Of a stretch of 64,000 bases of DNA, positions 1 to 64,000 are shown in pieces. Numbering within the stretch: position 1 is the first letter of the stretch; every line of letters starts with the position of its first letter. The position numbers and the translations under genes were made by a program. The stretch is from Nitrospirota bacterium. GTDB lineage: Bacteria; Nitrospirota; Thermodesulfovibrionia; Thermodesulfovibrionales; JdFR-88. Under the pieces are notes generated by a model. The model saw only the letters and a list, made by a program, of their open reading frames with translations. It was not told where the DNA came from and searched no databases. The stretch is from assembly GCA_021789935.1 (NCBI GenBank), contig JAJYIR010000001.1, positions 75,807-139,806 on the forward strand, in the 5' to 3' direction.

Positions 1-1117
1 GTATGCCGGTCAGGGAGAACATGAAGATCAGCATCAGGGCCGCCAGCAATGGATGCGTCTTTGAAAGCCCCGAGTACTCTTCAAGGTCCTCCGCATTTAC
101 GCCTTCGGTCGTAAGCAGTGTCACGACCGTAAAGGCACCTATGTTCATGAAGGCGTATATGAACAGGTAACTCATGGCGCTTGCAAGCCCTTCCGCGCCT
201 CCCGCCGCTATACCCAGCAGCACATAGCCCGCGTGGGCTATGGACGAGTAAGCAAGCATTCTTTTGATGTTCGTCTGCGCTATGGCCAGGATGTTTCCGG
301 CAACCATGCTGAGGATGGAAAGCGCAATTATGAGGCCCGTCCACTCGAATGTCATAGGCCCCAGCGCCAGCATCAATACCCTGCCTATTACGGCGAAGCC
401 GGCCGCCTTGGGCCCAACGGACATGAAGGCGGTGACAGGCGTCGGCGAGCCCTCATACACGTCAGGAGCCCACATATGGAAAGGCACGGCCGCTATCTTG
501 AACCCGAAGGCGGCGACGTACAGTATGGTCGCGAAGGCAAGCGCGGGGTTGCCGGAGAGGCCATGGGACATTATGTACGAGGCCACCGCGCCGATCTCCG
601 TTGAGCCGGTAAGCCCGTACGTAAGGGAGATACCAAAAAGAAGCAGCGCCGAGGCGAATGAGCCAAGCAGAAAATATTTCAGCGCCGCCTCATTGGAGCG
701 TGTGCTGCCGCGCATGAACCCTGCCAGCACGTACAGGGAAAGGGACATGAGCTCCAGCCCCAGATAAACAGTTATAAGGTCCCCCGCCGAGGCCATCACC
801 ATCATGCCGGTGGTGGCAAAAAGCATCAGGGCATAATATTCCCCATGGCCCGCCCGCTCCACGTCCAGATACCCGGCGGAAGAAGCAGCCGGCAGCACGA
901 GGCTTATCAGAAAAATGGCCTTGAAAAACGAGCTGTACCCGTCTGCGATGAACATGCCGCCCCATGCGGCCCCCTGTGCCCCCGTGACGGCAAAAAAAGC
1001 GAAAGCCGCGGCCGCGCAGGTGAGCAGGGCAAAAACGGATTTTCTTTTTATGACCAGATCCAGCAGCAGGATGGCCATGGCGGATACAGCCAGGAGCACC
1101 TCTGGAAGGATTACCAT
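1..1117 (-). CDS. nuoN: NADH-quinone oxidoreductase subunit N (NuoN), C-terminal part cut by the window edge
   Basis: Absent from the ORF track because it runs off the window. My reverse-strand translation from the ATG at 1117-1115 reads MVILPEVLLAVSAMAILLLDLV...YLGLELMSLSLYVLAG...FKIAAVPFHMWAPDVYEGSPTPVTAF...AYSSIAHAGYVLLG. This is the typical polytopic NuoN/ND2 antiporter-like pattern. Confidence 0.85.
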   Translation of the reverse strand, partial: MVILPEVLLAVSAMAILLLDLVIKRKSVFALLTCAAAAFAFFAVTGAQGAAWGGMFIADGYSSFFKAIFLISLVLPAASSAGYLDVERAGHGEYYALMLFATTGMMVMASAGDLITVYLGLELMSLSLYVLAGFMRGSTRSNEAALKYFLLGSFASALLLFGISLTYGLTGSTEIGAVASYIMSHGLSGNPALAFATILYVAAFGFKIAAVPFHMWAPDVYEGSPTPVTAFMSVGPKAAGFAVIGRVLMLALGPMTFEWTGLIIALSILSMVAGNILAIAQTNIKRMLAYSSIAHAGYVLLGIAAGGAEGLASAMSYLFIYAFMNIGAFTVVTLLTTEGVNAEDLEEYSGLSKTHPLLAALMLIFMFSLTGI

Positions 1118-1362
1118 AACCTGTGTCCTGAACAATGGAGATACCTTCTTTCGGGTCAGATATTTTCCATTTGAGGATACTATACATTCAAAACCGCTGT
1201 CAAATCCCGATTAAAGACAAATTTCCCTGACAATTCAAGGCCTGCCACTTAAAACCTGCGGGGCTCGCCGTGAGGACCGCGGTCGAAAACCGGTCACGAA
1301 GCGGAATGTTTTGTACAAAAAAATACGGCACCCTGGACCGCGATTATATCTGCGGCAATTTT

Positions 1363-1590
1363 TCAAAACGGGCCAGGATATTCATGTTTCTGACGCCTTA
1401 TTACCAGTATTGGCCAGCCGCGGGCAGCAACCAGATAATTCTTACCGGAAACGCACCAGCCCGTGAGCCTGGCAGCAGGACTGACATCTACGGGGCGGAT
1501 GCCGGCCTTGGCGTGAATTTCCAGGACAGCCTGGAAACCTGCCGCCCTGCCGCCCGCTAAAACCAATACCTCTGTGTTATAATTTTCCAT
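1363..1590 (-). CDS. Hypothetical 75-aa protein; the N-terminus looks like a degenerate Rossmann dinucleotide-binding start (EVLVLAGGRAAG). Possibly a remnant of an FAD-dependent oxidoreductase.
   Basis: ORF track only. It has a GxGxxG-like but degenerate motif and is too short for a complete oxidoreductase. Confidence 0.25.
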   Translation of the reverse strand: MENYNTEVLVLAGGRAAGFQAVLEIHAKAGIRPVDVSPAARLTGWCVSGKNYLVAARGWPILVIRRQKHEYPGPF

Positions 1591-1611
1591 TACATTGCGG
1601 AGGTTTTAGCC

Positions 1612-3372
1612 GTGCTGAACAGATTGAAAAAAACGTCAGGATCCGTCCTTTTTGCTGCCGTTTCAGCGCTCCTGGTCCTGGTTTCTTTCTCCGGGGCATA
1701 TGCCGGGACGGCCCCATCGATAGCCCCACAAACCAGTTTTAACAATTCTACGGCAGCGCAAGCCCCTCTGGATTCACTAAAGGACGCCCTCGTCTCCTTT
1801 TTCACCCCCATGTGCGGCAATGTCCTCTCCGTAAAGGACGGGGTCCTTACAGCGGCAATAAGCAATTCTTCATCCCCTGTCGTAAACGGCATGCGCTTCC
1901 GGGTGCTGAAAAAAGGCGCCGAATTCTTTCATCCGGTCACCGGGAAGCCTCTCTGGAGGACTGAAGAGCCTACCGGTGCCGCCGAGGCGACAAAGACATT
2001 AACGGGCAAATCCGGCAGCCAGGTGCAACTGAAGATAATAGAAGGCCAGGCCGCGCCTGGAGACGTCGTGCGGATATCGGCCTCCAGGGTAAAACTGCTT
2101 TTCTACCAGCTAAAGAACGTAAGCTGGGGGCTCGCCCAGCAGTATTACGACCTTCTCAGAAAATCAAACAGGTTCGATCTGCTGTCCAGCCCCATGGACG
2201 ATGAAAAAGACGCCCTTGCCGAAGGCAAACGGCTAAAGGCCGATGCCGTCCTCATCGTTTCACAGGGGACAGAAGGAGGCAGTGCGATACTCACACAAAA
2301 GCTCATCTGGGCCTCCGAGTCCACCCCGGCAATGGTTTCGGGGGCGGTAATCGGTCAGAAGAACTATAAGTATCTGACCCTTGGGGACAGGCTCTTTACT
2401 CCGAAAAGCAGCTCCCTCATTACGTTTAGTGTCCCGTTCGGGGCGCGCATGATCTCACTTGCGGATGTGCTTGGCAAGGGCAATCAAATCCTGGCCATCG
2501 CTTCGAGCGATGACATATCGTTTTACAACATAAGCAATTCCCTGCTGGCCCCTGCCCTCGACGGCGCTGAGATAAAAGCGAAAAAGACGGACCGGTTCCT
2601 TAAGGTACAGGCCGCTGACGTGACCGGCAGCGGAAAGGACCAGATAATCACCGCGGCAAAAAGGGGAGACGATATAGTTTCCGCAATATATGCTTACAAG
2701 GGCGGCTCGTTCCACAGGCTATGGGAAGGCCCCTTTTTCCTCAGGGGAATTGACGGCAAGCTCTATGCCCAGAAAGCCAGCATGGCCCAGGGGTTCAAGG
2801 GCGGCGTGCACCGGGTGAGACTTGTAGAAGGCCGTCTGGTGTGGGGCGTCAAGTTGCCGCTGCCCGCCGGCGTGAACATCTACGATTTCTCCTTTATGCG
2901 GTACGGGGGCCGGATATTAACTATAGCTTATGACAACCAGGGGGCCGTAAGCGTCTATGACAACAACGGTCTCGCTGTCTGGAAGAGCTCAAGCACCTTC
3001 GGGGGCTTTCCGGAAAGCTTCAAAAAAGAGAACTACAACCCGGCGTCGGATGACGGGCATTGGTGCATCAAGGACAATATAGAGGTTATGGGCCATGACG
3101 CCCTGCTCATAGACAGGCAGTACCTGATAAAGATGGTCCAGGGTCTGGGGTACAAGAGTTCCCGCATAAATGTCCTCCGGTGGAACGGGACTGGCATGCA
3201 GGAGCTTGTGCTGGGGGACAGGATAGGCGGCACCATCATGGATTTCGCGGCATCAAAAAACCGCCTCATGATCCTGGCAAGCCCGGTGTTCGGGCTTAAT
3301 CTGGCAAAGATACTCCAGGGCGAGTCCCCGTTTATCACGCGTCTGTACATGTACCCTCTGGAGGGTGAATGA
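1612..3372 (+). CDS. Secreted repeat protein with FG-GAP/VCBS-like repeats
   Basis: N-terminal signal peptide (KKTSGSVLFAAVSALLVLVSFSGAYA). Recurring D-x-x-G-x-G-x-x-Q-I segments (ADVTGSGKDQIITAA, LADVLGKGNQILAIAS). Its stop overlaps the uppS start (ATGA). Confidence 0.6.
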   Translation: MLNRLKKTSGSVLFAAVSALLVLVSFSGAYAGTAPSIAPQTSFNNSTAAQAPLDSLKDALVSFFTPMCGNVLSVKDGVLTAAISNSSSPVVNGMRFRVLKKGAEFFHPVTGKPLWRTEEPTGAAEATKTLTGKSGSQVQLKIIEGQAAPGDVVRISASRVKLLFYQLKNVSWGLAQQYYDLLRKSNRFDLLSSPMDDEKDALAEGKRLKADAVLIVSQGTEGGSAILTQKLIWASESTPAMVSGAVIGQKNYKYLTLGDRLFTPKSSSLITFSVPFGARMISLADVLGKGNQILAIASSDDISFYNISNSLLAPALDGAEIKAKKTDRFLKVQAADVTGSGKDQIITAAKRGDDIVSAIYAYKGGSFHRLWEGPFFLRGIDGKLYAQKASMAQGFKGGVHRVRLVEGRLVWGVKLPLPAGVNIYDFSFMRYGGRILTIAYDNQGAVSVYDNNGLAVWKSSSTFGGFPESFKKENYNPASDDGHWCIKDNIEVMGHDALLIDRQYLIKMVQGLGYKSSRINVLRWNGTGMQELVLGDRIGGTIMDFAASKNRLMILASPVFGLNLAKILQGESPFITRLYMYPLEGE

Positions 3373-4082
3373 AACCGGAATTCCCGCCAGACAATATGCC
3401 GGGCCATGTGGGCATCATCATGGACGGCAACGGCAGATGGGCCGAGATGAAGGGGCTGCCCAGGGTGGAAGGCCACAGGCGCGGGGCTGACCGCGCAAAG
3501 GAAATAATAGAGGCGAGCAAGGAGTTTGGAATAAAGGCCCTTACGCTCTATGCGTTTTCGCTGGAAAACTGGCAAAGACCAGGGGCGGAAGTGGCCATGA
3601 TAATGAAGCTCCTGGAGATATACCTTAGAAGAGAAATGTATGAGTTCAAGAAGGAAGGCATCCGCTTCAGGGCGGTGGGAGACTTAAACAGGCTTTCCCA
3701 GGGAGTGCGCAGCCTTGTGGCCCAGGCCGAAGCGCTTACATCCGCATGCAAGAATATGGCGCTCACCGCGGCCATAAGCTACGGAGGCAGGGACGAGATC
3801 GTAAGGGCGGTGAAGAAGGCATTGCAGTCCGGCATCGCGCCGCAGGACATCAGCGAAAACTCCTTTTCGGACCTTCTTGACACCAAAGGACTGCCTGACC
3901 CCGACCTCATAATAAGGACTTCCGGAGAAAAGAGGATGAGCAATTTCCTCCTGTGGCAATCGGCCTATTCCGAGCTTTATTTCACGGACACCCTCTGGCC
4001 CGAATTCGGCAGAGAGGAACTCCTCGGGGCGCTTCGGGACTACCAGGTGCGTGACAGGAGATTCGGGGCCGTAAAGCTCTGA
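3369..4082 (+). CDS. uppS: Undecaprenyl diphosphate synthase (isoprenyl transferase)
   Basis: GHVGIIMDGNGRWA motif, IRTSGEKRMSNFLLWQSAYSELYF, and the typical length. Confidence 0.95.
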   Translation: MKPEFPPDNMPGHVGIIMDGNGRWAEMKGLPRVEGHRRGADRAKEIIEASKEFGIKALTLYAFSLENWQRPGAEVAMIMKLLEIYLRREMYEFKKEGIRFRAVGDLNRLSQGVRSLVAQAEALTSACKNMALTAAISYGGRDEIVRAVKKALQSGIAPQDISENSFSDLLDTKGLPDPDLIIRTSGEKRMSNFLLWQSAYSELYFTDTLWPEFGREELLGALRDYQVRDRRFGAVKL

Positions 4083-4909
4083 TGCAAATCAAAAGGCTCC
4101 TGACAGCCGCGGTTCTGGTACCCGTTTTCTATCTGTATATAACAAAGCTCCCCGGGATATGGTTTGACGGCCTTGCCGCTGCCATGGGCATGCTGGCCCT
4201 TTGGGAGTTCCTGCATTTTTACGGCGTCCGGGGAGTGATGAAGCTTGTGGGCATGGGACTTGGCCTTTTCTTCCTGGCGGCGGCGGCATTAAGCGGCCCG
4301 GAATTGTCCGTCCCTTTTTTGAGATCTTTTTTCTTTCTTCCCCCGGGCATCTACCCGTTCCTTCTTCTGGTGGCAGTTACGATAAGGCTTTTTAAAACCG
4401 GTCCTTCCTTCGCCATGAAGGACATCTCGCCGGTAATGTTGGCCCTCCTCTACATACCGGGCCTGATCGTTTACCAGATGTTTCTGAGAGATTTTTTCGG
4501 TGCGCACTGGGTTATATTCCTTTACGGCACCGTGTGGATAGGAGACAGCGCCGCCCTGTACGCCGGCCGCAGCCTTGGCAAAAGAAAATTATACCCGGAG
4601 GTAAGCCCGAACAAGACCGTTGCAGGTGCGATCGGGTCTGTAATTGGGGGAAGCGCCGCCGGGTTTGCCGCAAGTTTGGTCTTTAAGCTTGGCATCTCAT
4701 CCGGGACGGCCTCCCTGCTGGGGCTTTTGATGGGCACTACGGCCATAGCCGGAGACCTGGTGGAATCCATGTTCAAAAGGGACGCGGGGGTAAAGGATTC
4801 GGGCAGCTTCCTGCCCGGCCACGGCGGCATGCTCGACAAACTGGACGGGCCGCTTTTTTCGGCTCCAATCCTCTATTGGGGACTGCTCCTTCTTGGCGTT
4901 AAGCTTTAA
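4082..4909 (+). CDS. cdsA: Phosphatidate cytidylyltransferase
   Basis: Polytopic membrane protein with GDSAALYAGRSLGKRKLYPEVSPNKTVAGAIGS and GHGGMLDKLD. TGATG overlap with uppS; the conserved uppS-cdsA order is kept. Confidence 0.9.
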   Translation: MQIKRLLTAAVLVPVFYLYITKLPGIWFDGLAAAMGMLALWEFLHFYGVRGVMKLVGMGLGLFFLAAAALSGPELSVPFLRSFFFLPPGIYPFLLLVAVTIRLFKTGPSFAMKDISPVMLALLYIPGLIVYQMFLRDFFGAHWVIFLYGTVWIGDSAALYAGRSLGKRKLYPEVSPNKTVAGAIGSVIGGSAAGFAASLVFKLGISSGTASLLGLLMGTTAIAGDLVESMFKRDAGVKDSGSFLPGHGGMLDKLDGPLFSAPILYWGLLLLGVKL

Positions 4910-5006
4910 TTAAAAGAGGAAACGCCCTTGACTGACGCAAGCGGACGGCCGGGAAAGCCGCTTCATCCATCCTCTGGAAGCAGAAAAATAGAAAGGATTT
5001 TTTGTT

Positions 5007-6125
5007 TTGCCTTCATCAGGCCGCCGGGTCATCATAAGAAAAGCGGAATATGATTACAGGACCTTGAGGCCTGTGTTCTTCGGGATCATGGACTCCATCG
5101 GCGGAGGCGGCATTGCCCGGAGCAGCCGGGTGGTGATAAAGCCCAACCTCCTTGCCCCCGCGCCTCCGGAAAAGGCCATTGTTACCCATCCGCTGGTGGT
5201 AAAGGCCGCCGTGGAATATGTGCTTGAGCGGGGTGCCTTCCCGATTATTTCAGACAGTCCCGCAATGGGGTCCTTTGAAAAAGTTCTGAAGGAAAGCGGG
5301 ATCAGGGACGCCCTTGAAGGGCTTCCCGTCGAATACAGGGAGTTCAGGGAATCAGCCCAGGTGGCCGCGGGGGTGCCTTTCCGTACTCTTTCCATCGCCC
5401 GGGACGCCCTTGATGCCGACATATTGATAAACCTGCCGAAGCTGAAAACCCATGCCCAGATGCTGCTTACCCTCGGCGTGAAAAACCTGTTTGGATGCAT
5501 CGTCGGGCTAAGCAAACCGGAATGGCATTTCAGGACCGGGGTGGACAGAGAGATGTTTGCCAGGCTTCTGGTGGAGGTATACAAGGCGGTAAAGCCTTCT
5601 TTCAGCGTTCTTGACGGCATTCTTGCAATGGAAGGGCAAGGGCCGGGAAGAAGCGGGGTGCCGCGCGAAATCGGTGTGTTGATGGGCAGCAGCGATGCGG
5701 TGGCCCTTGATGAGGCGGTGTGCGGGATGTTAGGCATCAAGCCTGAGGAATTACTGACCTGCAGGGCCGCCAGGGACATGGGCCTGGCCGGGGAGGCCAT
5801 CTCCATAGACGGGGAAGCGCCTTTCGTCAGGGACTTCAGACTCCCGTCTGTAGGCTCCCTGGTGTTTGGTCCAAAGTGGCTGCATGGCGGGCTCAGGCGG
5901 CATTTTGTGCAGAGGCCGGCCAGTGATGATGAAGCCTGCGCCCTGTGCGGAGAATGCTGGAAATATTGCCCTGCGCAGGCAATAAAGCGCAAAGGCAGAA
6001 AACTCCGGTTCGATTATGACAAGTGCATCAGATGCTACTGCTGCATAGAGGTGTGTCCGCACGGCGCGCTAAGGGCGGTTGATACCCTGCCTGGCAAACT
6101 GCTTCGGAAGATCACGAAAAGATAA
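5007..6125 (+). CDS. DUF362 domain protein with a C-terminal 2x[4Fe-4S] ferredoxin module
   Basis: DUF362-like core (VIIKPNLL..., LPKLKTHAQM, GILAMEGQGP). C-terminal CALCGECWKYCP and CIRCYCCIEVCP cluster motifs. TTG start with GAAAGGA upstream. Confidence 0.8.
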   Translation: MPSSGRRVIIRKAEYDYRTLRPVFFGIMDSIGGGGIARSSRVVIKPNLLAPAPPEKAIVTHPLVVKAAVEYVLERGAFPIISDSPAMGSFEKVLKESGIRDALEGLPVEYREFRESAQVAAGVPFRTLSIARDALDADILINLPKLKTHAQMLLTLGVKNLFGCIVGLSKPEWHFRTGVDREMFARLLVEVYKAVKPSFSVLDGILAMEGQGPGRSGVPREIGVLMGSSDAVALDEAVCGMLGIKPEELLTCRAARDMGLAGEAISIDGEAPFVRDFRLPSVGSLVFGPKWLHGGLRRHFVQRPASDDEACALCGECWKYCPAQAIKRKGRKLRFDYDKCIRCYCCIEVCPHGALRAVDTLPGKLLRKITKR

Positions 6126-6368
6126 AAGATAGGCGTCCGGGCTTATGGCTGCGCGGAATTCAAAAAACAAAAAAACAAAAAAAAGAAAAATGAAAAAGCT
6201 GCCCTCGGCGATAGATACAAAGCTAAAAAGACGTGTTTTTCTGCCCGCCTGCGCGGTGCTGAATTTTTTTCCGCCGCTTGTTTATAATAGATGCGGTTTT
6301 GAACTGCGGACCGTATCGGGTGCCTTTTGTTTATCAATACAGCCGTTACCAAAAGGAGGTAAGTTACT

Positions 6369-6701
6369 GTGCTTCTGGATGTAGTTATTGGGAAGGACTC
6401 CTTGTCCATGCAAATTGACGACCCTTTTCACATTGACCTGAATTCCTTTGTTGAACGGATCGAGGATTTTGCCTCCAGCAACGGCGTAAACGTCCAGGCG
6501 CTTGATGTGCGCAATATCATTCCCGGAATGATAAAAGGGATAGCAGGATGCGAGCACGGTTGCCCCGCAAACGCCAAGGGCTTTGTATCGGCGGGGTTCG
6601 ACGGGTTCGACCTGGAGTACATAGAAGGCGGGATACTTTCTGCCGCCGCGCAAGTGGGGGGTGGCAAGGTCCTCTACCTGAAGATGTTTCCGGATTTTTG
6701 A
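6369..6701 (+). CDS. Hypothetical 110-aa protein with a GCEHGCPANAKG motif
   Basis: GTG start 7 nt after a strong AAAGGAGG Shine-Dalgarno. Followed by the hairpin CCCCGGCCG...CGGCCTGGGG. I recognise no family. Confidence 0.5.
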   Translation: MLLDVVIGKDSLSMQIDDPFHIDLNSFVERIEDFASSNGVNVQALDVRNIIPGMIKGIAGCEHGCPANAKGFVSAGFDGFDLEYIEGGILSAAAQVGGGKVLYLKMFPDF

Positions 6702-7047
6702 TCTCTCCCCGGCCGCAGAAATCGGCCTGGGGCCGTGATAAGGGGTTCGTTTGTTTTTGTCCATGGCGGGGGTTATGCGCAGGCATACCCGCCCGGACCC
6801 GCACACAAGAAATCTTTCATTCACTCCCCGGTTTCCGCACTGCCGCGTTTCGCTGCAAGTTTCTTTTAGAAAAAGATATCCCTGCTGCCTGTGCTGCCTG
6901 AAGCATGATGCGAAGTCCCCCTTCTACTTCGCGCGATACATAGTCTGCTTCCGCGCTAAGATTCCGGTTGTACATCGCACATTAAGAATCTGTTATAATT
7001 CCGAAGGTTACGATTGAAAATCTTGAGGTATTGAAAAAGGGTAAAAA

Positions 7048-7182
7048 ATGGCGATACCTGATTTTCAGAGTATAATGCTACCGCTCCTCAAACTTCTTGC
7101 TGATGGGCAAGAGCAATTCGATTCCGTATGGGTCTCGCGAAATAATCCAAAGGGAAAAATGAAGCCTCTTTTAAATAGGTAA
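7048..7182 (+). pseudogene. Truncated Mrr-type restriction endonuclease (N-terminal winged-helix fragment only)
   Basis: Too short for the ORF track. MAIPDFQSIMLPLLKLLADGQE is the characteristic start of the Mrr_N domain. The similarity ends after about 22 aa and the frame stops at codon 45. Confidence 0.6.
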
Positions 7183-7293
7183 ATGTCTCTTATAATTATT
7201 ATCGGCATTCTTATAGTGATATGGAAATTGCATGCGCCGCTGCCGAACAAATATCGGCAGGCTAAAAGGCGTAGTAGGCGGCGTCGTGGATGA
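7183..7293 (+). CDS. Possible 36-aa mini-protein: one hydrophobic helix plus an Arg-rich tail
   Basis: My translation: MSLIIIIGILIVIWKLHAPLPNKYRQAKRRSRRRRG. The ATG overlaps the stop of the Mrr remnant (TAAATG). No clear SD. It could be non-coding. Confidence 0.2.
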   Translation: MSLIIIIGILIVIWKLHAPLPNKYRQAKRRSRRRRG

Positions 7294-7329
7294 AGTGTGA
7301 ATTGCGCTAAAAAGGACGAGGAGACAAAT

Positions 7330-7602
7330 ATGCCAGAGTGGTTTGAGGAGAAATTAATACCTGATGCAAAACTGGGGCGCTGTCCAAAATGTGGAGAGCA
7401 GACAGTAGTCTTTAATCCCAACAATCCGCACGGCGGTGATGATTTGCAATATATGGGTGGCAAGGGAGAAACATCTTTCGCGTATTTCCAAATCAAATGT
7501 AAGGCTTGCGATTGGCATGGCGAAGAAATATATAAAATGGTTTTTGTCGGTGTAAAAGATGGATGGACCGAAACAGATGGTTTTGTCGAGTTCGGTTTGT
7601 AA
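7330..7602 (+). CDS. Small zinc-ribbon protein (90 aa), first gene of the AT-rich cassette
   Basis: CPKC...(37 aa)...CKAC pairs. GAGGAG SD 6 nt upstream of the ATG at 7330; the track's GTG at 7297 is less likely. Confidence 0.55.
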   Translation: MPEWFEEKLIPDAKLGRCPKCGEQTVVFNPNNPHGGDDLQYMGGKGETSFAYFQIKCKACDWHGEEIYKMVFVGVKDGWTETDGFVEFGL

Positions 7603-7617
7603 ATTGAATTAAATCTA

Positions 7618-8217
7618 ATGAAATACAAAAATTTCCGAATTGGTTTTTGGCATCCGTTTGGGCCGCATAGTGACGAATCAGCCGAGCACATTTTAATGCG
7701 CAAAACGAAAGAAGCAGAGAGGAACGGTTGGACGCTATGGTCGTTTCAGCCTCGGCAAACATTATTAGAATGGTACCGTCAAATAAAAATCACAAATCCG
7801 AAAAAAGTATTTGTCTTTTGCTCCGCCGGTAATGGAAAGGATCCTGTTGAAAATGGCAGCCCTGCAATAAATTGCAGTAGCTATCGTTTCATTAATAATG
7901 AGAAATGGTTTTCAATTCCGAAACGGATTCGTGTCGGACATCCTTTTCGCTCCGGCAAGGGAAACGCATCTGCCTTTATAGTGCAGAAAGTTATACATCC
8001 TATCAATTCATTTGATCCGCCTGCTGTGGAATGGTTGTCAAAAGAAGGAAATTGGCAGCAGGGATATCAATCAAAAAAAGGCTGGGTTCCTCGATTACCA
8101 AGCCGACCCGAATATCTTGTAAGGCCGGGCGGGACGGCAAAAATGGGGCAAGTCCGCGCGATACTCGAACTAAAGTCACCATATTTGGCAGTCGTAAGCA
8201 CGGATTTATATGAGTAA
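7618..8217 (+). CDS. Hypothetical 199-aa protein with no recognisable family, second gene of the cassette
   Basis: A clean ORF in AT-rich DNA, where long ORFs are unlikely by chance. 15-nt gap to the upstream gene and 8-nt overlap with the downstream gene. Confidence 0.6.
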   Translation: MKYKNFRIGFWHPFGPHSDESAEHILMRKTKEAERNGWTLWSFQPRQTLLEWYRQIKITNPKKVFVFCSAGNGKDPVENGSPAINCSSYRFINNEKWFSIPKRIRVGHPFRSGKGNASAFIVQKVIHPINSFDPPAVEWLSKEGNWQQGYQSKKGWVPRLPSRPEYLVRPGGTAKMGQVRAILELKSPYLAVVSTDLYE

Positions 8218-9622
8218 CGAATTGAAAAAGGCATTTGAAGCTTATTTTGAGCTTGTAGTAAAAAGACTTCGAACCACTGAAGCTATTGATCTTCGGGGAA
8301 AAGTTATTGAACTAGAAAAAGATCGATGCTTTGAAAATCTTAAATGCGTGGCACAGAATGAGTTTCCTCAGTATAACGATTTTAATCCACGATTTATAAA
8401 TAGACATCACCTGCGCAACCCCAAATTTGCGAAGAATCATTATTTTGATGAGCTTGCTGATCACTATTTGCCTAATTTTTTCCGTAGGTCGCAATGCTAT
8501 CTTGATATCTGCAGAGGCGAAGAATTGGATAAGGTAAACCTTTACCTCAGCTTCTGTAGCGCCTTTACTAACAAGAAGACGACGGTCCTAAATCTTTTTG
8601 CATTTGAAAATGTGGGATTCGATGGATTTAATATGGATTTCAAAGATTTTTCAATTCGTCGATATGATTCAGCATTAGAAGAACGATTGGAAGTGGATAA
8701 CAGTAGGATATTTTATCCTGAATTAGTATTGCCCAATATGAAGGATTGCTGGCTCGTTTTAATAGAAGATATTGATAATTTACCTTCAGAAGAAGATCCT
8801 GACATTGAAAAATATGAACTTTTACCTGATTATTCAGCGAAAGTAAAATCGATTTTGCGCCTTATTTCTTTATATGACTGGAATTCTCCAAATGAAAGCA
8901 GCTATGAACGGACAACCAGAGAAGCAAATGCAAAAGTAAAAATCGATCAGTTTTTCAGAATTTATGAAAAAGTGGAATTAAAACGTGTATTGATATTAAG
9001 CGATGACCTGTTAGCGCCACCATATGATTATATATCCTCTTGGAAAGGCGCCCGGCGCCCTTATAACGATATAAATACTGATGATGACACCAAAATAAAG
9101 GATATGGAATTTTATGAAATACGGTCAAACGATTTTGCTGATGAATTAAAAGAAATTCAAAAAATTTTATTCCATATAGAAGAAAATTTTGCCGATCATG
9201 AATTGATTAATAATATCAAATTAGCCGCCGATTATTTATTGAAAGCGTTCTCCTGTAATGGACTTGAACAGTTACTATGGCACATAATTGTACTCGAAAG
9301 TCTTGTGGGTGAAAATAATAACAGAATATCTAAAACCATCAGGAGAAGAATTTCGGCAATTTTAGCTGGTCCAAATCTTGGAAAAAACAAGATGGCGGAT
9401 CTGATTTATAATTTACAGACTTTTAGAAATAATCTTGTGCATGGAAGTCCATTGGAAGAATCAATTTTAGCCGGTCACCTTCATCAGGCGCGGCATTTGG
9501 CGCGGGCATCTATAATATGGTTTTTAAATTATTTGAACGAAGCAGTCAAGCAAGGACATATAATGCCGAACCGGAAAGATATACTTGATTTCATAGATGA
9601 AGGTAAGCATGCTTTCGAATAA
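8210..9622 (+). CDS. 470-aa protein with a C-terminal HEPN domain (RNxxxH), Apea/ApeA-like architecture; predicted RNase effector
   Basis: The C-terminal ~130 aa appear helical and carry TFRNNLVHGS (R406-H411, nt 9425-9442), which matches Rx4H with N after R. The start overlaps the upstream stop (ATGAGTAA). Confidence 0.65.
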   Translation: MSNELKKAFEAYFELVVKRLRTTEAIDLRGKVIELEKDRCFENLKCVAQNEFPQYNDFNPRFINRHHLRNPKFAKNHYFDELADHYLPNFFRRSQCYLDICRGEELDKVNLYLSFCSAFTNKKTTVLNLFAFENVGFDGFNMDFKDFSIRRYDSALEERLEVDNSRIFYPELVLPNMKDCWLVLIEDIDNLPSEEDPDIEKYELLPDYSAKVKSILRLISLYDWNSPNESSYERTTREANAKVKIDQFFRIYEKVELKRVLILSDDLLAPPYDYISSWKGARRPYNDINTDDDTKIKDMEFYEIRSNDFADELKEIQKILFHIEENFADHELINNIKLAADYLLKAFSCNGLEQLLWHIIVLESLVGENNNRISKTIRRRISAILAGPNLGKNKMADLIYNLQTFRNNLVHGSPLEESILAGHLHQARHLARASIIWFLNYLNEAVKQGHIMPNRKDILDFIDEGKHAFE

Positions 9623-9656
9623 GCATCATTCCGTCTGTGAAATTGCGGAATGATGC
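9623..9656 (+). terminator. Perfect 11-bp stem hairpin immediately after the HEPN gene stop
   Basis: GCATCATTCCG (9623-9633) pairs with CGGAATGATGC (9646-9656) across a 12-nt loop. There is no U-tract, so it could also be an IS-end structure. Confidence 0.4.
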
Positions 9657-9920
9657 ATGAAGAACGAATGCCGCGACACTACAGGCTATGTCCTTTCAAT
9701 CCCGCCCGTTTTTATTTCTGATGGGACAAATGAGGTTTTTTTGGAACTGCGCGATAGGATTTCCGCCCGATTCGGACCATATTGAACAGATAAAAAGGCT
9801 CTGGACGCCACGGTAGCCGAATAATCAGGCGCTGAGGCTGGATTTTAGGCAATAGGGAGCCGCGGCAAGAAGTTTTATTTTTTTCGCCTGGCCCTGATCT
9901 GAAGCTTTTTCTGCCTGTGC

Positions 9921-11123
9921 TCATAGTGTGCATTCCAGCGGGGGCCCGTTGCAGGACGGATACAGTATCTCCACGGTGACCATTCTGCCTTTTTTGCAAA
10001 CGGGGCAGAGGGTGACATCGATGCCGGAGACCCTGAGTAACCATTCCTGCCATGTTTCGTGAGGCTTCCTGGCTTTTACTTCGACCTGTGAGCTTCCGAG
10101 AAGGTGACGAGCCAGAGAGATATAGTATTTGCGAAGGCGGTTTGCCAGAATCCCGTAATGCCGGATTTTGACAAAGCGGCTGGGAAGTATATGCAGGAGG
10201 AACCTTCTGATGAACTCATCGGCATCAAGGGTCATTACCTTGTTTTTGTCGCTGTCCGCGTAGTCGCGCCAACGGAAAGAGACCCTACCATCCTCCAGCT
10301 TCAGGATGCGGTCATTACTGATAGCCACCCTGTGAGTGTATCTGCCCAGATACTGAAGTGCGCCCTGTGCGCCGTTAAACGGGGGTTTGCAGTATACAAC
10401 CCATTTCTTGTCATACAGCTTTTTCTGCAGCCTTTTGAAAGCGTAGGGGTCCTCAAGATACCCGGTTTCTCCAGGGAATGAGAGTTTGCCGGAACCATAG
10501 GCTTCCTTCAGGTAATCCAGGAACTTGCCCTTGAACAGTTTGGACATGACCCGGACCGGGATGAAGAACTTTTTTGAGGACGATATCCATTTATCCTCTG
10601 CAGGGGACAGCCCGCCGCCGGTTACTATGCAATGGATATGCGGATGGTCCATGAGGTTCTGTCCCCATGTGTGGAGGACACAGGTGAAGCCGATATTGGC
10701 GCCAAGGTGCCTGGGGTCTTTGCCCAGTTTCATGAGGGTCTCCGAGACCGAGCGGAAAAGCAGACTATACATGACCTTCTGGTTGCTCAGGACAATGGGT
10801 TTAAGCTCGGCGGGGATGGTAAACACTACATGAAAGTACGGAATGGGCAGAAGGTCTTTTGCCCTGTCCCAGATCCATTTCTCTTTCTGCAGGGTCTGGC
10901 ATTTTGGGCAATGCCGGTTACGGCAGGAGTTGTACGACAACCTGACGTTGTCGCAATCTTCATTGTCGCACTTGTCCCTATGCCCGCCAAGCTCACTGGT
11001 CCTGCATGCCTCGATGGCATTCATGGCCCGATGCTTGTGCGGCGGAAGCTTATGGGACTCCCTGTACCCGGGGCCGTGCTGGCGGAATATGTCCGCCATC
11101 TCGACGCCGTATGCGGCCCTCAC
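9921..11123 (-). CDS. tnpA: IS91 family transposase (HUH, Y2)
   Basis: N-terminal zinc-binding region CRTSELGGHRDKCDNEDCDNVRLSYNSCRNRHCPKCQ. HUH motif HPHIHCIV. Tyrosine pair YLGRYTHRVAIS. Confidence 0.9.
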   Translation of the reverse strand: MRAAYGVEMADIFRQHGPGYRESHKLPPHKHRAMNAIEACRTSELGGHRDKCDNEDCDNVRLSYNSCRNRHCPKCQTLQKEKWIWDRAKDLLPIPYFHVVFTIPAELKPIVLSNQKVMYSLLFRSVSETLMKLGKDPRHLGANIGFTCVLHTWGQNLMDHPHIHCIVTGGGLSPAEDKWISSSKKFFIPVRVMSKLFKGKFLDYLKEAYGSGKLSFPGETGYLEDPYAFKRLQKKLYDKKWVVYCKPPFNGAQGALQYLGRYTHRVAISNDRILKLEDGRVSFRWRDYADSDKNKVMTLDADEFIRRFLLHILPSRFVKIRHYGILANRLRKYYISLARHLLGSSQVEVKARKPHETWQEWLLRVSGIDVTLCPVCKKGRMVTVEILYPSCNGPPLECTL

Positions 11124-11128
11124 TTGGG

Positions 11129-11962
11129 CTAAAGCCGTTTGTCGATAGGACTTGCCACCTGGGAGAGGGCCAGTTGACTTACGTGCAGGTAGACGGTTGT
11201 CGTTGTCGGGGACCTGTGGCCCAGAAGCAACTGGACATGGTGCAGGCTTATTCCTGCTTCAATCAGATGCGTGGCAAAGCTGTGCCTCATGGTATGGGGA
11301 GTGACCGGCTTTGTTATGCCGGCCTTTTCCACCGCGTCCAGGAAAACTTGCCGTATCCCGCTTACGGTCAGATGCGTGTTTTCCTTGTATCCCTCGAACA
11401 GCCATTCTTTGGGGCGGTAAAGCCGCCAGTACTCCCTCAAGCAAAGAAGCGCTCGTTGTGAGAGGATGGTATAGCGGTCCTTGCCTCCCTTGCCCTGCCG
11501 CACATGCACCATCATACGCTTGCTGTCGATGTCGGTTATCTTCAGGCGCGCCGCCTCGCTTATCCTCAGGCCCGAGGAATACATGACAATCAAAAGTGCT
11601 TTGTGCTTTATATTCTCCGTGACTGAAAAAAGAGCCTCGACCTCCGAAATGGAAAAAACGACTGGAAGCTTCTTCTTGCCCTTTGGATACCGGATATCAT
11701 CGACAATATCCTCTCGCTTCAGGGTCGTCTTATATAGGAACTTGATCCCGGCGACATAGTTCCTGTACGTCCCCACCTCTATTCCCCTGTCCTCAAGCAG
11801 ATGAACCAGATACTCTTTCACTTGCTCCTTGTTCAGGTCCGCAGGCGACTTGCCAAAATGCTTCGCAAGATTGCCGACCTCTCTCAGGTATTTCTTCTGG
11901 GTCGGCGTCGTGATACCGCTTAATTTCATGTCCTCCACCATCTGCTCCCTAAGCTCGCTCAT
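11129..11962 (-). CDS. Tyrosine recombinase / phage-type integrase associated with the IS91 transposase
   Basis: Catalytic residues in GLRISE, HTMRHSFATHL, LLGH and TVYLHV. AAAGGAG SD. 5-nt gap to tnpA. Confidence 0.9.
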   Translation of the reverse strand: MSELREQMVEDMKLSGITTPTQKKYLREVGNLAKHFGKSPADLNKEQVKEYLVHLLEDRGIEVGTYRNYVAGIKFLYKTTLKREDIVDDIRYPKGKKKLPVVFSISEVEALFSVTENIKHKALLIVMYSSGLRISEAARLKITDIDSKRMMVHVRQGKGGKDRYTILSQRALLCLREYWRLYRPKEWLFEGYKENTHLTVSGIRQVFLDAVEKAGITKPVTPHTMRHSFATHLIEAGISLHHVQLLLGHRSPTTTTVYLHVSQLALSQVASPIDKRL

Positions 11963-12397
11963 CGCAATCTCCTTTGAAACGAAATATTCGCCAGCTCATG
12001 CCAGCGGTACGGCAATAGGAGATTGTATGAAAAAACCTACGGACAGATATGAAGGACGTCTTTATATGGAACGAGCAGGAAAAAACGTGATCTTAATCAG
12101 AACAGGCGTGGGGCGCTAAAGCTACCGCGGAGCGGTTTCGTTCTTCTAGCGATAATCAACACAATCTAATCGATTCCAAAAACGAAAATTGTGGCCGTAA
12201 CACGCGCCGGAACCTTGCTCCCTAAAAGTTGCATGTACTGGACGTACATCTCATCAGGGGAAGCTGCCTACGGAAGGCGGGTTTTTGCCGGCAACGGCCA
12301 CATCGCCATAACCGGAACGCGTGCCAGCCCCACGGGGTTGATCCGGATCGAGATTCCCTGCACAAGCCGCTGGGAATACGTTCGTTATCCATTTAAA

Positions 12398-12431
12398 GGC
12401 AGAGGACGTTCTTCAGCCTATCTCCCCTGCC
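12398..12431 (-). terminator. Hairpin downstream of xerC (weak terminator candidate)
   Basis: On the minus strand GGCAGGGGA pairs with TCCTCTGCC (one mismatch) and is followed by TTTAAAT. It lies 11 nt after the xerC stop. Confidence 0.3.
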
Positions 12432-12441
12432 CTTCAATCGT

Positions 12442-13377
12442 TCACTCGTCCGCAAGGGGGTGGGCTTTATCGTATACATCCATCAGGTGCGCAATGTCCA
12501 GGTGCGTGTACCTTTGCGTAGTGGAGAGGCTGGAATGGCCAAGAAGCTCCTGTATCACCCTGAGGTCCGCCCCGGACTGCAACAGATGAGAAGCGAACGT
12601 ATGCCTTAAGGTGTGGGGGGTGGCCTTTCTGCCTGAAAACGCCTTTACGGCGCATCCAACCACGACGCGCCTTATGGACCGTTCGGTCAGCCTCCGCCCG
12701 GACCTGTTGATGAAAAGGGCCCCATTTGAGTTTTTTTCCGCTCCGCCGGCCGCCTGCCTTCTCCCTTTGCCCGTTAAAGTCCTTTTCAGAAGAAACCGTT
12801 CCAGTATATAGGCGCGGAGCGCCGAGACCGCCTTGCCACCGACGGGGACAAGCCTTTCTTTTTTACCCTTCCCCCTGACCTTGCACATCCCTTCCTTCAG
12901 GCTCAGATCGTCCATGTCCAGGGCCGAAAGCTCGCCCACGCGCAGGCCGCTTGAATACAGGAGCTCCAGCATGGCCCTGTCTCTAAGCGCCATGAAACCC
13001 GAATTCCCCGGAATTTCCATCAGGCCGAATGCCTCATCCACGGTGAGGAACCCGGGAAGCTTTTTTTCAGGCTTCGGCGAGCGCATGAGCCTTGCAGGGT
13101 TGGCATCCATGTGGCCCTCCCTGTTCAGGAATTTAAAAAAAGACCTGAGGGTGGAAAGCATTCTGCCCACGGAGCTTTTTTTGAGCCCCTTGTTCACGAG
13201 AAAGGCGGTAAAGGCCCTTACGTCCGAAAGTTCCACCTCTTCGGGCCGCACTTTCCATTCGTTAAAAAAGAGCGTCAGGTCCGTCCGGTACGCCCTAAGG
13301 GTATGAACGGAGGCGCCCTTTTCAATCTCCATGTATCTAAGGAATTTTTCTACGAGCTCGCCGCTTTTTTCTTCCAA
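12442..13377 (-). CDS. xerC: Tyrosine recombinase XerC/XerD family
   Basis: N-terminal SAM-like domain (FLRYMEIEKGASVHTLRAYRTDL). Catalytic region with GLRVGEL, HTLRHTFASHLL, LLGH and RYTH. Contains an extra Gly/Arg-rich insert (LTGKGRRQAAGGAEKNS). Confidence 0.85.
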   Translation of the reverse strand: MEEKSGELVEKFLRYMEIEKGASVHTLRAYRTDLTLFFNEWKVRPEEVELSDVRAFTAFLVNKGLKKSSVGRMLSTLRSFFKFLNREGHMDANPARLMRSPKPEKKLPGFLTVDEAFGLMEIPGNSGFMALRDRAMLELLYSSGLRVGELSALDMDDLSLKEGMCKVRGKGKKERLVPVGGKAVSALRAYILERFLLKRTLTGKGRRQAAGGAEKNSNGALFINRSGRRLTERSIRRVVVGCAVKAFSGRKATPHTLRHTFASHLLQSGADLRVIQELLGHSSLSTTQRYTHLDIAHLMDVYDKAHPLADE

Positions 13378-13425
13378 AAAGGTGCCTCCGCTCTGCTCAA
13401 ATCAAATCAAAATGCCCGGTTTTCA

Positions 13426-14124
13426 TTACGAAAAAAGTTTAAAGAAAATAAATGTAAGGGCCGAGCCGAGAGCCCCGCCCGCCAGGACCTCGAAAGGCTC
13501 GTGAATCTTTTTTTTCACACGGCTTCTGGCCACCGCAAAGGCGAGCACGAACGTCATCAGGGAGACAAAGAAACTGCCGGTAAGGTAGGTTATCGACACC
13601 CATACGGAAAAGGCCAGGGCCGCGTGGCCGCTTGGCATCCCTCCGGCAAGCGGGTGTCCTTTGCCGAATTTGGCCTTAAGGAGCACGACAGAGATGAGCA
13701 CGAACACGAGCGCCATCATGGCGATGTCCTGCCCCGCGTGTTTTGCCACCTGGAAACCCTGCCCGAACAGTTTCCCGATGTAGGGGTAAAGGATGATAAT
13801 GCCCACAACGGCAACGCCGCAGGAGGTAATAAGGACCGCGCCCGCGGCAACATCCTTGGCTATGCGGGCCTTTTCGTTTGGCTGGGGGCAGACAATGTCC
13901 ACAGTGGCCTCCACCGCCGTATTGAACATCTCGGCAGCCAGCACCAGTATTACAGAAACGGACACGATAAGGAACTCTATCCTGCTGACGCCAAGAACGA
14001 AGCTCATGAAAAGCACCGCGAAGGCGGCGTAAAAGTGGTAACGCAGGTGTCTTTGGGTCTTTGCGGCATGCAAGACCCCCTCTATGGCAAAACCGGCGCT
14101 CCTAATCCAGGCGTTCAAGGGCAC
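13426..14124 (-). CDS. dgkA: Diacylglycerol/undecaprenol kinase (DgkA) fused to a PAP2-type phosphatase module
   Basis: N-terminal half matches DgkA (EMFNTAVEATVDIV). C-terminal half carries PAP2 motifs (PSGH and SRVKKKIHEPFE). Confidence 0.75.
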   Translation of the reverse strand: MPLNAWIRSAGFAIEGVLHAAKTQRHLRYHFYAAFAVLFMSFVLGVSRIEFLIVSVSVILVLAAEMFNTAVEATVDIVCPQPNEKARIAKDVAAGAVLITSCGVAVVGIIILYPYIGKLFGQGFQVAKHAGQDIAMMALVFVLISVVLLKAKFGKGHPLAGGMPSGHAALAFSVWVSITYLTGSFFVSLMTFVLAFAVARSRVKKKIHEPFEVLAGGALGSALTFIFFKLFS

Positions 14125-14602
14125 TTATCAGCTGCCTTTCCTTTCTTCTCATCCTTCCGGCCTCTTTTTCGCTTTTCTCATGGTCGTACCCCAGCAGGTG
14201 CAAAAAGCCGTGCACCAGGAGGCGGCGCATCTCCTCCCCAAGGGTGGCCCCGTAAAGCGCGGCGTTTCTTGCGGCCACCTCCGGACATATAACGATCTCC
14301 CCAAGGATGAAAGGGACTTTTTTTGATTCCCCCTCCGCCATCAAAGAGCCCGGCTGGGGGCCTTCCCGGCGAAGGTGCTCCAGCTCTTTTTCCTCATAGA
14401 AGGGGAAGGACAGGACATCGGTCGGCTTGTCCGCGCCGCGGAAGGAGCGGTTCAGGGTTTTCATTCGCCCCGCGCCTGAAATGATTACTCCCAGTTCAGC
14501 TTTTTTGAGGCCAGACCATCGAAGCAGCTCTAGGGACTCTTTCCTTATCCGGCTGCTGCTTAACCGTATCCGCCTTTGGTAGTTGGCCAACTGTACCGGC
14601 AC
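14102..14602 (-). CDS. ybeY: Endoribonuclease YbeY (rRNA maturation)
   Basis: DVLSFPF and the zinc motif HGFLHLLGYDH. Confidence 0.9.
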   Translation of the reverse strand: MPVQLANYQRRIRLSSSRIRKESLELLRWSGLKKAELGVIISGAGRMKTLNRSFRGADKPTDVLSFPFYEEKELEHLRREGPQPGSLMAEGESKKVPFILGEIVICPEVAARNAALYGATLGEEMRRLLVHGFLHLLGYDHEKSEKEAGRMRRKERQLISALERLD

Positions 14603-16032
14603 TATCCGCCTCCCTGTCGAAATCGAACCCTGGATAGTCTATCCTCTTATGGAGTATCCCGTTCAGAATGTAGATGAAACGCTGTTTTATCTTCTGGATG
14701 TCCTTGAGCGTAAGCTCGCAGTTATCAAGCTGGCCCTCCAGGAATATATGGTTTATTATTTTACCCACAAGGTTTGAAATGCGGGCCGGCGTGGGGTCTC
14801 CCAGCACCCTGGAAGCGGCCTCCACGGCGTCCGCCATCATCACGAGGGCGGCCACTTTCGTCTGCGGCGGCGGGCCGGGATATTTGTACTGGTCCGCGTT
14901 AAGGTCTTCGGTCTTCTCCCTGGCCTTCTGGTAAAAATAGCTTATGATGCTGTTGCCGTGGTGCTGCTGGATTATGTCCACCACCGTCTCGGGCAGCTTG
15001 TATTGTTTGGCAAGCTCTGTGCCTTCCTTCACGTGGGATATGAGTATCATGCTGCTCATATGCGGAGTGAGCCGCTCGTGCTTGCTTGCGCCGCCCGCCT
15101 GGTTTTCAATGAAATATTCCGGCATCTTTATCTTGCCTATATCGTGATAATAGGCGCTCACCCTTGCCAGAAGCGGGTTTACCCCAACCTCCTCGGCGGC
15201 CGACTCCACCAGGTTGCCGACGATTATGCTGTGATGGTAAGTGCCGGGGGCCGTTATCATCATGGTCTTCATAAGGGGATGCTCCAGGTTCAGGAGCTCC
15301 AGCAGGCTTATATCCGTGGTGACGCCGAACAAATGCTCCAGGATGGGCAGCGCCAGGGACACCACAGCCGTCACCGCCACAGCCCCCAACGCGGCGAAAA
15401 GCACTGAGAACCCGGCCGCTGCCGTAAAAAATCTGCCGCTCCAGAGCATTATGAAAGACGCTGTGAGCACATTCACGGCCAGCAGATATGCCCCGCCCTT
15501 CAGTATCTCCGTCCTTTTTTTGCAGCGTATCACGCTGAAGGCCGCCGTCAGGCTGCCCATGAAGATAAATACCGTGTAGTCCGCGTCTCGCAGCCAAAGG
15601 CCTCCCATAAGGCTGATAACAAATGAAAACATTATCGAGGTATGGGAATCGAAGAGGAGTATGGCAAGCATTGCGCCGGCTGCGAAGGGGACCGCGTAAA
15701 TAATGCTCCCGTGGGGAAGCTCAAACCCCTTGGACATGCCAAGGAGCATGAAATCGGCCAGCCTCGCAAGAAGCAGCGTCCCGGTTATGAGGACGCCAAG
15801 CAGGATGAGGTTTTTGGAGTTCGAAAGGAACCTGGGCTTATACCTGGCCATGTCCCTGTAAAAAACCATCATCAGGAGCATCGTAATGAGAAAGGCCCCT
15901 GCTAGCCTTTCCGGCCTGAAGCTGGTGATTATCGAAAAGGAAGATACAAGACTGAAAAGCGCCATGCAGGTATACATGAGGCGCTTCTGTCTTTTGTCTT
16001 TCTCTTTTTCCGCAGATCCCGCGGACAGGCCG

Positions 16033-17016
<984 letters not shown>

Positions 17017-17077
17017 TAAAAATACCGGGGGGGGCCGCCTTCTCGCCTTTTTCTGTTTCCCCTAAAATCAGAGAGCT

Positions 17078-18244
17078 TCAAAAGCAATGCTTTACCCCTT
17101 CTAAAAGCATAGCATCCCCATAGGAAAAAAATCTATAACCGCCTGAAATCGCCGTCTTATAGGCTTCAAGCAGGGGAGCCCAACCCGCCATCGCAGCCGC
17201 CAGCATGAGGGGGGTCGAGCGTGGAAGATGGAAGTTCGTGACCAGCCGGTCGACCGCCCTGAACCGGTAGCCCGGATAGATGAAGATGTCCGTGCTGCCG
17301 AGGATTTTCTTCCCATCAACGGTGGTATCGGCCTCAAGGGAGCCTTCGGGACACTGCGCATACATGCCGGAGAAAAAACTCTCTATGGCCCTTGTTGTGG
17401 TGGTGCCGACCGCGCAGACCTTTCCGCCGCCCGCCTTTACGTCTTTTATCTCCTCTATCAGGGCACTGTCAAACTCGAAATATTCACTATCCATCTTATG
17501 GCCTTCAACCAGGCGGCTCTTCACCGGTCTGAACGTGCCCCTGCCCACATGCAGCGTAAGGCTCCTCACGGCCACGCCTTTTTCCCGTATGGCTTCAAGA
17601 AGCCCGGGGGTGAAATGAAGCCCGGCTGTCGGGGCCGCGATGGAGCCGCAACAGCCGCCATGGGCCCGGGGGCCAGTCTTCGCGCGTACCTCATTTTTCG
17701 CATAAACGGTCTGATAGCGCTCCTTATCGGCCTCATCCGGCCTGCGCTTTATGTACGGGGGCAGGGGCATCTGCCCGCATCCGGCAAGCGCCTGCAAAAC
17801 GCCGCCTTTGCAAATGACTTTTACTTCCCTGTCCTTTCCGGAAAACTCCAGGGAAAGATCTTCGGAGACCTTTAAAATACCGGCATACCTGCCCCTGTAA
17901 AGGGCTTCCCAGGTTTCTTCGATCCAGGATTCCTCTTCTATAAAAGCCCCACCGTCCGCGGGGAAAAAACCGTTTTTCCCGCCGCCGTCAGCCTTCTTCC
18001 GCACGAGGACCACTTCAAGGAGCCCGCCGGTCTCTTTTCTGCCCAAAAGCCGCACAGGGAGCACCCTGGTGTCGTTTATGAGAAGGATGTCGCCTTTTTC
18101 GAGGTATCCTGGAAGGTCATAAAAATGCCTGTGCTCCGTTTTTCCGTCCTTGAGAACAAACAGCCTGGAACCGTCTCTCTCGTTTGCCGGCCTTAACGCT
18201 ATCAGGTCCTGGGGCAAATCAAAATTGAATTCTTCTACTTCCAT
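17078..18244 (-). CDS. queA: S-adenosylmethionine:tRNA ribosyltransferase-isomerase
   Basis: FDLPQDLIALRPANERDGSRL, PLPPYIKR, GTTTTRAIES and NFHLPRSTPLML. Longer than typical because of Gly-rich inserts. Confidence 0.9.
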   Translation of the reverse strand: MEVEEFNFDLPQDLIALRPANERDGSRLFVLKDGKTEHRHFYDLPGYLEKGDILLINDTRVLPVRLLGRKETGGLLEVVLVRKKADGGGKNGFFPADGGAFIEEESWIEETWEALYRGRYAGILKVSEDLSLEFSGKDREVKVICKGGVLQALAGCGQMPLPPYIKRRPDEADKERYQTVYAKNEVRAKTGPRAHGGCCGSIAAPTAGLHFTPGLLEAIREKGVAVRSLTLHVGRGTFRPVKSRLVEGHKMDSEYFEFDSALIEEIKDVKAGGGKVCAVGTTTTRAIESFFSGMYAQCPEGSLEADTTVDGKKILGSTDIFIYPGYRFRAVDRLVTNFHLPRSTPLMLAAAMAGWAPLLEAYKTAISGGYRFFSYGDAMLLEGVKHCF

Positions 18245-19284
18245 TTGACGAGTTTTGTGCCCGGATAAAAATAGGAAAGTATGTCGGTGTACTTCATTCC
18301 TTGCCTGGCCATCTCAAGGGCTGACCACTGGCAAAGGCCGACGCCGTGCCCGTAGCCTTTACCCCTGGCCGTCAGGTGGCCGTTTTTGAACTGCATGCTG
18401 AAATCGGTGGAAGGAAGGTCCTTCCATCCGATGAGCCTCCTCAAATCCACAGCCTTCACCGTAAAGACGCCCTTGCTGCCCGATACGGTAATGTCCGCCA
18501 CCCTGCCCGTGCACGTCCGGGATTTTATTTCCATGCCGATGATAGAGCCTGTGTCCATGCCTCCCGCCTTGAGCGCCTTCTGAATCCTGTCTGCAGGGAA
18601 CCTTCTTGTCCATGCGCTGTAGGGCGAAAGGTCGCATTTTACCTTTACCGGTTTAAGGTAAGGTATGTGTTTGCCAAAGACCGCAAACGGGTCCTCCGTC
18701 TCGCCGCATGACGTGGAATGGAAAAAAGCCTCTATGGGTTTCCCGTTATAGACCAGCACCTGCCCCTTTGTGGCGTCGACCGCGTCGCTGACCTCCTTGT
18801 CATACCCGTCATCCCCGCCGTAAACCTGGTCCAGCACGGATGAAGTGAGGTCGTATTTCATCTGCCCCATATGCATCTGCCTGTTTATCGCGTATGTCCT
18901 TGAAAGGACCGCCTGGGCCTTAAGCGCCTCCGTGGCCCAGTCCCTTCCGGTTTCGGCCTCCACCACGCTTTTCACATACTTTTCTATATTCACCTTGTCG
19001 ATGAGATAAAGTCCTTTGTCCCCTCCCCATACCTCTATCTTCCCGCTGTAGGGTTTTTCGCCGACAAGGAGCTTTCCCGCCGTCTTGTCCAGCAGCACGA
19101 TCTTGTCCCGGCCGTCAGGTATCTTGTTGAACTCGCCGTCCAGGATCAATACCCTCACATAGCCGGCCTCAGCCGTGCCGCATAAAAAAAGAAGGGAAAA
19201 TGAGAAAGACAAAAAAGACAAAAAAGTCAAAAAAGACAAAAAAATCAAAAAAGGATAAAAGGCCGTCTTATGCCCCGAAGCCAA
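18235..19284 (-). CDS. SpoIID/LytB domain protein (cell-wall amidase enhancer)
   Basis: YVKSVVEAETG...EALKAQAVLSRTY...FHSTSCGET...GHGVGLCQW. The signal peptide is encoded by a 9-bp tandem repeat. Confidence 0.8.
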   Translation of the reverse strand: MASGHKTAFYPFLIFLSFLTFLSFLSFSFSLLFLCGTAEAGYVRVLILDGEFNKIPDGRDKIVLLDKTAGKLLVGEKPYSGKIEVWGGDKGLYLIDKVNIEKYVKSVVEAETGRDWATEALKAQAVLSRTYAINRQMHMGQMKYDLTSSVLDQVYGGDDGYDKEVSDAVDATKGQVLVYNGKPIEAFFHSTSCGETEDPFAVFGKHIPYLKPVKVKCDLSPYSAWTRRFPADRIQKALKAGGMDTGSIIGMEIKSRTCTGRVADITVSGSKGVFTVKAVDLRRLIGWKDLPSTDFSMQFKNGHLTARGKGYGHGVGLCQWSALEMARQGMKYTDILSYFYPGTKLVKWK

Positions 19285-19290
19285 AAAATT

Positions 19291-19527
19291 TCACCTCCGT
19301 CTGAAAAAAAACAATATCAAAGTAAGTATGATGCTTATTATGAGGCTTGTCGCAATGGGAAAATAAAAAGTGAACTCCCTTTTCTTTATAAGTATGTCGC
19401 CCGGGAGCCTTCCAAGGTGCCTGAAAAAAGGCAGTTTCCCCGCAAACATCAAAAAAAACCCGGCAGCCGCCACAATCAGCCCGGCCACCACGAGCAGCCT
19501 GCCTAAAAACTGCTCATGGCCGCTCAT
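19291..19527 (-). CDS. DUF2905 family small membrane protein
   Basis: LGRLPGDILIKKREFTFYFPIATSLIISIILTLI is the characteristic DUF2905 pattern. Confidence 0.7.
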   Translation of the reverse strand: MSGHEQFLGRLLVVAGLIVAAAGFFLMFAGKLPFFRHLGRLPGDILIKKREFTFYFPIATSLIISIILTLILFFFRRR

Positions 19528-20077
19528 TTCCGCCTCGTACTGTCTCTTTTATGAAGCGCTCCATCTCCGAGAAAATGCAGCCGCAGTATTTCTGCCTGTA
19601 AAACCCAAGCTCCCTGGAAAGGGCTTCCCCTTCCCTGAAGCCGCCTCTCCAGTCCTCCAGGTAGAACGGGACGTGAAAAAGCCTTTCCGCCTCCGCCGCT
19701 TCGGCGGTTATTATATCAAACTTCTGGTAAGGGCTGTACATCAGCGTTGTGGCAAACGCGTCGGCCTTCATTTTTTTTGCCGCGCAGGCCGCTTCTCTTA
19801 ATCTCATTCTGTAACAGTGGGCGCACCGAAGGCCGTCTTTCGTGTCCTGTCCGGTCTCGTCAAGGAACTCCATCAACCCGTAGCGGTCCATGTATGTGAT
19901 GTCCAGGCCCCAGAGTTCCTGGAGCCGCCGCACCGCATCCAGCCTCTTCAGGTATTCCTGCGCGGGATGGATGTTCGGGTTATACCAGAGGCCCTTTATC
20001 GAAACACCTTCCCCGTTCAGCTTCCGGACGGGATAAAGGGCGCAGTTGGCGCAGCAGATGTGCAGAAGAAGTTTCAT
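19514..20077 (-). CDS. queH: Epoxyqueuosine reductase QueH (DUF208)
   Basis: MKLLLHICCANCALYP start, and a C-terminal YRQKYCGCIFS. I prefer the start at M7 of the track ORF. Confidence 0.85.
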   Translation of the reverse strand: MKLLLHICCANCALYPVRKLNGEGVSIKGLWYNPNIHPAQEYLKRLDAVRRLQELWGLDITYMDRYGLMEFLDETGQDTKDGLRCAHCYRMRLREAACAAKKMKADAFATTLMYSPYQKFDIITAEAAEAERLFHVPFYLEDWRGGFREGEALSRELGFYRQKYCGCIFSEMERFIKETVRGGNERP

Positions 20078-20152
20078 GAAAATATTGTACCCCATATGAT
20101 TTTTGTTTTTTTATTGCCCCATGTAATATCATAAAAATCAATACCATAAAAT

Positions 20153-20845
20153 ATGAAAAGCCCAATGGCTGAAAACATTGAGGGAGTTTTCCTCAGGATC
20201 AGGGAGGCGGCCGCGAAGGCCGGTAGGGACCCGCGGAGCGTAACGCTTGTTGCCGCCTCGAAATCGGTGTCTCCGGAAAAGGTGAAGGAGGCCTTCGGTG
20301 CCGGGCTTTCCGATTTCGGCGAAAACCGCATACAGGAAGCCCAAAAGAAGATGGGCGCTCTCTCCGGACTGCCGCTGCGGTGGCACTTTTTCGGCCATCT
20401 CCAGACAAACAAGGCAAACGCGGCGATGGACATGGGGTTTGAGCTTATCCACTCTGTGGACTCCGTAAGGCTTCTGAACATCCTTGAAACCCGCGCGGCA
20501 AAAGCTGGCAAAAATCAGCGTGCTCTCGTAGAGGTGAAACTCTCCGCCGAGCCATCGAAGCACGGAGTGCAGGAGGAGGGGCTCTTTGAAATTCTTTACG
20601 CCTCCAGGGGGGCCTCCCGTATTAAAATAGAGGGGCTTATGACGGTGCCGCCTTATTTCACCGGCAGGCAGGAGGCAAGGCCCTATTTTGCAAGGCTCAG
20701 GGCGCTTAGGGAAAAGGCGGAAGCCGAAGGGTTTTATCTGCCCCATCTTTCAATGGGAATGTCGCACGATTTTGAGGCGGCGATAGAGGAAGGCGCCACG
20801 ATAGTGAGAATAGGGACAGCAATATTCGGAGGTAGGGAAAAATGA
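20153..20845 (+). CDS. yggS: YggS-family pyridoxal-phosphate homeostasis protein
   Basis: VTLVAASKSV, FGENRIQEA, WHFFGHLQTNK and LSMGMSHDFEAAIEEGATIVRIG. Confidence 0.9.
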   Translation: MKSPMAENIEGVFLRIREAAAKAGRDPRSVTLVAASKSVSPEKVKEAFGAGLSDFGENRIQEAQKKMGALSGLPLRWHFFGHLQTNKANAAMDMGFELIHSVDSVRLLNILETRAAKAGKNQRALVEVKLSAEPSKHGVQEEGLFEILYASRGASRIKIEGLMTVPPYFTGRQEARPYFARLRALREKAEAEGFYLPHLSMGMSHDFEAAIEEGATIVRIGTAIFGGREK

Positions 20846-21651
20846 CAGGTTTCATAGGCGGCGGCAACATGGCCGAAGCGCTTATTAAAGGAATGAGGGC
20901 CAGGGGCGGGGGTGATATCCTGGTTGCAGAACCCTTGGAGCAAAGAAGAAAGTACCTGGAGGAGACCTACAAGGTGAGGACCACGGCCTCCAACAGGGAG
21001 GCGGCCATGGAGTCCGAAGTATTGATAATTGCTGTAAAGCCCCAGGTGATCGATAATGCCCTCGCGGACATTAAGGACGCATTCGCCGGGGGAAAAGACC
21101 GGAAAGAACAAAAACTGGCCGCATCGATCGCGGCGGGCATAAGGCTGGCCTACCTGGAGGAAAAACTGGGCACGGAAAACGTGGTGCGGGCGATGCCTAA
21201 CACCCCCGCCCTGGCAGGCCAGGGAATAACTGTGCTTGCCATGCGCGAGTGCGTCTCCGAAGCCGGGCTTTTTGGCCGCTTGAAGGAGATATTCATGACC
21301 GTGGGCAAGGTGATGGTAATGCCGGAAAAATACATGGACGCTGTCACCGCCCTCTCCGGCAGCGGCCCGGCGTTCTTCGCCCTGTTCGTCGAAGGGCTGG
21401 TTGAAGGCGCGGTTAAGCAGGGCCTTCCGCGGCAGCAGGCGCTGGAGCTTGCCATTCAGACGGCCGCTGGCACCATAAAGATGCTGGAAGACGGCATGGA
21501 CACGACCAGGCTGCGGGTGATGGTCACTTCCCCTGGAGGCACCACGCAGGCCGGGCTGAACGTGCTGGAAAGCAGGGGATTTAAGGATATCCTTTATGAT
21601 ACAATAGAGGCCGCGGCCAGAAGGGCCGAAGAGCTGGCAAGAGGTTTTTAA
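20842..21651 (+). CDS. proC: Pyrroline-5-carboxylate reductase
   Basis: FIGGGNMAEALIKG, MPNTPA and SPGGTT motifs. Overlaps the yggS stop. Confidence 0.9.
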   Translation: MTGFIGGGNMAEALIKGMRARGGGDILVAEPLEQRRKYLEETYKVRTTASNREAAMESEVLIIAVKPQVIDNALADIKDAFAGGKDRKEQKLAASIAAGIRLAYLEEKLGTENVVRAMPNTPALAGQGITVLAMRECVSEAGLFGRLKEIFMTVGKVMVMPEKYMDAVTALSGSGPAFFALFVEGLVEGAVKQGLPRQQALELAIQTAAGTIKMLEDGMDTTRLRVMVTSPGGTTQAGLNVLESRGFKDILYDTIEAAARRAEELARGF

Positions 21652-21677
21652 GAAGGAAGGACGCAAGGCAAAGCAAA

Positions 21678-21977
21678 ATGTTCGTCATAGGCAATTTCAT
21701 CTCTGCCATTGCGGAAATACTGGATATAGTCCTTTCCTTATACGTGTGGATCATCATAATAGCCGCGCTCATAAGCTGGGTAAACCCAGACCCCTACAAC
21801 CCCATCGTGAGATTTCTGTACAAGGCCACTGACCCGGTGCTCCGGCCTGTAAGGCGCGTCATCGGAACCTTCGGCGGCATAGACGTTTCACCGCTCGTTG
21901 TAATACTGGCCATCTACTTTATTAAATATTTCGCCATAGCGTCCCTAAGGGAGCTTGCTTTCAGGCTGGGAAGATGA
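21678..21977 (+). CDS. yggT: YggT family membrane protein
   Basis: ISWVNPDPYNPIVRFLYKATDPVLRPVRR signature; about 99 aa. Confidence 0.85.
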   Translation: MFVIGNFISAIAEILDIVLSLYVWIIIIAALISWVNPDPYNPIVRFLYKATDPVLRPVRRVIGTFGGIDVSPLVVILAIYFIKYFAIASLRELAFRLGR

Positions 21978-21999
21978 AGCGAAAAGGGAGGTCTTTCGC

Positions 22000-22527
22000 A
22001 TGAGAATAACGCCGCTGGACATACAGCAGAAACAGTTCCCCGTAAAGTTCCGGGGATTCGAGATGGACGAGGTTTATGCCTTTCTGGAGCTCGTCAGGGA
22101 AGAGATGGAGGAACTGATGAGGGAAAACTCCTCCCTTAAAGAGACGATATCCAGGCTGGACAGCCAGCTCAAGGATTACAAGAACATGGAATCTTCCCTG
22201 AAAGACACGCTTATGACGGCCCAGCAGATGGTCGACGAGTACAAGAACAATTCCAGGAAAGAAGCCGAGCTTATCCACAGGGAGGCTGAAATAAAGGCCG
22301 AGGAGATGCTCCGGGACGCCCAGGAACGGGTGGTAAAGATACATGAAGACATCGTGGACCTGAAGGGCATAAGGAGGCATTTCAAAGAGGAGCTCAAGCG
22401 CCTTATCCAAAACCACCTTCAGATGATCGAGTTCGACAAGGAAAGGGAGGGTGAGGACGGAGAAGCCCCCCAAAACAACGGAGGTTTCATTAGAAACGAG
22501 CTTGAAAACGAGGCCGATGACTTGTGA
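22000..22527 (+). CDS. divIVA: DivIVA domain protein
   Basis: MRITPLDIQQKQFPVKFRGFEMDEVYAFL followed by a coiled coil. AAGGGAGG SD before the ATG at 22000. Confidence 0.85.
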   Translation: MRITPLDIQQKQFPVKFRGFEMDEVYAFLELVREEMEELMRENSSLKETISRLDSQLKDYKNMESSLKDTLMTAQQMVDEYKNNSRKEAELIHREAEIKAEEMLRDAQERVVKIHEDIVDLKGIRRHFKEELKRLIQNHLQMIEFDKEREGEDGEAPQNNGGFIRNELENEADDL

Positions 22528-23780
22528 AGCCCCGTTTTACAGCACTTAAGGGCGTAGCCGACGTCCTGCCTCCGGAGACCGGCCTGTGGAGGAAAATAGA
22601 AAACACGGCGTGCCTTGTCATGGGCGCCTACGGCTATGAAGAGATCAGACCCCCCGTAATGGAACAAACCGGCCTGTTCCTCAGAAGCATAGGCGGCTCC
22701 TCGGACATCGTGGCCAAAGAGATGTACACCTTTACCGACAAGGGGGAAAGAAGCGTAAGCCTGCGCCCCGAAGGGACTGCTTCCATTGTGCGGGCATACG
22801 TTGAGCACAACCTTTCCTCTCGTCCGGCCCCTCAAAAATTCTTCTATTCCGGCCCCATGTTCCGCTATGAAAGACCGCAGAAAGGCAGACAGCGGCAGTT
22901 CTATCAGCTTGGGGCGGAGTGCTTTGGCATAGCGGACCCCGGAGTGGATGCAGAGATGATAATAATGCTCATGGCCTTCCTGGACAGGCTTGGGCTGAAG
23001 GGGTTATCCCTGGAGCTAAACTCCATCGGATGCAAAGAATGCCGCCCCGCGTTCAGGGAGCGCCTGAGGGAGTTTTTTGCGCCCCGCCTGGGCGAGCTCT
23101 GCCCTGACTGCCAGAGGCGCTACGAGCAAAACCCCCTGAGGATACTGGATTGCAAGGTGGAGCGCTGCGGCGAGATAAGAAAAGGCTCTCCTCTTATAAG
23201 TGAAACTCTCTGCCAGGACTGCAGGGAACACTTTACCGCTCTTCTTGAGTTCCTTGACGTCATGGGTACGGCCTACGTCTTTAACCCGCACATGGTAAGA
23301 GGTTTGGATTACTACACAAGGACCGTTTTCGAAGTAAAGGGCGGGGCCTGCATGGGAGCCCAGAACGCCGTTGCGGCCGGGGGGAGATACGACCTTCTTG
23401 TGTCCGAATTCGGCGGGCCGGAGACCCCCGCGATCGGTTTTGCGGCTGGGATGGAGAGGCTGGCGGGGCTCCTCCAAGGGGAAGCCGTCACGCCGGGGCC
23501 CGCGCTTTTTATCGCTTCCCTTGGGAAGGAGGCGGCCGTGGAGGCCCTGAAGCTGGCATCACGCCTCCGGGAGGGTGGCACGCGGGTGGAGCTTGGATGG
23601 GGAGGTTTTTCCCTTAAAAGCCAGTTGAGGAGGGCCGATAAGATAGGCGCCGGCAATGTTGTCATTATCGGCGAGGACGAGCTTAAAAGCGGCAGCTTCA
23701 AATGGAAAAATTTGAAAGACGGCTCCTCTGGCGAGGCAGGGCGGGAAGATATTTTTGCACAATTTTCCCAGGCCAAATAG
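22524..23780 (+). CDS. hisS: Histidine-tRNA ligase
   Basis: Class II motifs (LRPEGTAS, FRYERPQKGRQRQFYQ, GGGRYD) and the expected length. Confidence 0.95.
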   Translation: MKPRFTALKGVADVLPPETGLWRKIENTACLVMGAYGYEEIRPPVMEQTGLFLRSIGGSSDIVAKEMYTFTDKGERSVSLRPEGTASIVRAYVEHNLSSRPAPQKFFYSGPMFRYERPQKGRQRQFYQLGAECFGIADPGVDAEMIIMLMAFLDRLGLKGLSLELNSIGCKECRPAFRERLREFFAPRLGELCPDCQRRYEQNPLRILDCKVERCGEIRKGSPLISETLCQDCREHFTALLEFLDVMGTAYVFNPHMVRGLDYYTRTVFEVKGGACMGAQNAVAAGGRYDLLVSEFGGPETPAIGFAAGMERLAGLLQGEAVTPGPALFIASLGKEAAVEALKLASRLREGGTRVELGWGGFSLKSQLRRADKIGAGNVVIIGEDELKSGSFKWKNLKDGSSGEAGREDIFAQFSQAK

Positions 23781-23843
23781 TTTTTTACTTTTTATTTTTT
23801 GTTTTTTTGTTTATGTCTTTTTTAAAATTTCCAGTTTACACAG

Positions 23844-24794
23844 ATGATTGGGATATCTTCCATAATGCCGGGGGTGTGCTTGTCAGTGGCCATAGCTTTC
23901 CTGGCCCTGCTGGCACCCTCTCTCCACGCATCCTTTGACGCTCTGCTGATATCCCCCCTGCTGGGGATGCTCTTTGGAAATTTTATAGAAAAAAAAGACG
24001 TATTCGATCCGGGCGCCAGGTTTTGCACCGGGAAGGTCCTGCCCGCCGGGCTTGGTCTATACGGGGCACAGATGGTCATTTCCGGACCGGCCATACGGTT
24101 TCTGCCCCCTGTGCTCGGAGCGAGCCTGCTTTTTTTCATCATAACTTTTCTAGTGACCAAGGGGTTCGGGCTTGAATCCGGCATCTCCATACTGCTTTGC
24201 ACCGGCCTTTCCATGTGCGGGGCTGGCGCCGTAGCCATCATCTCAGGCACCATGGATTCGGACAGGAACGATTTGTCCATCTCCCTGATCTCCTTGTGGA
24301 CCATAGGACTTGCAGGCATGTTAGCAATGACCTTCTGCCCCGACGCGCTTGCGCTTGCCTCCCAGAAATTCGCGTTCATGCTGGGGGCGGCCCTTCCTTC
24401 GCTTGGCCTGATAAGGGCGGCATCTGCGCCCATGGGCACAAAGTTTATCGGCCTTGCCACAAGCATGAAGCTCATAAGGACGGCGCTTGCAGGTTTTCTG
24501 GCAATGTGGCTGTATTTTACAAAAAAGGCCGTGCGGACCTCCGGGGCGCTCTGTTTTATTTCGATATTTTCCGGCTTGGCGCTGGCGGTAAACCTGCTTG
24601 GACCGGCGGGGCTCAGATTGAGCGGCGCACTTGCCCCCGCGGGTCTCTTCGTTCTGTCCGTTTCCCTGGCTGCCCTCGGGTTTTCCGTTGATTTCGATTC
24701 CATACTCCTGAAAGGGGCCTCCCCATTACTGGCTACCCTCTTTGCATGGGGCATTTCGGTCCTTTTCATTTACCTGGCGATGAAGGCGTTTTGA
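23844..24794 (+). CDS. YeiH/UPF0324-type putative sulfate-exporter family membrane protein
   Basis: About 10 TM segments and a YeiH-like N-terminus. The assignment rests on overall pattern only. Confidence 0.65.
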   Translation: MIGISSIMPGVCLSVAIAFLALLAPSLHASFDALLISPLLGMLFGNFIEKKDVFDPGARFCTGKVLPAGLGLYGAQMVISGPAIRFLPPVLGASLLFFIITFLVTKGFGLESGISILLCTGLSMCGAGAVAIISGTMDSDRNDLSISLISLWTIGLAGMLAMTFCPDALALASQKFAFMLGAALPSLGLIRAASAPMGTKFIGLATSMKLIRTALAGFLAMWLYFTKKAVRTSGALCFISIFSGLALAVNLLGPAGLRLSGALAPAGLFVLSVSLAALGFSVDFDSILLKGASPLLATLFAWGISVLFIYLAMKAF

Positions 24795-26578
24795 CAGTGA
24801 AGAGGACCTTGGCCGCCGGTTTTTTCCTCTTTCTTTTTTCCTTCACATCCGCCATAGTGGCAATAATGCTATTGATATCCGGCCACCAGTCCCATCTGAT
24901 AATGGCCCGAATGGAAAGTCTTGCATCTGTTTCCGTGGAGCAGAAACTTGTTTATTCCAGGCTGGCAGATGAAGGAGAAGACCGGTTTCTTGCGGTTGGG
25001 TTTTATGTATTCATAACCGGTTTCATGGCCTCGCTGTTTTTCGGTAACAGGTTCCTCAAGGCAGTAAAGGACCTCCATTCGGCGGCCGTCGCCATCAATT
25101 CCGGAGACGCCGCCCGGGACATCTTCATTACGGAGCCGTCCTCCGGGGCGGGTGAGCTCTCGGAAATAGCAGCCGCCATGAACAGGCTCTCGGGGATGCT
25201 CAGGGACAGGGAAGAGGCCCTGGCTTTAAAAAACCGGTATGTGGACATGATGCTGGATGCCCTTTGGGTGATAAACAAAAAAAATCTCGTTGCGGACATA
25301 AACCCGGCATTCACAGAGCTTCTGGGATATGAACGGGACGATATCATAGGGTTTCCGGTCTTTGATTTCATGGACGAAAAAAGCGAACGGGCGCTGAGAA
25401 AACACATGGCCTCCAGCGAAGACGGCGTATGCCCCTCCTGTGAGCTCATGCTCATCTCGAAAAATGGGGACATGGTGCCCGCAATGGCGTCATGGGCCCC
25501 TTTCCAGGCATATAAAAGCGAAAACGCCGTCAGGCTCGGCATACTGAGGGACTTCAGGCGGGAGGCCGGGTTCAGGGAAACCCTGAGGGAGGCCGCCGAA
25601 TATCAACAGGCATTCATGGACAGCATGCCCATGCCCTTTTTGGTGGCCGACGAGGGGCTTGACATCATCATGTCCAACAAGGCCGCCAAGGATTGGGCCG
25701 GAGGAGACCCTGACCGGGGGAAAACCTGCGCCCCGAACGGGAAAACCTGCGCTTCCGTGAATTGCCCCGTAAAAATGGTCTTCAAGACCGGAAGGCCGCA
25801 GATAGGGGATTGTTCTTCCTGCTCAGAAAAAATCCGGGGACAGTCTTCTGCGTTTTATGAAATCATGGCCTATCCGGTCAAAAACGGACGGGGCCTCGTA
25901 AAGCATGCAACAGTCGTCATCCGGGACGTCACCGGGCAAAAACGGACCAGGGAGGAAACGGACAGGAAGGAAAGGGAGCTGGCGGGCCTCCTGGATTTTT
26001 CGGCAATCGTAAACGGTTCGCTTCGCGGCGAGGATGTCTTTACCCCCGCACTAAAAAAACTGGTGGAGCTTACCTGCATGGACGGGGCATGCCTCTTCCT
26101 TCCTGATGAAATGGGCGAAGGGCTTTCCGGCAAATACCACACGGGGCCTCTGTCCGGGTTCTTCAGGGAAAACGGAACATTCAGCATCGAAAAGATGGGC
26201 AGGCCCGCAGAAACCCGCCGGGTTGAAGAAACGGGCGGCACCGGCGGAGACATACCCGGACGGGCGGCCTCCGGTAATCCGTTCACAACAGACGATCTTT
26301 CCTCAGACCCCAGGGCGGAAAAATCCGTCTTCAGGCAAACGGGCATACGCGCCTGCGCGGCATTCCCGATGCACGGGAAGGAAAAAAAGATAACCGGGGT
26401 GCTTCTCCTCTTCAGTTTCTCGAAACACGAGTGGCGCCGGGAAGAAGAGGACATGATAATTCGCGCGGCCCGTATGGCGGGCATGTCGCTGGAGAACATA
26501 AGACTTTATGAGAATATGCGCCATCTTTGTAATCAGCTGAAGCGGGAAAGGGAAGAAAAACAGAACGAGGGGGAATGA
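24746..26578 (+). CDS. Membrane sensor protein HAMP-PAS-PAS-GAF with no recognisable output domain
   Basis: TM segment plus HAMP (ELSEIAAAMNRLSGMLRDRE). PAS (LWVINKKNLVADINPAFTELLGYERDDIIG). C-terminal GAF-like region. An alternative GTG start at 24797 would remove the overlap with the upstream gene. Confidence 0.7.
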   Translation: MGHFGPFHLPGDEGVLTVKRTLAAGFFLFLFSFTSAIVAIMLLISGHQSHLIMARMESLASVSVEQKLVYSRLADEGEDRFLAVGFYVFITGFMASLFFGNRFLKAVKDLHSAAVAINSGDAARDIFITEPSSGAGELSEIAAAMNRLSGMLRDREEALALKNRYVDMMLDALWVINKKNLVADINPAFTELLGYERDDIIGFPVFDFMDEKSERALRKHMASSEDGVCPSCELMLISKNGDMVPAMASWAPFQAYKSENAVRLGILRDFRREAGFRETLREAAEYQQAFMDSMPMPFLVADEGLDIIMSNKAAKDWAGGDPDRGKTCAPNGKTCASVNCPVKMVFKTGRPQIGDCSSCSEKIRGQSSAFYEIMAYPVKNGRGLVKHATVVIRDVTGQKRTREETDRKERELAGLLDFSAIVNGSLRGEDVFTPALKKLVELTCMDGACLFLPDEMGEGLSGKYHTGPLSGFFRENGTFSIEKMGRPAETRRVEETGGTGGDIPGRAASGNPFTTDDLSSDPRAEKSVFRQTGIRACAAFPMHGKEKKITGVLLLFSFSKHEWRREEEDMIIRAARMAGMSLENIRLYENMRHLCNQLKREREEKQNEGE

Positions 26579-26588
26579 CCCCTGTTTT

Positions 26589-28007
26589 TTAACCTACAAC
26601 ATCCAGTTTCCTGACCCGCAGGTTTTTCACCCCAAGCCTCCCGGCAAGCGCCCGGCATGCCTCCACGTCCACTCCCTCTGTTTCAACGACTGTCACCTGC
26701 ACGTCCGGCGCGCACTTGACGGCGCCGGAAATGAAAGCCAGGAGCGCCCCAAACGCCTCCTTGTGGAGAGGCGCGCATAATTTCCGATAGGTCTCCTCGT
26801 CCTGGGCGTCCAGGCTGATAGAAAAGGAATCTACAAGGCCCGCGAGCTCCGGCAGGATGTCCCTTCCGTTTACAAGGTTGCCCTGCCCGTTGGTATTTAT
26901 CCTCACCCTTCCACCCTTCTCTTTCACCCATTTCGCCACTTCCTTTACCACGTCCAGCCGCATAAGGGGTTCCCCATAGCCGCAAAAGACTATCTCGGAA
27001 TATTTTTTAGGGTCCCCGATCGCTTCCTCTAGCTCCCGGGCGGAGGGCTCGCGCCTGAGCCTTAGCATATGCCCTTTTACGAAATCTCCCTTCATCCGCA
27101 CGCAAAAAGAGCAGTTGTTCGTGCACCTGTTGGTTATGTTCAGATAGAGGCCTTCACGAATGGGATAGGCGATCACGCCTTCGCCAGGCATTTCCCCTAT
27201 GCCAAAGAGCCTTAAAGCGTTGACGGAAGTTATCCTGGCCGCGTCGCTTGCGGTGATGCCCCGCAACTGCGCTATTTTTTCCGCCGTGTATCTGACGTAG
27301 GCGGGCTCGTTTCTGTTCCCCCTTAAAGGCTCCGGGGAGAGATAAGGCGCATCGGTCTCGATAAGTATGCGCTCATCCGGGACTGCGGCCGCAATGCCGG
27401 CCAGCGCGGATGATTTTTTGAAAGTGACCGGCCCCGCAAAGGATATATAAAAACCCATCGCCACCAGCTCTTCAGCCATCTCCATGCCCCCGGAGAAACA
27501 GTGCAAGACGCCCTTTAGTCCCGGTTCGGCATGTACGTATTCATTAAGAATACGGAGCGTGTCCTTTTCCGCCTCCCTTGAATGTACTATAAGGGGCAGC
27601 CCCGTTTCCCGTGCAAGCTCTATATGCCTTTTGAAGACCTCGATCTGGACTTCTTTTGGCGAGTGCATGTAATGATAGTCAAGCCCGGTCTCCCCTATGG
27701 CCACGGTCTTTATGTCTTTGGCAAGGGCCGTCAGGGTCTCAAGCGAACCGCCGTCAAAATCCTTTGCGTCGTGCGGATGAACTCCCGCCGCTGCGTAAAT
27801 GAAATCGTGGGAATGCGCGATCTCCATGGCCGCCCTGGAGCTTTGCAGCCCCGAGCCCACCGTTATGATATGCCTCACGCCCGCGGCTTGCGCGCGCTCC
27901 AGCACCCCCGGCCTGTCCGCGTCAAACTGGGACATGTCCAGATGGCAGTGGGTGTCGACGAGAAAATCGTTATTCATATATGCTGAGGTATCGGATTTTT
28001 TATTCAT
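26589..28007 (-). CDS. TatD-family hydrolase fused to a TatD-associated radical SAM domain
   Basis: N-terminal DTHCHLD...GETGLDY...HSREA...H.FSG...ETDAPYL. C-terminal NITNRCTNNCSFCV (CxxxCxxC). Confidence 0.8.
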   Translation of the reverse strand: MNKKSDTSAYMNNDFLVDTHCHLDMSQFDADRPGVLERAQAAGVRHIITVGSGLQSSRAAMEIAHSHDFIYAAAGVHPHDAKDFDGGSLETLTALAKDIKTVAIGETGLDYHYMHSPKEVQIEVFKRHIELARETGLPLIVHSREAEKDTLRILNEYVHAEPGLKGVLHCFSGGMEMAEELVAMGFYISFAGPVTFKKSSALAGIAAAVPDERILIETDAPYLSPEPLRGNRNEPAYVRYTAEKIAQLRGITASDAARITSVNALRLFGIGEMPGEGVIAYPIREGLYLNITNRCTNNCSFCVRMKGDFVKGHMLRLRREPSARELEEAIGDPKKYSEIVFCGYGEPLMRLDVVKEVAKWVKEKGGRVRINTNGQGNLVNGRDILPELAGLVDSFSISLDAQDEETYRKLCAPLHKEAFGALLAFISGAVKCAPDVQVTVVETEGVDVEACRALAGRLGVKNLRVRKLDVVG

Positions 28008-28058
28008 TTAGACCTGACCGGTTTTTAAAATTTGATACGGAGGGTGTGCCCGTCCGGC

Positions 28059-29288
28059 TCAGGAGCCGAACTTTTTAAGCCTCCCGGCGTTTGCCAGAGC
28101 CAGCGGCATGAGGGTAGCAGATGGAATGATTCCAAGCTCTCCCTTCAGGCACTGTCTTTCGGAGAAACCTTCCGTAAGCCCTCCCAGCACATTAGACGCA
28201 TGGAGCATGACAGGCACCGGGTGCCAGCTGTGGCCTTTCATTACCGCGGGGGTCGAATGGTCCCCGGTGATTATGAGCACCTCCGGTTTCAGGGCGAGTA
28301 TGGATGGAAGAGCCCTGTCCGCCTCCTCTATCTTTTTTACCTTTTCGGCGAAATTGCCGTCTTCTCCGAAGGAGTCCGTCTTCTTGAAATGTATGAAGAA
28401 AAAATCGTAACTGTTCCAGTTGTCCTTCATGTATTCTATCTCTTCACCAAAACTTCCCTCGAAATCGGGGGCCTCCATCCCCATAAGCCGCGCAAGCCCC
28501 CGGTACATCGGGTAAGATGCTATGGCCAGGGCGCGCAGCCCGTAGGCCTCCATAAAAGAGGGCATCCTCGGATGGGTCGAAAACCCACGGACAAGGACAT
28601 AGTTATGGGGGTGCTCTTCCTTTAGTAGCTCCTCCACTTTATTTATGAACTTTCCGGCTATGGCCGCCGTTTTTTCCGCCTTCGGGTGTTTGGGTATAAG
28701 GGGCAGCGGCGACTTGCCCTCCATCTGCGGGTCTGAATCATTGACCATGGCGGCCTCGGGAGTGAGAGTCTCCGGGAACCTCATGATGACGGCAAAGCGG
28801 TGCTCCATCCCCGGGCCGAATATGAACCTGACCCCGTCTATCTCCGGGATTTCCCTCTGGAGCCGTTCCGTGACCTTGCGCATCCTGCCAGTAGGAGGCC
28901 TGCCCGCCCTCCTGTCAGTTATTACATTGTCTTCCAGAGTTGCGTAATTGCACCTGATGGCGACATCGGTCTTTTTAACATCCAGACCCAGGCCCACGGC
29001 CTCCAGGATGCCCCTGCCGATCTCCCATTTAAGCGGGTTGTACCCGAAAAGCCCCAGATGGCCCGGTCCGCTGCCCGGCGTAATGCCGGGTCCTACGGGA
29101 ATATGCAAGCCGCAGGCCGATGCCCCGGACAACTTGTCCATATTAGGGGTCTGCGCGGCCTCCAGTTCTGTTTTGCCCGTAAACGGCCCGCCGGTCCCCT
29201 TATAGGGCAGACCTCCAACCCCGTCCAGCACGAGTAAAACGATCTTGCTGCCGTTTTTTTGCAAAAGCCCTTTTATTATCGCGTGCAT
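28059..29288 (-). CDS. apgM: Cofactor-independent phosphoglycerate mutase, archaeal type (alkaline-phosphatase superfamily)
   Basis: [12 protein letters not shown]..., DSDPQ and TGDHSTP motifs; about 409 aa. Confidence 0.8.
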
Positions 29289-29341
29289 AATGAGTCATTT
29301 TACTCCAAAGCGCCGCTTTTTGAAAAGAAGATATATTTCCA

Positions 29342-29369
29342 TTGACAAAATAGCGGAATTACAGATAAA
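29342..29369 (+). promoter_or_regulatory. Candidate sigma-70 promoter of rpmH, implying a near-leaderless mRNA
   Basis: TTGACA at 29342-29347, a 16-nt spacer, then GATAAA at 29364-29369. The ATG is at 29380 with no SD in between. Confidence 0.35.
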
Positions 29370-29379
29370 CTCTTGGACT

Positions 29380-29523
29380 ATGGGCGGAACATACACGACA
29401 TATCATCCTCACACAAGAAGAAGAAAGAGGAACCTGGGCTTTCTCAAGAAGATGAGCACTAAGGGTGGCCGTAACATCCTTAAAAGAAGAAGGGCAAAAG
29501 GCAGAAAAAAACTCACTGTCTAA
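29380..29523 (+). CDS. rpmH: 50S ribosomal protein L34
   Basis: [41 protein letters not shown] matches the L34 consensus. The start is taken at an internal ATG of the track ORF. Confidence 0.9.
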
Positions 29524-29571
29524 TCCGTAAGCAAAACGAAGCAACAACAAACAAAAAAGCCCTTTTTCAAA

Positions 29572-29784
29572 ATGTTTAAAAAGCTCGTTCTTCTGCTGAT
29601 AAAGTTCTATCAGGCGGTCTTGTCTCCTTTTTTGCCGGCAAGCTGCCGGTTTACTCCGTCATGCTCGGAATACGCAAGGCAGGCTGTCGGGCGATACGGA
29701 GTGCTTAAGGGCGGATGGCTCGGGCTCAAGCGGCTCGCCAGGTGCAATCCTTTTAACGCCGGGGGTTACGATCCCCTCAGGTAA
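29572..29784 (+). CDS. yidD: Membrane protein insertion efficiency factor YidD
   Basis: YQAVLSPFLPASCRFTPSCSEYARQAV...CNPFNAGGYDP. Confidence 0.9.
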   Translation: MFKKLVLLLIKFYQAVLSPFLPASCRFTPSCSEYARQAVGRYGVLKGGWLGLKRLARCNPFNAGGYDPLR

Positions 29785-29943
29785 TAACAAAAAACGCTCT
29801 TTTTTTCTACTGCACCGCCTTTCTTGACCCGGCAGACACGCCGGAAAAGCGGAGCAAATGGATGACGAGCGTATCCCGGAGATCAAGCGGGCGAATATGA
29901 TAATCACAAATTCGTTGCACCGGAGGTCCGGGAGGACCTAAAT

Positions 29944-31494
29944 ATGGATAAAAAAGCTCTATTGGCAGTAGTCTTATCAGTCGGCGTGCTGGTTTTATAC
30001 CAGTACTTCGTCGTCCCCAAACAAATGCCAGTCCCAGCCGCGCCGGTCTCCCAACAACCAGCTGCAGCAGCCAAAAAAATGGCCGTTCAGGAAACGGTGT
30101 CCTCCGCAGCGCTCTCTCATGGTGCTCAGCCTTCCGCGGAACACATCGTAACTGTGGAGACGGACCAGTACGTGGCCAGGTTCTCAACTGTCGGCGGTGT
30201 GCCGGACTACTGGATGCTTAAAAAATATAAGGGAGACACCAAGCAGACCAAAAACCAGAACGTGGTTATACTGCACCCCGGCAGTTCTCCGCCGCCTCTG
30301 GCCTTGGGTCTGGTCTCCGATTTCGATGCTGCGCGCCTGAACTTCAGCGTTACCGGCGGAGACCTTAAGCTGGACAAATCCCACCCGGAAGGAAAGATAG
30401 TATTTGAGTACTCCTCCGGCCAGGCGCTCATTAGAAGGACTTACACCTTTCACAATGGGCAGTACCGGGTAGACCTGAAAGACGAGGTCAGAGGTTTCCC
30501 GAACTATAACATTACGCTGGGACCCGATTTCGGCATCTATTCCACCCAGGGCGGACGGGGCGTCCATGTGGGACCGGTCCTGCTTTCAGGGACCAACAGG
30601 ATAGAGGTAACACCCAAGAAGCTGGAGCATGGAACGATCTCCTACTCCGAGGACGTAAAATGGATCGCGCAGGAAGACAAATATTTCTGTTCGGCCATAG
30701 TGCCCCTCTCCAGGATGAATGAAGCCTCCGCATTCATGCAAAACGGCAATCCCATAATTACGTTCAGGGCCAAAAATCCCTCCGTTGAGGAGTTCGCCAT
30801 CTATGCCGGGCCGAAAAAACAGCGAGATCTGGCGGCCTTGGGCTCCGGGTTGCAGTACATAGTGGATTTCGGGTTTTTCTCAATCATTTCCCGCCCCATA
30901 CTGTGGCTTCTCAAACTTATAAATTCCGCGGTGGGCAATTACGGGTGGTCCATCATCCTTCTTACGATACTGATAAGGATACCCTTTCTGCCCATAGTGG
31001 CCAAGGGCCAGAAGTCCATGAAAAAGCTCCAGATGGTCCAGCCCATGATGCAGGAGATAAGGCAGAAATACAAGAAAGACCCCCAGAGGATGCAAAGAGA
31101 GATAATGGAGCTTTACAAGAAGCACAAGGTAAACCCTATGGGCGGATGCCTTCCGATGCTGCTCCAGATACCGGTCTTCTTTGCTCTCTACAAGGTACTG
31201 CTGATAGCGATCGAACTGAGGGGGGCGCCTTTTGCCCTCTGGATAACCGACCTCTCCCAGAAGGACCCTTATTATGTGCTGCCCATCGTAATGGGCATAA
31301 CTATGTTCATACAACAGAAGATAACGCCGACCAACCCCGGCAACCCGGCCCAGCAAAAACTGATGCTGTTCATGCCCGTGATCTTCACCTTCATGTTCAT
31401 GAATTTCGCGTCGGGCCTGGTGCTCTACTGGCTTGTGAACAATGTGCTTTCCGTGGCCCAGCAGGCCTACATTAACAAGAAGGTCACAGTCTGA
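29944..31494 (+). CDS. yidC: Membrane protein insertase YidC
   Basis: N-terminal TM, a periplasmic domain, and the C-terminal 60-kDa IMP core (GWSIILLTILIRIPFLP, GGCLPMLLQIPVFFALY). Confidence 0.95.
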   Translation: MDKKALLAVVLSVGVLVLYQYFVVPKQMPVPAAPVSQQPAAAAKKMAVQETVSSAALSHGAQPSAEHIVTVETDQYVARFSTVGGVPDYWMLKKYKGDTKQTKNQNVVILHPGSSPPPLALGLVSDFDAARLNFSVTGGDLKLDKSHPEGKIVFEYSSGQALIRRTYTFHNGQYRVDLKDEVRGFPNYNITLGPDFGIYSTQGGRGVHVGPVLLSGTNRIEVTPKKLEHGTISYSEDVKWIAQEDKYFCSAIVPLSRMNEASAFMQNGNPIITFRAKNPSVEEFAIYAGPKKQRDLAALGSGLQYIVDFGFFSIISRPILWLLKLINSAVGNYGWSIILLTILIRIPFLPIVAKGQKSMKKLQMVQPMMQEIRQKYKKDPQRMQREIMELYKKHKVNPMGGCLPMLLQIPVFFALYKVLLIAIELRGAPFALWITDLSQKDPYYVLPIVMGITMFIQQKITPTNPGNPAQQKLMLFMPVIFTFMFMNFASGLVLYWLVNNVLSVAQQAYINKKVTV

Positions 31495-32479
31495 GGGTAA
31501 GGGCCATCTTCATGGCCTCTATCATGCTTGCAGGGTCCGCTTTGCCTTTCCACGCAATGTCATAAGCCGTGCCGTGGTCCGGAGATGTCCTTATAATGGG
31601 AAGCCCGACCGTCACATTGACCCCTTTTTCGAACGCCACCATCTTAAGCGGGATGAGCCCCTGGTCATGATACATCGCCACAACGATGTCCACCTGCCCG
31701 GTATAGGCCTTCCTGAAAAGGGCATCGGGGGCGACAGGGCCCTGCACTCTTATGCCCTTGTCCCTGGCCTCACGGACGGCAGGCCCTATCTGCTCGATCT
31801 CTTCAGAGCCGAAAAGCCCGGCCTCCCCTGCATGGGGGTTAAGGCCGCAGACGGCGATCCGCGGTCTTTTGATGCCAAGCATCCTTGCGGCCCTTACGGC
31901 AAGTATTATCTTCCCCGCCACCGCATCTTTTCTGATAAGGCGCGGCACATTTTTAATGGCGGTATGAGTGGTCACAAGCAGCACCCTTAAGGGCCCTCCG
32001 GTAAGCATCATGGCAAATTCGGAGGTCCCTGTGAACCTGGCCAGCATCTCGGTATGCCCCGGGTATTTTACCCCGGCCATACCCAGTGCCTCCTTGGAAA
32101 TGGGCGCGGTGCAGATGGCGGCCACCTTCCCCTGCATGGCAAGCGCGGCGGCCTTTTTTATATATTCATAAGAGGCTTTTCCGCCTTCGGCCGTGGGGGC
32201 GCCCCTTTTGAACACACAAGCCTCATCAGGGACCGTCTCAATGAGCTCCAAAAAACCTCCGCCGGGACGGCTTTCCTCCGCCGCGGCAATGCAGCGGATC
32301 GTCCGGGGGAGTTTTAGCATTCTCACGGCCTTTTCAACCGGCGCCCGGGCACCTATGAGGATGGGGGCGCATATTGAACATACATCCGGGCTGGAGGCCG
32401 CCCCCACCGCCACCTCGGGCCCTATGCCGCCCGGCTCGCCTATGGTCACCGCAATTTTTTTCAGTTCCGCCCTTCGCAT
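31484..32479 (-). CDS. pdxA: 4-hydroxythreonine-4-phosphate dehydrogenase
   Basis: GEPGGIGPE, GHTE, NPHAGE, YHDQGLIP and TSPDHGTA motifs. Confidence 0.9.
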   Translation of the reverse strand: MRRAELKKIAVTIGEPGGIGPEVAVGAASSPDVCSICAPILIGARAPVEKAVRMLKLPRTIRCIAAAEESRPGGGFLELIETVPDEACVFKRGAPTAEGGKASYEYIKKAAALAMQGKVAAICTAPISKEALGMAGVKYPGHTEMLARFTGTSEFAMMLTGGPLRVLLVTTHTAIKNVPRLIRKDAVAGKIILAVRAARMLGIKRPRIAVCGLNPHAGEAGLFGSEEIEQIGPAVREARDKGIRVQGPVAPDALFRKAYTGQVDIVVAMYHDQGLIPLKMVAFEKGVNVTVGLPIIRTSPDHGTAYDIAWKGKADPASMIEAMKMALTLRL

Positions 32480-32584
32480 GGTCCCTTTATTTTACACAAA
32501 TGGGCCTTAAATTGACTTTCCGCGGCGACGCCTGATAAAGTAAGTAAGCGCTAACGTAATTTACTGGAAAAATTCATTATTGCC

Positions 32585-33925
32585 ATGAGAAACGGACCGG
32601 GAAAATTTATTGCTTTTTTTTTGCCTGCTGCCTTAGCGGTCTTTTTCCTGTTTGCTCCAGGGGCGGGCTGGGCGCAGCCCAGCGTTGATTTGACAATAAA
32701 GGCTGGCGAGACACTTACGCTGGACAAGGCCATTCATATTTCTCTGGCGCTTAACCCGGACATACTCGCCGCCATGGGCACGGAGAAGGCGGCCCGGAGC
32801 CTTATCGGCCAGGCAAAGTCCAACTACTACCCCCAGGTAAGCCTAGCGGCTTCGCAGCAGGAATACTCCCTTACAAACCATAATGCCACATCCGGAGGGA
32901 AAAATCTGGCTTTGAGCGGCTTTACAACAGACGCGTCCGTCTCCCAGAACATCTACGATTTCGGCAGGACTTCCGCCCAGGTAAAGACCCAAAAGTACGC
33001 CTGGCATTCCACGCGGCAGGACCTGGAGAGCGTACGGGAGAACGTGACCCTGCTGGTGAAGCAGGCATACTATGCTCTTTTACAGGCCCAAAGGAACATC
33101 GATGTGGCCAATACGGTCGTGGGCCAGCTGGAACAGCACCTGAAACAGGCCACCGCGTTTCATGAGGCCGGCACAAAGCCGAAATACGACGTCACTCTTG
33201 CCCAGGTAAACTTGAGCAACGCCAGGCTGAACCTGATAGTAGTTAAAAATGACGCGGCCATCGCGAGGGCAAACCTGAACAATGTGATGGGGGTCCCCGG
33301 CGCCCCCGCATACAACGCGGAGGACAACCTGGGATTCCGGAAATACGATGTCAAATTCGCGGAGGCCCTTAAAATGGCTTACGCAAACCGGCCGGACCTG
33401 AAGTCCCTCGTTTTCAGAGAAAGGGCGGCCCAGGAAAACATCTCTTTTGCCAAAGCAGGATATTATCCGGCTCTCTCCGGTACGGCAAGCTATGGATACA
33501 CCGGGGAAAGCCTGCCCCTGAACAGTTACTGGACGGCGGGCATAACCATAAGCTTCCCGGTCTTCAGCGGGTTCCTCACAAAATACCAGCTCATCCAGTC
33601 CAGGGAAAACCTGCACGTGCTGGGGGCGAATGAGGAGTCTTTAAAACAGTCTATTTTCCTTGAAGTTCAGACCGATTTTCTTAATCTGAAAGAGGCGGAG
33701 GAAAGGGTGTCGGCGGCGAAGCTGGTCGCTGACCAGGCAAAGGAGAATCTTGACGTGGCCAACGGTATGTACAAATACGGAGTGGGAAACGCCCTGGACG
33801 TGACCGATGCCCTTACAACATACAGCAGCGCGCAGACCTCATATATAGCCGCGCTTTACGACTATAAAACAGCTCAGGCGAATATAGAGAAGGCCATGGG
33901 GCTCTATGGAGGTGGACAGAAATGA
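32585..33925 (+). CDS. TolC-family outer membrane efflux protein
   Basis: Signal peptide and two OEP repeats (LSLALNPDILAA..., YYPALSGTASYGY). Confidence 0.85.
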   Translation: MRNGPGKFIAFFLPAALAVFFLFAPGAGWAQPSVDLTIKAGETLTLDKAIHISLALNPDILAAMGTEKAARSLIGQAKSNYYPQVSLAASQQEYSLTNHNATSGGKNLALSGFTTDASVSQNIYDFGRTSAQVKTQKYAWHSTRQDLESVRENVTLLVKQAYYALLQAQRNIDVANTVVGQLEQHLKQATAFHEAGTKPKYDVTLAQVNLSNARLNLIVVKNDAAIARANLNNVMGVPGAPAYNAEDNLGFRKYDVKFAEALKMAYANRPDLKSLVFRERAAQENISFAKAGYYPALSGTASYGYTGESLPLNSYWTAGITISFPVFSGFLTKYQLIQSRENLHVLGANEESLKQSIFLEVQTDFLNLKEAEERVSAAKLVADQAKENLDVANGMYKYGVGNALDVTDALTTYSSAQTSYIAALYDYKTAQANIEKAMGLYGGGQK

Positions 33926-35105
33926 ATTTTTTTGTTTTTTTGGCCGGGATATGGCGGGCGGCCCGGACGTGAAGGATTTTACCCTTTTTCCGCGGTTTTT
34001 CCGGTTTTCAAGCAAGATGGTCCTCGCGTCGCTTTGCGCCGTTTCCATTGCGGCCTGCCAGGCAAAAAAGCCCGGCAAGCCCGTTTACAGGCCGTCCGTG
34101 CCCGTATCCGCAGCATACTCAGAGACCAGGACCATACCCGTGCAGATAACCGCCATAGGCACCGGGGAGGCTTATTCGACCGTTGCAGTCAAATCCATGG
34201 TCAGCGGCCAGATAGTTAAAATATTTTACAAGGACGGCCAGTATGTAAGGAAAGGGCAGCTTCTCTTCGAGATAGACAGGCGGCCTTACCAGGCGGCCCT
34301 CCTGCAGGCCCGCGCCAATATGGACCGCGACAGGGACATCTATGAAAACGATCAAAGAGATGCGAAGCGCTACGAGTTTCTCGTGAAGAAGGACTACGTG
34401 CCGCGGGAGCAGTATGACCAGCTCAGGTCTAATGCGGAGGCACAGGGAGCGGTCGTTGCGGCCGACAAGGCAGCCCTGCAGAACATTGAAATCCAGCTGG
34501 ACTACTGCATGATCCGGTCCCCCATTGGCGGGCGCACCGGCAGCACCCAGATACAGATTGGCAACGTGGTCAAGGCAAATGACGTGCCCATGCTCACGAT
34601 AGCCAAGGTCAACCCCATATATGTTGATTTCTCGGTGCCGGAAAGATACCTGGCGGACATTAAAAAATATAACGGGCCTGGAGGGCTCAAGGTTACGGCG
34701 CTCATACCCGGGTTGCCCGCGAATGCTCCGGAGGTTGGCAGGCTCACATTCATAAACAACCAGGTAGACACGGCGACGGGGACGATATTGCTCAAAGGAA
34801 CGTTCCGGAACACCAGGCGGCTCCTGTGGCCGGGCCAGTTCGCCAATGTGACGCTTTATCTCACTACCATGCCCAATGCCGTCCTTGTCCCTTCCCAGGC
34901 TGTGCAAACCGGTCAGGATGAACAGTATGTCTTTGTCATAAAACCTGATATGTCGGTCGGCATGCGTCCGGTCAAAACGGGTGTGACATATGATGGCCAT
35001 ACCGTAATAGAAAAGGGCATATCTGCGGGAGAACGCGTGGTGACGGACGGGCAGATGCGGCTAGTCCCTGGCACAAAGGTGGTCATCAAGCCCTCCGTGC
35101 ATTAA
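33906..35105 (+). CDS. RND efflux periplasmic adaptor (membrane fusion protein), lipoprotein
   Basis: Lipobox SIAAC and a HlyD_D23-type core (IRSPIGGRTG). The true start is probably internal (ATG 33951 or 34017). Confidence 0.85.
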   Translation: MEVDRNEFFCFFGRDMAGGPDVKDFTLFPRFFRFSSKMVLASLCAVSIAACQAKKPGKPVYRPSVPVSAAYSETRTIPVQITAIGTGEAYSTVAVKSMVSGQIVKIFYKDGQYVRKGQLLFEIDRRPYQAALLQARANMDRDRDIYENDQRDAKRYEFLVKKDYVPREQYDQLRSNAEAQGAVVAADKAALQNIEIQLDYCMIRSPIGGRTGSTQIQIGNVVKANDVPMLTIAKVNPIYVDFSVPERYLADIKKYNGPGGLKVTALIPGLPANAPEVGRLTFINNQVDTATGTILLKGTFRNTRRLLWPGQFANVTLYLTTMPNAVLVPSQAVQTGQDEQYVFVIKPDMSVGMRPVKTGVTYDGHTVIEKGISAGERVVTDGQMRLVPGTKVVIKPSVH

Positions 35106-35291
35106 CAAGATGATTAAAACCTGCTCACATAATACCTGTCCCGTTGCCTGGTCTCTGCCCGCCATTGCGGCTCTGGATTTTATTTTGGCAAGGATAAAAC
35201 GGGTCCTGGCGATTGCACCCCTTTTGATTTTGCCGCCTGCTGACGGCATCCGCGAAATTTGCGGTCCGGGGACAGGCCCCTGTAAAAGAGC

Positions 35292-38200
35292 ATGAGTGTA
35301 AACAAGTTCGCAAGCAACGCGGGAAAGGGTATATCGGAGGTCTTCATAAGCCGCCCGGTGGCCACCACCCTTATTATGGCTGCCATCCTCATCTTTGGCA
35401 TAATCGGCTATAAACTGCTGCCGGTAAGCGATCTGCCGAATGTGGACTTCCCGACCATCCAGGTTACGGCGTCCCTGCCCGGCGCGAGCCCGGAAACCAT
35501 GGCATCTTCCGTGGCAACACCTCTTGAGCGCCAGTTCTCGACGATAGCCGGACTGGACTCCATGACTTCCACCAACGCGCTTGGAAACACGCAGATAACC
35601 CTTCAGTTCAGCCTGAGCAGAAACCTGGACGCCGCGGCCCAGGACGTGCAGTCCTCAATCACCGCGGCATCGAGCCAGCTCCCGCAGGGCATGCCCGCTC
35701 CGCCAACTTTCCAGAAGGTGAACCCGGCGGAGCAGCCCGTAATCTATCTTGCGGTCCTCTCCCCCACCCTCCCGCTCTCGCAGGTGGACGAGTACGCAGA
35801 AACGCTTATGGCCGAGCACATCTCTATGGTAAGCGGGGTCGCGCAGGTTTCCGTTTTCGGTTCGCAGAAATACGCGGTCAGGATCCAGCTGAACCCGCAG
35901 GCGCTTGCGTCCGCCGGGATAGGCATAGACGAGGCGGAAAACGCCGTCGCAAACGGCAACGTGAACCTGCCCACCGGCACCCTATGGGGCACGCACAAGG
36001 CATATACGGTGCAGACCTCGGGCCAGCTTGAGGACGCCCAGGCGTACAGGCCGCTGATTGTGGCCTATAGAAACGGCTCCCCGATCCGTTTGGATCAGCT
36101 TGGCAAAGTGGTAGACAGCGTCGCAAACAACAGGCTTGCCAGCTGGTACAACGGGCAGCGCGGAATCGTTCTTGCCATACAGCGGCAGCCCGGCACCAAT
36201 ACGGTCGCGGTGGTTAAGGCGATAAAGGCCCTTCTGCCCCAGCTCAAGTCCCAGATTCCGGCATCCGTCCAGGTGCATGTCCTTTACGACAGGTCGGTTT
36301 CCATCCGGCAGTCCGTAAACGACGTAAAGATGACGCTGTTTATCTCCCTGTGCCTTGTGGTGCTTGTGATATTCCTATTCCTCAGGAACGTCTCTGCGAC
36401 CATCATACCCAGTCTTGCGCTTCCAATGTCCATAATAGGCACGTTTGTCGCCATGTACATCCTGGGCTACAGCCTGGACAACCTGTCACTCATGGCATTG
36501 ACGCTGTCAGTGGGCTTCGTGGTGGACGATGCCATTGTCATGCTGGAAAACATAGTCCGCCACAGCGAAAACGGCGAAGGGGTGCTGGAGGCCGCTCTAA
36601 ACGGCTCCAAAGAGATAGGGTTCACCATAGTTTCCATGACTTTTTCACTTGTGGCGGTCTTCATTCCCGTGCTCTTCATGAGCGGGATAATGGGAAGGCT
36701 CCTGCATGAATTCGCCGTCACCATAAGCATGGCGGTCCTTATATCCGGTTTCGTTTCCCTTACGCTCACGCCCATGCTTGCCAGCCGCATACTTAAGCCG
36801 GCCTCCGAGGTCCACCATGGCCGCATCTACAACGCCTCCGAGCGGGTATTTACCTGGATGCTCCATTCGTATGAAGTGAGCCTCAAATGGGTGCTCAGGC
36901 ACAAAAAAACCGTTTTTATTTTCTGGGTGGCCCTGATTGTATTTACCATCTACTTCTTCACGATAATGCCGAAAGGCTTCCTCCCCAGCGAGGATACCGG
37001 CCAGATATTCGCGTTCACCGAGGCCCAGCAGGGAATATCTTTCGACTCAATGGAAAAGCACCAGCTTGCCGTCATGAATATAGTTAAAAAAGACCCCTAT
37101 GTAAAGGCCTTCATGTCCGCAATAGGGCCAAGCGGCATAAGCATTGCCGAAAACCAGGGCCGTATGTTCATGCGTTTAAAACCCCGCAATGAGCGTCCGA
37201 GCGCAGACAAAATAATACAGGAACTCCGTCCGAAGCTGGCCGTCGTGCCCGGCATCGGCGTATTTATGCAAAACCTGCCCCCGATACGTATAGGCGGCAC
37301 CCTAACAAAAAGCCAGTACCAGTTTTCCCTCCAAAGCCCGGACACCACGGAACTCTATAGGATAGTCCCTCAGCTTGAAGCCAAAATGAGGCAGATCCCG
37401 GGGCTTCAGGATGTTACAAGCGACCTGGAGATAAGCAACCCGCAGATCAACATAAACATAAACAGAAACAAGGCCTCTGCCCTAGGCGTAACCGCTCAGC
37501 AGATAGAAAACGCCCTTTACACCGCCTACGGCTCGAGGCAGATATCCACCATCTATGCCGCCAATGACGAATACCAGGTCATTATGGAGCTTGAGCCCCA
37601 ATACCAGATGGACCCCGAAGCCCTTTCGCTGCTCTATGTGCGCTCCAGCTCAGGACAACTCGTACCTCTGAACACGGTGGCAACTATTTCGAAGGGCGTT
37701 GGGCCCCTTACCATAAACCACATAGGCCAGATACCGGCCGTGACGATCTCATTTAACCTCAAGCCCGGAGTGGCCCTCGGAGACGCAGTGGCAAAGGTAA
37801 GGAAGATGGCGGCCCAGATAATCCCTCCCACCGTAACAGCCAGTTTCCAGGGCACGGCCCAGGCGTTCGAATCCTCCGTAACCGGGCTGGGGCTTCTCCT
37901 GATCGTGGCGATCTTCGTAATCTACATAGTGCTTGGCATATTGTATGAGAGCTTCATACACCCCCTGACAATACTTTCAGGCCTGCCATCTGCCGCCTTT
38001 GGCGCACTCCTAACGCTATATATCTTCCATATGGAGCTCAACATATATGGTTTCGTGGGCGTTATCATGCTCATAGGCATTGTAAAGAAAAACGCCATCA
38101 TGATGATAGATTTTGCGCTGGAGGCCGAAAGAAAGGAAGGGAAAACCCCGGCAGAAGCCATATTCCAGGGCTGCCTCACACGTTTCCGCCCTATAATGAT

Positions 38201-38408
38201 GACCACCATGGCCGCACTGATGGGGACGCTTCCCATTGCGGTAGGTTTTGGGGCCGGGGCCGAGTCCCGCCGCCCGCTGGGGCTTGCGGTGGTGGGCGGG
38301 CTCATTTTCTCTCAACTCATAACCCTCTACATAACGCCTGTCATCTACATCTATATGGACAAGCTCCAGATAAAGCTGGGCAAACGTTTAAGCGCTCCGG
38401 CCAAATAG
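35292..38408 (+). CDS. RND multidrug efflux permease (AcrB/MdtB-type, HAE1)
   Basis: 1038 aa and 12-TM topology. FISRPVATTLIMAAILIFG start, and conserved VGFVVDDAIVMLENI and IGIVKKNAIMMIDFA. Confidence 0.95.
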   Translation: MSVNKFASNAGKGISEVFISRPVATTLIMAAILIFGIIGYKLLPVSDLPNVDFPTIQVTASLPGASPETMASSVATPLERQFSTIAGLDSMTSTNALGNTQITLQFSLSRNLDAAAQDVQSSITAASSQLPQGMPAPPTFQKVNPAEQPVIYLAVLSPTLPLSQVDEYAETLMAEHISMVSGVAQVSVFGSQKYAVRIQLNPQALASAGIGIDEAENAVANGNVNLPTGTLWGTHKAYTVQTSGQLEDAQAYRPLIVAYRNGSPIRLDQLGKVVDSVANNRLASWYNGQRGIVLAIQRQPGTNTVAVVKAIKALLPQLKSQIPASVQVHVLYDRSVSIRQSVNDVKMTLFISLCLVVLVIFLFLRNVSATIIPSLALPMSIIGTFVAMYILGYSLDNLSLMALTLSVGFVVDDAIVMLENIVRHSENGEGVLEAALNGSKEIGFTIVSMTFSLVAVFIPVLFMSGIMGRLLHEFAVTISMAVLISGFVSLTLTPMLASRILKPASEVHHGRIYNASERVFTWMLHSYEVSLKWVLRHKKTVFIFWVALIVFTIYFFTIMPKGFLPSEDTGQIFAFTEAQQGISFDSMEKHQLAVMNIVKKDPYVKAFMSAIGPSGISIAENQGRMFMRLKPRNERPSADKIIQELRPKLAVVPGIGVFMQNLPPIRIGGTLTKSQYQFSLQSPDTTELYRIVPQLEAKMRQIPGLQDVTSDLEISNPQINININRNKASALGVTAQQIENALYTAYGSRQISTIYAANDEYQVIMELEPQYQMDPEALSLLYVRSSSGQLVPLNTVATISKGVGPLTINHIGQIPAVTISFNLKPGVALGDAVAKVRKMAAQIIPPTVTASFQGTAQAFESSVTGLGLLLIVAIFVIYIVLGILYESFIHPLTILSGLPSAAFGALLTLYIFHMELNIYGFVGVIMLIGIVKKNAIMMIDFALEAERKEGKTPAEAIFQGCLTRFRPIMMTTMAALMGTLPIAVGFGAGAESRRPLGLAVVGGLIFSQLITLYITPVIYIYMDKLQIKLGKRLSAPAK

Positions 38409-38451
38409 CTGGCCGCCGCAAAGTAAAAGTTTTACCCTCCCCATTTTTTTC

Positions 38452-38495
38452 AAGGTAATGTCCCGGTTTGTAAGCTGGGACATTACCTTTTTTAT
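38452..38495 (+). terminator. Rho-independent terminator of the RND operon
   Basis: AAGGTAATGTCCC pairs with GGGACATTACCTT and is followed by a T-run. Confidence 0.8.
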
Positions 38496-38565
38496 TTTAC
38501 GGTTAAAGGCATGCGTGATAAAAATTAAGCATGGATGCGGATTCCCAGCGGGGACCGGCGCGAAT

Positions 38566-38594
38566 TAAAAAAGGGGCCATGCGGGCATGGCCCC
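38566..38594 (-). terminator. Rho-independent terminator of the PEP-CTERM gene
   Basis: On the minus strand GGGGCCATG pairs with CATGGCCCC and is followed by TTTTTTAATT. Confidence 0.75.
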
Positions 38595-38617
38595 TTCCGT
38601 TTTATGGAAGCATTTGT

Positions 38618-39349
38618 TTAAATGTTCTTAATTGCCGATCTTCTTCTCATCAGTAAAGCGCACGCAAGGCCCGCGCACAGAAGAAGCAATGCGGAAGGCT
38701 CAGGCACGGGTTGATAAACCAGTTGGTTCTGCTGAACGGTCCCACAGGAGTCAACAATATTGAGCACCTCCGTGCCCCAGTACCCCGAGGGGTTTTCAGC
38801 GCCAAGGTTTCCGCCCACATAACTGGTGACATAGGCATTATACCAATCTGAAGTGGTAGAAAATGTCGTCCCGATCGACGATTCCGGCGTCCCACCCACC
38901 GTGGTATCTTCACCCTGGAGATACCAAAGCAGATTTTGAAAATCAGACTGCTGGGAGGCCGTAAGCGTACCGAATTTGTGGTTCGCATACTGTGCATAGA
39001 TCCAGTTGGCAGCGCCTGTAAGCTGCCCTTCTCCTTTTATAGAAGAGTTGCCGTTTGGATCAGATTTACTCCATCCTACGATGTCCGATACATTTCCTAC
39101 AGTATACGAACTCCATCCGATGTCCACGTTATCCTGGATGCAAAACGTGCCTATCTGAAATTTAGATACACCCGTGCCCCATACATTAAAGTCCATTACT
39201 CCGGCGCCATAACCATTGTAGCCGGTCGTGTTGGCGCTGGCCAGCTGAATGGAGTCCCCTGCAACAACATAGGGGGTCGCAAAAGCTGCCGTCGCAACCA
39301 TCATAAGAAACAGCGACGCCAACAAAATAATTTTTACCATACTTTTCAT
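38618..39349 (-). CDS. PEP-CTERM sorting-domain secreted protein
   Basis: N-terminal signal peptide. C-terminal VPEPSALLLLCAGLACALLMRRR (PEP motif, TM helix, basic tail). AAGGAG SD. Confidence 0.85.
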   Translation of the reverse strand: MKSMVKIILLASLFLMMVATAAFATPYVVAGDSIQLASANTTGYNGYGAGVMDFNVWGTGVSKFQIGTFCIQDNVDIGWSSYTVGNVSDIVGWSKSDPNGNSSIKGEGQLTGAANWIYAQYANHKFGTLTASQQSDFQNLLWYLQGEDTTVGGTPESSIGTTFSTTSDWYNAYVTSYVGGNLGAENPSGYWGTEVLNIVDSCGTVQQNQLVYQPVPEPSALLLLCAGLACALLMRRRSAIKNI

Positions 39350-39391
39350 TTTTCAAGGCTCCTTTTTTAAGAACTAACAACAGCCCGTAAA

Positions 39392-39408
39392 TTGCAAGAA
39401 ATATGCCT
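39392..39408 (-). promoter_or_regulatory. Candidate sigma-54 (-24/-12) promoter for the PEP-CTERM gene
   Basis: The minus strand reads AGGCATATTTCTTGCAA. GG and GC are separated by 10 nt as in TGGCAC-N5-TTGCA. It lies about 45 nt upstream of the ATG. Confidence 0.45.
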
Positions 39409-39683
39409 AATAAGAAACACGTTGATTTTACAGGATATACCTGTGCGAACACCGAAAAACTGTAAGGAATTCCCGACACTCTTTCCGGAAAAGTTTACAG
39501 TTTTTAATTCCCAAATTTCTTCCGCAAAGCCCCCGCTTAAGGAAACTGAAGCTTTGCCTCCTTCTTCGCTGCCGTCAGCCCCGTCCGGTAAGGAATTATG
39601 CCTTCCTGCCCGCAGTATACGAAGTCACAACTAACGACCGGTTTAAAAAGAATCCGTATGTGCCCATGCATTGATTTTCCCGC

Positions 39684-39712
39684 TTGACATGCCCCCTGTT
39701 TACACCTATTAT
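39684..39712 (+). promoter_or_regulatory. Candidate sigma-70 promoter with a long (about 270 nt) leader
   Basis: TTGACA (39684-39689), a 17-nt spacer, then TATTAT (39707-39712). Confidence 0.4.
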
Positions 39713-39989
39713 TGCCTTAACACACATCGTTTCTCCATAAATATCATGGCGCAAAATACCATGATCATACCGGCCTGACGGCCTGAATATAGATACCCAG
39801 GATAGTACAAACAAACGGACATTATCATTTTTTTTGAATATACGCCGAACTTTTCCGTTGCCGCAGTGCTGAAAATTTTGTGCACCTGCAGCCGCGCAAA
39901 AAACCCCGGCAAACCCGATAGTAAGGGAGGCGATGATCCAATGTGAGCTCAAAAGGGGAGAGCAACTTTTTGCATCAAAAGGAGAACCG

Positions 39990-40199
39990 ATGAATTACGG
40001 TAAATTTTTTGACTGGGCCAGACACAAAGCCTCAAATCTTATAACGGTGCGGGACATTTTTTTCTTCTTTTTAGGAATTGCCATTGCCTTCTATGCAGCT
40101 TTCCATGTTTATCAGTGGAGAATGGGAGAAGCAAAAAAAATAGGGGCCGTTGTATTTGAAAACACTCCGTATATTTTTAAGCAGACAATGGCACAATAA
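39990..40199 (+). CDS. Small membrane protein (69 aa, one TM)
   Basis: AAAGGAG SD before the ATG at 39990. TM segment IFFFFLGIAIAFYAAFHVY. Confidence 0.4.
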   Translation: MNYGKFFDWARHKASNLITVRDIFFFFLGIAIAFYAAFHVYQWRMGEAKKIGAVVFENTPYIFKQTMAQ

Positions 40200-40216
40200 T
40201 GGAAAGGAGCTGTCAA

Positions 40217-40407
40217 TGAAAATCAAAGAAGCCAAACTCTGTGTAAATTGCGAAGAAGTCTTTTCCTACTTCGATTCAAAAAACGGCTGCTGCCCTGTTT
40301 GCGGTTCCTGCGTTACCATTTTCGTGGTCCGGGCCTGGACGGAGAAAAAAGGCCATGGTGAGAAAATAAAGATCGGGGAAGAAGAACACGCGCGTGTTGC
40401 GAACTAG
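40217..40407 (+). CDS. Small zinc-ribbon protein (63 aa)
   Basis: AAAGGAG SD. CVNC...(13 aa)...CPVC pairs. Confidence 0.45.
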
Positions 40408-40915
40408 GATCGGAGTTTCCATACTCATTGTTCTGAACTGGCTTTTGATCAGCAAGTTCATGTTGATCATAGTCCCTGTGCATTTACAGGACCAAAAGCA
40501 AATTCAGATCGGCAGGCTGATAGAGGAATTCCACCTCTCATCAAAGCTTGCCAGCAGTTTTTATAATATCGGCGAAGACACCCAGATGGACCCTTTCCTT
40601 CTTTGTTCCATTGCGCAGACGGAAAGCAGATTCAGATTGAATGCAAGAAGTCCAAAGAACTACAAGGGGATACTGCAAACTCCTTTTGCAACCATGAAAT
40701 GGGCGGATGTGGATATCCTGATCGGGGCCAGGATATTGAAAGACAAACTCTGGATTGCTAATGGTGACCTCCTGAAAGCCCTTCAACTTTATAAAGGCGG
40801 CAACAATCCTGAAGCCCTGAAAGAGGCAAAAGACGTTCTCAGGATATATGACGATGCAAAACTGAATGAAGACACCGCTTCCTTCCCGGCCGGAAACCGT
40901 CCCTTCATTTTTTAA
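40394..40915 (+). CDS. Membrane-anchored lytic transglycosylase (SLT domain)
   Basis: N-terminal TM, then LLCSIAQTESRFRLNARSPKNYKGILQ (catalytic E-S motif) and YKGG. Confidence 0.7.
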   Translation: MLRTRIGVSILIVLNWLLISKFMLIIVPVHLQDQKQIQIGRLIEEFHLSSKLASSFYNIGEDTQMDPFLLCSIAQTESRFRLNARSPKNYKGILQTPFATMKWADVDILIGARILKDKLWIANGDLLKALQLYKGGNNPEALKEAKDVLRIYDDAKLNEDTASFPAGNRPFIF

Positions 40916-41203
40916 AAGGGAATTTACTCTTGCTGCTTACCAGTTTGCCTCATCCACTCTTACTTTAATGAGATACTGCCACCAGCAATGTACCACCTGC
41001 TGTTACATCAAATGGCCGGCAATATCTTGGAATTTTCAGCATCTTGTTAAAAAATAAGGGTTTAGACAATGATGGAGAGCACCTGTGTAAAGTGATACAA
41101 TTTGGTTCGTGCGGGTGGGGACGATGATGACCTATAGAGTCAACTTGCAATGGGCTAAGCAGCCAATTTTGAAGTGCGACCGCATAGCGGAGGCTGCACG
41201 GAT

Positions 41204-42199
41204 ATGATACGTCGCACACGTTTTGCCATAATTGCGCTAATTGTATTCATCCTGGTTGCAGCCGTATTTTTGTTTTGGCCGCCCACCAGGCGGTTTTTAT
41301 TCGGCCCTCCCGCCAAGCCGCGGGAAATCGTAGTTTCCGGCAATATCGAGGCACATCAGAGCGTGCTGAACTTCACAGAGATTCAGGCGCCTATCGTCTA
41401 TCTCCCTTTCGATGAGGGGAAATATGTCGAGGCGGGCACAGTGCTGGCGCGTGCCGACGATCGCTTCTACCGCAAGCAACTGCATATCGGCCTCGCGAAC
41501 CTTCAGGTAGCCCGAAAGCAAATCGCCGTGAATCAGAGCAGCCTCGCGGCGGTACAAAACACGGTAGCTAATGACCAGTTCGATCTTGCGGAGAAAAACC
41601 GGGAGTATATTCGCGACAAGGCCCAATTAAAAGCCGGCGCGGTTTCCCGCCTGGACTTTGATCGTGCCTCTACCGCAGCGGCGCAGTCGGCCGCTACGCT
41701 CGCACACGACCAGGCCCAGGTCCGTGTTGCGCGCAACAACATCGGGCTTGCGCAGGCCAATTTGAAGGCAGCCGAGGCAAAGGTGGGACTTGACCGGGTG
41801 ACCATATCTTATACCACACTGCGGGCTCCTTTCAGCGGCGTGCTTGCAGTACGCCAGGCGGAACTGGGCGAACTGGCCGCCCCCGGAGTGGCCATCTTTA
41901 CTCTCGACGATCTTGACCATGTCTGGCTTCGCGCCTATGTGAACGAGACAAATCTTGGCCAGGTTCGGCTTGGTGAGACGGTAACAGTCACCACCGATAC
42001 GTATCCCGGCAAAATCTACCACGGCCGCATCGGCTTCATTTCCTCAGAAGCCGAGTTCACTCCCAAAACGGTCGAGACCCACGCGCAAAGGGTGACGCTG
42101 GTCTATCGGATCCGCATCGATATTTACAATCCGGCCCACGAACTGCTGCCGGGCATGCCGGGAAATGCGACAATCTCATTACTGCCAGCGGGGAAATGA
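41204..42199 (+). CDS. HlyD-family adaptor protein (YbhG-like)
   Basis: N-terminal TM, coiled-coil hairpin, LRAPFSGVL, and the C-terminal FTPKTVET...RVTLVYRIRI typical of YbhG/YhiI-type adaptors. GGAGG SD before the ATG at 41204. Confidence 0.85.
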   Translation: MIRRTRFAIIALIVFILVAAVFLFWPPTRRFLFGPPAKPREIVVSGNIEAHQSVLNFTEIQAPIVYLPFDEGKYVEAGTVLARADDRFYRKQLHIGLANLQVARKQIAVNQSSLAAVQNTVANDQFDLAEKNREYIRDKAQLKAGAVSRLDFDRASTAAAQSAATLAHDQAQVRVARNNIGLAQANLKAAEAKVGLDRVTISYTTLRAPFSGVLAVRQAELGELAAPGVAIFTLDDLDHVWLRAYVNETNLGQVRLGETVTVTTDTYPGKIYHGRIGFISSEAEFTPKTVETHAQRVTLVYRIRIDIYNPAHELLPGMPGNATISLLPAGK

Positions 42200-42200
42200 C

Positions 42201-43133
42201 ATGGAAACGAAAGACATCGTCATTCGCACAGAAGGGCTCACAAAAAATTTTGGGCCGTTACAAGCGATGCGAGAGGTCGATTTAGCAATCTATCGGGGAG
42301 AGATATTCGGCCTGGTCGGCCCAGATGGAGCGGGCAAGACCACCATCATGCGGATGCTTTCCGGCGTAATGCGCCCGGATGCAGGCAAGATCTATGTCGA
42401 CGGCGTGGACGTTGGCGCCAATGCCGAAGGTGCCAAGCTGCGCTTGAGCTACATGCCCCAGCGTTTCGGACTCTATGAGGATCTGACGGTCGCGGAAAAT
42501 ATCTTTTTTTACGGCGAGCTTTTTTCCGTGCCGCGCGGCGAGCGCGTCGCGCGAAGCAATGAATTGCTGGAGGCGGCAGGGCTCCTTCCATTTCGCCGGC
42601 GCCTGGCGGGCCAACTCTCAGGAGGCATGAAACAGAAACTCGGTCTCGTCTGTGCTCTCATCCATACCCCTCACGTGCTCCTTCTTGATGAGCCGACGAC
42701 CGGGGTCGATCCTGTTTCCCGGCGGGACTTCTGGGCGATCCTCTATAACCTGCGCGAAACCGGCGTCACGATCCTGCTTTCCACAGCCTACATGGACGAG
42801 GCGGAACGTTGCTCCCGCCTGGCACTGCTGCATAACGGAGAGGTCCGTTATTGCGATACACCCGCAGGCATCAAGAAGGCAATGCCGGGAGCGCTGCTCG
42901 CCATCATCTCAGCCGGCCCTCGTCTGCTTCGCGAAATCGTTTCAGGCCAACCCGGCGTGCTTGGTGTCTTGCTCATGGGTGACCGCCTCCATGTGCGCGT
43001 CGACGATTCCACACGGCGTATCCCCGAACTGCAAATGCTCCTTGCCGGGCATGGCATAACAGGGGCCGACATCCAGACAGCCGAGCCCGGAATCGAGGAT
43101 GTCTTCGTCGCCCTGCTTGGGGGGACCGTATGA
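42201..43133 (+). CDS. ABC transporter ATP-binding protein (first of two)
   Basis: Walker A GPDGAGKTT, signature LSGGMKQKL, Walker B LLLDEPT. Confidence 0.9.
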   Translation: METKDIVIRTEGLTKNFGPLQAMREVDLAIYRGEIFGLVGPDGAGKTTIMRMLSGVMRPDAGKIYVDGVDVGANAEGAKLRLSYMPQRFGLYEDLTVAENIFFYGELFSVPRGERVARSNELLEAAGLLPFRRRLAGQLSGGMKQKLGLVCALIHTPHVLLLDEPTTGVDPVSRRDFWAILYNLRETGVTILLSTAYMDEAERCSRLALLHNGEVRYCDTPAGIKKAMPGALLAIISAGPRLLREIVSGQPGVLGVLLMGDRLHVRVDDSTRRIPELQMLLAGHGITGADIQTAEPGIEDVFVALLGGTV

Positions 43134-44083
43134 GCGCAGGCGCACCCGCGGTCCTGGCGCAGGGACTGACCAAGCGGTTCAAGGCCTTCACGGCTGTGGA
43201 CCACCTCGATTTAAGGATCAAAAAGGGCGAGATCATCGGCTTTATCGGTCCAAACGGCGCTGGCAAATCCACCACAATTCGTATGTTGTGCGGGCTGCTC
43301 CACCCAAGTGAAGGCCGCGCCTGGGTAGCCGGATTCGATGTGGACCGCCAGCCGGAGGCCGTGCGCGAGCATATCGGCTATATGTCTCAGAAATTTTCAC
43401 TCTATGGCGACCTGACGGTGCGCGAGAATCTCCTCTTTTTTGGCGGCATCTACCGTGTCCCGCGCCGCGACTTTAACGAGCGGATGCGGTTCGCTGTTTC
43501 CATGGCCGGGCTTGAAGGCCGCGAGAATGCCCTGGTACGCACGCTGGCCGGCGGCTGGAAGCAGCGCCTAGCTCTGGGCTGCGCGATCCTCCACCGTCCG
43601 CCTATTCTCTTTCTGGACGAGCCCACATCGGGAGTCGAACCCGAGGCGCGGAGGCGCTTCTGGGATCTTATCCACGAACTCGCGGCAGAGCAGGTCACCA
43701 TCCTTGTGTCCACACATTATATGGATGAAGCGGAATACTGCAACCGCATTGCCCTCATCGACCGCGGCAAACTCATTGCCAGCGGGACACCCGGTGAACT
43801 GCGCGCGCGCCGGCTGCGCGGCGAACTCTTCGAAATCAGCTGCACGCCGTTAGGGGCCGCAGTAAAAGTCCTGACTGGTACGCCAGGCGTGGTCGAGGCC
43901 GCAATATTCGGAGACAAGCTCCACGTCGTGCTCGGTGAAGGCGGCATCAGCGCCACCGATCTTCCCGGCTATTTCGGTGAGCATGGAATTCAGGCGGGTC
44001 CCGCTCACCGCGTTACACCAAGCCTGGAAGACATCTTCGTCCAGCTCGTTTCCGGCAGACGGGAACGGAGGACCTTGCCATGA
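43130..44083 (+). CDS. ABC transporter ATP-binding protein (second of two)
   Basis: GPNGAGKST, LAGGWKQRL and LFLDEPTSG. Start and stop overlap the flanking genes. Confidence 0.9.
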   Translation: MSAGAPAVLAQGLTKRFKAFTAVDHLDLRIKKGEIIGFIGPNGAGKSTTIRMLCGLLHPSEGRAWVAGFDVDRQPEAVREHIGYMSQKFSLYGDLTVRENLLFFGGIYRVPRRDFNERMRFAVSMAGLEGRENALVRTLAGGWKQRLALGCAILHRPPILFLDEPTSGVEPEARRRFWDLIHELAAEQVTILVSTHYMDEAEYCNRIALIDRGKLIASGTPGELRARRLRGELFEISCTPLGAAVKVLTGTPGVVEAAIFGDKLHVVLGEGGISATDLPGYFGEHGIQAGPAHRVTPSLEDIFVQLVSGRRERRTLP

Positions 44084-45216
44084 ATGTCCGGAGGCTGTTT
44101 GCCATGGCGTACAAAGAGACGCTGCAAATCTGGCGGGACCCGCGCAGCCTCGCTATTGCGCTCCTGATGCCGCTGATGCAGCTGGTCCTCCTGGGCTATG
44201 GCGTAAGCCTCGACATCAGGCATGTGCCGCTATGTGTCTACGATCAGGAAAATAGTCAGCAGAGCCGCGCTGTCGTAAAAAGCTTCGTCTCTTCGGACTG
44301 GTTCTCGATTAGCCGAACTATCCATAACCAGACCGGTATTGACTACGCCCTGAACCGCGATCAGTGCATCGCTGCCCTTGTCATCCCGGCCGATTTCTCG
44401 CGCCGGCTTGCGGCTACGGGCACCGCGCCCGTGCAGGCTGTCTTCGATGCAACCGACGTCAATACGACCAATATTGCGCTGGGCTACGCCCAGGGCGTAG
44501 TGGCACAGACCAATGCTCAAATCGCTGACGGGTGGGCTGCCACCCATGGCATCCTGCCGTCTTTGGTTGGCCAGGTCGACCTCGATCCCAGCACCTGGTT
44601 CAATGAGACCCTTGACAGCAAAAACTTCATCATCCCCGGAGTGGTCGCGGTGATACTTGCGCTCGTCGGCGCCGAACTCACCTCTCTGACCATTTCGCGC
44701 GAGTGGGAGCGCGGGACCATGGAGCAACTGATATCGACCCCCGTTACGGCCACTGAAGTCATGCTCGGCAAGCTCATACCTTATTTCGCAATCGGCTTTA
44801 TCGATGCCGGTTTTTGTCTCGTCAGCGCCGTCTATTGGTTCGGCGTGCCTTTCCGGGGCAATATCGGCACGCTTCTCATCACCACTGGACTTTTCATTGT
44901 GGTCGTGATGGGCATCGGTTATCTTATTTCCGTGAGGATCCGCAGTCAGCTTGGCGCAAGCCAGATCGCCCTTGTCCTTACCATGCTGCCCACGACCCTG
45001 CTTTCGGGCTACACCTTTCCGATCGACCAGATGCCTGCCCCGATCCGTGCCATCACCTTCGTTGTCTACTCGCGGTATTATGTAACAATCCTCCGCTCGG
45101 TCTTCCTCAAAGGCAGCGGGCTATCCGACTTATGGGCACCGCTCCTCGGCCTTTCCATTTATGCCTTGATCATCATATGGCTCGCAGCGCGGGCCTTTCA
45201 TAAGGCTCTGGATTAG
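44080..45216 (+). CDS. ABC-2 type permease (YbhS/YbhR-like)
   Basis: N-terminal TM, a large periplasmic loop, then five TMs. EWERGTMEQLISTP motif. Confidence 0.85.
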   Translation: MNVRRLFAMAYKETLQIWRDPRSLAIALLMPLMQLVLLGYGVSLDIRHVPLCVYDQENSQQSRAVVKSFVSSDWFSISRTIHNQTGIDYALNRDQCIAALVIPADFSRRLAATGTAPVQAVFDATDVNTTNIALGYAQGVVAQTNAQIADGWAATHGILPSLVGQVDLDPSTWFNETLDSKNFIIPGVVAVILALVGAELTSLTISREWERGTMEQLISTPVTATEVMLGKLIPYFAIGFIDAGFCLVSAVYWFGVPFRGNIGTLLITTGLFIVVVMGIGYLISVRIRSQLGASQIALVLTMLPTTLLSGYTFPIDQMPAPIRAITFVVYSRYYVTILRSVFLKGSGLSDLWAPLLGLSIYALIIIWLAARAFHKALD

Positions 45217-45221
45217 CGCCC

Positions 45222-46352
45222 ATGTTCGAACGCCTGCCGGTGATGCTGATAAAAGAGTTCGTCCAACTCAGGCGTGACCGCTGGGCGATGTTTCGCCTGA
45301 TAGTCCCCATGATCATCCAGATGTTCGTCTTCGGCTATGCGGCCACTTTCACGGTCAGTCACGTCTCAACGGCAATCCTCGATCTCGACCAGAGCCAGGC
45401 CAGCCGCAGCCTGATATCTCACTTCGTTGCCACCTCCCGTTTCGACGTCGTCGATGTGGCCAGGAACCAGAGCGGCATTACCCGCGATATCGACCGCGGC
45501 ACCGCAGTCATCGCCATCGTCATTCATGCCGGTTTTGGACAGCGCCTGGAGAATGGACAGGGCGCGCCGCTTCAGGTGATCGTGGACGGAACGAATTCGA
45601 ACACGGCACTGATTGCGCTCGGCTATATAAACCAGATCGTCTCACAGTTCTCCGCTGATCAGTCAAGCCGGGCCTCTTCTTTTCGCGCGAGTGCCGCTGC
45701 TCCTGAAATCGGGATTTCGCTTCAGACATACCCCTGGTTCAATGAGGGGCTGGACGATCGCTGGTTCTTTATCCCCGGCGTCATCGGCACCCTCACATTA
45801 ATACAGGTGGTCAGTCTCACGGCATTTGCCATCGTGCGCGAGCGCGAGGCAGGTACGCTCGAACAGATCATGGTCAGCCCGATCCGGCCAGTTGAGTTCA
45901 TACTTGGCAAGACCGTACCTTTTTTCCTCATCGGCCTTGGCGATATCGCGCTAGTGACCTCAATCGGCATTCTTTGGTTCCGCATACCATTTATCGGAAG
46001 CCCGTGGGTCATGCTGCTTGGCGCGGCTCTTTACCTGCTGGCGGCCCTCAGCATGGGTCTTTTATTGTCGACGTTCTCACAGACCCAGCAACAGGCATTT
46101 GCCCTCAACTTCTTTTTCGTCAACCCCTTCTACATCCTCTCGGGCTTCGCCTTCCCGATTGCGGCAATGCCAAAACTCCTGCAATGGTTCACTTTCGTCA
46201 ATCCTTTACGTTATTTCCTCGTCGTCATTCGCGCCGTTTTCCTCAAGGGGGTCGGGATCAAGGTACTCTGGCCGGACCTTGCTGCGATGGCGTTGCTTGC
46301 TTTGGCAATGCTAACGGTAAGCATACTGCGCTTTCGCAAGTCGATGGATTAG
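45222..46352 (+). CDS. ABC-2 type permease (paralogue)
   Basis: Same architecture as the preceding permease. REREAGTLEQIMVSP motif. Confidence 0.85.
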   Translation: MFERLPVMLIKEFVQLRRDRWAMFRLIVPMIIQMFVFGYAATFTVSHVSTAILDLDQSQASRSLISHFVATSRFDVVDVARNQSGITRDIDRGTAVIAIVIHAGFGQRLENGQGAPLQVIVDGTNSNTALIALGYINQIVSQFSADQSSRASSFRASAAAPEIGISLQTYPWFNEGLDDRWFFIPGVIGTLTLIQVVSLTAFAIVREREAGTLEQIMVSPIRPVEFILGKTVPFFLIGLGDIALVTSIGILWFRIPFIGSPWVMLLGAALYLLAALSMGLLLSTFSQTQQQAFALNFFFVNPFYILSGFAFPIAAMPKLLQWFTFVNPLRYFLVVIRAVFLKGVGIKVLWPDLAAMALLALAMLTVSILRFRKSMD

Positions 46353-46602
46353 GGCCAGCCCTCAGGGATGCCCTGAGAATTGCTGATTTGATTGATTCGT
46401 TTGGTTACAATCGAAATTAGTGCTCTGCATTTGGCTAGAAAGTGGGCTCACGTTGGGGATAGGGAATAACTTGCGCCCATAAGGGAAACTCCGATTGTGG
46501 GGGTTAGAAGGAACGCCCGGATTTCCCCCACCTGTTTTAAGCGGGTAAAAATGCAGGCCCGCACCGGCAAAAAAACAAAAAATCAAATTAAAAATTAAAA
46601 AC

Positions 46603-47586
46603 CTACTGATACCATCCGAGAGACTCTTTTACGGCTGACATCGTGGCCCTGGCGGCGGCGCCCGCTTTTTTTGCCCCCTCGTTCACCACGTCCTTTAGGT
46701 AGGAAGGGTTTTCTATGAGGGCTTTTCTTTTCTCCCAGATGGGCTCAAGCACGCGGAGCACGTTTTTAATGAGCACGCCCTTGCAGTCCAGGCATCCGAT
46801 GCCCGCGCTTATGCACCCCTTTACCACCCAGTCCTTCTCATCGGAGGCCGAGAATATCTTGTGCAGCTGGTAAACGGGACAAAGCTCCGGGTTCCCCGCA
46901 TCAGAGCGGCGCTTCCTGGCCGGGTCCGTCATCATCGTCTTTATCTTCGCCGTCACATCCCCCGGCGCGTCAGAAAGGTAAATGGCGTTTCCGTAGCTCT
47001 TGCTCATCTTCCTGCCATCCACGCCCGGCAACTTGGGAAATTCAGTCAGCAGCCCCTCGGGCTCCGGCAAAACGCCGCCGTAGAGGTGATTGAACCTGCG
47101 GCATATCTCGCGGGTTATCTCCAGATGCGGGAGCTGGTCCTGGCCCACCGGAACGTAGCCGGCCCTGTATATGAGGATATCGGCGGACTGCAACACAGGG
47201 TATCCCAAAAAACCGTATGTGGACAAGTCCCTGTCCTGCAGCTCCTCCCTTTTCTCCTTGTAGGTGGGCACCCTTTCAAGCCAGCCAAGCGGGGTGATCA
47301 TCGATAGGATAAGATGGAGCTCTGCGTGCTCGGGCACCATGGACTGGACAAAGATGGTGCATTTTTCGGGGTCCAGTCCCGCGGAAAGAAAATTCAAAAG
47401 CAGGTCCATCGTGCTTTCTTTTATTACGGCGGGGTTCTGGTACCCCGAGGTAAGCGCGTGCCAGTCCGCAACGAAGTAAAAACATTCATATTCCTGCTGG
47501 AGCCGCACCCAGTTCTGAAGGGCCCCCACAAGGTTGCCCAGGTGCAGCTTCCCGCTTGCCTGCATTCCGCTTAAGACCCTTTTCAT
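46603..47586 (-). CDS. trpS: Tryptophan-tRNA ligase
   Basis: Class I HIGH-like SGKLHLGN and KMSKS. Confidence 0.95.
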   Translation of the reverse strand: MKRVLSGMQASGKLHLGNLVGALQNWVRLQQEYECFYFVADWHALTSGYQNPAVIKESTMDLLLNFLSAGLDPEKCTIFVQSMVPEHAELHLILSMITPLGWLERVPTYKEKREELQDRDLSTYGFLGYPVLQSADILIYRAGYVPVGQDQLPHLEITREICRRFNHLYGGVLPEPEGLLTEFPKLPGVDGRKMSKSYGNAIYLSDAPGDVTAKIKTMMTDPARKRRSDAGNPELCPVYQLHKIFSASDEKDWVVKGCISAGIGCLDCKGVLIKNVLRVLEPIWEKRKALIENPSYLKDVVNEGAKKAGAAARATMSAVKESLGWYQ

Positions 47587-48266
47587 ATGCCAAAACTCCC
47601 TTTTGTAAAGATATTCATAATCGCCAGCAAGATCCTCATCATTGGGTCAATGAAATAAGAGGCGGCCCCTGTAAATATAAGCAGCATAACGATTATAAAA
47701 CCATACCGCTCCAGCTTCTCAAAGGTGTACGCCTGCCTTGCAGGCAGCAGCCCGGCCAGCACCCTGCCGCCGTCCAGCGGGGGGATAGGTATCAGGTTGA
47801 AGGCGGCAAGCAGAAGGTTTATCCACACACTTTGTTTCAGCATCCCGCCGACTGGCCGAAGGATGCTGTTGAACATTTGGGGGCTTGCCGTTAAGGCCAG
47901 GGGCAAAAGGGCGTAAGTAAGCAGAACGCCGCTTGTTATGGCCAGCACCATATTGGTCACGGGCCCGGCAAGGGCGCTAAGCGCCATTCCCTTCCTCGGG
48001 TTTTTGAAGTTGTATGGATTTATGGGCACCGGCTTGGCATAGCCGAAAACGAACTGCCCCCTCGTCAACACAAGAAGGGCAATCGGCATGAGCACCGTAC
48101 CGATGGGGTCTATGTGCGCCAGGGGATTGAGTGAGAGCCTTCCCATGGACTTTGCGGTCTTGTCCCCCTGGAGGTAGGCCACATACCCGTGAGCCACCTC
48201 GTGAAAGGTGACGGCAATAAGGATGGGGACAAGCGATAAGGATACCTGCCTTAGAATGCTATCCAC
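47583..48266 (-). CDS. Site-2 protease family (M50) membrane metalloprotease
   Basis: HEVAHG zinc motif in a TM helix, and NLIPIPPLDGG. Confidence 0.85.
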   Translation of the reverse strand: MDSILRQVSLSLVPILIAVTFHEVAHGYVAYLQGDKTAKSMGRLSLNPLAHIDPIGTVLMPIALLVLTRGQFVFGYAKPVPINPYNFKNPRKGMALSALAGPVTNMVLAITSGVLLTYALLPLALTASPQMFNSILRPVGGMLKQSVWINLLLAAFNLIPIPPLDGGRVLAGLLPARQAYTFEKLERYGFIIVMLLIFTGAASYFIDPMMRILLAIMNIFTKGSFGI

Positions 48267-48401
48267 CTGAAACCTCTGTGCTTTTCATGTTTTGACATAT
48301 AGATTAACATTTTTTTGAAGCCGGCTGGCCCGTAGAGTTTCGAAAACGGCATGGGCAGGCCAGGTTGCAGCCGCATCCCGCCCATGCGTCTGTTTGCAAT
48401 G

Positions 48402-48430
48402 AAAAAGGGACGATGATCCGCCCCTTTTTT
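48402..48430 (-). terminator. Rho-independent terminator after pckA (A/T runs on both sides)
   Basis: On the minus strand GGGGCG pairs with CGTCCC (one G-U pair) and is followed by TTTTT. Confidence 0.6.
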
Positions 48431-48448
48431 AAAAAAACCCTTACTTGC

Positions 48449-50113
48449 TCAGACCGGGTTCAGCACCCTGTCTATCACTGTCCTTGCAACTACCAGGGGG
48501 TCTATGAAGGAGCTATCCATGTCCTGTTCCAGGTCCCTCTTGTTGGAGAGATAGGTGATCCTGTCCTGCATGCGCTCCCGGAGGAACTCCATGTAGGCGG
48601 CTACCCTGGACGGTTTGTATTTTTTGTCGTAGTCCGGCCCGAAGAGATCGCTTCCATTTTTGGGGATGGACAGGCCCTGGAAGCGCTTCCAGTCGCGCCA
48701 TTCGATGTTGCCCCGGACAAGCTCCGTCATTATCTTAAGGGAAAGCTCCTTGGGAATGTCTATGAGTCCGTCGGGAAGCCCGAAGGCGTGCGTGTTCATT
48801 ATGTAGCACTCGCATCCTGCCTTGAACAGCTTCATGAACTGCTGGCAGTCCACAATCAGGGGATGCACCCTGAAGGGGTTCGCGAAGGGCTCAATGACCA
48901 GCTTGTTCAACTCCTTGGGGTCCACGTTTTCCACGCCCTTGGCCCTAAGCGTGGAGAGCGACGCCCCCATTGCCACTGCCAGGCCTGCGGAATTTATCTT
49001 GCATATGGGCGGCAGGCTGGTGTCCTTCTGCAGCCATATGACCTTGCCCGGCGCCGCGCAAAAATCGTCGTGGTTGAACATGTCGCGGGACTTTATGCAC
49101 CGCCCGTTGTCATTTCTTATGTCCTCCGCCACGATCTTCCGCTCGCCCTCGGGCGTTTCGAGGACCGCCACGTTCTGCGCGGAGTAAAAATAGCGGGTGA
49201 TCGGGTCATTGAACCGGACCGCGTCCGTCTTGTCAAAGAGAGAGGGTTCAAGGGCCGTGGTAAGGTTGTTCTCAAAATCTATAAGGAAGGCGTCATCGTG
49301 CACGACGGTCACTTTTTCATCCGGCTTAAGCGTGCCCTCATGGTCCAGGCTGTTTGTTATGGAGGATTTGCCGGAACCGGACAGCCCGAAAACCGCCACC
49401 GGGGGGTTATTGCCTATGGTCTTGATCCCGCCATGACAGGCAACCATATTGTGGCGCACGCCTACCGTCCAGGCCAGGGTGAGCGTGCCTTTTTTCCGTT
49501 CACCAAAATACCTCATGCCGAGGATAGCGATGCAGTTTTCCTTCTCATCTATTATGACCAGTCCGCTCGGGTGGTCAGGGTGCTTCCATTCGGGGTCCGC
49601 CACAACGAGGATATCGGGCTCGTTGAGCACCCTGGATTTCCTGAATGTAGTGGCCCACGGCTCTATAAACGGCGTGAAATTGAATCCCCAGTCCATCATG
49701 TTCTTGGCGTCCGTTTCCGGGGAGAGAAGATGGGCCTTTATCATGAAGCTTGGATGCAGCCCCACTATGCCCTCAAGCCAGAGACCCGGCCTGCGGTTCA
49801 ACTGATAAAGCGCCTCCAGCAAAATACCCTGCAGTTTGTCCCTGTCTTCCTTTGAAAGCTCCCTGACAAGCCTCCTGGCCTTGGCAGTCCTGCCCACTAC
49901 CCCGCCATCATTTGATACAAGCACCTTTGCGTCCCTCGGCAAACCGAACTGCTCCGGCTTATACATGGGTTCCGTGGTCTCAATGACCTCCGGCTGCTTC
50001 AGGGAAAGCTGGTACAGATCTGCCATCCCCACTTTTCTCACGGAATTTGCCAAAAAGGCGGACTCCACTGCCGCCCTCCATGCCGATAACGGTTTTTTCT
50101 GGAAAGTTGCCAT
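48449..50113 (-). CDS. pckA: Phosphoenolpyruvate carboxykinase (ATP)-like
   Basis: Kinase P-loop GLSGSGKSS, with length and overall pattern matching ATP-PEPCK. The long plus-strand ORF 48365-49855 is its shadow. Confidence 0.8.
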   Translation of the reverse strand: MATFQKKPLSAWRAAVESAFLANSVRKVGMADLYQLSLKQPEVIETTEPMYKPEQFGLPRDAKVLVSNDGGVVGRTAKARRLVRELSKEDRDKLQGILLEALYQLNRRPGLWLEGIVGLHPSFMIKAHLLSPETDAKNMMDWGFNFTPFIEPWATTFRKSRVLNEPDILVVADPEWKHPDHPSGLVIIDEKENCIAILGMRYFGERKKGTLTLAWTVGVRHNMVACHGGIKTIGNNPPVAVFGLSGSGKSSITNSLDHEGTLKPDEKVTVVHDDAFLIDFENNLTTALEPSLFDKTDAVRFNDPITRYFYSAQNVAVLETPEGERKIVAEDIRNDNGRCIKSRDMFNHDDFCAAPGKVIWLQKDTSLPPICKINSAGLAVAMGASLSTLRAKGVENVDPKELNKLVIEPFANPFRVHPLIVDCQQFMKLFKAGCECYIMNTHAFGLPDGLIDIPKELSLKIMTELVRGNIEWRDWKRFQGLSIPKNGSDLFGPDYDKKYKPSRVAAYMEFLRERMQDRITYLSNKRDLEQDMDSSFIDPLVVARTVIDRVLNPV

Positions 50114-50334
50114 TCATGCCTCCAAAAATTCGATTAGATATTTTTAGCCTAAAATGAAAAATTTGTCAACTTAATACCCGTTTTTTCCATTTTGGGCCAT
50201 TTTTTTGAGTTAAAAAGAGCAAAAAATGAAAAATTTCAAAAAAAATTTCAAAAAAACACTAAAAATCTTTTATAAAGCTTTATCTTTGTTAATAAAAAAA
50301 CCACGCTGAAAATAATTTTTGATATAATCAGCGC

Positions 50335-50625
50335 ATGAGACTTGGAGTTTTAATAACCGACTCCGGTTACCGGAAGATGGTAGTGCCCATCCTGAAGGCC
50401 GCCATCAAGAGGGGAGACGAGGTAAACATATTCCTCATGGACGACGGATGCTTCATGTCGGAAGACCCTGAATTCATAAATACGGTGTCCGGAAGGCTCA
50501 AGGTGAACGTATGCGATTTAAACCGCGGGCAGCGAAACCTTGAACTGCCTGGCGAGATACAGGCTGGAAGCCAGTACGACAATATCTCCATGGTGCGCTG
50601 GTGCGACCGGCTGCTGGTGTTCTGA
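50335..50625 (+). CDS. DsrE/TusD-like sulfur-relay protein (short form)
   Basis: VNVCDLNRGQRNL parallels the DsrE/TusD active-site C-x(4-5)-RG. C-terminal DRLLVF is like DsrE. Confidence 0.7.
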   Translation: MRLGVLITDSGYRKMVVPILKAAIKRGDEVNIFLMDDGCFMSEDPEFINTVSGRLKVNVCDLNRGQRNLELPGEIQAGSQYDNISMVRWCDRLLVF

Positions 50626-50901
50626 ATGCCGGAGACAAAGCGCATAGCGGTAATCGTCAAGGACAGGTCTGAGGAGGCGCTGAGGATGGCCCTCGGACTT
50701 ACCCTGTATGATGACATGGTGGACATCTATCTTACGGGGCCCGGACCGGCGCCCACGGAGACGAACCTGATGAACCTGGAGATGCTCAAGGCCATGAAGG
50801 CCGGGCTTTACTCGATTTGCGAAGTTGAGGATTTCAAGAGGGTAAGCGAGGAGGATGTGCCTCAAATTTTGCTAAAGTACGATGTCGTAATCCCCTACTG
50901 A
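50626..50901 (+). CDS. DsrF/TusC-like protein (short form)
   Basis: Contiguous with the upstream gene (stop 50623-50625, ATG at 50626). Similar size and beta-alpha pattern (IAVIVKD...ALRMALGL). The assignment rests on context and pattern. Confidence 0.55.
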   Translation: MPETKRIAVIVKDRSEEALRMALGLTLYDDMVDIYLTGPGPAPTETNLMNLEMLKAMKAGLYSICEVEDFKRVSEEDVPQILLKYDVVIPY

Positions 50902-51068
50902 TGAAAATAGTCCATATATTAAAAAAAGAACCCGGGGCCTTCGATAAGAAGGTAATAGAGACCCACAAGAAAGACAACGAAGTGATAGTCTTCGAGCTTT
51001 TCAGGGAGTTTGACCCGGATGCACTGCTCAAGGCGGTCGAAGAAGCGGAGAAGGTCTTCTGCTGGTGA
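50901..51068 (+). CDS. DsrH/TusB-like mini-protein (55 aa), missing from the ORF track
   Basis: My translation: MKIVHILKKEPGAFDKKVIETHKKDNEVIVFELFREFDPDALLKAVEEAEKVFCW. TGATG overlap with the preceding gene. Confidence 0.45.
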   Translation: MKIVHILKKEPGAFDKKVIETHKKDNEVIVFELFREFDPDALLKAVEEAEKVFCW

Positions 51069-51161
51069 CACTGACGGCAGACAGCCGGGAGGAAGGCAAA
51101 AAATGCCGCCGTGCGTCAGGCTTTTTTTACTTTTTTTGCCTTTTTTGTCACTTGCGGCATG

Positions 51162-51689
51162 CTATGCCCATGGAGTCCCGCCATCCACGGCGCTGTGCTC
51201 TTCCCACATAAACCAGTTGCCCGTGTCAGAAAGAAACTGGCAGGTATTGGAGAAAATAACGTAGTGCTGCTCTTCTTCCTTGATCAGCCTCTCAAAAACG
51301 GCCTTTTCCCTGCTGCCCAGGGCGGCGTTTAACGCGGCCTTTTCATAGAAGTCCACGCTTTCTTTCTCCATCCTCATCGCTATTTCCAGCGCCTGGGTAT
51401 CGTCCGCGGTGGCGGACATGTTTTTTAACATTGACTCCTTGTTTTCCTCAAAGACGGTCCTTATCTTTCTCATGGGGCTCTCTTCCGGAAAGCCTATGTC
51501 CATTCCCTCGAAGATGCATTTCAGCACCTCGAGGTGTCTCTTTTCATCATCGATTATGGACAGGAACATCTTCTTCCCCACCGGGTGGCTCGTCTTCTGC
51601 GCGGCCCTGCCGTAAAAATCGATCGCGTCCGTCTCGGTCTTCATGGCCATCTCAACGGCATCCATCGTCCCACCGGCTTTCTTCTTCAT
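51162..51689 (-). CDS. Rubrerythrin-like ferritin-fold protein (no rubredoxin domain)
   Basis: Two E...ExxH di-iron half-motifs (ETDAIDFY...DEKRHL and EKESVDFY...EEEQHY). Confidence 0.75.
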   Translation of the reverse strand: MKKKAGGTMDAVEMAMKTETDAIDFYGRAAQKTSHPVGKKMFLSIIDDEKRHLEVLKCIFEGMDIGFPEESPMRKIRTVFEENKESMLKNMSATADDTQALEIAMRMEKESVDFYEKAALNAALGSREKAVFERLIKEEEQHYVIFSNTCQFLSDTGNWFMWEEHSAVDGGTPWA

Positions 51690-51696
51690 GGTTTTT

Positions 51697-51855
51697 TTAT
51701 AGTTTTGTGAACTGGTCCTTGCCGGCGCCGCATACAGGGCAAACCCAATCCTCCGGCAGGCCCTCGAACGGCACCCCGGGCTTTATGCCGCTTTCCGGAT
51801 CTCCCAGTTCGGGGTCGTACACATAACCGCATAGTTCACACATCCACTTCTCCAT
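51697..51855 (-). CDS. rub: Rubredoxin (52 aa), missing from the ORF track
   Basis: My translation: [52 protein letters not shown]. This is the canonical CxxCG...CPxCG rubredoxin. Confidence 0.85.
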
Positions 51856-51915
51856 ACAATTATTATGACCTCCTGAATTTTCCTTAAAAAACTTTAGGAC
51901 AAAAAAGGCGGGCTG

Positions 51916-52542
51916 TCAAACAGGTTTTTGTTTTTTGAAGGGCAAACCGGGTGCCAGGTCGGCCAGGCTATCTGCGGAATATTCACGGCCGGAAGGGAAA
52001 TCGCCGGCGATTTTCAGAAATTCCCACACGACACCCGGATCGAACTGGGTGCCGGCACAGCGGATAAGCTCCGATACGGCGTAGTCCTTGCCCGGAGCTT
52101 TCCTGTAAGGCCTGTCCGCGGTCATGGAATCGAAGGCATCGGCCACGTAAAGTATCCTTGAGAGAAAAGGTATTCCGTCATCCTTCAGCCCGTCCGGATA
52201 TCCGGTGCCGTCATACCGTTCGTGATGGTGCCTTATGACCTGGGCCACGAGCGAAAGGGTGTCCGACTGGCAGAGTATCTCCGCCCCGTGTACCGGGTGC
52301 AGCTTGACAAGCTCGAATTCCGTGCTTGTAAGCCCGCCGCGTTTTTCAAGTACGGAGGCGCAAGTATCCACTTTCCCTATGTCGTGGAGCAGGCCGGCCA
52401 TCCTCAGTGTCTCAATGCTCTTTGCGGAAAGCCCCATCGCCTTGCCTATCTCCACGGCGTATTCCATCACCCGGATCGAATGGCCGTCCATCCAGTCCGG
52501 CTGTCCGGACATGGCTTCAGAAAGAGCTTTAACTTTGTCCAT
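51916..52542 (-). CDS. HD-GYP domain protein (putative c-di-GMP phosphodiesterase)
   Basis: HDIGK and HHERYDGTGYPDGL. Confidence 0.85.
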   Translation of the reverse strand: MDKVKALSEAMSGQPDWMDGHSIRVMEYAVEIGKAMGLSAKSIETLRMAGLLHDIGKVDTCASVLEKRGGLTSTEFELVKLHPVHGAEILCQSDTLSLVAQVIRHHHERYDGTGYPDGLKDDGIPFLSRILYVADAFDSMTADRPYRKAPGKDYAVSELIRCAGTQFDPGVVWEFLKIAGDFPSGREYSADSLADLAPGLPFKKQKPV

Positions 52543-52690
52543 TTAACCTTTTCATCTATAGGCCTTTTTATCTTGCAACTGGTATAAAAATAATAAAAAG
52601 AAATCAATATTGTCAATAGATAATATAAATATATGGAACGATATAAAAAGACCGGTTTTTAAATCAGGGGCTTTTCTGGTATATTTTTGG

Positions 52691-53215
52691 ATGGATATCA
52701 ATTCAAAGGCAATGCTGGAAGCGCTCCTTTTCTCTTCGACGGGTCCCATGGGCCTTAAAGAGATAAAAGAGACAACCGGACTTCCCGAAGCGGAGTTGAA
52801 GGACCTTCTGGATGAAATAAAAACGGAATACGTGCAGCGCGGCGGCGGCATCCTTGTCTCCGAGCTTGCCGGCGGCTACATCATGCATACGAACCCCGAT
52901 TATTCCAACTGGGCCAGGAAGCTCAAGGCCTCGCAGCCCTCCAAGCTTTCCCAGGCATCGCTGGAGACGCTGGCCATAATCGCCTATAAGCAGCCGATAA
53001 CCAAGGCGGAACTCGAGGCCCTGCGCGGGGTGGGCTCCGACGGCGTTATGAAAACCCTGCTGGACAGAAGACTGATAAAGATTATGGGAAGAAAAGAGGC
53101 GCCGGGCAAACCCCTGCTTTTTGGCACCACCCAGGAGTTCCTGATCCAGTTTGGCCTGAAGGACCTCACCGGCCTGCCCACGCTGAAGGAATTCCAGAGA
53201 GAAGACGCGGTTTAG
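52691..53215 (+). CDS. scpB: Segregation and condensation protein B
   Basis: LEALLFSSTGPMGLKEI, and winged-helix repeats with IAYKQPITKAELEALRGV. Internal ATG preferred as the start. Confidence 0.85.
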   Translation: MDINSKAMLEALLFSSTGPMGLKEIKETTGLPEAELKDLLDEIKTEYVQRGGGILVSELAGGYIMHTNPDYSNWARKLKASQPSKLSQASLETLAIIAYKQPITKAELEALRGVGSDGVMKTLLDRRLIKIMGRKEAPGKPLLFGTTQEFLIQFGLKDLTGLPTLKEFQREDAV

Positions 53216-53254
53216 TTCCTTGCCAAAACTGAAAATTAAATGCTATGATGATAA

Positions 53255-54724
<1,470 letters not shown>

Positions 54725-54784
54725 AAACAGCAAAGAATATCTTTTCCCGCCACACCGTTTAAAAGAAAACAGCATCCGTAAAAT

Positions 54785-54849
54785 AAAAACCGCCCCACGG
54801 CTAAAAACCGCCCCACGGCTTGACATCATTTCTTCCACATGATAGAAAT
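54785..54849 (+). promoter_or_regulatory. hsp20 upstream region: an 18-bp perfect tandem direct repeat, a TTGACA promoter and a 6-bp inverted repeat
   Basis: AAAAACCGCCCCACGGCT occurs twice (54785-54802 and 54803-54820). TTGACA is at 54820-54825. TGaTAGAAA lies about 17 nt downstream. ATTTCT/AGAAAT inverted repeat at 54828-54849. Confidence 0.4.
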
Positions 54850-54891
54850 CCATTATCAGGGCTCTGCCTTGAGAAAGGAGGAATTAAAAAC

Positions 54892-55398
54892 ATGGCTAAT
54901 GCCACGATTGAAGAAAAAGAACAATCCGGGAAGGCCGAAAGCCGGGAAATCGCCCCGCTGCACAGGGAGACCTGGCTTTCTCCGTTCCGGGAGATGGAGC
55001 GGATTTTCAATGAGATCACAGGCCGCAGGAGAATGCCTTTCCGTCCGGGCTGGGCAATGCTTGAAGAAGTGGACGCACCGGCTGTCGACATGTACGAAGA
55101 GGCCAACGACCTGGTGCTGAAGGCGGACATTCCCGGGATGAAAAAAGAGGACATAGAGGTGAACATCTCCGGCCACATGGTCACCATCTCAGGAGAGAAA
55201 AAGAAAGAGGAGAAGGTGGAAAGGAAGGACTATTACTGGGTGGAGCGCTCCAGCGGATATTTCACCCGCTCATTCACCCTTCCTGAAAATGTGGAGACCG
55301 GCAAATCAAAAGCGAAGTTCAAGGACGGAGTGCTTGAAATCCGGATACCCAAAACGGAAGAATCGAAGGGAAAGAAGCGGAAACTGCCAATTGAATGA
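54892..55398 (+). CDS. Hsp20/alpha-crystallin small heat-shock protein
   Basis: Alpha-crystallin core (PAVDMYEEANDLVLKADIPGMKKEDIEVNI...FTRSFTLPENV...AKFKDGVLEIRIPK). AAGGAGG SD before the ATG at 54892. Confidence 0.9.
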   Translation: MANATIEEKEQSGKAESREIAPLHRETWLSPFREMERIFNEITGRRRMPFRPGWAMLEEVDAPAVDMYEEANDLVLKADIPGMKKEDIEVNISGHMVTISGEKKKEEKVERKDYYWVERSSGYFTRSFTLPENVETGKSKAKFKDGVLEIRIPKTEESKGKKRKLPIE

Positions 55399-55430
55399 CT
55401 ACAAGACGGGCATTTGCGGCACAAAAATGA

Positions 55431-55466
55431 AAAACGGGGGGATTTTTAAAAATACCCCCGTTTTTG
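55431..55466. terminator. Bidirectional rho-independent terminator between hsp20 and the PilZ gene
   Basis: AAACGGGGG pairs with CCCCCGTTT, flanked by A and T runs. Confidence 0.75.
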
Positions 55467-55479
55467 TATTGGTCTAAAA

Positions 55480-55770
55480 TTAATCGCTAAAGGCCAGCCC
55501 CACCCTGTAAAGCTCCTCGGTTATCTTCCTGCACCACATCACCGTACCTTTCCGGGGGCCTTCCCAGAACGCCCTGCTTGAAACATATAATGTCGAGCCC
55601 TGTTCAAGACGGCCCTGGGTGTAAAAACAAATGCCGCTGTCGCTGATGTTCAGGGTAATGCCGCCTGCCGCCTGATCATCAGCCGCCGCGGCAGGACCGT
55701 AGCTTACAGGCACGGTAACCAAGTCGCGTTTGTGCCTTCTTTTTTCGTGCGCAACCCCACCCGTTGCCAA
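55480..55770 (-). CDS. PilZ domain protein
   Basis: RRHKR (RxxxR) and NISDSGI (D/NxSxxG) motifs. Confidence 0.75.
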   Translation of the reverse strand: MATGGVAHEKRRHKRDLVTVPVSYGPAAAADDQAAGGITLNISDSGICFYTQGRLEQGSTLYVSSRAFWEGPRKGTVMWCRKITEELYRVGLAFSD

Positions 55771-55873
55771 GGGACACCTCCTTGCCGGATTGGAATTTTT
55801 GTAAAAATAAAAATTGGTTTTTGCTGTCGGTGAGCTTAATCAAAGGCTATTACAGGGCCGGGCAAAAGTCAAT

Positions 55874-57370
55874 ATGACTTCACTTTTTATGTTATTATTC
55901 ATTCTGATGCTCAAGAATTATTTCCTCAATATTTCTCTCAACAAGAAACTCATTCTCATGATGCTTTTCCTGAGTTTCATGCTCCTTTCGATCCTGGCCT
56001 TCCTCTATGTGCAGGATGAAAAAAACCTGATAAACGATGTCACGCGGCGCACTGCGGACCTTTCCCAGGCCATACAGATCGGGGTGGAGGAGGTCACAAC
56101 GACCAACCAGCCCGGCAGGACTCCGGAACTCGAAAAATACCTCAGACATCTGAAAACAAAGGGAATCAACGAGATATCCATCATCAGCAACAACGACGAG
56201 ATAATAGCGAGCACCAACCCGAAGAAGGTGGGGGCCTCCCTCAGCCCTAAAAGAAAACAACTGATAATAAAGGCAGAGCTTGGCGAACCCGTATCGAATG
56301 AGGGCAAGACTTACAATGTCATCTTGCCCGTGGTGGCCGGCAAGGTCCACTACGGGTATGTGCACCTTACCATCAACGAGGAGGACTTCTCCGCCCTGCT
56401 CAGGCATAACCTGGTGAAAAAGGGCATCGCCGCCCTTGCCGTATTCCTGATCGGCACCGTTGCGGCCGTATTCCTCTCCTCGCGTTATACAAAACCCATC
56501 AACGAAATATCGGCCGCGGCAGACAAGGTAGCCGCGGGGGATTTCATCGAGATAGAACCCTCCGACAGAAAAGATGAGGTCGGAGTGCTCACAAGAAGTT
56601 TTAACCTGATGGTGCAGAGGCTCAGGGAAAACCGCCGCCTGGAGGAGAAACTGCGCGAGGCCGAACACCTTTCCGCCGTGGGACAGCTTTCCAGGAGCAT
56701 GGCCCACGAGATAAGGAACCCTCTTAATTTCATAAGCCTGAGCATAGACTACATAAGAGACAATTTTACGCCGGGGCAGGAGGCCGCCGCCGGGAAGTTC
56801 GACAACCTTATCTCAAGCATTAAGCAGGAGATATTCAGGCTGGACAAGCTTGTCCGGGACTTCCTCGATTACGGCAAGCCGCTTAAGCTGAACATGAAAC
56901 GCACGAACGTAAGCAGCCTGTTCGATGAGGTCTTTGCCATAATAAAGGCAAAGGCCGAGTCCGACAAGATAAAGGTAATGAGAAAATACGAATACCTGCC
57001 CGATATACTGATAGACCCTGATTTCATGAAAACCTGCATTTATAACATAGTGCTGAACGCTTTCCAGGCCATGCCGGATGGAGGCAAACTCACACTCATG
57101 AGCAGGAAGGAAGGGCATCGTGTTGTCCTTGCCATAAGCGACACCGGCCATGGCGTGCCTCAGGAGTACCTGGAAAAGATATTCGAGCCTTTCTTCACAA
57201 CAAAAAGCGACGGCTTGGGGCTTGGGCTGGCCACCACCAAACGCATAGTCGAGGAACACGGCGGGGAGATTTTTTTTGAAAGCACGCCCGGAACGGGCTC
57301 CAATATGATACTCAAGCTGCCGGTGCCTATGGAAAACGACGACATCGGCGTACTGGCTGGAAACGCATAG
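55874..57370 (+). CDS. Sensor histidine kinase (TM-periplasmic-TM, HAMP, HisKA, HATPase_c)
   Basis: HAMP (LTRSFNLMVQRLRE), H-box SMAHEIRNPLN, N-box NAFQAM, and G-boxes DTGHG and GLGLGLA. ATG 55874 preferred over the track's TTG at 55814. Confidence 0.85.
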   Translation: MTSLFMLLFILMLKNYFLNISLNKKLILMMLFLSFMLLSILAFLYVQDEKNLINDVTRRTADLSQAIQIGVEEVTTTNQPGRTPELEKYLRHLKTKGINEISIISNNDEIIASTNPKKVGASLSPKRKQLIIKAELGEPVSNEGKTYNVILPVVAGKVHYGYVHLTINEEDFSALLRHNLVKKGIAALAVFLIGTVAAVFLSSRYTKPINEISAAADKVAAGDFIEIEPSDRKDEVGVLTRSFNLMVQRLRENRRLEEKLREAEHLSAVGQLSRSMAHEIRNPLNFISLSIDYIRDNFTPGQEAAAGKFDNLISSIKQEIFRLDKLVRDFLDYGKPLKLNMKRTNVSSLFDEVFAIIKAKAESDKIKVMRKYEYLPDILIDPDFMKTCIYNIVLNAFQAMPDGGKLTLMSRKEGHRVVLAISDTGHGVPQEYLEKIFEPFFTTKSDGLGLGLATTKRIVEEHGGEIFFESTPGTGSNMILKLPVPMENDDIGVLAGNA

Positions 57371-57385
57371 GAGAGGAACTGCCGC

Positions 57386-58768
57386 ATGGCCATCATACTT
57401 GTTGTAGACGATGAGCCCCTGCAGAGGGACATACTTAAGAACATACTTTCTGATGCCGGGTATGAGACCTATACTGGGGCATCCGGGGAGGAGGCGCTGG
57501 AGATCGCCAGGACCGTCGGCCCCGATGTGGTGCTTACGGACCTGAAGATGAAGCAGCTAAACGGAATAGACCTGATGGAACAGATCAAAACCAGCAATGA
57601 CGAAACCGCAATAATAATAATGACCGCTTACGGGAGCGTGCCCACCGCGGTGGAGGCCATGAAGAAAGGGGCCTTCGATTATCTCTCAAAACCCCTTGAA
57701 AAAGAGATGGTTCTTCTTACCGTAAAGCGGGCCGCGCACACCGTTGAGCTTCTCAAGAAGAACCGGGAGCTGCAAAACGCACTGTTCAATAAATTCGGGG
57801 TCGAAGGAATAGTGGGCAATACCACGGAGATAAAGGCGGTCGTGGGCCTTGTGAAAAAGGTCAATGACAGTCCGGTCACCGTCCTGATACTGGGGGAGTC
57901 CGGCACGGGCAAGGAGCTTGTGGCCAGGGCCATCCACTACACCAGCACAAGGAGCACCAAACCTTTTACCGCTATCAACTGCGCCTCGATACCGGAAGCC
58001 TTGCTTGAAAGCGAGCTTTTCGGGTACGAACCCGGGGCCTTCACCGGGGCCAGCACCAGGAGGTCCGGGCTTTTCGAGGCGTCAAACGGGGGCACGATCT
58101 TTCTGGATGAGATTGGCGACCTTCCGCCGGCAACCCAGTCCAAGATACTCCGGGTGCTCCAGGAGAAGGAGCTGAGAAGACTGGGAGGGCGCGATACAAT
58201 AAAGGTAAACGTCAAGATAATCGCAGCCACCAATAAGGACCTCGAAAAAGAGATCAAAAGCGGACGGTTCAGGGAGGACCTCTATTACAGGCTGCGCGTC
58301 GTCACTATAGAGCTGCCCCCGTTAAGAGAGCGCAAGGAGGACATCCAGGCGCTTTCTGCCTATTTCCTGGAAAAATACAACAAGGAGTTCGGGCGCAGGA
58401 TAAAGAAAATAAACGACTCGGTCCTCAAGGCCTTCTCGGACTACCACTGGCCGGGGAATATAAGACAGCTTGAGGCCGTTATAGAAAGGGCTGTGCTTAT
58501 ATGCGACACGGACACAATAATGCTGTCCGACATTAAAGGGGAATTGAGGATCCGCAAAGCCGATGGGGCGATAGATATAGAGATCCCCGACGAGGGGCTT
58601 GTTTTCGATGATCTGGAAAAAGAACTCCTGAGAAAAGCCATGGCCAAGGCTGGAGGGGTAGCAGCCAGGGCCGCAAAGCTTCTGGGCATGAGCTACAAAA
58701 CCTTCTGGTACAGGTGGGAGAAGCTTTCGATGGAGAATTTATCCCCAAAAAAGGAAGATATTCCCTAA
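57386..58768 (+). CDS. Sigma-54-dependent response regulator (NtrC family)
   Basis: Receiver domain (VVDDEP...DLKM), AAA+ domain (GESGTGKE, GAFTGA, FLDEIG), C-terminal HTH. Confidence 0.95.
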   Translation: MAIILVVDDEPLQRDILKNILSDAGYETYTGASGEEALEIARTVGPDVVLTDLKMKQLNGIDLMEQIKTSNDETAIIIMTAYGSVPTAVEAMKKGAFDYLSKPLEKEMVLLTVKRAAHTVELLKKNRELQNALFNKFGVEGIVGNTTEIKAVVGLVKKVNDSPVTVLILGESGTGKELVARAIHYTSTRSTKPFTAINCASIPEALLESELFGYEPGAFTGASTRRSGLFEASNGGTIFLDEIGDLPPATQSKILRVLQEKELRRLGGRDTIKVNVKIIAATNKDLEKEIKSGRFREDLYYRLRVVTIELPPLRERKEDIQALSAYFLEKYNKEFGRRIKKINDSVLKAFSDYHWPGNIRQLEAVIERAVLICDTDTIMLSDIKGELRIRKADGAIDIEIPDEGLVFDDLEKELLRKAMAKAGGVAARAAKLLGMSYKTFWYRWEKLSMENLSPKKEDIP

Positions 58769-58872
58769 AAGAGGATATTTTTTCTCGCCTTGCCTTTTAA
58801 AGTTTCCTTGCTATCCTTACAAAAAGATTAAATCTCTTGCTTTTCCGGCCATCCTTCCATGGCAGGCTCTAA

Positions 58873-58887
58873 TGGCACAACTTTTGC
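58873..58887 (+). promoter_or_regulatory. Sigma-54 promoter (-24/-12)
   Basis: TGGCACAACTTTTGC is an exact match to TGGCAC-N5-TTGC. It lies about 55 nt upstream of the next ATG and directly downstream of the NtrC-type activator. Confidence 0.75.
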
Positions 58888-58941
58888 GTAAGAGTATACA
58901 GGTAAATCACGTAAGCTTAATGATGAAGGGAGGTGAATGCA

Positions 58942-59211
58942 ATGAAGAAAATATTAACGCTGGTAATGGCAGTCATGCTCGCGTTCTCACTGGCGGGCGT
59001 ATCCATCTCACAGGCTGCTAATACGTCCAAGACCGCCGCGCCGGCCAAGACGATGAAGCACAAGGCCGCTAAGAAGAAGGCCGTAAGGCACAAAAAGGTC
59101 GCCAAGAAGAAAGTCATAAGACACAAAAAGGCCGCCAAGAAGAAAGTTGTAAAGCACAAAAAGGCCAAGAAGGCCGCGAAAAAGAAAGAAGCCGCACCTG
59201 CTGCAAAATAA
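58942..59211 (+). CDS. Secreted poly-lysine repeat protein (89 aa)
   Basis: Signal peptide MKKILTLVMAVMLAFSLAGVSISQA, followed by HKK[AV]AKKK[AV][VI][RK] repeats and a KKKEAAPAAK tail. Confidence 0.65.
   Translation: MKKILTLVMAVMLAFSLAGVSISQAANTSKTAAPAKTMKHKAAKKKAVRHKKVAKKKVIRHKKAAKKKVVKHKKAKKAAKKKEAAPAAK
59059..59187 (+). repeat. In-frame tandem repeat of about 33 bp (four units) encoding the lysine-rich repeats
   Basis: Units start with CAC at 59059, 59089, 59122 and 59155. For example, CACAAAAAGGTCGCCAAGAAGAAAGTCATAAGA is followed by CACAAAAAGGCCGCCAAGAAGAAAGTTGTAAAG. Confidence 0.85.
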
Positions 59212-59247
59212 TGAAGCCCCTTTAAAGTGAACGGGCTGTAAAGAATC

Positions 59248-59288
59248 GGTAGCGGGTATTGTTTTTTAAAAAAACTGTACCCGCTACC
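59248..59288. terminator. 41-bp near-perfect palindrome between the two small genes (attenuator, terminator or protein site)
   Basis: GGTAGCGGGTAttGTTTTTT pairs with AAAAAActgTACCCGCTACC. Confidence 0.45.
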
Positions 59289-59318
59289 CAACAAATTGAT
59301 ACTAGGAGACGAAACACA

Positions 59319-59768
59319 ATGAAGAAAATATTTTCTCTTATAGTGGCAGTTGCTTTCGCCCTGTCGCTTGCGGGCGCAGCCTTCGCGGCTGATGCCGGCA
59401 CCACCAGTGCCACGGCCCCAAAGACCAAGAAAGTAATGAAGCATAAGAAAGCCGTCAAGAAGACCGCCAGGCTGAAATATGTCTATGGCGAGGTTACCGC
59501 TGTGGATTCAACGGCGGGGACCCTTACGTTAAAAAGCAGGAAGGGTGAGGTTTCCCTGGACACCACCGCCAAAACCATGATACATCAGGGCAGGAAGAAG
59601 ATCACTCTTGCCGATATCAAGGCTGGCGACAAGGTGTCGGCCAGGTACTCTGAGGTCAAAGGCAAGAACGTGGCAAAGAGCGTCTACATGAGACCCGTTG
59701 CAGCGAAGAAGGCCAAGAAAGCCAAGAAGGCAGCGAAAAAGAAAGAAGCCGCGCCTGCTTCAAAATAA
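59319..59768 (+). CDS. Secreted protein with a central beta-rich (DUF5666-like) domain and lysine-rich ends; paralogous tail to the 58942 gene
   Basis: AGGAG SD. Signal peptide MKKIFSLIVAVAFALSLAGAAFA. GEVTAVDSTAGTLTLKSRKGEVSL...ADIKAGDKVSARY. Tail KKKEAAPASK. Confidence 0.65.
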   Translation: MKKIFSLIVAVAFALSLAGAAFAADAGTTSATAPKTKKVMKHKKAVKKTARLKYVYGEVTAVDSTAGTLTLKSRKGEVSLDTTAKTMIHQGRKKITLADIKAGDKVSARYSEVKGKNVAKSVYMRPVAAKKAKKAKKAAKKKEAAPASK

Positions 59769-59788
59769 GCAAAAAATCCATTAAAAAT

Positions 59789-59829
59789 AAAAAAGGGGCT
59801 TTTTTGTTTTTTAAAAAAGCCCCTTTTTT
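59789..59829. terminator. Bidirectional rho-independent terminator
   Basis: AAAAAAGGGGCTTTTTT pairs with AAAAAAGCCCCTTTTTT. Confidence 0.75.
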
Positions 59830-59870
59830 ATTCAGCTTGACCGGTTTTGCCCGTGTTGATATCATTTTCC

Positions 59871-60329
59871 ATGACCACAAAAAAGGGCCGAAAGCTCATT
59901 ATTTCCTTCCGCATCCCCCTGTCCGTCTCCGCCCTGGCGCTTTCCGTGGTACTTGCCTGCGGGCAGGCATACGCCCTTACCTCGCGGGACCTTATAAGGC
60001 TTAAACAGGCCGGAGTGCCCGAAAATCTGATCTCCCTGATGCTTTACAGCGGATACGAAAACGCGGACGAGGTGATATCTCTTGAAAAGGCAGGCTTCGG
60101 GGCTGCGACCATAAAGGCCTTCATCCTGTCAAACGGCGGAGAAAGAGGCGATATCGTTTACTCCACAAAAGGACTTTTTACCGAGGACTTGCCGCCCTGC
60201 GGCGGGCAAAACGCCTATGGCCCTTACTGGCGGGACATGCTTCCGGATATGAAACTCTTCATATCCCCTGAAGGCAAGAGTGAGCAGGGCCAGGGGAAAA
60301 GCGTGCCGCATAACACGAATTCCAAATAG
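59871..60329 (+). CDS. Hypothetical exported protein / lipoprotein
   Basis: Signal peptide with LAC (possible lipobox VVLAC). No recognisable family. Confidence 0.5.
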   Translation: MTTKKGRKLIISFRIPLSVSALALSVVLACGQAYALTSRDLIRLKQAGVPENLISLMLYSGYENADEVISLEKAGFGAATIKAFILSNGGERGDIVYSTKGLFTEDLPPCGGQNAYGPYWRDMLPDMKLFISPEGKSEQGQGKSVPHNTNSK

Positions 60330-60343
60330 AGAAAACAAAAACC

Positions 60344-60688
60344 TCAGGTTAGCCAGAAGCTCCTTATGGCAAATATCGCCAGTGCCACGAGGAAATAAAG
60401 CACAATCCCGATAATAAGCGAAGGGACAAAACCGATCCTGGGCGTAAGCAATATTACGGAAAATATATATGAAAACCATGGGACAAGCATAATGACAAGC
60501 CCCGATGCGTAAGGGACGACCGCCTTGGGCCCGGATTCCATGTAAATGGTAATGAAGGTCAGGGCGGTAATTGTTGGCATATTCGCGAGAAAAGCCGCCC
60601 AAAGCCCCCTGGCGTGGCCTGCCAGGTATGTGACAGAGCTGACTACTACCCCGCCGGTCACAAAATAAAAGACATATTTCATCCACAC
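60344..60688 (-). CDS. Small 4-TM membrane protein (GlpM/DUF3147-like, tentative)
   Basis: Hydrophobic pattern only. Confidence 0.5.
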   Translation of the reverse strand: MWMKYVFYFVTGGVVVSSVTYLAGHARGLWAAFLANMPTITALTFITIYMESGPKAVVPYASGLVIMLVPWFSYIFSVILLTPRIGFVPSLIIGIVLYFLVALAIFAIRSFWLT

Positions 60689-60739
60689 ACTGTATATCCC
60701 ATCCCGATATATATCCCGTCCTAAAAGTATGGCCTTTTA

Positions 60740-62305
60740 TTATACCTTCCGGCCCTTGACGAAAGAGGTGTGCTGCTGCCAGTTCCCTTCCTTCCCGGGG
60801 TAGTCCGAACGAAAGTGCGCCCCCACGCTGTTTTTTCTTAAGCGGGCGGCTCGAATGATGAGGGCGGAGATATCTATCATGTTCTTAAGCTCTATCTCCC
60901 TTCTGGATAGGAAGGATTTCCCGGTGATGTACCGCCACCTTTCGATCTTTTCTTCGGCCTCCAGGAGTGAATCCTCATTCCTTATGATGCCGGCATTTTG
61001 CCACATGAGTCTCCTTAAATCGCCCCTTATCTCGTCATGAGCCGGTATGGAATGGGGCTGCACGGAAGGGAACGAGAAGGCCTTTTCCTTTTCCGAAACC
61101 TCCGCAGACGGCAGTGCGTTTTCCTCCGCAGACTGGCCTGCCCGCTTGCCGTAGACCAGGCCCTCCAGCAGGCTGTTGCTGGCAAGCCTGTTTGCCCCGT
61201 GCACGCCGGTGCAGGCCGCCTCACCGGCGGCGAAAAGCCCCTTTATGTTCGTGCGGCCCATGACGTCGGTCCTGACCCCGCCCATCATGTAATGGGCCGC
61301 CGGACAAACCGGTATCGGCTGCGCTGTTATATCGAATCCGTATCTCAGGCAGGTTGAAAAAACCCGCGGGAAACGCCCTTTCACAAAGTCCGCCCCCATG
61401 TGTCTCAAATCCAGGTAGACATGTTCCGACCCGGTGTGGCCCATCTCCGTAAATATGGCCCTGGAAACTATATCCCTTGGGGCCAACTCCATCTCCTGGT
61501 GATACCGGGACATAAAAGGCTCCATCCTGACGTTAAGGAGCTTTCCTCCCTCGCCGCGCAGGGCCTCCGTCAGCAGGAAATGGGGTGCGGACGGCAGGTA
61601 AAGGCTCGTCGGATGGAACTGCACGAACTCCATGTCCTCCAGTACCGCTCCGGCCCTGTAAGCCACTGCATACCCGTCTCCGGTGGCAACCTGGGGGTTT
61701 GTGGTTATGGAATAGACCTGGCCAAGCCCCCCGGTGGCAAGGACCGTGGCCCTGGCAAAGATCGCAAGTGGCCTGCGTTCTGAAACGACAACAGCGCCGT
61801 AACAGGTCCCGTCTTCCACTATCAAATCGACCGCGAGGGTAAAAGGAAGGCGTTTTATGGAAGGTATGGTGCGTACCTTGTCGATTAGCACACGCTCAAG
61901 CTCCTTGCCCGTGGAATCCCCGCCGGCATGCAGTATCCTTTTTCTCGAATGGGCGGCCTCCAGCCCGAAGGCAAGTTTTTGTTTCTTCGCCCCCTCCTTG
62001 TCGAACTCCGCCCCCCATGATATAAGCTCCAGGATGCGCTCCGGGCCCTCCTCCACAAGGACCTTCACAGCCTCTTCCCGGCACAGGCCGTCCCCTGCCC
62101 TCAGCGTGTCCTCATAATGAATGCCCACTTCGTCCTCGTCGCTTAAGGCCACGGCTATGCCGCCCTGGGCATATTCGGTGCTGCTTTCGGTGGGAACGTC
62201 CTTCGTGATGACAGTCACCCGGCCCACGGAAGACAACTCTATGGCGGCCCTCAGGCCCGCCACCCCGCTGCCAACGACAAGAAAATCCGTCTGCTCCCTG
62301 TTCAT
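60740..62305 (-). CDS. nadB: L-aspartate oxidase
   Basis: FAD motif DFLVVGSGVAGL, HYMMGG and GANRLASNSLLE. Confidence 0.95.
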   Translation of the reverse strand: MNREQTDFLVVGSGVAGLRAAIELSSVGRVTVITKDVPTESSTEYAQGGIAVALSDEDEVGIHYEDTLRAGDGLCREEAVKVLVEEGPERILELISWGAEFDKEGAKKQKLAFGLEAAHSRKRILHAGGDSTGKELERVLIDKVRTIPSIKRLPFTLAVDLIVEDGTCYGAVVVSERRPLAIFARATVLATGGLGQVYSITTNPQVATGDGYAVAYRAGAVLEDMEFVQFHPTSLYLPSAPHFLLTEALRGEGGKLLNVRMEPFMSRYHQEMELAPRDIVSRAIFTEMGHTGSEHVYLDLRHMGADFVKGRFPRVFSTCLRYGFDITAQPIPVCPAAHYMMGGVRTDVMGRTNIKGLFAAGEAACTGVHGANRLASNSLLEGLVYGKRAGQSAEENALPSAEVSEKEKAFSFPSVQPHSIPAHDEIRGDLRRLMWQNAGIIRNEDSLLEAEEKIERWRYITGKSFLSRREIELKNMIDISALIIRAARLRKNSVGAHFRSDYPGKEGNWQQHTSFVKGRKV

Positions 62306-62339
62306 TCCACCTTCCCGGTCCCGGCGTCCAGCCGCACCT

Positions 62340-63989
62340 TTATGTCGGACATATTATATCTCCCATCATCCCGGACAGCTTCAGGTTCTCGCCATAATCC
62401 ACGGGGCAGTCTATTACCGATATGCCCCTGGTCTTCAGGGCGTCCCTGAGTATCGGCCCCAATTCACTTTCCTTTTCCACCCTGTAGCCCCTTGCATTGA
62501 ACGACTCGGCAAGTTTTACGAAATCCGGGTTCCCGAACTCCGTGAAGAACTCCTCTCCGAACCTGGCCCTTTCTTTCCACCCTATAAGGCCGTAGCCTCC
62601 ATCGTTCCATATGACGACTGTAAAAGACAGACTCAGCCTGGACGCCGTCTCCAGCTCGGACATGGACATAAGGAACCCGCCGTCGCCGACCGCGGCGATA
62701 ACTTTTCTTTCGGGGCATAATATCTTTGCGGCGATGGCCGACGGGATGGCGAACCCCATCGAGGCAAGCCCGTTTGAAATAAGAACGGTGCCGGGGCTCA
62801 TGGCCTCATAGAAGCGCGCGATCCAGGCCTTGTGAGCTCCCACATCGCTGACAAGCACGTCTTTTTTGCCCAGAACGCCTCGCATCTCGCTGACAAGCCT
62901 TAGCGGCTTTACCGGCCAGCCGGACAGCGAAAGCGGCATACCCTTCCTCTCCAGCTCTTTAAGACGCACAAAAAATGAGGGTTCCTTCGGGGCCTTGCCG
63001 GTTTTTGCCATTTTTGCCCTCACCAGCTTGGAAAGCGTGCGCCTTATGTCTCCCACAAGCTCAAAACTCTGGTAGGCGGCGTCGGTCTCGGCCGGCGTGG
63101 CGCTTATGTGTATTACCGCTTTCCGCCCCGCGCCTTCCTTCCGCCAGTAACGCGGGCTGAACTCCACGGGGTCATAACCCACGGTGATGATAAGGTCTGC
63201 TTTTTCCAATCCGCAGGATATGTAATCCTTCTGCTGAAGCCCCACTGTGGATATGAAAAGCTCTTCATCCGACGGTACCGCCCCCATGGCCATAAAGGTG
63301 GTCGCCAGGGGTATCATGAATTTTCTCATGAATTTAAGGAGTTCCCTGCTTGCCCCGGCCCTTATGACGCCCCCTCCGGCTATGACCACAGGGTTTTTGG
63401 CTTCCTCTATCATCCCGAGGGCCGTCTTTACAGCGTCTTCCGGGGGCTCGGGGTAACGTATCGGGACGGGTTGCATAGGCTCCTGGGAGCCAGCGTCCGC
63501 TGAGGCAACGTCTTCGGGAAGTTCAAGGTGCGTTGGTCCCGGCTTTTCGGTCTGCGCAACCCTGAAAGCCTTCCTCACTATCTCCGGGACGTTTTTCCCG
63601 CCGATGCTCGCCCCCCATTTGGTCACCGGCTTGTAAATGGAAAAGACATCCACATACTGGTGGGCTTCCTTGAACGTCTCGGAGAGGTTTTTCTGAGCCG
63701 TTATCGCCACCAGCGGCGAGAAATCCAGAAATGCGTCGGCAACCCCCAGCAGCATGTTGATCGCGCCCGGGCCCAAGGTTGAAACGCACACGCCGGGCCT
63801 GCCAGTCAGCCTGCCCCACGCCGCGGCCATAAAAGAGGCGCCCCTCTCGTCCCTCGTCACCACGAGCTCCATCCTGCCGGATTTTTTTATGGCATGGAGA
63901 AACTCCAGGTTCTCCTCACCCGGAAGGCCGAAGACGTACCGGACCCCTTCGTTTTCAAGACAGCTGACAAGAAGCTGGGCTACATTCAT
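62340..63989 (-). CDS. Thiamine-diphosphate enzyme, acetolactate synthase large-subunit-like
   Basis: N-terminal VRYVFGLPGEENLEF...GPGAINML, and the TPP motif GDGGF...NDGGYG. Confidence 0.85.
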   Translation of the reverse strand: MNVAQLLVSCLENEGVRYVFGLPGEENLEFLHAIKKSGRMELVVTRDERGASFMAAAWGRLTGRPGVCVSTLGPGAINMLLGVADAFLDFSPLVAITAQKNLSETFKEAHQYVDVFSIYKPVTKWGASIGGKNVPEIVRKAFRVAQTEKPGPTHLELPEDVASADAGSQEPMQPVPIRYPEPPEDAVKTALGMIEEAKNPVVIAGGGVIRAGASRELLKFMRKFMIPLATTFMAMGAVPSDEELFISTVGLQQKDYISCGLEKADLIITVGYDPVEFSPRYWRKEGAGRKAVIHISATPAETDAAYQSFELVGDIRRTLSKLVRAKMAKTGKAPKEPSFFVRLKELERKGMPLSLSGWPVKPLRLVSEMRGVLGKKDVLVSDVGAHKAWIARFYEAMSPGTVLISNGLASMGFAIPSAIAAKILCPERKVIAAVGDGGFLMSMSELETASRLSLSFTVVIWNDGGYGLIGWKERARFGEEFFTEFGNPDFVKLAESFNARGYRVEKESELGPILRDALKTRGISVIDCPVDYGENLKLSGMMGDIICPT

Positions 63990-64000
63990 TTAAGTGCGGT

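Follow-up and report, generated by a model that had tools for sequence, protein, structure and literature searches.

A strain-variable genomic islet carrying a candidate ApeA-like HEPN protein in a Nitrospirota bacterium

Proteins of the HEPN superfamily have an all-alpha four-helix core and a conserved R-x4-6-H motif, which lies where helix 3 ends, ahead of the loop leading into helix 4, and carries a polar residue (N, D or H) directly after the arginine. The RNase activity of the superfamily is metal-independent and depends on the R and H residues (PMC3710099). Among the closest described systems, ApeA cleaves tRNA anticodon loops, forms doughnut-shaped oligomers and undergoes small-molecule activation; the closest reported structural neighbour of its HEPN domain is HepT (bioRxiv 10.64898/2026.01.26.701840). 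In DARNA, the HEPN motif is N-terminal (R117-x4-H122; bioRxiv 10.64898/2026.02.22.705581).

Here, we analyzed a 64,000-nucleotide stretch of DNA from a Nitrospirota bacterium (the window), in which three adjacent genes, g1, g2 and g3, are part of an islet. We favor the reading, with a probability of roughly 0.6 for the whole of it, that positions ~7025-12400 are a mosaic, horizontally acquired defence islet in a hot spot that varies among strains and adjoins a xerC-like gene, and that g3 is its probable effector, a self-contained, ApeA-like candidate for an abortive-infection RNase.

The islet and its boundaries

Comparison with sister genomes by blastn delimited the islet: homology stops at ~7024 and restarts at ~12227-12452. 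The features are as follows.

7025..12400, no strand: strain-specific islet of ~5.3 kb in a variable hot spot that is flanked by a conserved 110-aa ORF and a xerC-like recombinase gene
7048..7182, plus strand: remnant of the 5' end of an Mrr (type IV restriction endonuclease) gene, the first ~24 codons recognisable (to ~7116)
7330..7602, plus strand: g1, 90-aa orphan zinc-ribbon protein (CPKC...CKAC), ATG start with GGAG 6 nt upstream
7618..8217, plus strand: g2, 199 aa, from a conserved family of ~190 aa that lacks annotation and has the motifs GFWHPFGPH...NGWTLWSF...CS...H...E
8210..9622, plus strand: g3, 470 aa, an N-terminal region without fold assignment followed by a C-terminal HEPN-like domain
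9182..9604, plus strand: predicted HEPN-like helical domain of g3, residues ~325-465, from AF2 helices, R-x4-H conservation and hhalign to ApeA
9623..9656, plus strand: perfect stem-loop of 11-12 bp directly 3' of the g3 stop, no T-run
9921-11123, minus strand: IS91-family Y2 transposase (Pfam Zn_Tnp_IS91 and Y2_Tnp), within the same islet
11129-11962, minus strand: tyrosine recombinase accompanying the IS91 transposase (Pfam Phage_integrase), within the same islet

An earlier note on this DNA had described three co-directional ORFs in a block judged by eye to be more AT-rich than its flanks, with a decayed Mrr gene to the left and an IS91/integrase element to the right, and this layout was confirmed throughout. 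All three ORFs are present, g1 and g2 being separated by 15 nt while the stop of g2 and the start of g3 overlap by 8 nt (ATGAGTAA). At the local base composition, stop-free frames of 101, 199 and 470 codons have chance probabilities of 5e-4, 3e-7 and 6e-16, respectively, and both g2 and g3 align with their homologues over the full length. Hence g1-g3 are not chance ORFs. The computed GC content is 0.429 for g1, 0.437 for g2 and 0.350 for g3, compared with 0.55-0.56 for the flanking core genes and 0.533 for the whole window; the IS91 element, with 0.532, is unlike g1-g3.

The Mrr remnant on the left is a pseudogene stub. A tblastn search with the full-length Mrr of L126 aligned 26 aa of its N-terminus with the stub at 58% identity (E 9e-6 within a 3.9-kb segment), and the stub matches Pfam Mrr_N with E 0.016; Mrr_cat was found nowhere in 6100-10000. 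On the right, the Pfam models Zn_Tnp_IS91, Y2_Tnp and Phage_integrase all matched called genes. The hairpin behind g3 (dG -18.7 kcal/mol, z -2.2) was not called by a terminator scan and is possibly a terminator or an mRNA-stabilising hairpin.

Three sister genomes (L145-L147) have no insert at the islet site, whereas two others (L143/L144) have MNT and HepT-like genes at the same site and a further one (L142) a HepT-like gene. Horizontal acquisition of the block is supported by these sister genomes, which lack it at the same site. A search for att-like repeats bounding the islet yielded just short repeats at chance level. A hot spot beside the xerC-like gene with differing HEPN-type cargo among sister strains offers a small natural example of the turnover of defence cargo. 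In this genome the cargo would consist of three independent pieces plus the IS91 element and would not form a single dedicated system, and g1-g3 are probably co-transcribed owing to the manner in which they were joined.

The g3 protein and its family

The sequence TFRNNLVHGS, noted earlier in the C-terminus of g3 as an R-x4-H motif with asparagine after the arginine, was found as described (R406, codon 9425-9427; H411, codon 9440-9442). In 78 diverse family members, R406 is conserved in 99%, H411 in 100%, G412 in 99%, and both R380 and W437 in 100%. The residue following the motif arginine is N407 in g3 and serine in the family consensus (59%), which is polar but not N, D or H. A view of g3 as rare or unique was not upheld, as the family, with proteins of about 490 aa, comprises 1516 representative clusters (339 at E<=1e-30), almost all of them full-length with 450-540 aa. 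We found no match for g3 in Pfam, PADLOC and NCBIfam at E<=1 and no significant one in PHROGs, and searches of the PDB with profiles of the family found nothing. When the 78 relatives were scanned against Pfam, HEPN_Apea was touched by a single one (E 0.0034), the remaining matches being scattered at chance level, and the PADLOC ApeA model matched none of the 78. Likewise, neither g3 nor its relatives matched any model of PADLOC-DB v2.0.0 significantly.

The AF2 model of g3 was built from 4 sequences and has a pLDDT of 47.8 overall and of 55-73 in the domain, where helices are predicted at residues 331-347, 351-366, 374-385, 392-411 and 421-447. In this low-pLDDT model helix 392-411 has R406 and H411 at its C-terminal end, and a loop leads from there to the long helix 421-447, a predicted placement that would agree with the HEPN description (PMC3710099). 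Seven of the top nine Foldseek matches were the HepT HEPN toxin (7AE8/7AE9/7AE2/7AE6); the HepT matches (7AE8/7AE9/5YEP) are weak, with E 0.18 and a probability of <=0.47, due to the poor model derived from 4 sequences. In hhalign comparisons with the ApeA references Ec1ApeA (WP_000706972.1) and Ec2ApeA (WP_032180471.1), R406 aligned onto R502 of Ec2ApeA and R521 of Ec1ApeA, and H411 onto H507 and H526, respectively; R502 and H507 are catalytic residues of Ec2ApeA established by experiment. The alignment with ApeA gave E 0.017 when the full-length protein was used and 0.0027 with the domain by itself, at a probability of 11%; none of 30 column shuffles reached E 0.0027 and a reversed alignment gave E 0.36. 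A second, collinear block was recovered in which GLEQLLWHIIVLESLVG of g3 is aligned with VENQLLNLWIAIESLIP of ApeA. The local HepT, used as negative control, gave no motif alignment with the g3 profile. The HEPN fold of g3 is thus predicted mainly from a short motif. From the earlier proposal of a C-terminal HEPN match, a predicted helical domain remains whose conserved R-x4-H aligns onto R502/H507 of Ec2ApeA, while no library model matches and the match to the HepT structure is weak. Similarly, the assignment to the ApeA type stands with respect to the aligned catalytic R/H pair and the single-gene organisation and falls with respect to a curated ApeA model match and to similarity in the N-terminal and middle regions.

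Genes of defence type were found close to several g3 relatives. One locus is an integrase island with a methyltransferase, an SNF2 helicase, a PLD protein and an HD protein, another has an Mrr_cat_2-helicase neighbour, and AAA_21, SLFN_AlbA_2, SMC_N and SNase proteins are further examples. Most neighbours are housekeeping genes, so that any enrichment of the family in defence islands appears modest.

We consider g3 the likely functional core of the islet, a single-protein effector of the ApeA type. Its N-terminal ~320 aa would act as a sensor or oligomerisation module gating the C-terminal HEPN RNase, and a composite R406/H411 site would form on dimerisation. Upon phage infection, the putative RNase would cut RNA, possibly in tRNA anticodon loops as ApeA does, and the cleavage would bring growth to a stop and result in abortive infection. 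It appears unlikely that g3 is instead no defence nuclease, with a helical R-x4-H domain that serves RNA processing or as a non-catalytic scaffold, or with a HEPN likeness that arose by convergence at the level of the motif. Such a function would be in line with the lack of a significant profile or fold match for g3, with the many family members amid housekeeping genes and with the lack of any match to the family in plasmid, phage and viral-contig collections, but it does not sit well with the near-absolute conservation of R406, H411 and G412 in such diverse members, with the second, collinear ApeA-like block or with the patchy occurrence, varying from strain to strain, at a hot spot where other genomes have a HEPN toxin. 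If g3 works as an ApeA-like effector, at least ~1500 clusters of single-protein HEPN effectors of this kind currently go undetected by Pfam, PADLOC and NCBIfam, and the family is, for this reason, probably missing from defence-system censuses.

The two upstream genes and the question of partnership

The reading of g1 as a zinc ribbon was borne out. Its two CxxC pairs are CPKC (residues 17-20) and CKAC (residues 58-61), and its matches to zinc-ribbon and Lar-like models are all sub-threshold. Scores against the Lar-like restriction-alleviation zinc ribbon were below the curated cut-offs (17.9 vs 28.6 bits for PF14354 and 18.2 vs 39.6 for TIGR03655), and the CxxC knuckles alone align. An alternative GTG start is located at 7297. 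No homologue of g1 was found outside this organism, where 13 contigs carry the gene, all in the same genomic context. It would be a lineage-specific zinc-ribbon ORF. A small CxxC ORF, a structural analogue of g1, was also considered as a general upstream gene and rejected, since it is present at 3 of 71 g3 loci and at no credible g2 locus.

For g2, 110 homologues were found at 35-56% identity, with no Pfam domain covering the family, which ranges from Patescibacteria (CPR bacteria) to Acidobacteriota and includes a member in a 485-kb uncultured phage genome. W11, H12, H17, E32, C68 and other residues are invariant in the family, and g2 carries six conserved tryptophans and a His/His/Cys/His/Glu cluster. 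The AF2 model of g2 has a pLDDT of 95.3 and found no significant fold match in the PDB or BFVD. Pfam, PADLOC, NCBIfam and PHROGs had no significant match for g1 or g2. Member-by-member scans of 90 g2 relatives with Pfam and PADLOC gave scattered chance-level matches, and a profile search of PDB sequences returned nothing relevant. At three loci, relatives of g2 directly adjoin a full-length Mrr gene. That g2 might be a conserved module whose downstream effectors vary was considered and rejected, the genes tightly linked to it being ordinary housekeeping genes. We regard g2 as belonging to a widespread stand-alone family of its own; the gene probably came in with the now-truncated Mrr gene. Being well conserved, with a confident model, no assignable fold or function and a repeated link to Mrr, the family is a tractable target for the discovery of function.

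The earlier note had proposed a dedicated system with an obligate zinc-ribbon and a second partner, and had held that a three-gene neighbourhood not conserved elsewhere would speak against it. Such conservation was not found. Relatives of g1 or g2 were near members of the g3 family at none of 74 loci (3 + 71; phmmer and a g2-family HMM), relatives of g1 or g3 were near members of the g2 family at none of 39 genome loci (within 3 kb, phmmer), and neither the g3 family, across its 74 loci, nor the g2 family has a conserved neighbour. Thus, g1 and g2 are unrelated cargo and occur together with g3 in this genome only. The 8-nt overlap of g2 and g3 and the 15-nt gap between g1 and g2 could nevertheless be a sign of true functional coupling in this genome.

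One form of such coupling would be a locally evolved, toxin-antitoxin-like module of two genes, in which g2 serves as antitoxin or gatekeeper of the g3 RNase and the pairing is not ancestral. It is suggested by the translationally coupled ATGAGTAA junction with g2 upstream of the putative toxin, by one g2 relative (P0103) that is fused to an antitoxin-type UPF0175 domain, and by the HEPN/MNT toxin-antitoxin pair at the same site in sister strains. We hold it to be doubtful, as g2 relatives are mostly alone amid housekeeping genes (e.g. KsgA, IGPS, YceG and MacB) and never near g3 relatives, while the strongly conserved His, Cys, Glu and Trp residues of g2 resemble those of an enzyme or ligand binder with a function of its own. 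It is rather improbable that all three genes form one dedicated defence system, in which a HEPN effector needs the zinc ribbon and the 199-aa protein as sensor or regulator partners. Operon-like packing, the presence of all three genes on one acquired islet and the unrelated small CxxC ORFs upstream of g3 relatives, one of them just 3 nt away, would agree with it; the absence of co-occurrence at other g3 and g2 loci, the orphan status of g1 and the fact that the g2 and g3 families each operate elsewhere without a conserved partner argue against it, as does the GC content of 0.35 for g3 vs 0.43-0.44 for g1 and g2, a difference that fits separate origins. A more far-reaching idea, which we treat as a long shot, is that g2 founds a new fold-level family that binds or processes a modified nucleotide or nucleic acid and was recruited here as infection sensor or gate for the ApeA-like HEPN RNase, such that g2 and g3, with or without g1, would make up an undescribed abortive-infection module; a role of g2 in handling modified nucleotides or nucleic acids would explain the repeated adjacency to Mrr. 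Finally, it is highly improbable that the cassette, like the Mrr stub, is cargo in decay without a present function. In favor of this are the reduction of the neighbouring Mrr gene to ~24 codons, the IS91 element within the islet and a promoter scan that found no consensus promoter upstream of g1; against it, both g2 and g3 are intact over the full length of their homologues and retain every conserved residue, and identical copies were recovered from several samples.

Comparison with described systems

With the modified-base readers of the YTH/EVE/ASCH (PUA-like) group, g2 shares an N-terminal beta-alpha-beta-alpha-beta layout and a conserved G-W-T/S strand resembling that of YTH in its model. 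YTH domains were its recurrent top Foldseek matches, but at a probability of <=0.2 and a TM of ~0.2, and g2 differs from the group in that no profile match was found in Pfam or the PDB. The lead is strengthened by those g2 relatives that adjoin Mrr, a modification-dependent nuclease, and is to be taken as a lead rather than a result.

DARNA / PD-T7-3 is, like g3 in its proposed role, a single-protein HEPN effector of abortive infection with ~450-500 aa; the HEPN domain, however, is N-terminal in DARNA and C-terminal in g3. HepT of the HepT/MNT system is a HEPN RNase toxin, as g3 may be, provides its best though weak Foldseek match and occupies the same hot spot in sister genomes. In contrast to the 470 aa of g3, HepT is minimal (120-190 aa) and has MNT as an obligate partner, and the g3 profile has no similarity to that of the local HepT. 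No gene for MNT or another conserved antitoxin was found next to g3 or its relatives, the MNT/HepT pair being present at the site in sister genomes only.

From ApeA, g3 differs in several respects. The ApeA models of Pfam (HEPN_Apea, PF18739), PADLOC and NCBIfam do not match g3, which is ~110-130 aa shorter and has an insert of ~35 aa between the two HEPN blocks, compared with ~110 aa in ApeA. The Ec2 and Ec3 variants of ApeA are located in P2-like prophages, whereas the g3 family was not found in viral collections. When the 78-member profile was compared by hhalign with Ec1, Ec2 and a 5-sequence ApeA alignment, the HEPN motif region alone aligned, and the N-terminal and Mid regions, which hold the ligand pocket and the oligomer interfaces of ApeA, had no detectable similarity. 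On the other hand, each consists of a single large protein in which an extended N-terminal region precedes a C-terminal HEPN domain, predicted in the case of g3, and both lack a conserved partner gene (74 g3-family loci). The R-N-x3-H of g3 falls onto the catalytic R and H of ApeA, with a conserved histidine 11-13 residues further on and the second block, E-Q-L-L-x-W-I-x-x-E-S-L, upstream, and the structure nearest to either is HepT, albeit by a weak match for g3. The N-terminal region of g3 is unlike that of ApeA. If g3 works as proposed, it may therefore sense a different infection signal, which bears on how stand-alone HEPN effectors are triggered.

A mosaic islet at a variable site

The three co-directional genes g1 (zinc ribbon), g2 and g3 (HEPN-like protein) were confirmed at the coordinates listed below, with the claimed 15-nt spacing between g1 and g2 and the claimed stop/start overlap of g2 and g3, which reads ATGAGTAA. 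At the local base composition the chance of an open frame is 5e-4 for 101 codons, 3e-7 for 199 and 6e-16 for 470. Their AT-richness, estimated by eye in the earlier note, was borne out by computation: the GC content is 0.43 for g1, 0.44 for g2 and 0.35 for g3 versus 0.55-0.56 in the flanking core genes. Both proposed neighbours were likewise present, a decayed Mrr gene on the left (the remaining stub and the N-terminal end of a full-length Mrr share 58% identity, E = 9e-6) and an IS91/integrase element on the right.

Features of the islet and its flanks (positions in the window)
6369-6701: 110-aa ORF, directly left of the hot spot
6700-7024 and 12227-12452: hot-spot flanks; intergenic site between the 110-aa ORF and a xerC-like recombinase gene
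7048 to ~7116: Mrr stub, ~24 codons left, leftmost islet gene
7330-7602: g1, 90 aa; ATG start, GGAG 6 nt upstream; CPKC at residues 17-20, CKAC at 58-61
7618-8217: g2, 199 aa
8210-9622: g3, 470 aa
9623-9656: hairpin, perfect 11-12 bp inverted repeat, 10-12 nt loop; dG -18.7 kcal/mol, z -2.2
right of g3: IS91-family Y2 transposase and tyrosine recombinase

The site was compared among sister genomes with ≥90% identity in UppS. They share the gene order uppS-cdsA-DUF362-110-aa ORF ... xerC-like-DAGK/PAP2-ybeY, in which the 110-aa ORF has ~80% DNA identity across all sister genomes and lacks a Pfam match. In three of them the xerC-like gene directly follows the 110-aa ORF, so the site is empty there; two others carry an MNT nucleotidyltransferase and a HepT-like HEPN toxin at this position, and one the HepT-like gene alone. 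In blastn comparisons with these genomes the shared sequence stops at ~7024 and resumes at ~12227-12452. Positions ~7025-12400 are therefore a strain-specific islet, ~5.3 kb long, at a hot spot where sister genomes hold HEPN-type toxin cargo. Since g3 (GC 0.35) lies clearly below g1 and g2 (0.43-0.44) and the IS91 unit is at 0.53, this acquired mosaic islet appears to have been put together from at least three sources. The hairpin begins one base past the g3 stop codon and was missed by the terminator scan because it has no T-run; with the 3' end of the IS91 transposase gene ~265 nt away, it may instead be part of an IS91 end.

The g3 family and its predicted HEPN domain

Only three g3 relatives were retrieved by a word-indexed search. 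In a profile search against 1.84 billion cluster representatives, 1516 scored E ≤ 1e-3 and 339 of these E ≤ 1e-30; almost all are full-length (450-540 aa). g3 matched no model in Pfam, PADLOC, NCBIfam or PHROGs, and its membership of the ApeA family, as represented by the current models of the first three, was rejected. Among 78 relatives, one matched HEPN_Apea (E = 0.0034) and two a CARF_HEPN model (E = 0.009); one relative carries the JGI label 'Apea-like HEPN'. Alignment of the 78 members shows no variation at R380, H411 and W437, 99% conservation of R406 and G412, and a polar residue at the position of N407.

The AF2 model of g3 was poor overall (pLDDT 47.8) and contains a helical C-terminal domain (pLDDT 55-73), in which the motif ends helix 392-411 and is followed by a loop and helix 421-447, the same location as that described for the HEPN motif (PMC3710099). 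HepT accounted for seven of the nine best Foldseek matches, which were non-significant (E 0.18, probability ≤0.47). Of the C-terminal HEPN assignment made previously, the conserved R-x4-H and the helical domain of the model stood, while a library-model match and a significant fold match were absent. g3 carries a conserved helical R-x4-H domain and is probably a HEPN protein with a distantly ApeA-like catalytic region.

Neighbourhoods of g1, g2 and g3 relatives

Neither g1 nor g2 was found near the first three g3 relatives. One of these lies in an integrase/primase element with a SNF2 helicase, a PLD protein, an HD protein and a 1078-aa methyltransferase (MmeI_Mtase, Eco57I and TaqI_C domains), another adjoins an Mrr_cat_2-helicase, and the remaining one is surrounded by housekeeping genes. 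Both g1 and g2 were also absent from 71 further metagenomic loci searched with phmmer and a g2-family HMM, and no neighbour family recurred there; g3 needs no conserved partner. The Pfam content near g3 relatives is heterogeneous, with a defence-type minority (AAA_21, SLFN_AlbA_2 and SMC_N three times each, SNase twice). A function of g3 other than that of a defence RNase is an unlikely reading in view of the conserved motif.

The g2 family comprises 110 homologues (35-56% identity, ~190-210 aa) from Acidobacteriota, Binataceae, Thermoanaerobaculia, many Patescibacteria (CPR bacteria) and others, with no Pfam domain spanning it. In 39 genome loci neither g1 nor g3 occurred within 3 kb and a conserved neighbour was not found; closely linked genes were ordinary (KsgA, TPP enzyme, IGPS, YceG, MacB). 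In three unrelated loci that differ in gene order, a g2 relative directly adjoins a co-directional full-length Mrr (Mrr_N+Mrr_cat): L006:6001-7471 and, on IMG/VR contigs, L125:580-2144 and L126:3908-5558. By informal estimate this adjacency is far above expectation for a random gene pair. Together with the Mrr stub upstream of g2 in the window (7048-8217), it suggests that g2 arrived with Mrr. In a fourth, archaeal locus Mrr lies 3.6 kb from the g2 relative.

Another g2 relative occurs in a 485-kb uncultured phage genome (LR745208.1:391933-392474, 31% identity, E = 7e-13). On two IMG/VR contigs, g2 relatives occur together with genes for Prim-Pol/PriCT_1/DUF3987 and for an MNT nucleotidyltransferase; these contigs look more like integrative elements than virions. 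The AF2 model of g2 is confident (pLDDT 95.3, pTM 0.91), and Foldseek returned nothing significant from PDB or BFVD; YTH domains recurred at probability ≤0.2, making a PUA/YTH-like modified-base reader a lead only. W11, H12, H17, E32, C68 and W146 are invariant, and H108, E165 and W139 nearly so, which suggests an enzyme or ligand-binding site. In a Mucilaginibacter MAG (L023:1828-2610) a g2 relative is fused in frame to an N-terminal UPF0175 (PF03683) antitoxin-type domain. This fusion would fit a locally evolved toxin/antitoxin-like pair of g2 and g3, but the separate occurrence of both families makes such a pair improbable.

No homologue of g1 was found, and all 13 g1-bearing contigs have identical genomic context. 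Small CxxC ORFs precede a g3 relative in 3 of the 71 loci: one (L075:1001-1228, 75 aa, four CxxC pairs, unrelated to g1 in sequence) ends 3 nt upstream and is co-directional, and the other two lie farther upstream. The obligate three-gene system proposed in the earlier note fails on the absence of g1 and g2 from all 3 + 71 g3 loci and the lack of g1 homologues, and the three genes co-occur in none of these or of the 39 g2 loci; despite the tight packing it is very unlikely, and a tripartite architecture is not supported. Least probable is that the cassette is decaying cargo like the adjacent Mrr stub.

Comparison of g3 with ApeA

Full sequences of ApeA, a single-gene HEPN anti-phage system, were recovered from E. 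coli genomes via DNA in the supplement of bioRxiv 10.64898/2026.01.26.701840. Two variants, Ec2ApeA (L132:2501-4252) and Ec3ApeA (L141:2201-3954), occupy a P2-like prophage hot spot flanked by the baseplate V gene and a virion morphogenesis gene and are labelled merely 'hypothetical protein' in RefSeq; in strain EC416 Ec3ApeA is broken into two ORFs.

In hhalign comparisons with the g3 family profile, R406 and H411 aligned onto the catalytic R502 and H507 of Ec2ApeA; in Ec1ApeA the counterpart of R406 is R521. E values were 0.085-0.12 with single sequences, 0.017 with a five-sequence alignment and 0.0027 (probability 11%) with the domain alone; none of 30 column shuffles reached 0.0027, and the reversed alignment gave 0.36. 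HepT of a sister genome gave no alignment of the motif.

We favour, with a probability of about 0.6, an acquired mosaic islet in which g3 would act as an ApeA-analogous abortive-infection RNase. By analogy with ApeA, HEPN-mediated dimerisation of g3 would create a composite RNase site, the N-terminal region of g3 would hold the protein inactive until an infection cue, and activated g3 would cut RNA, possibly tRNA, leading to abortive infection; g1 and g2 would be co-transcribed passengers with roles of their own. The interest is moderate and lies in how large the unmodelled g3 family is, in a hot spot that carries other HEPN cargo elsewhere, and in the unexplained g2 family.

The Apea-type likeness suggested for g3 is distant and was seen in the motif region and in a second collinear block that pairs g3 GLEQLLWHIIVLESLVG with ApeA VENQLLNLWIAIESLIP; the N-terminal 320 residues have no similarity to ApeA. 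Rather than a new category, g3 is a further single-protein HEPN candidate.
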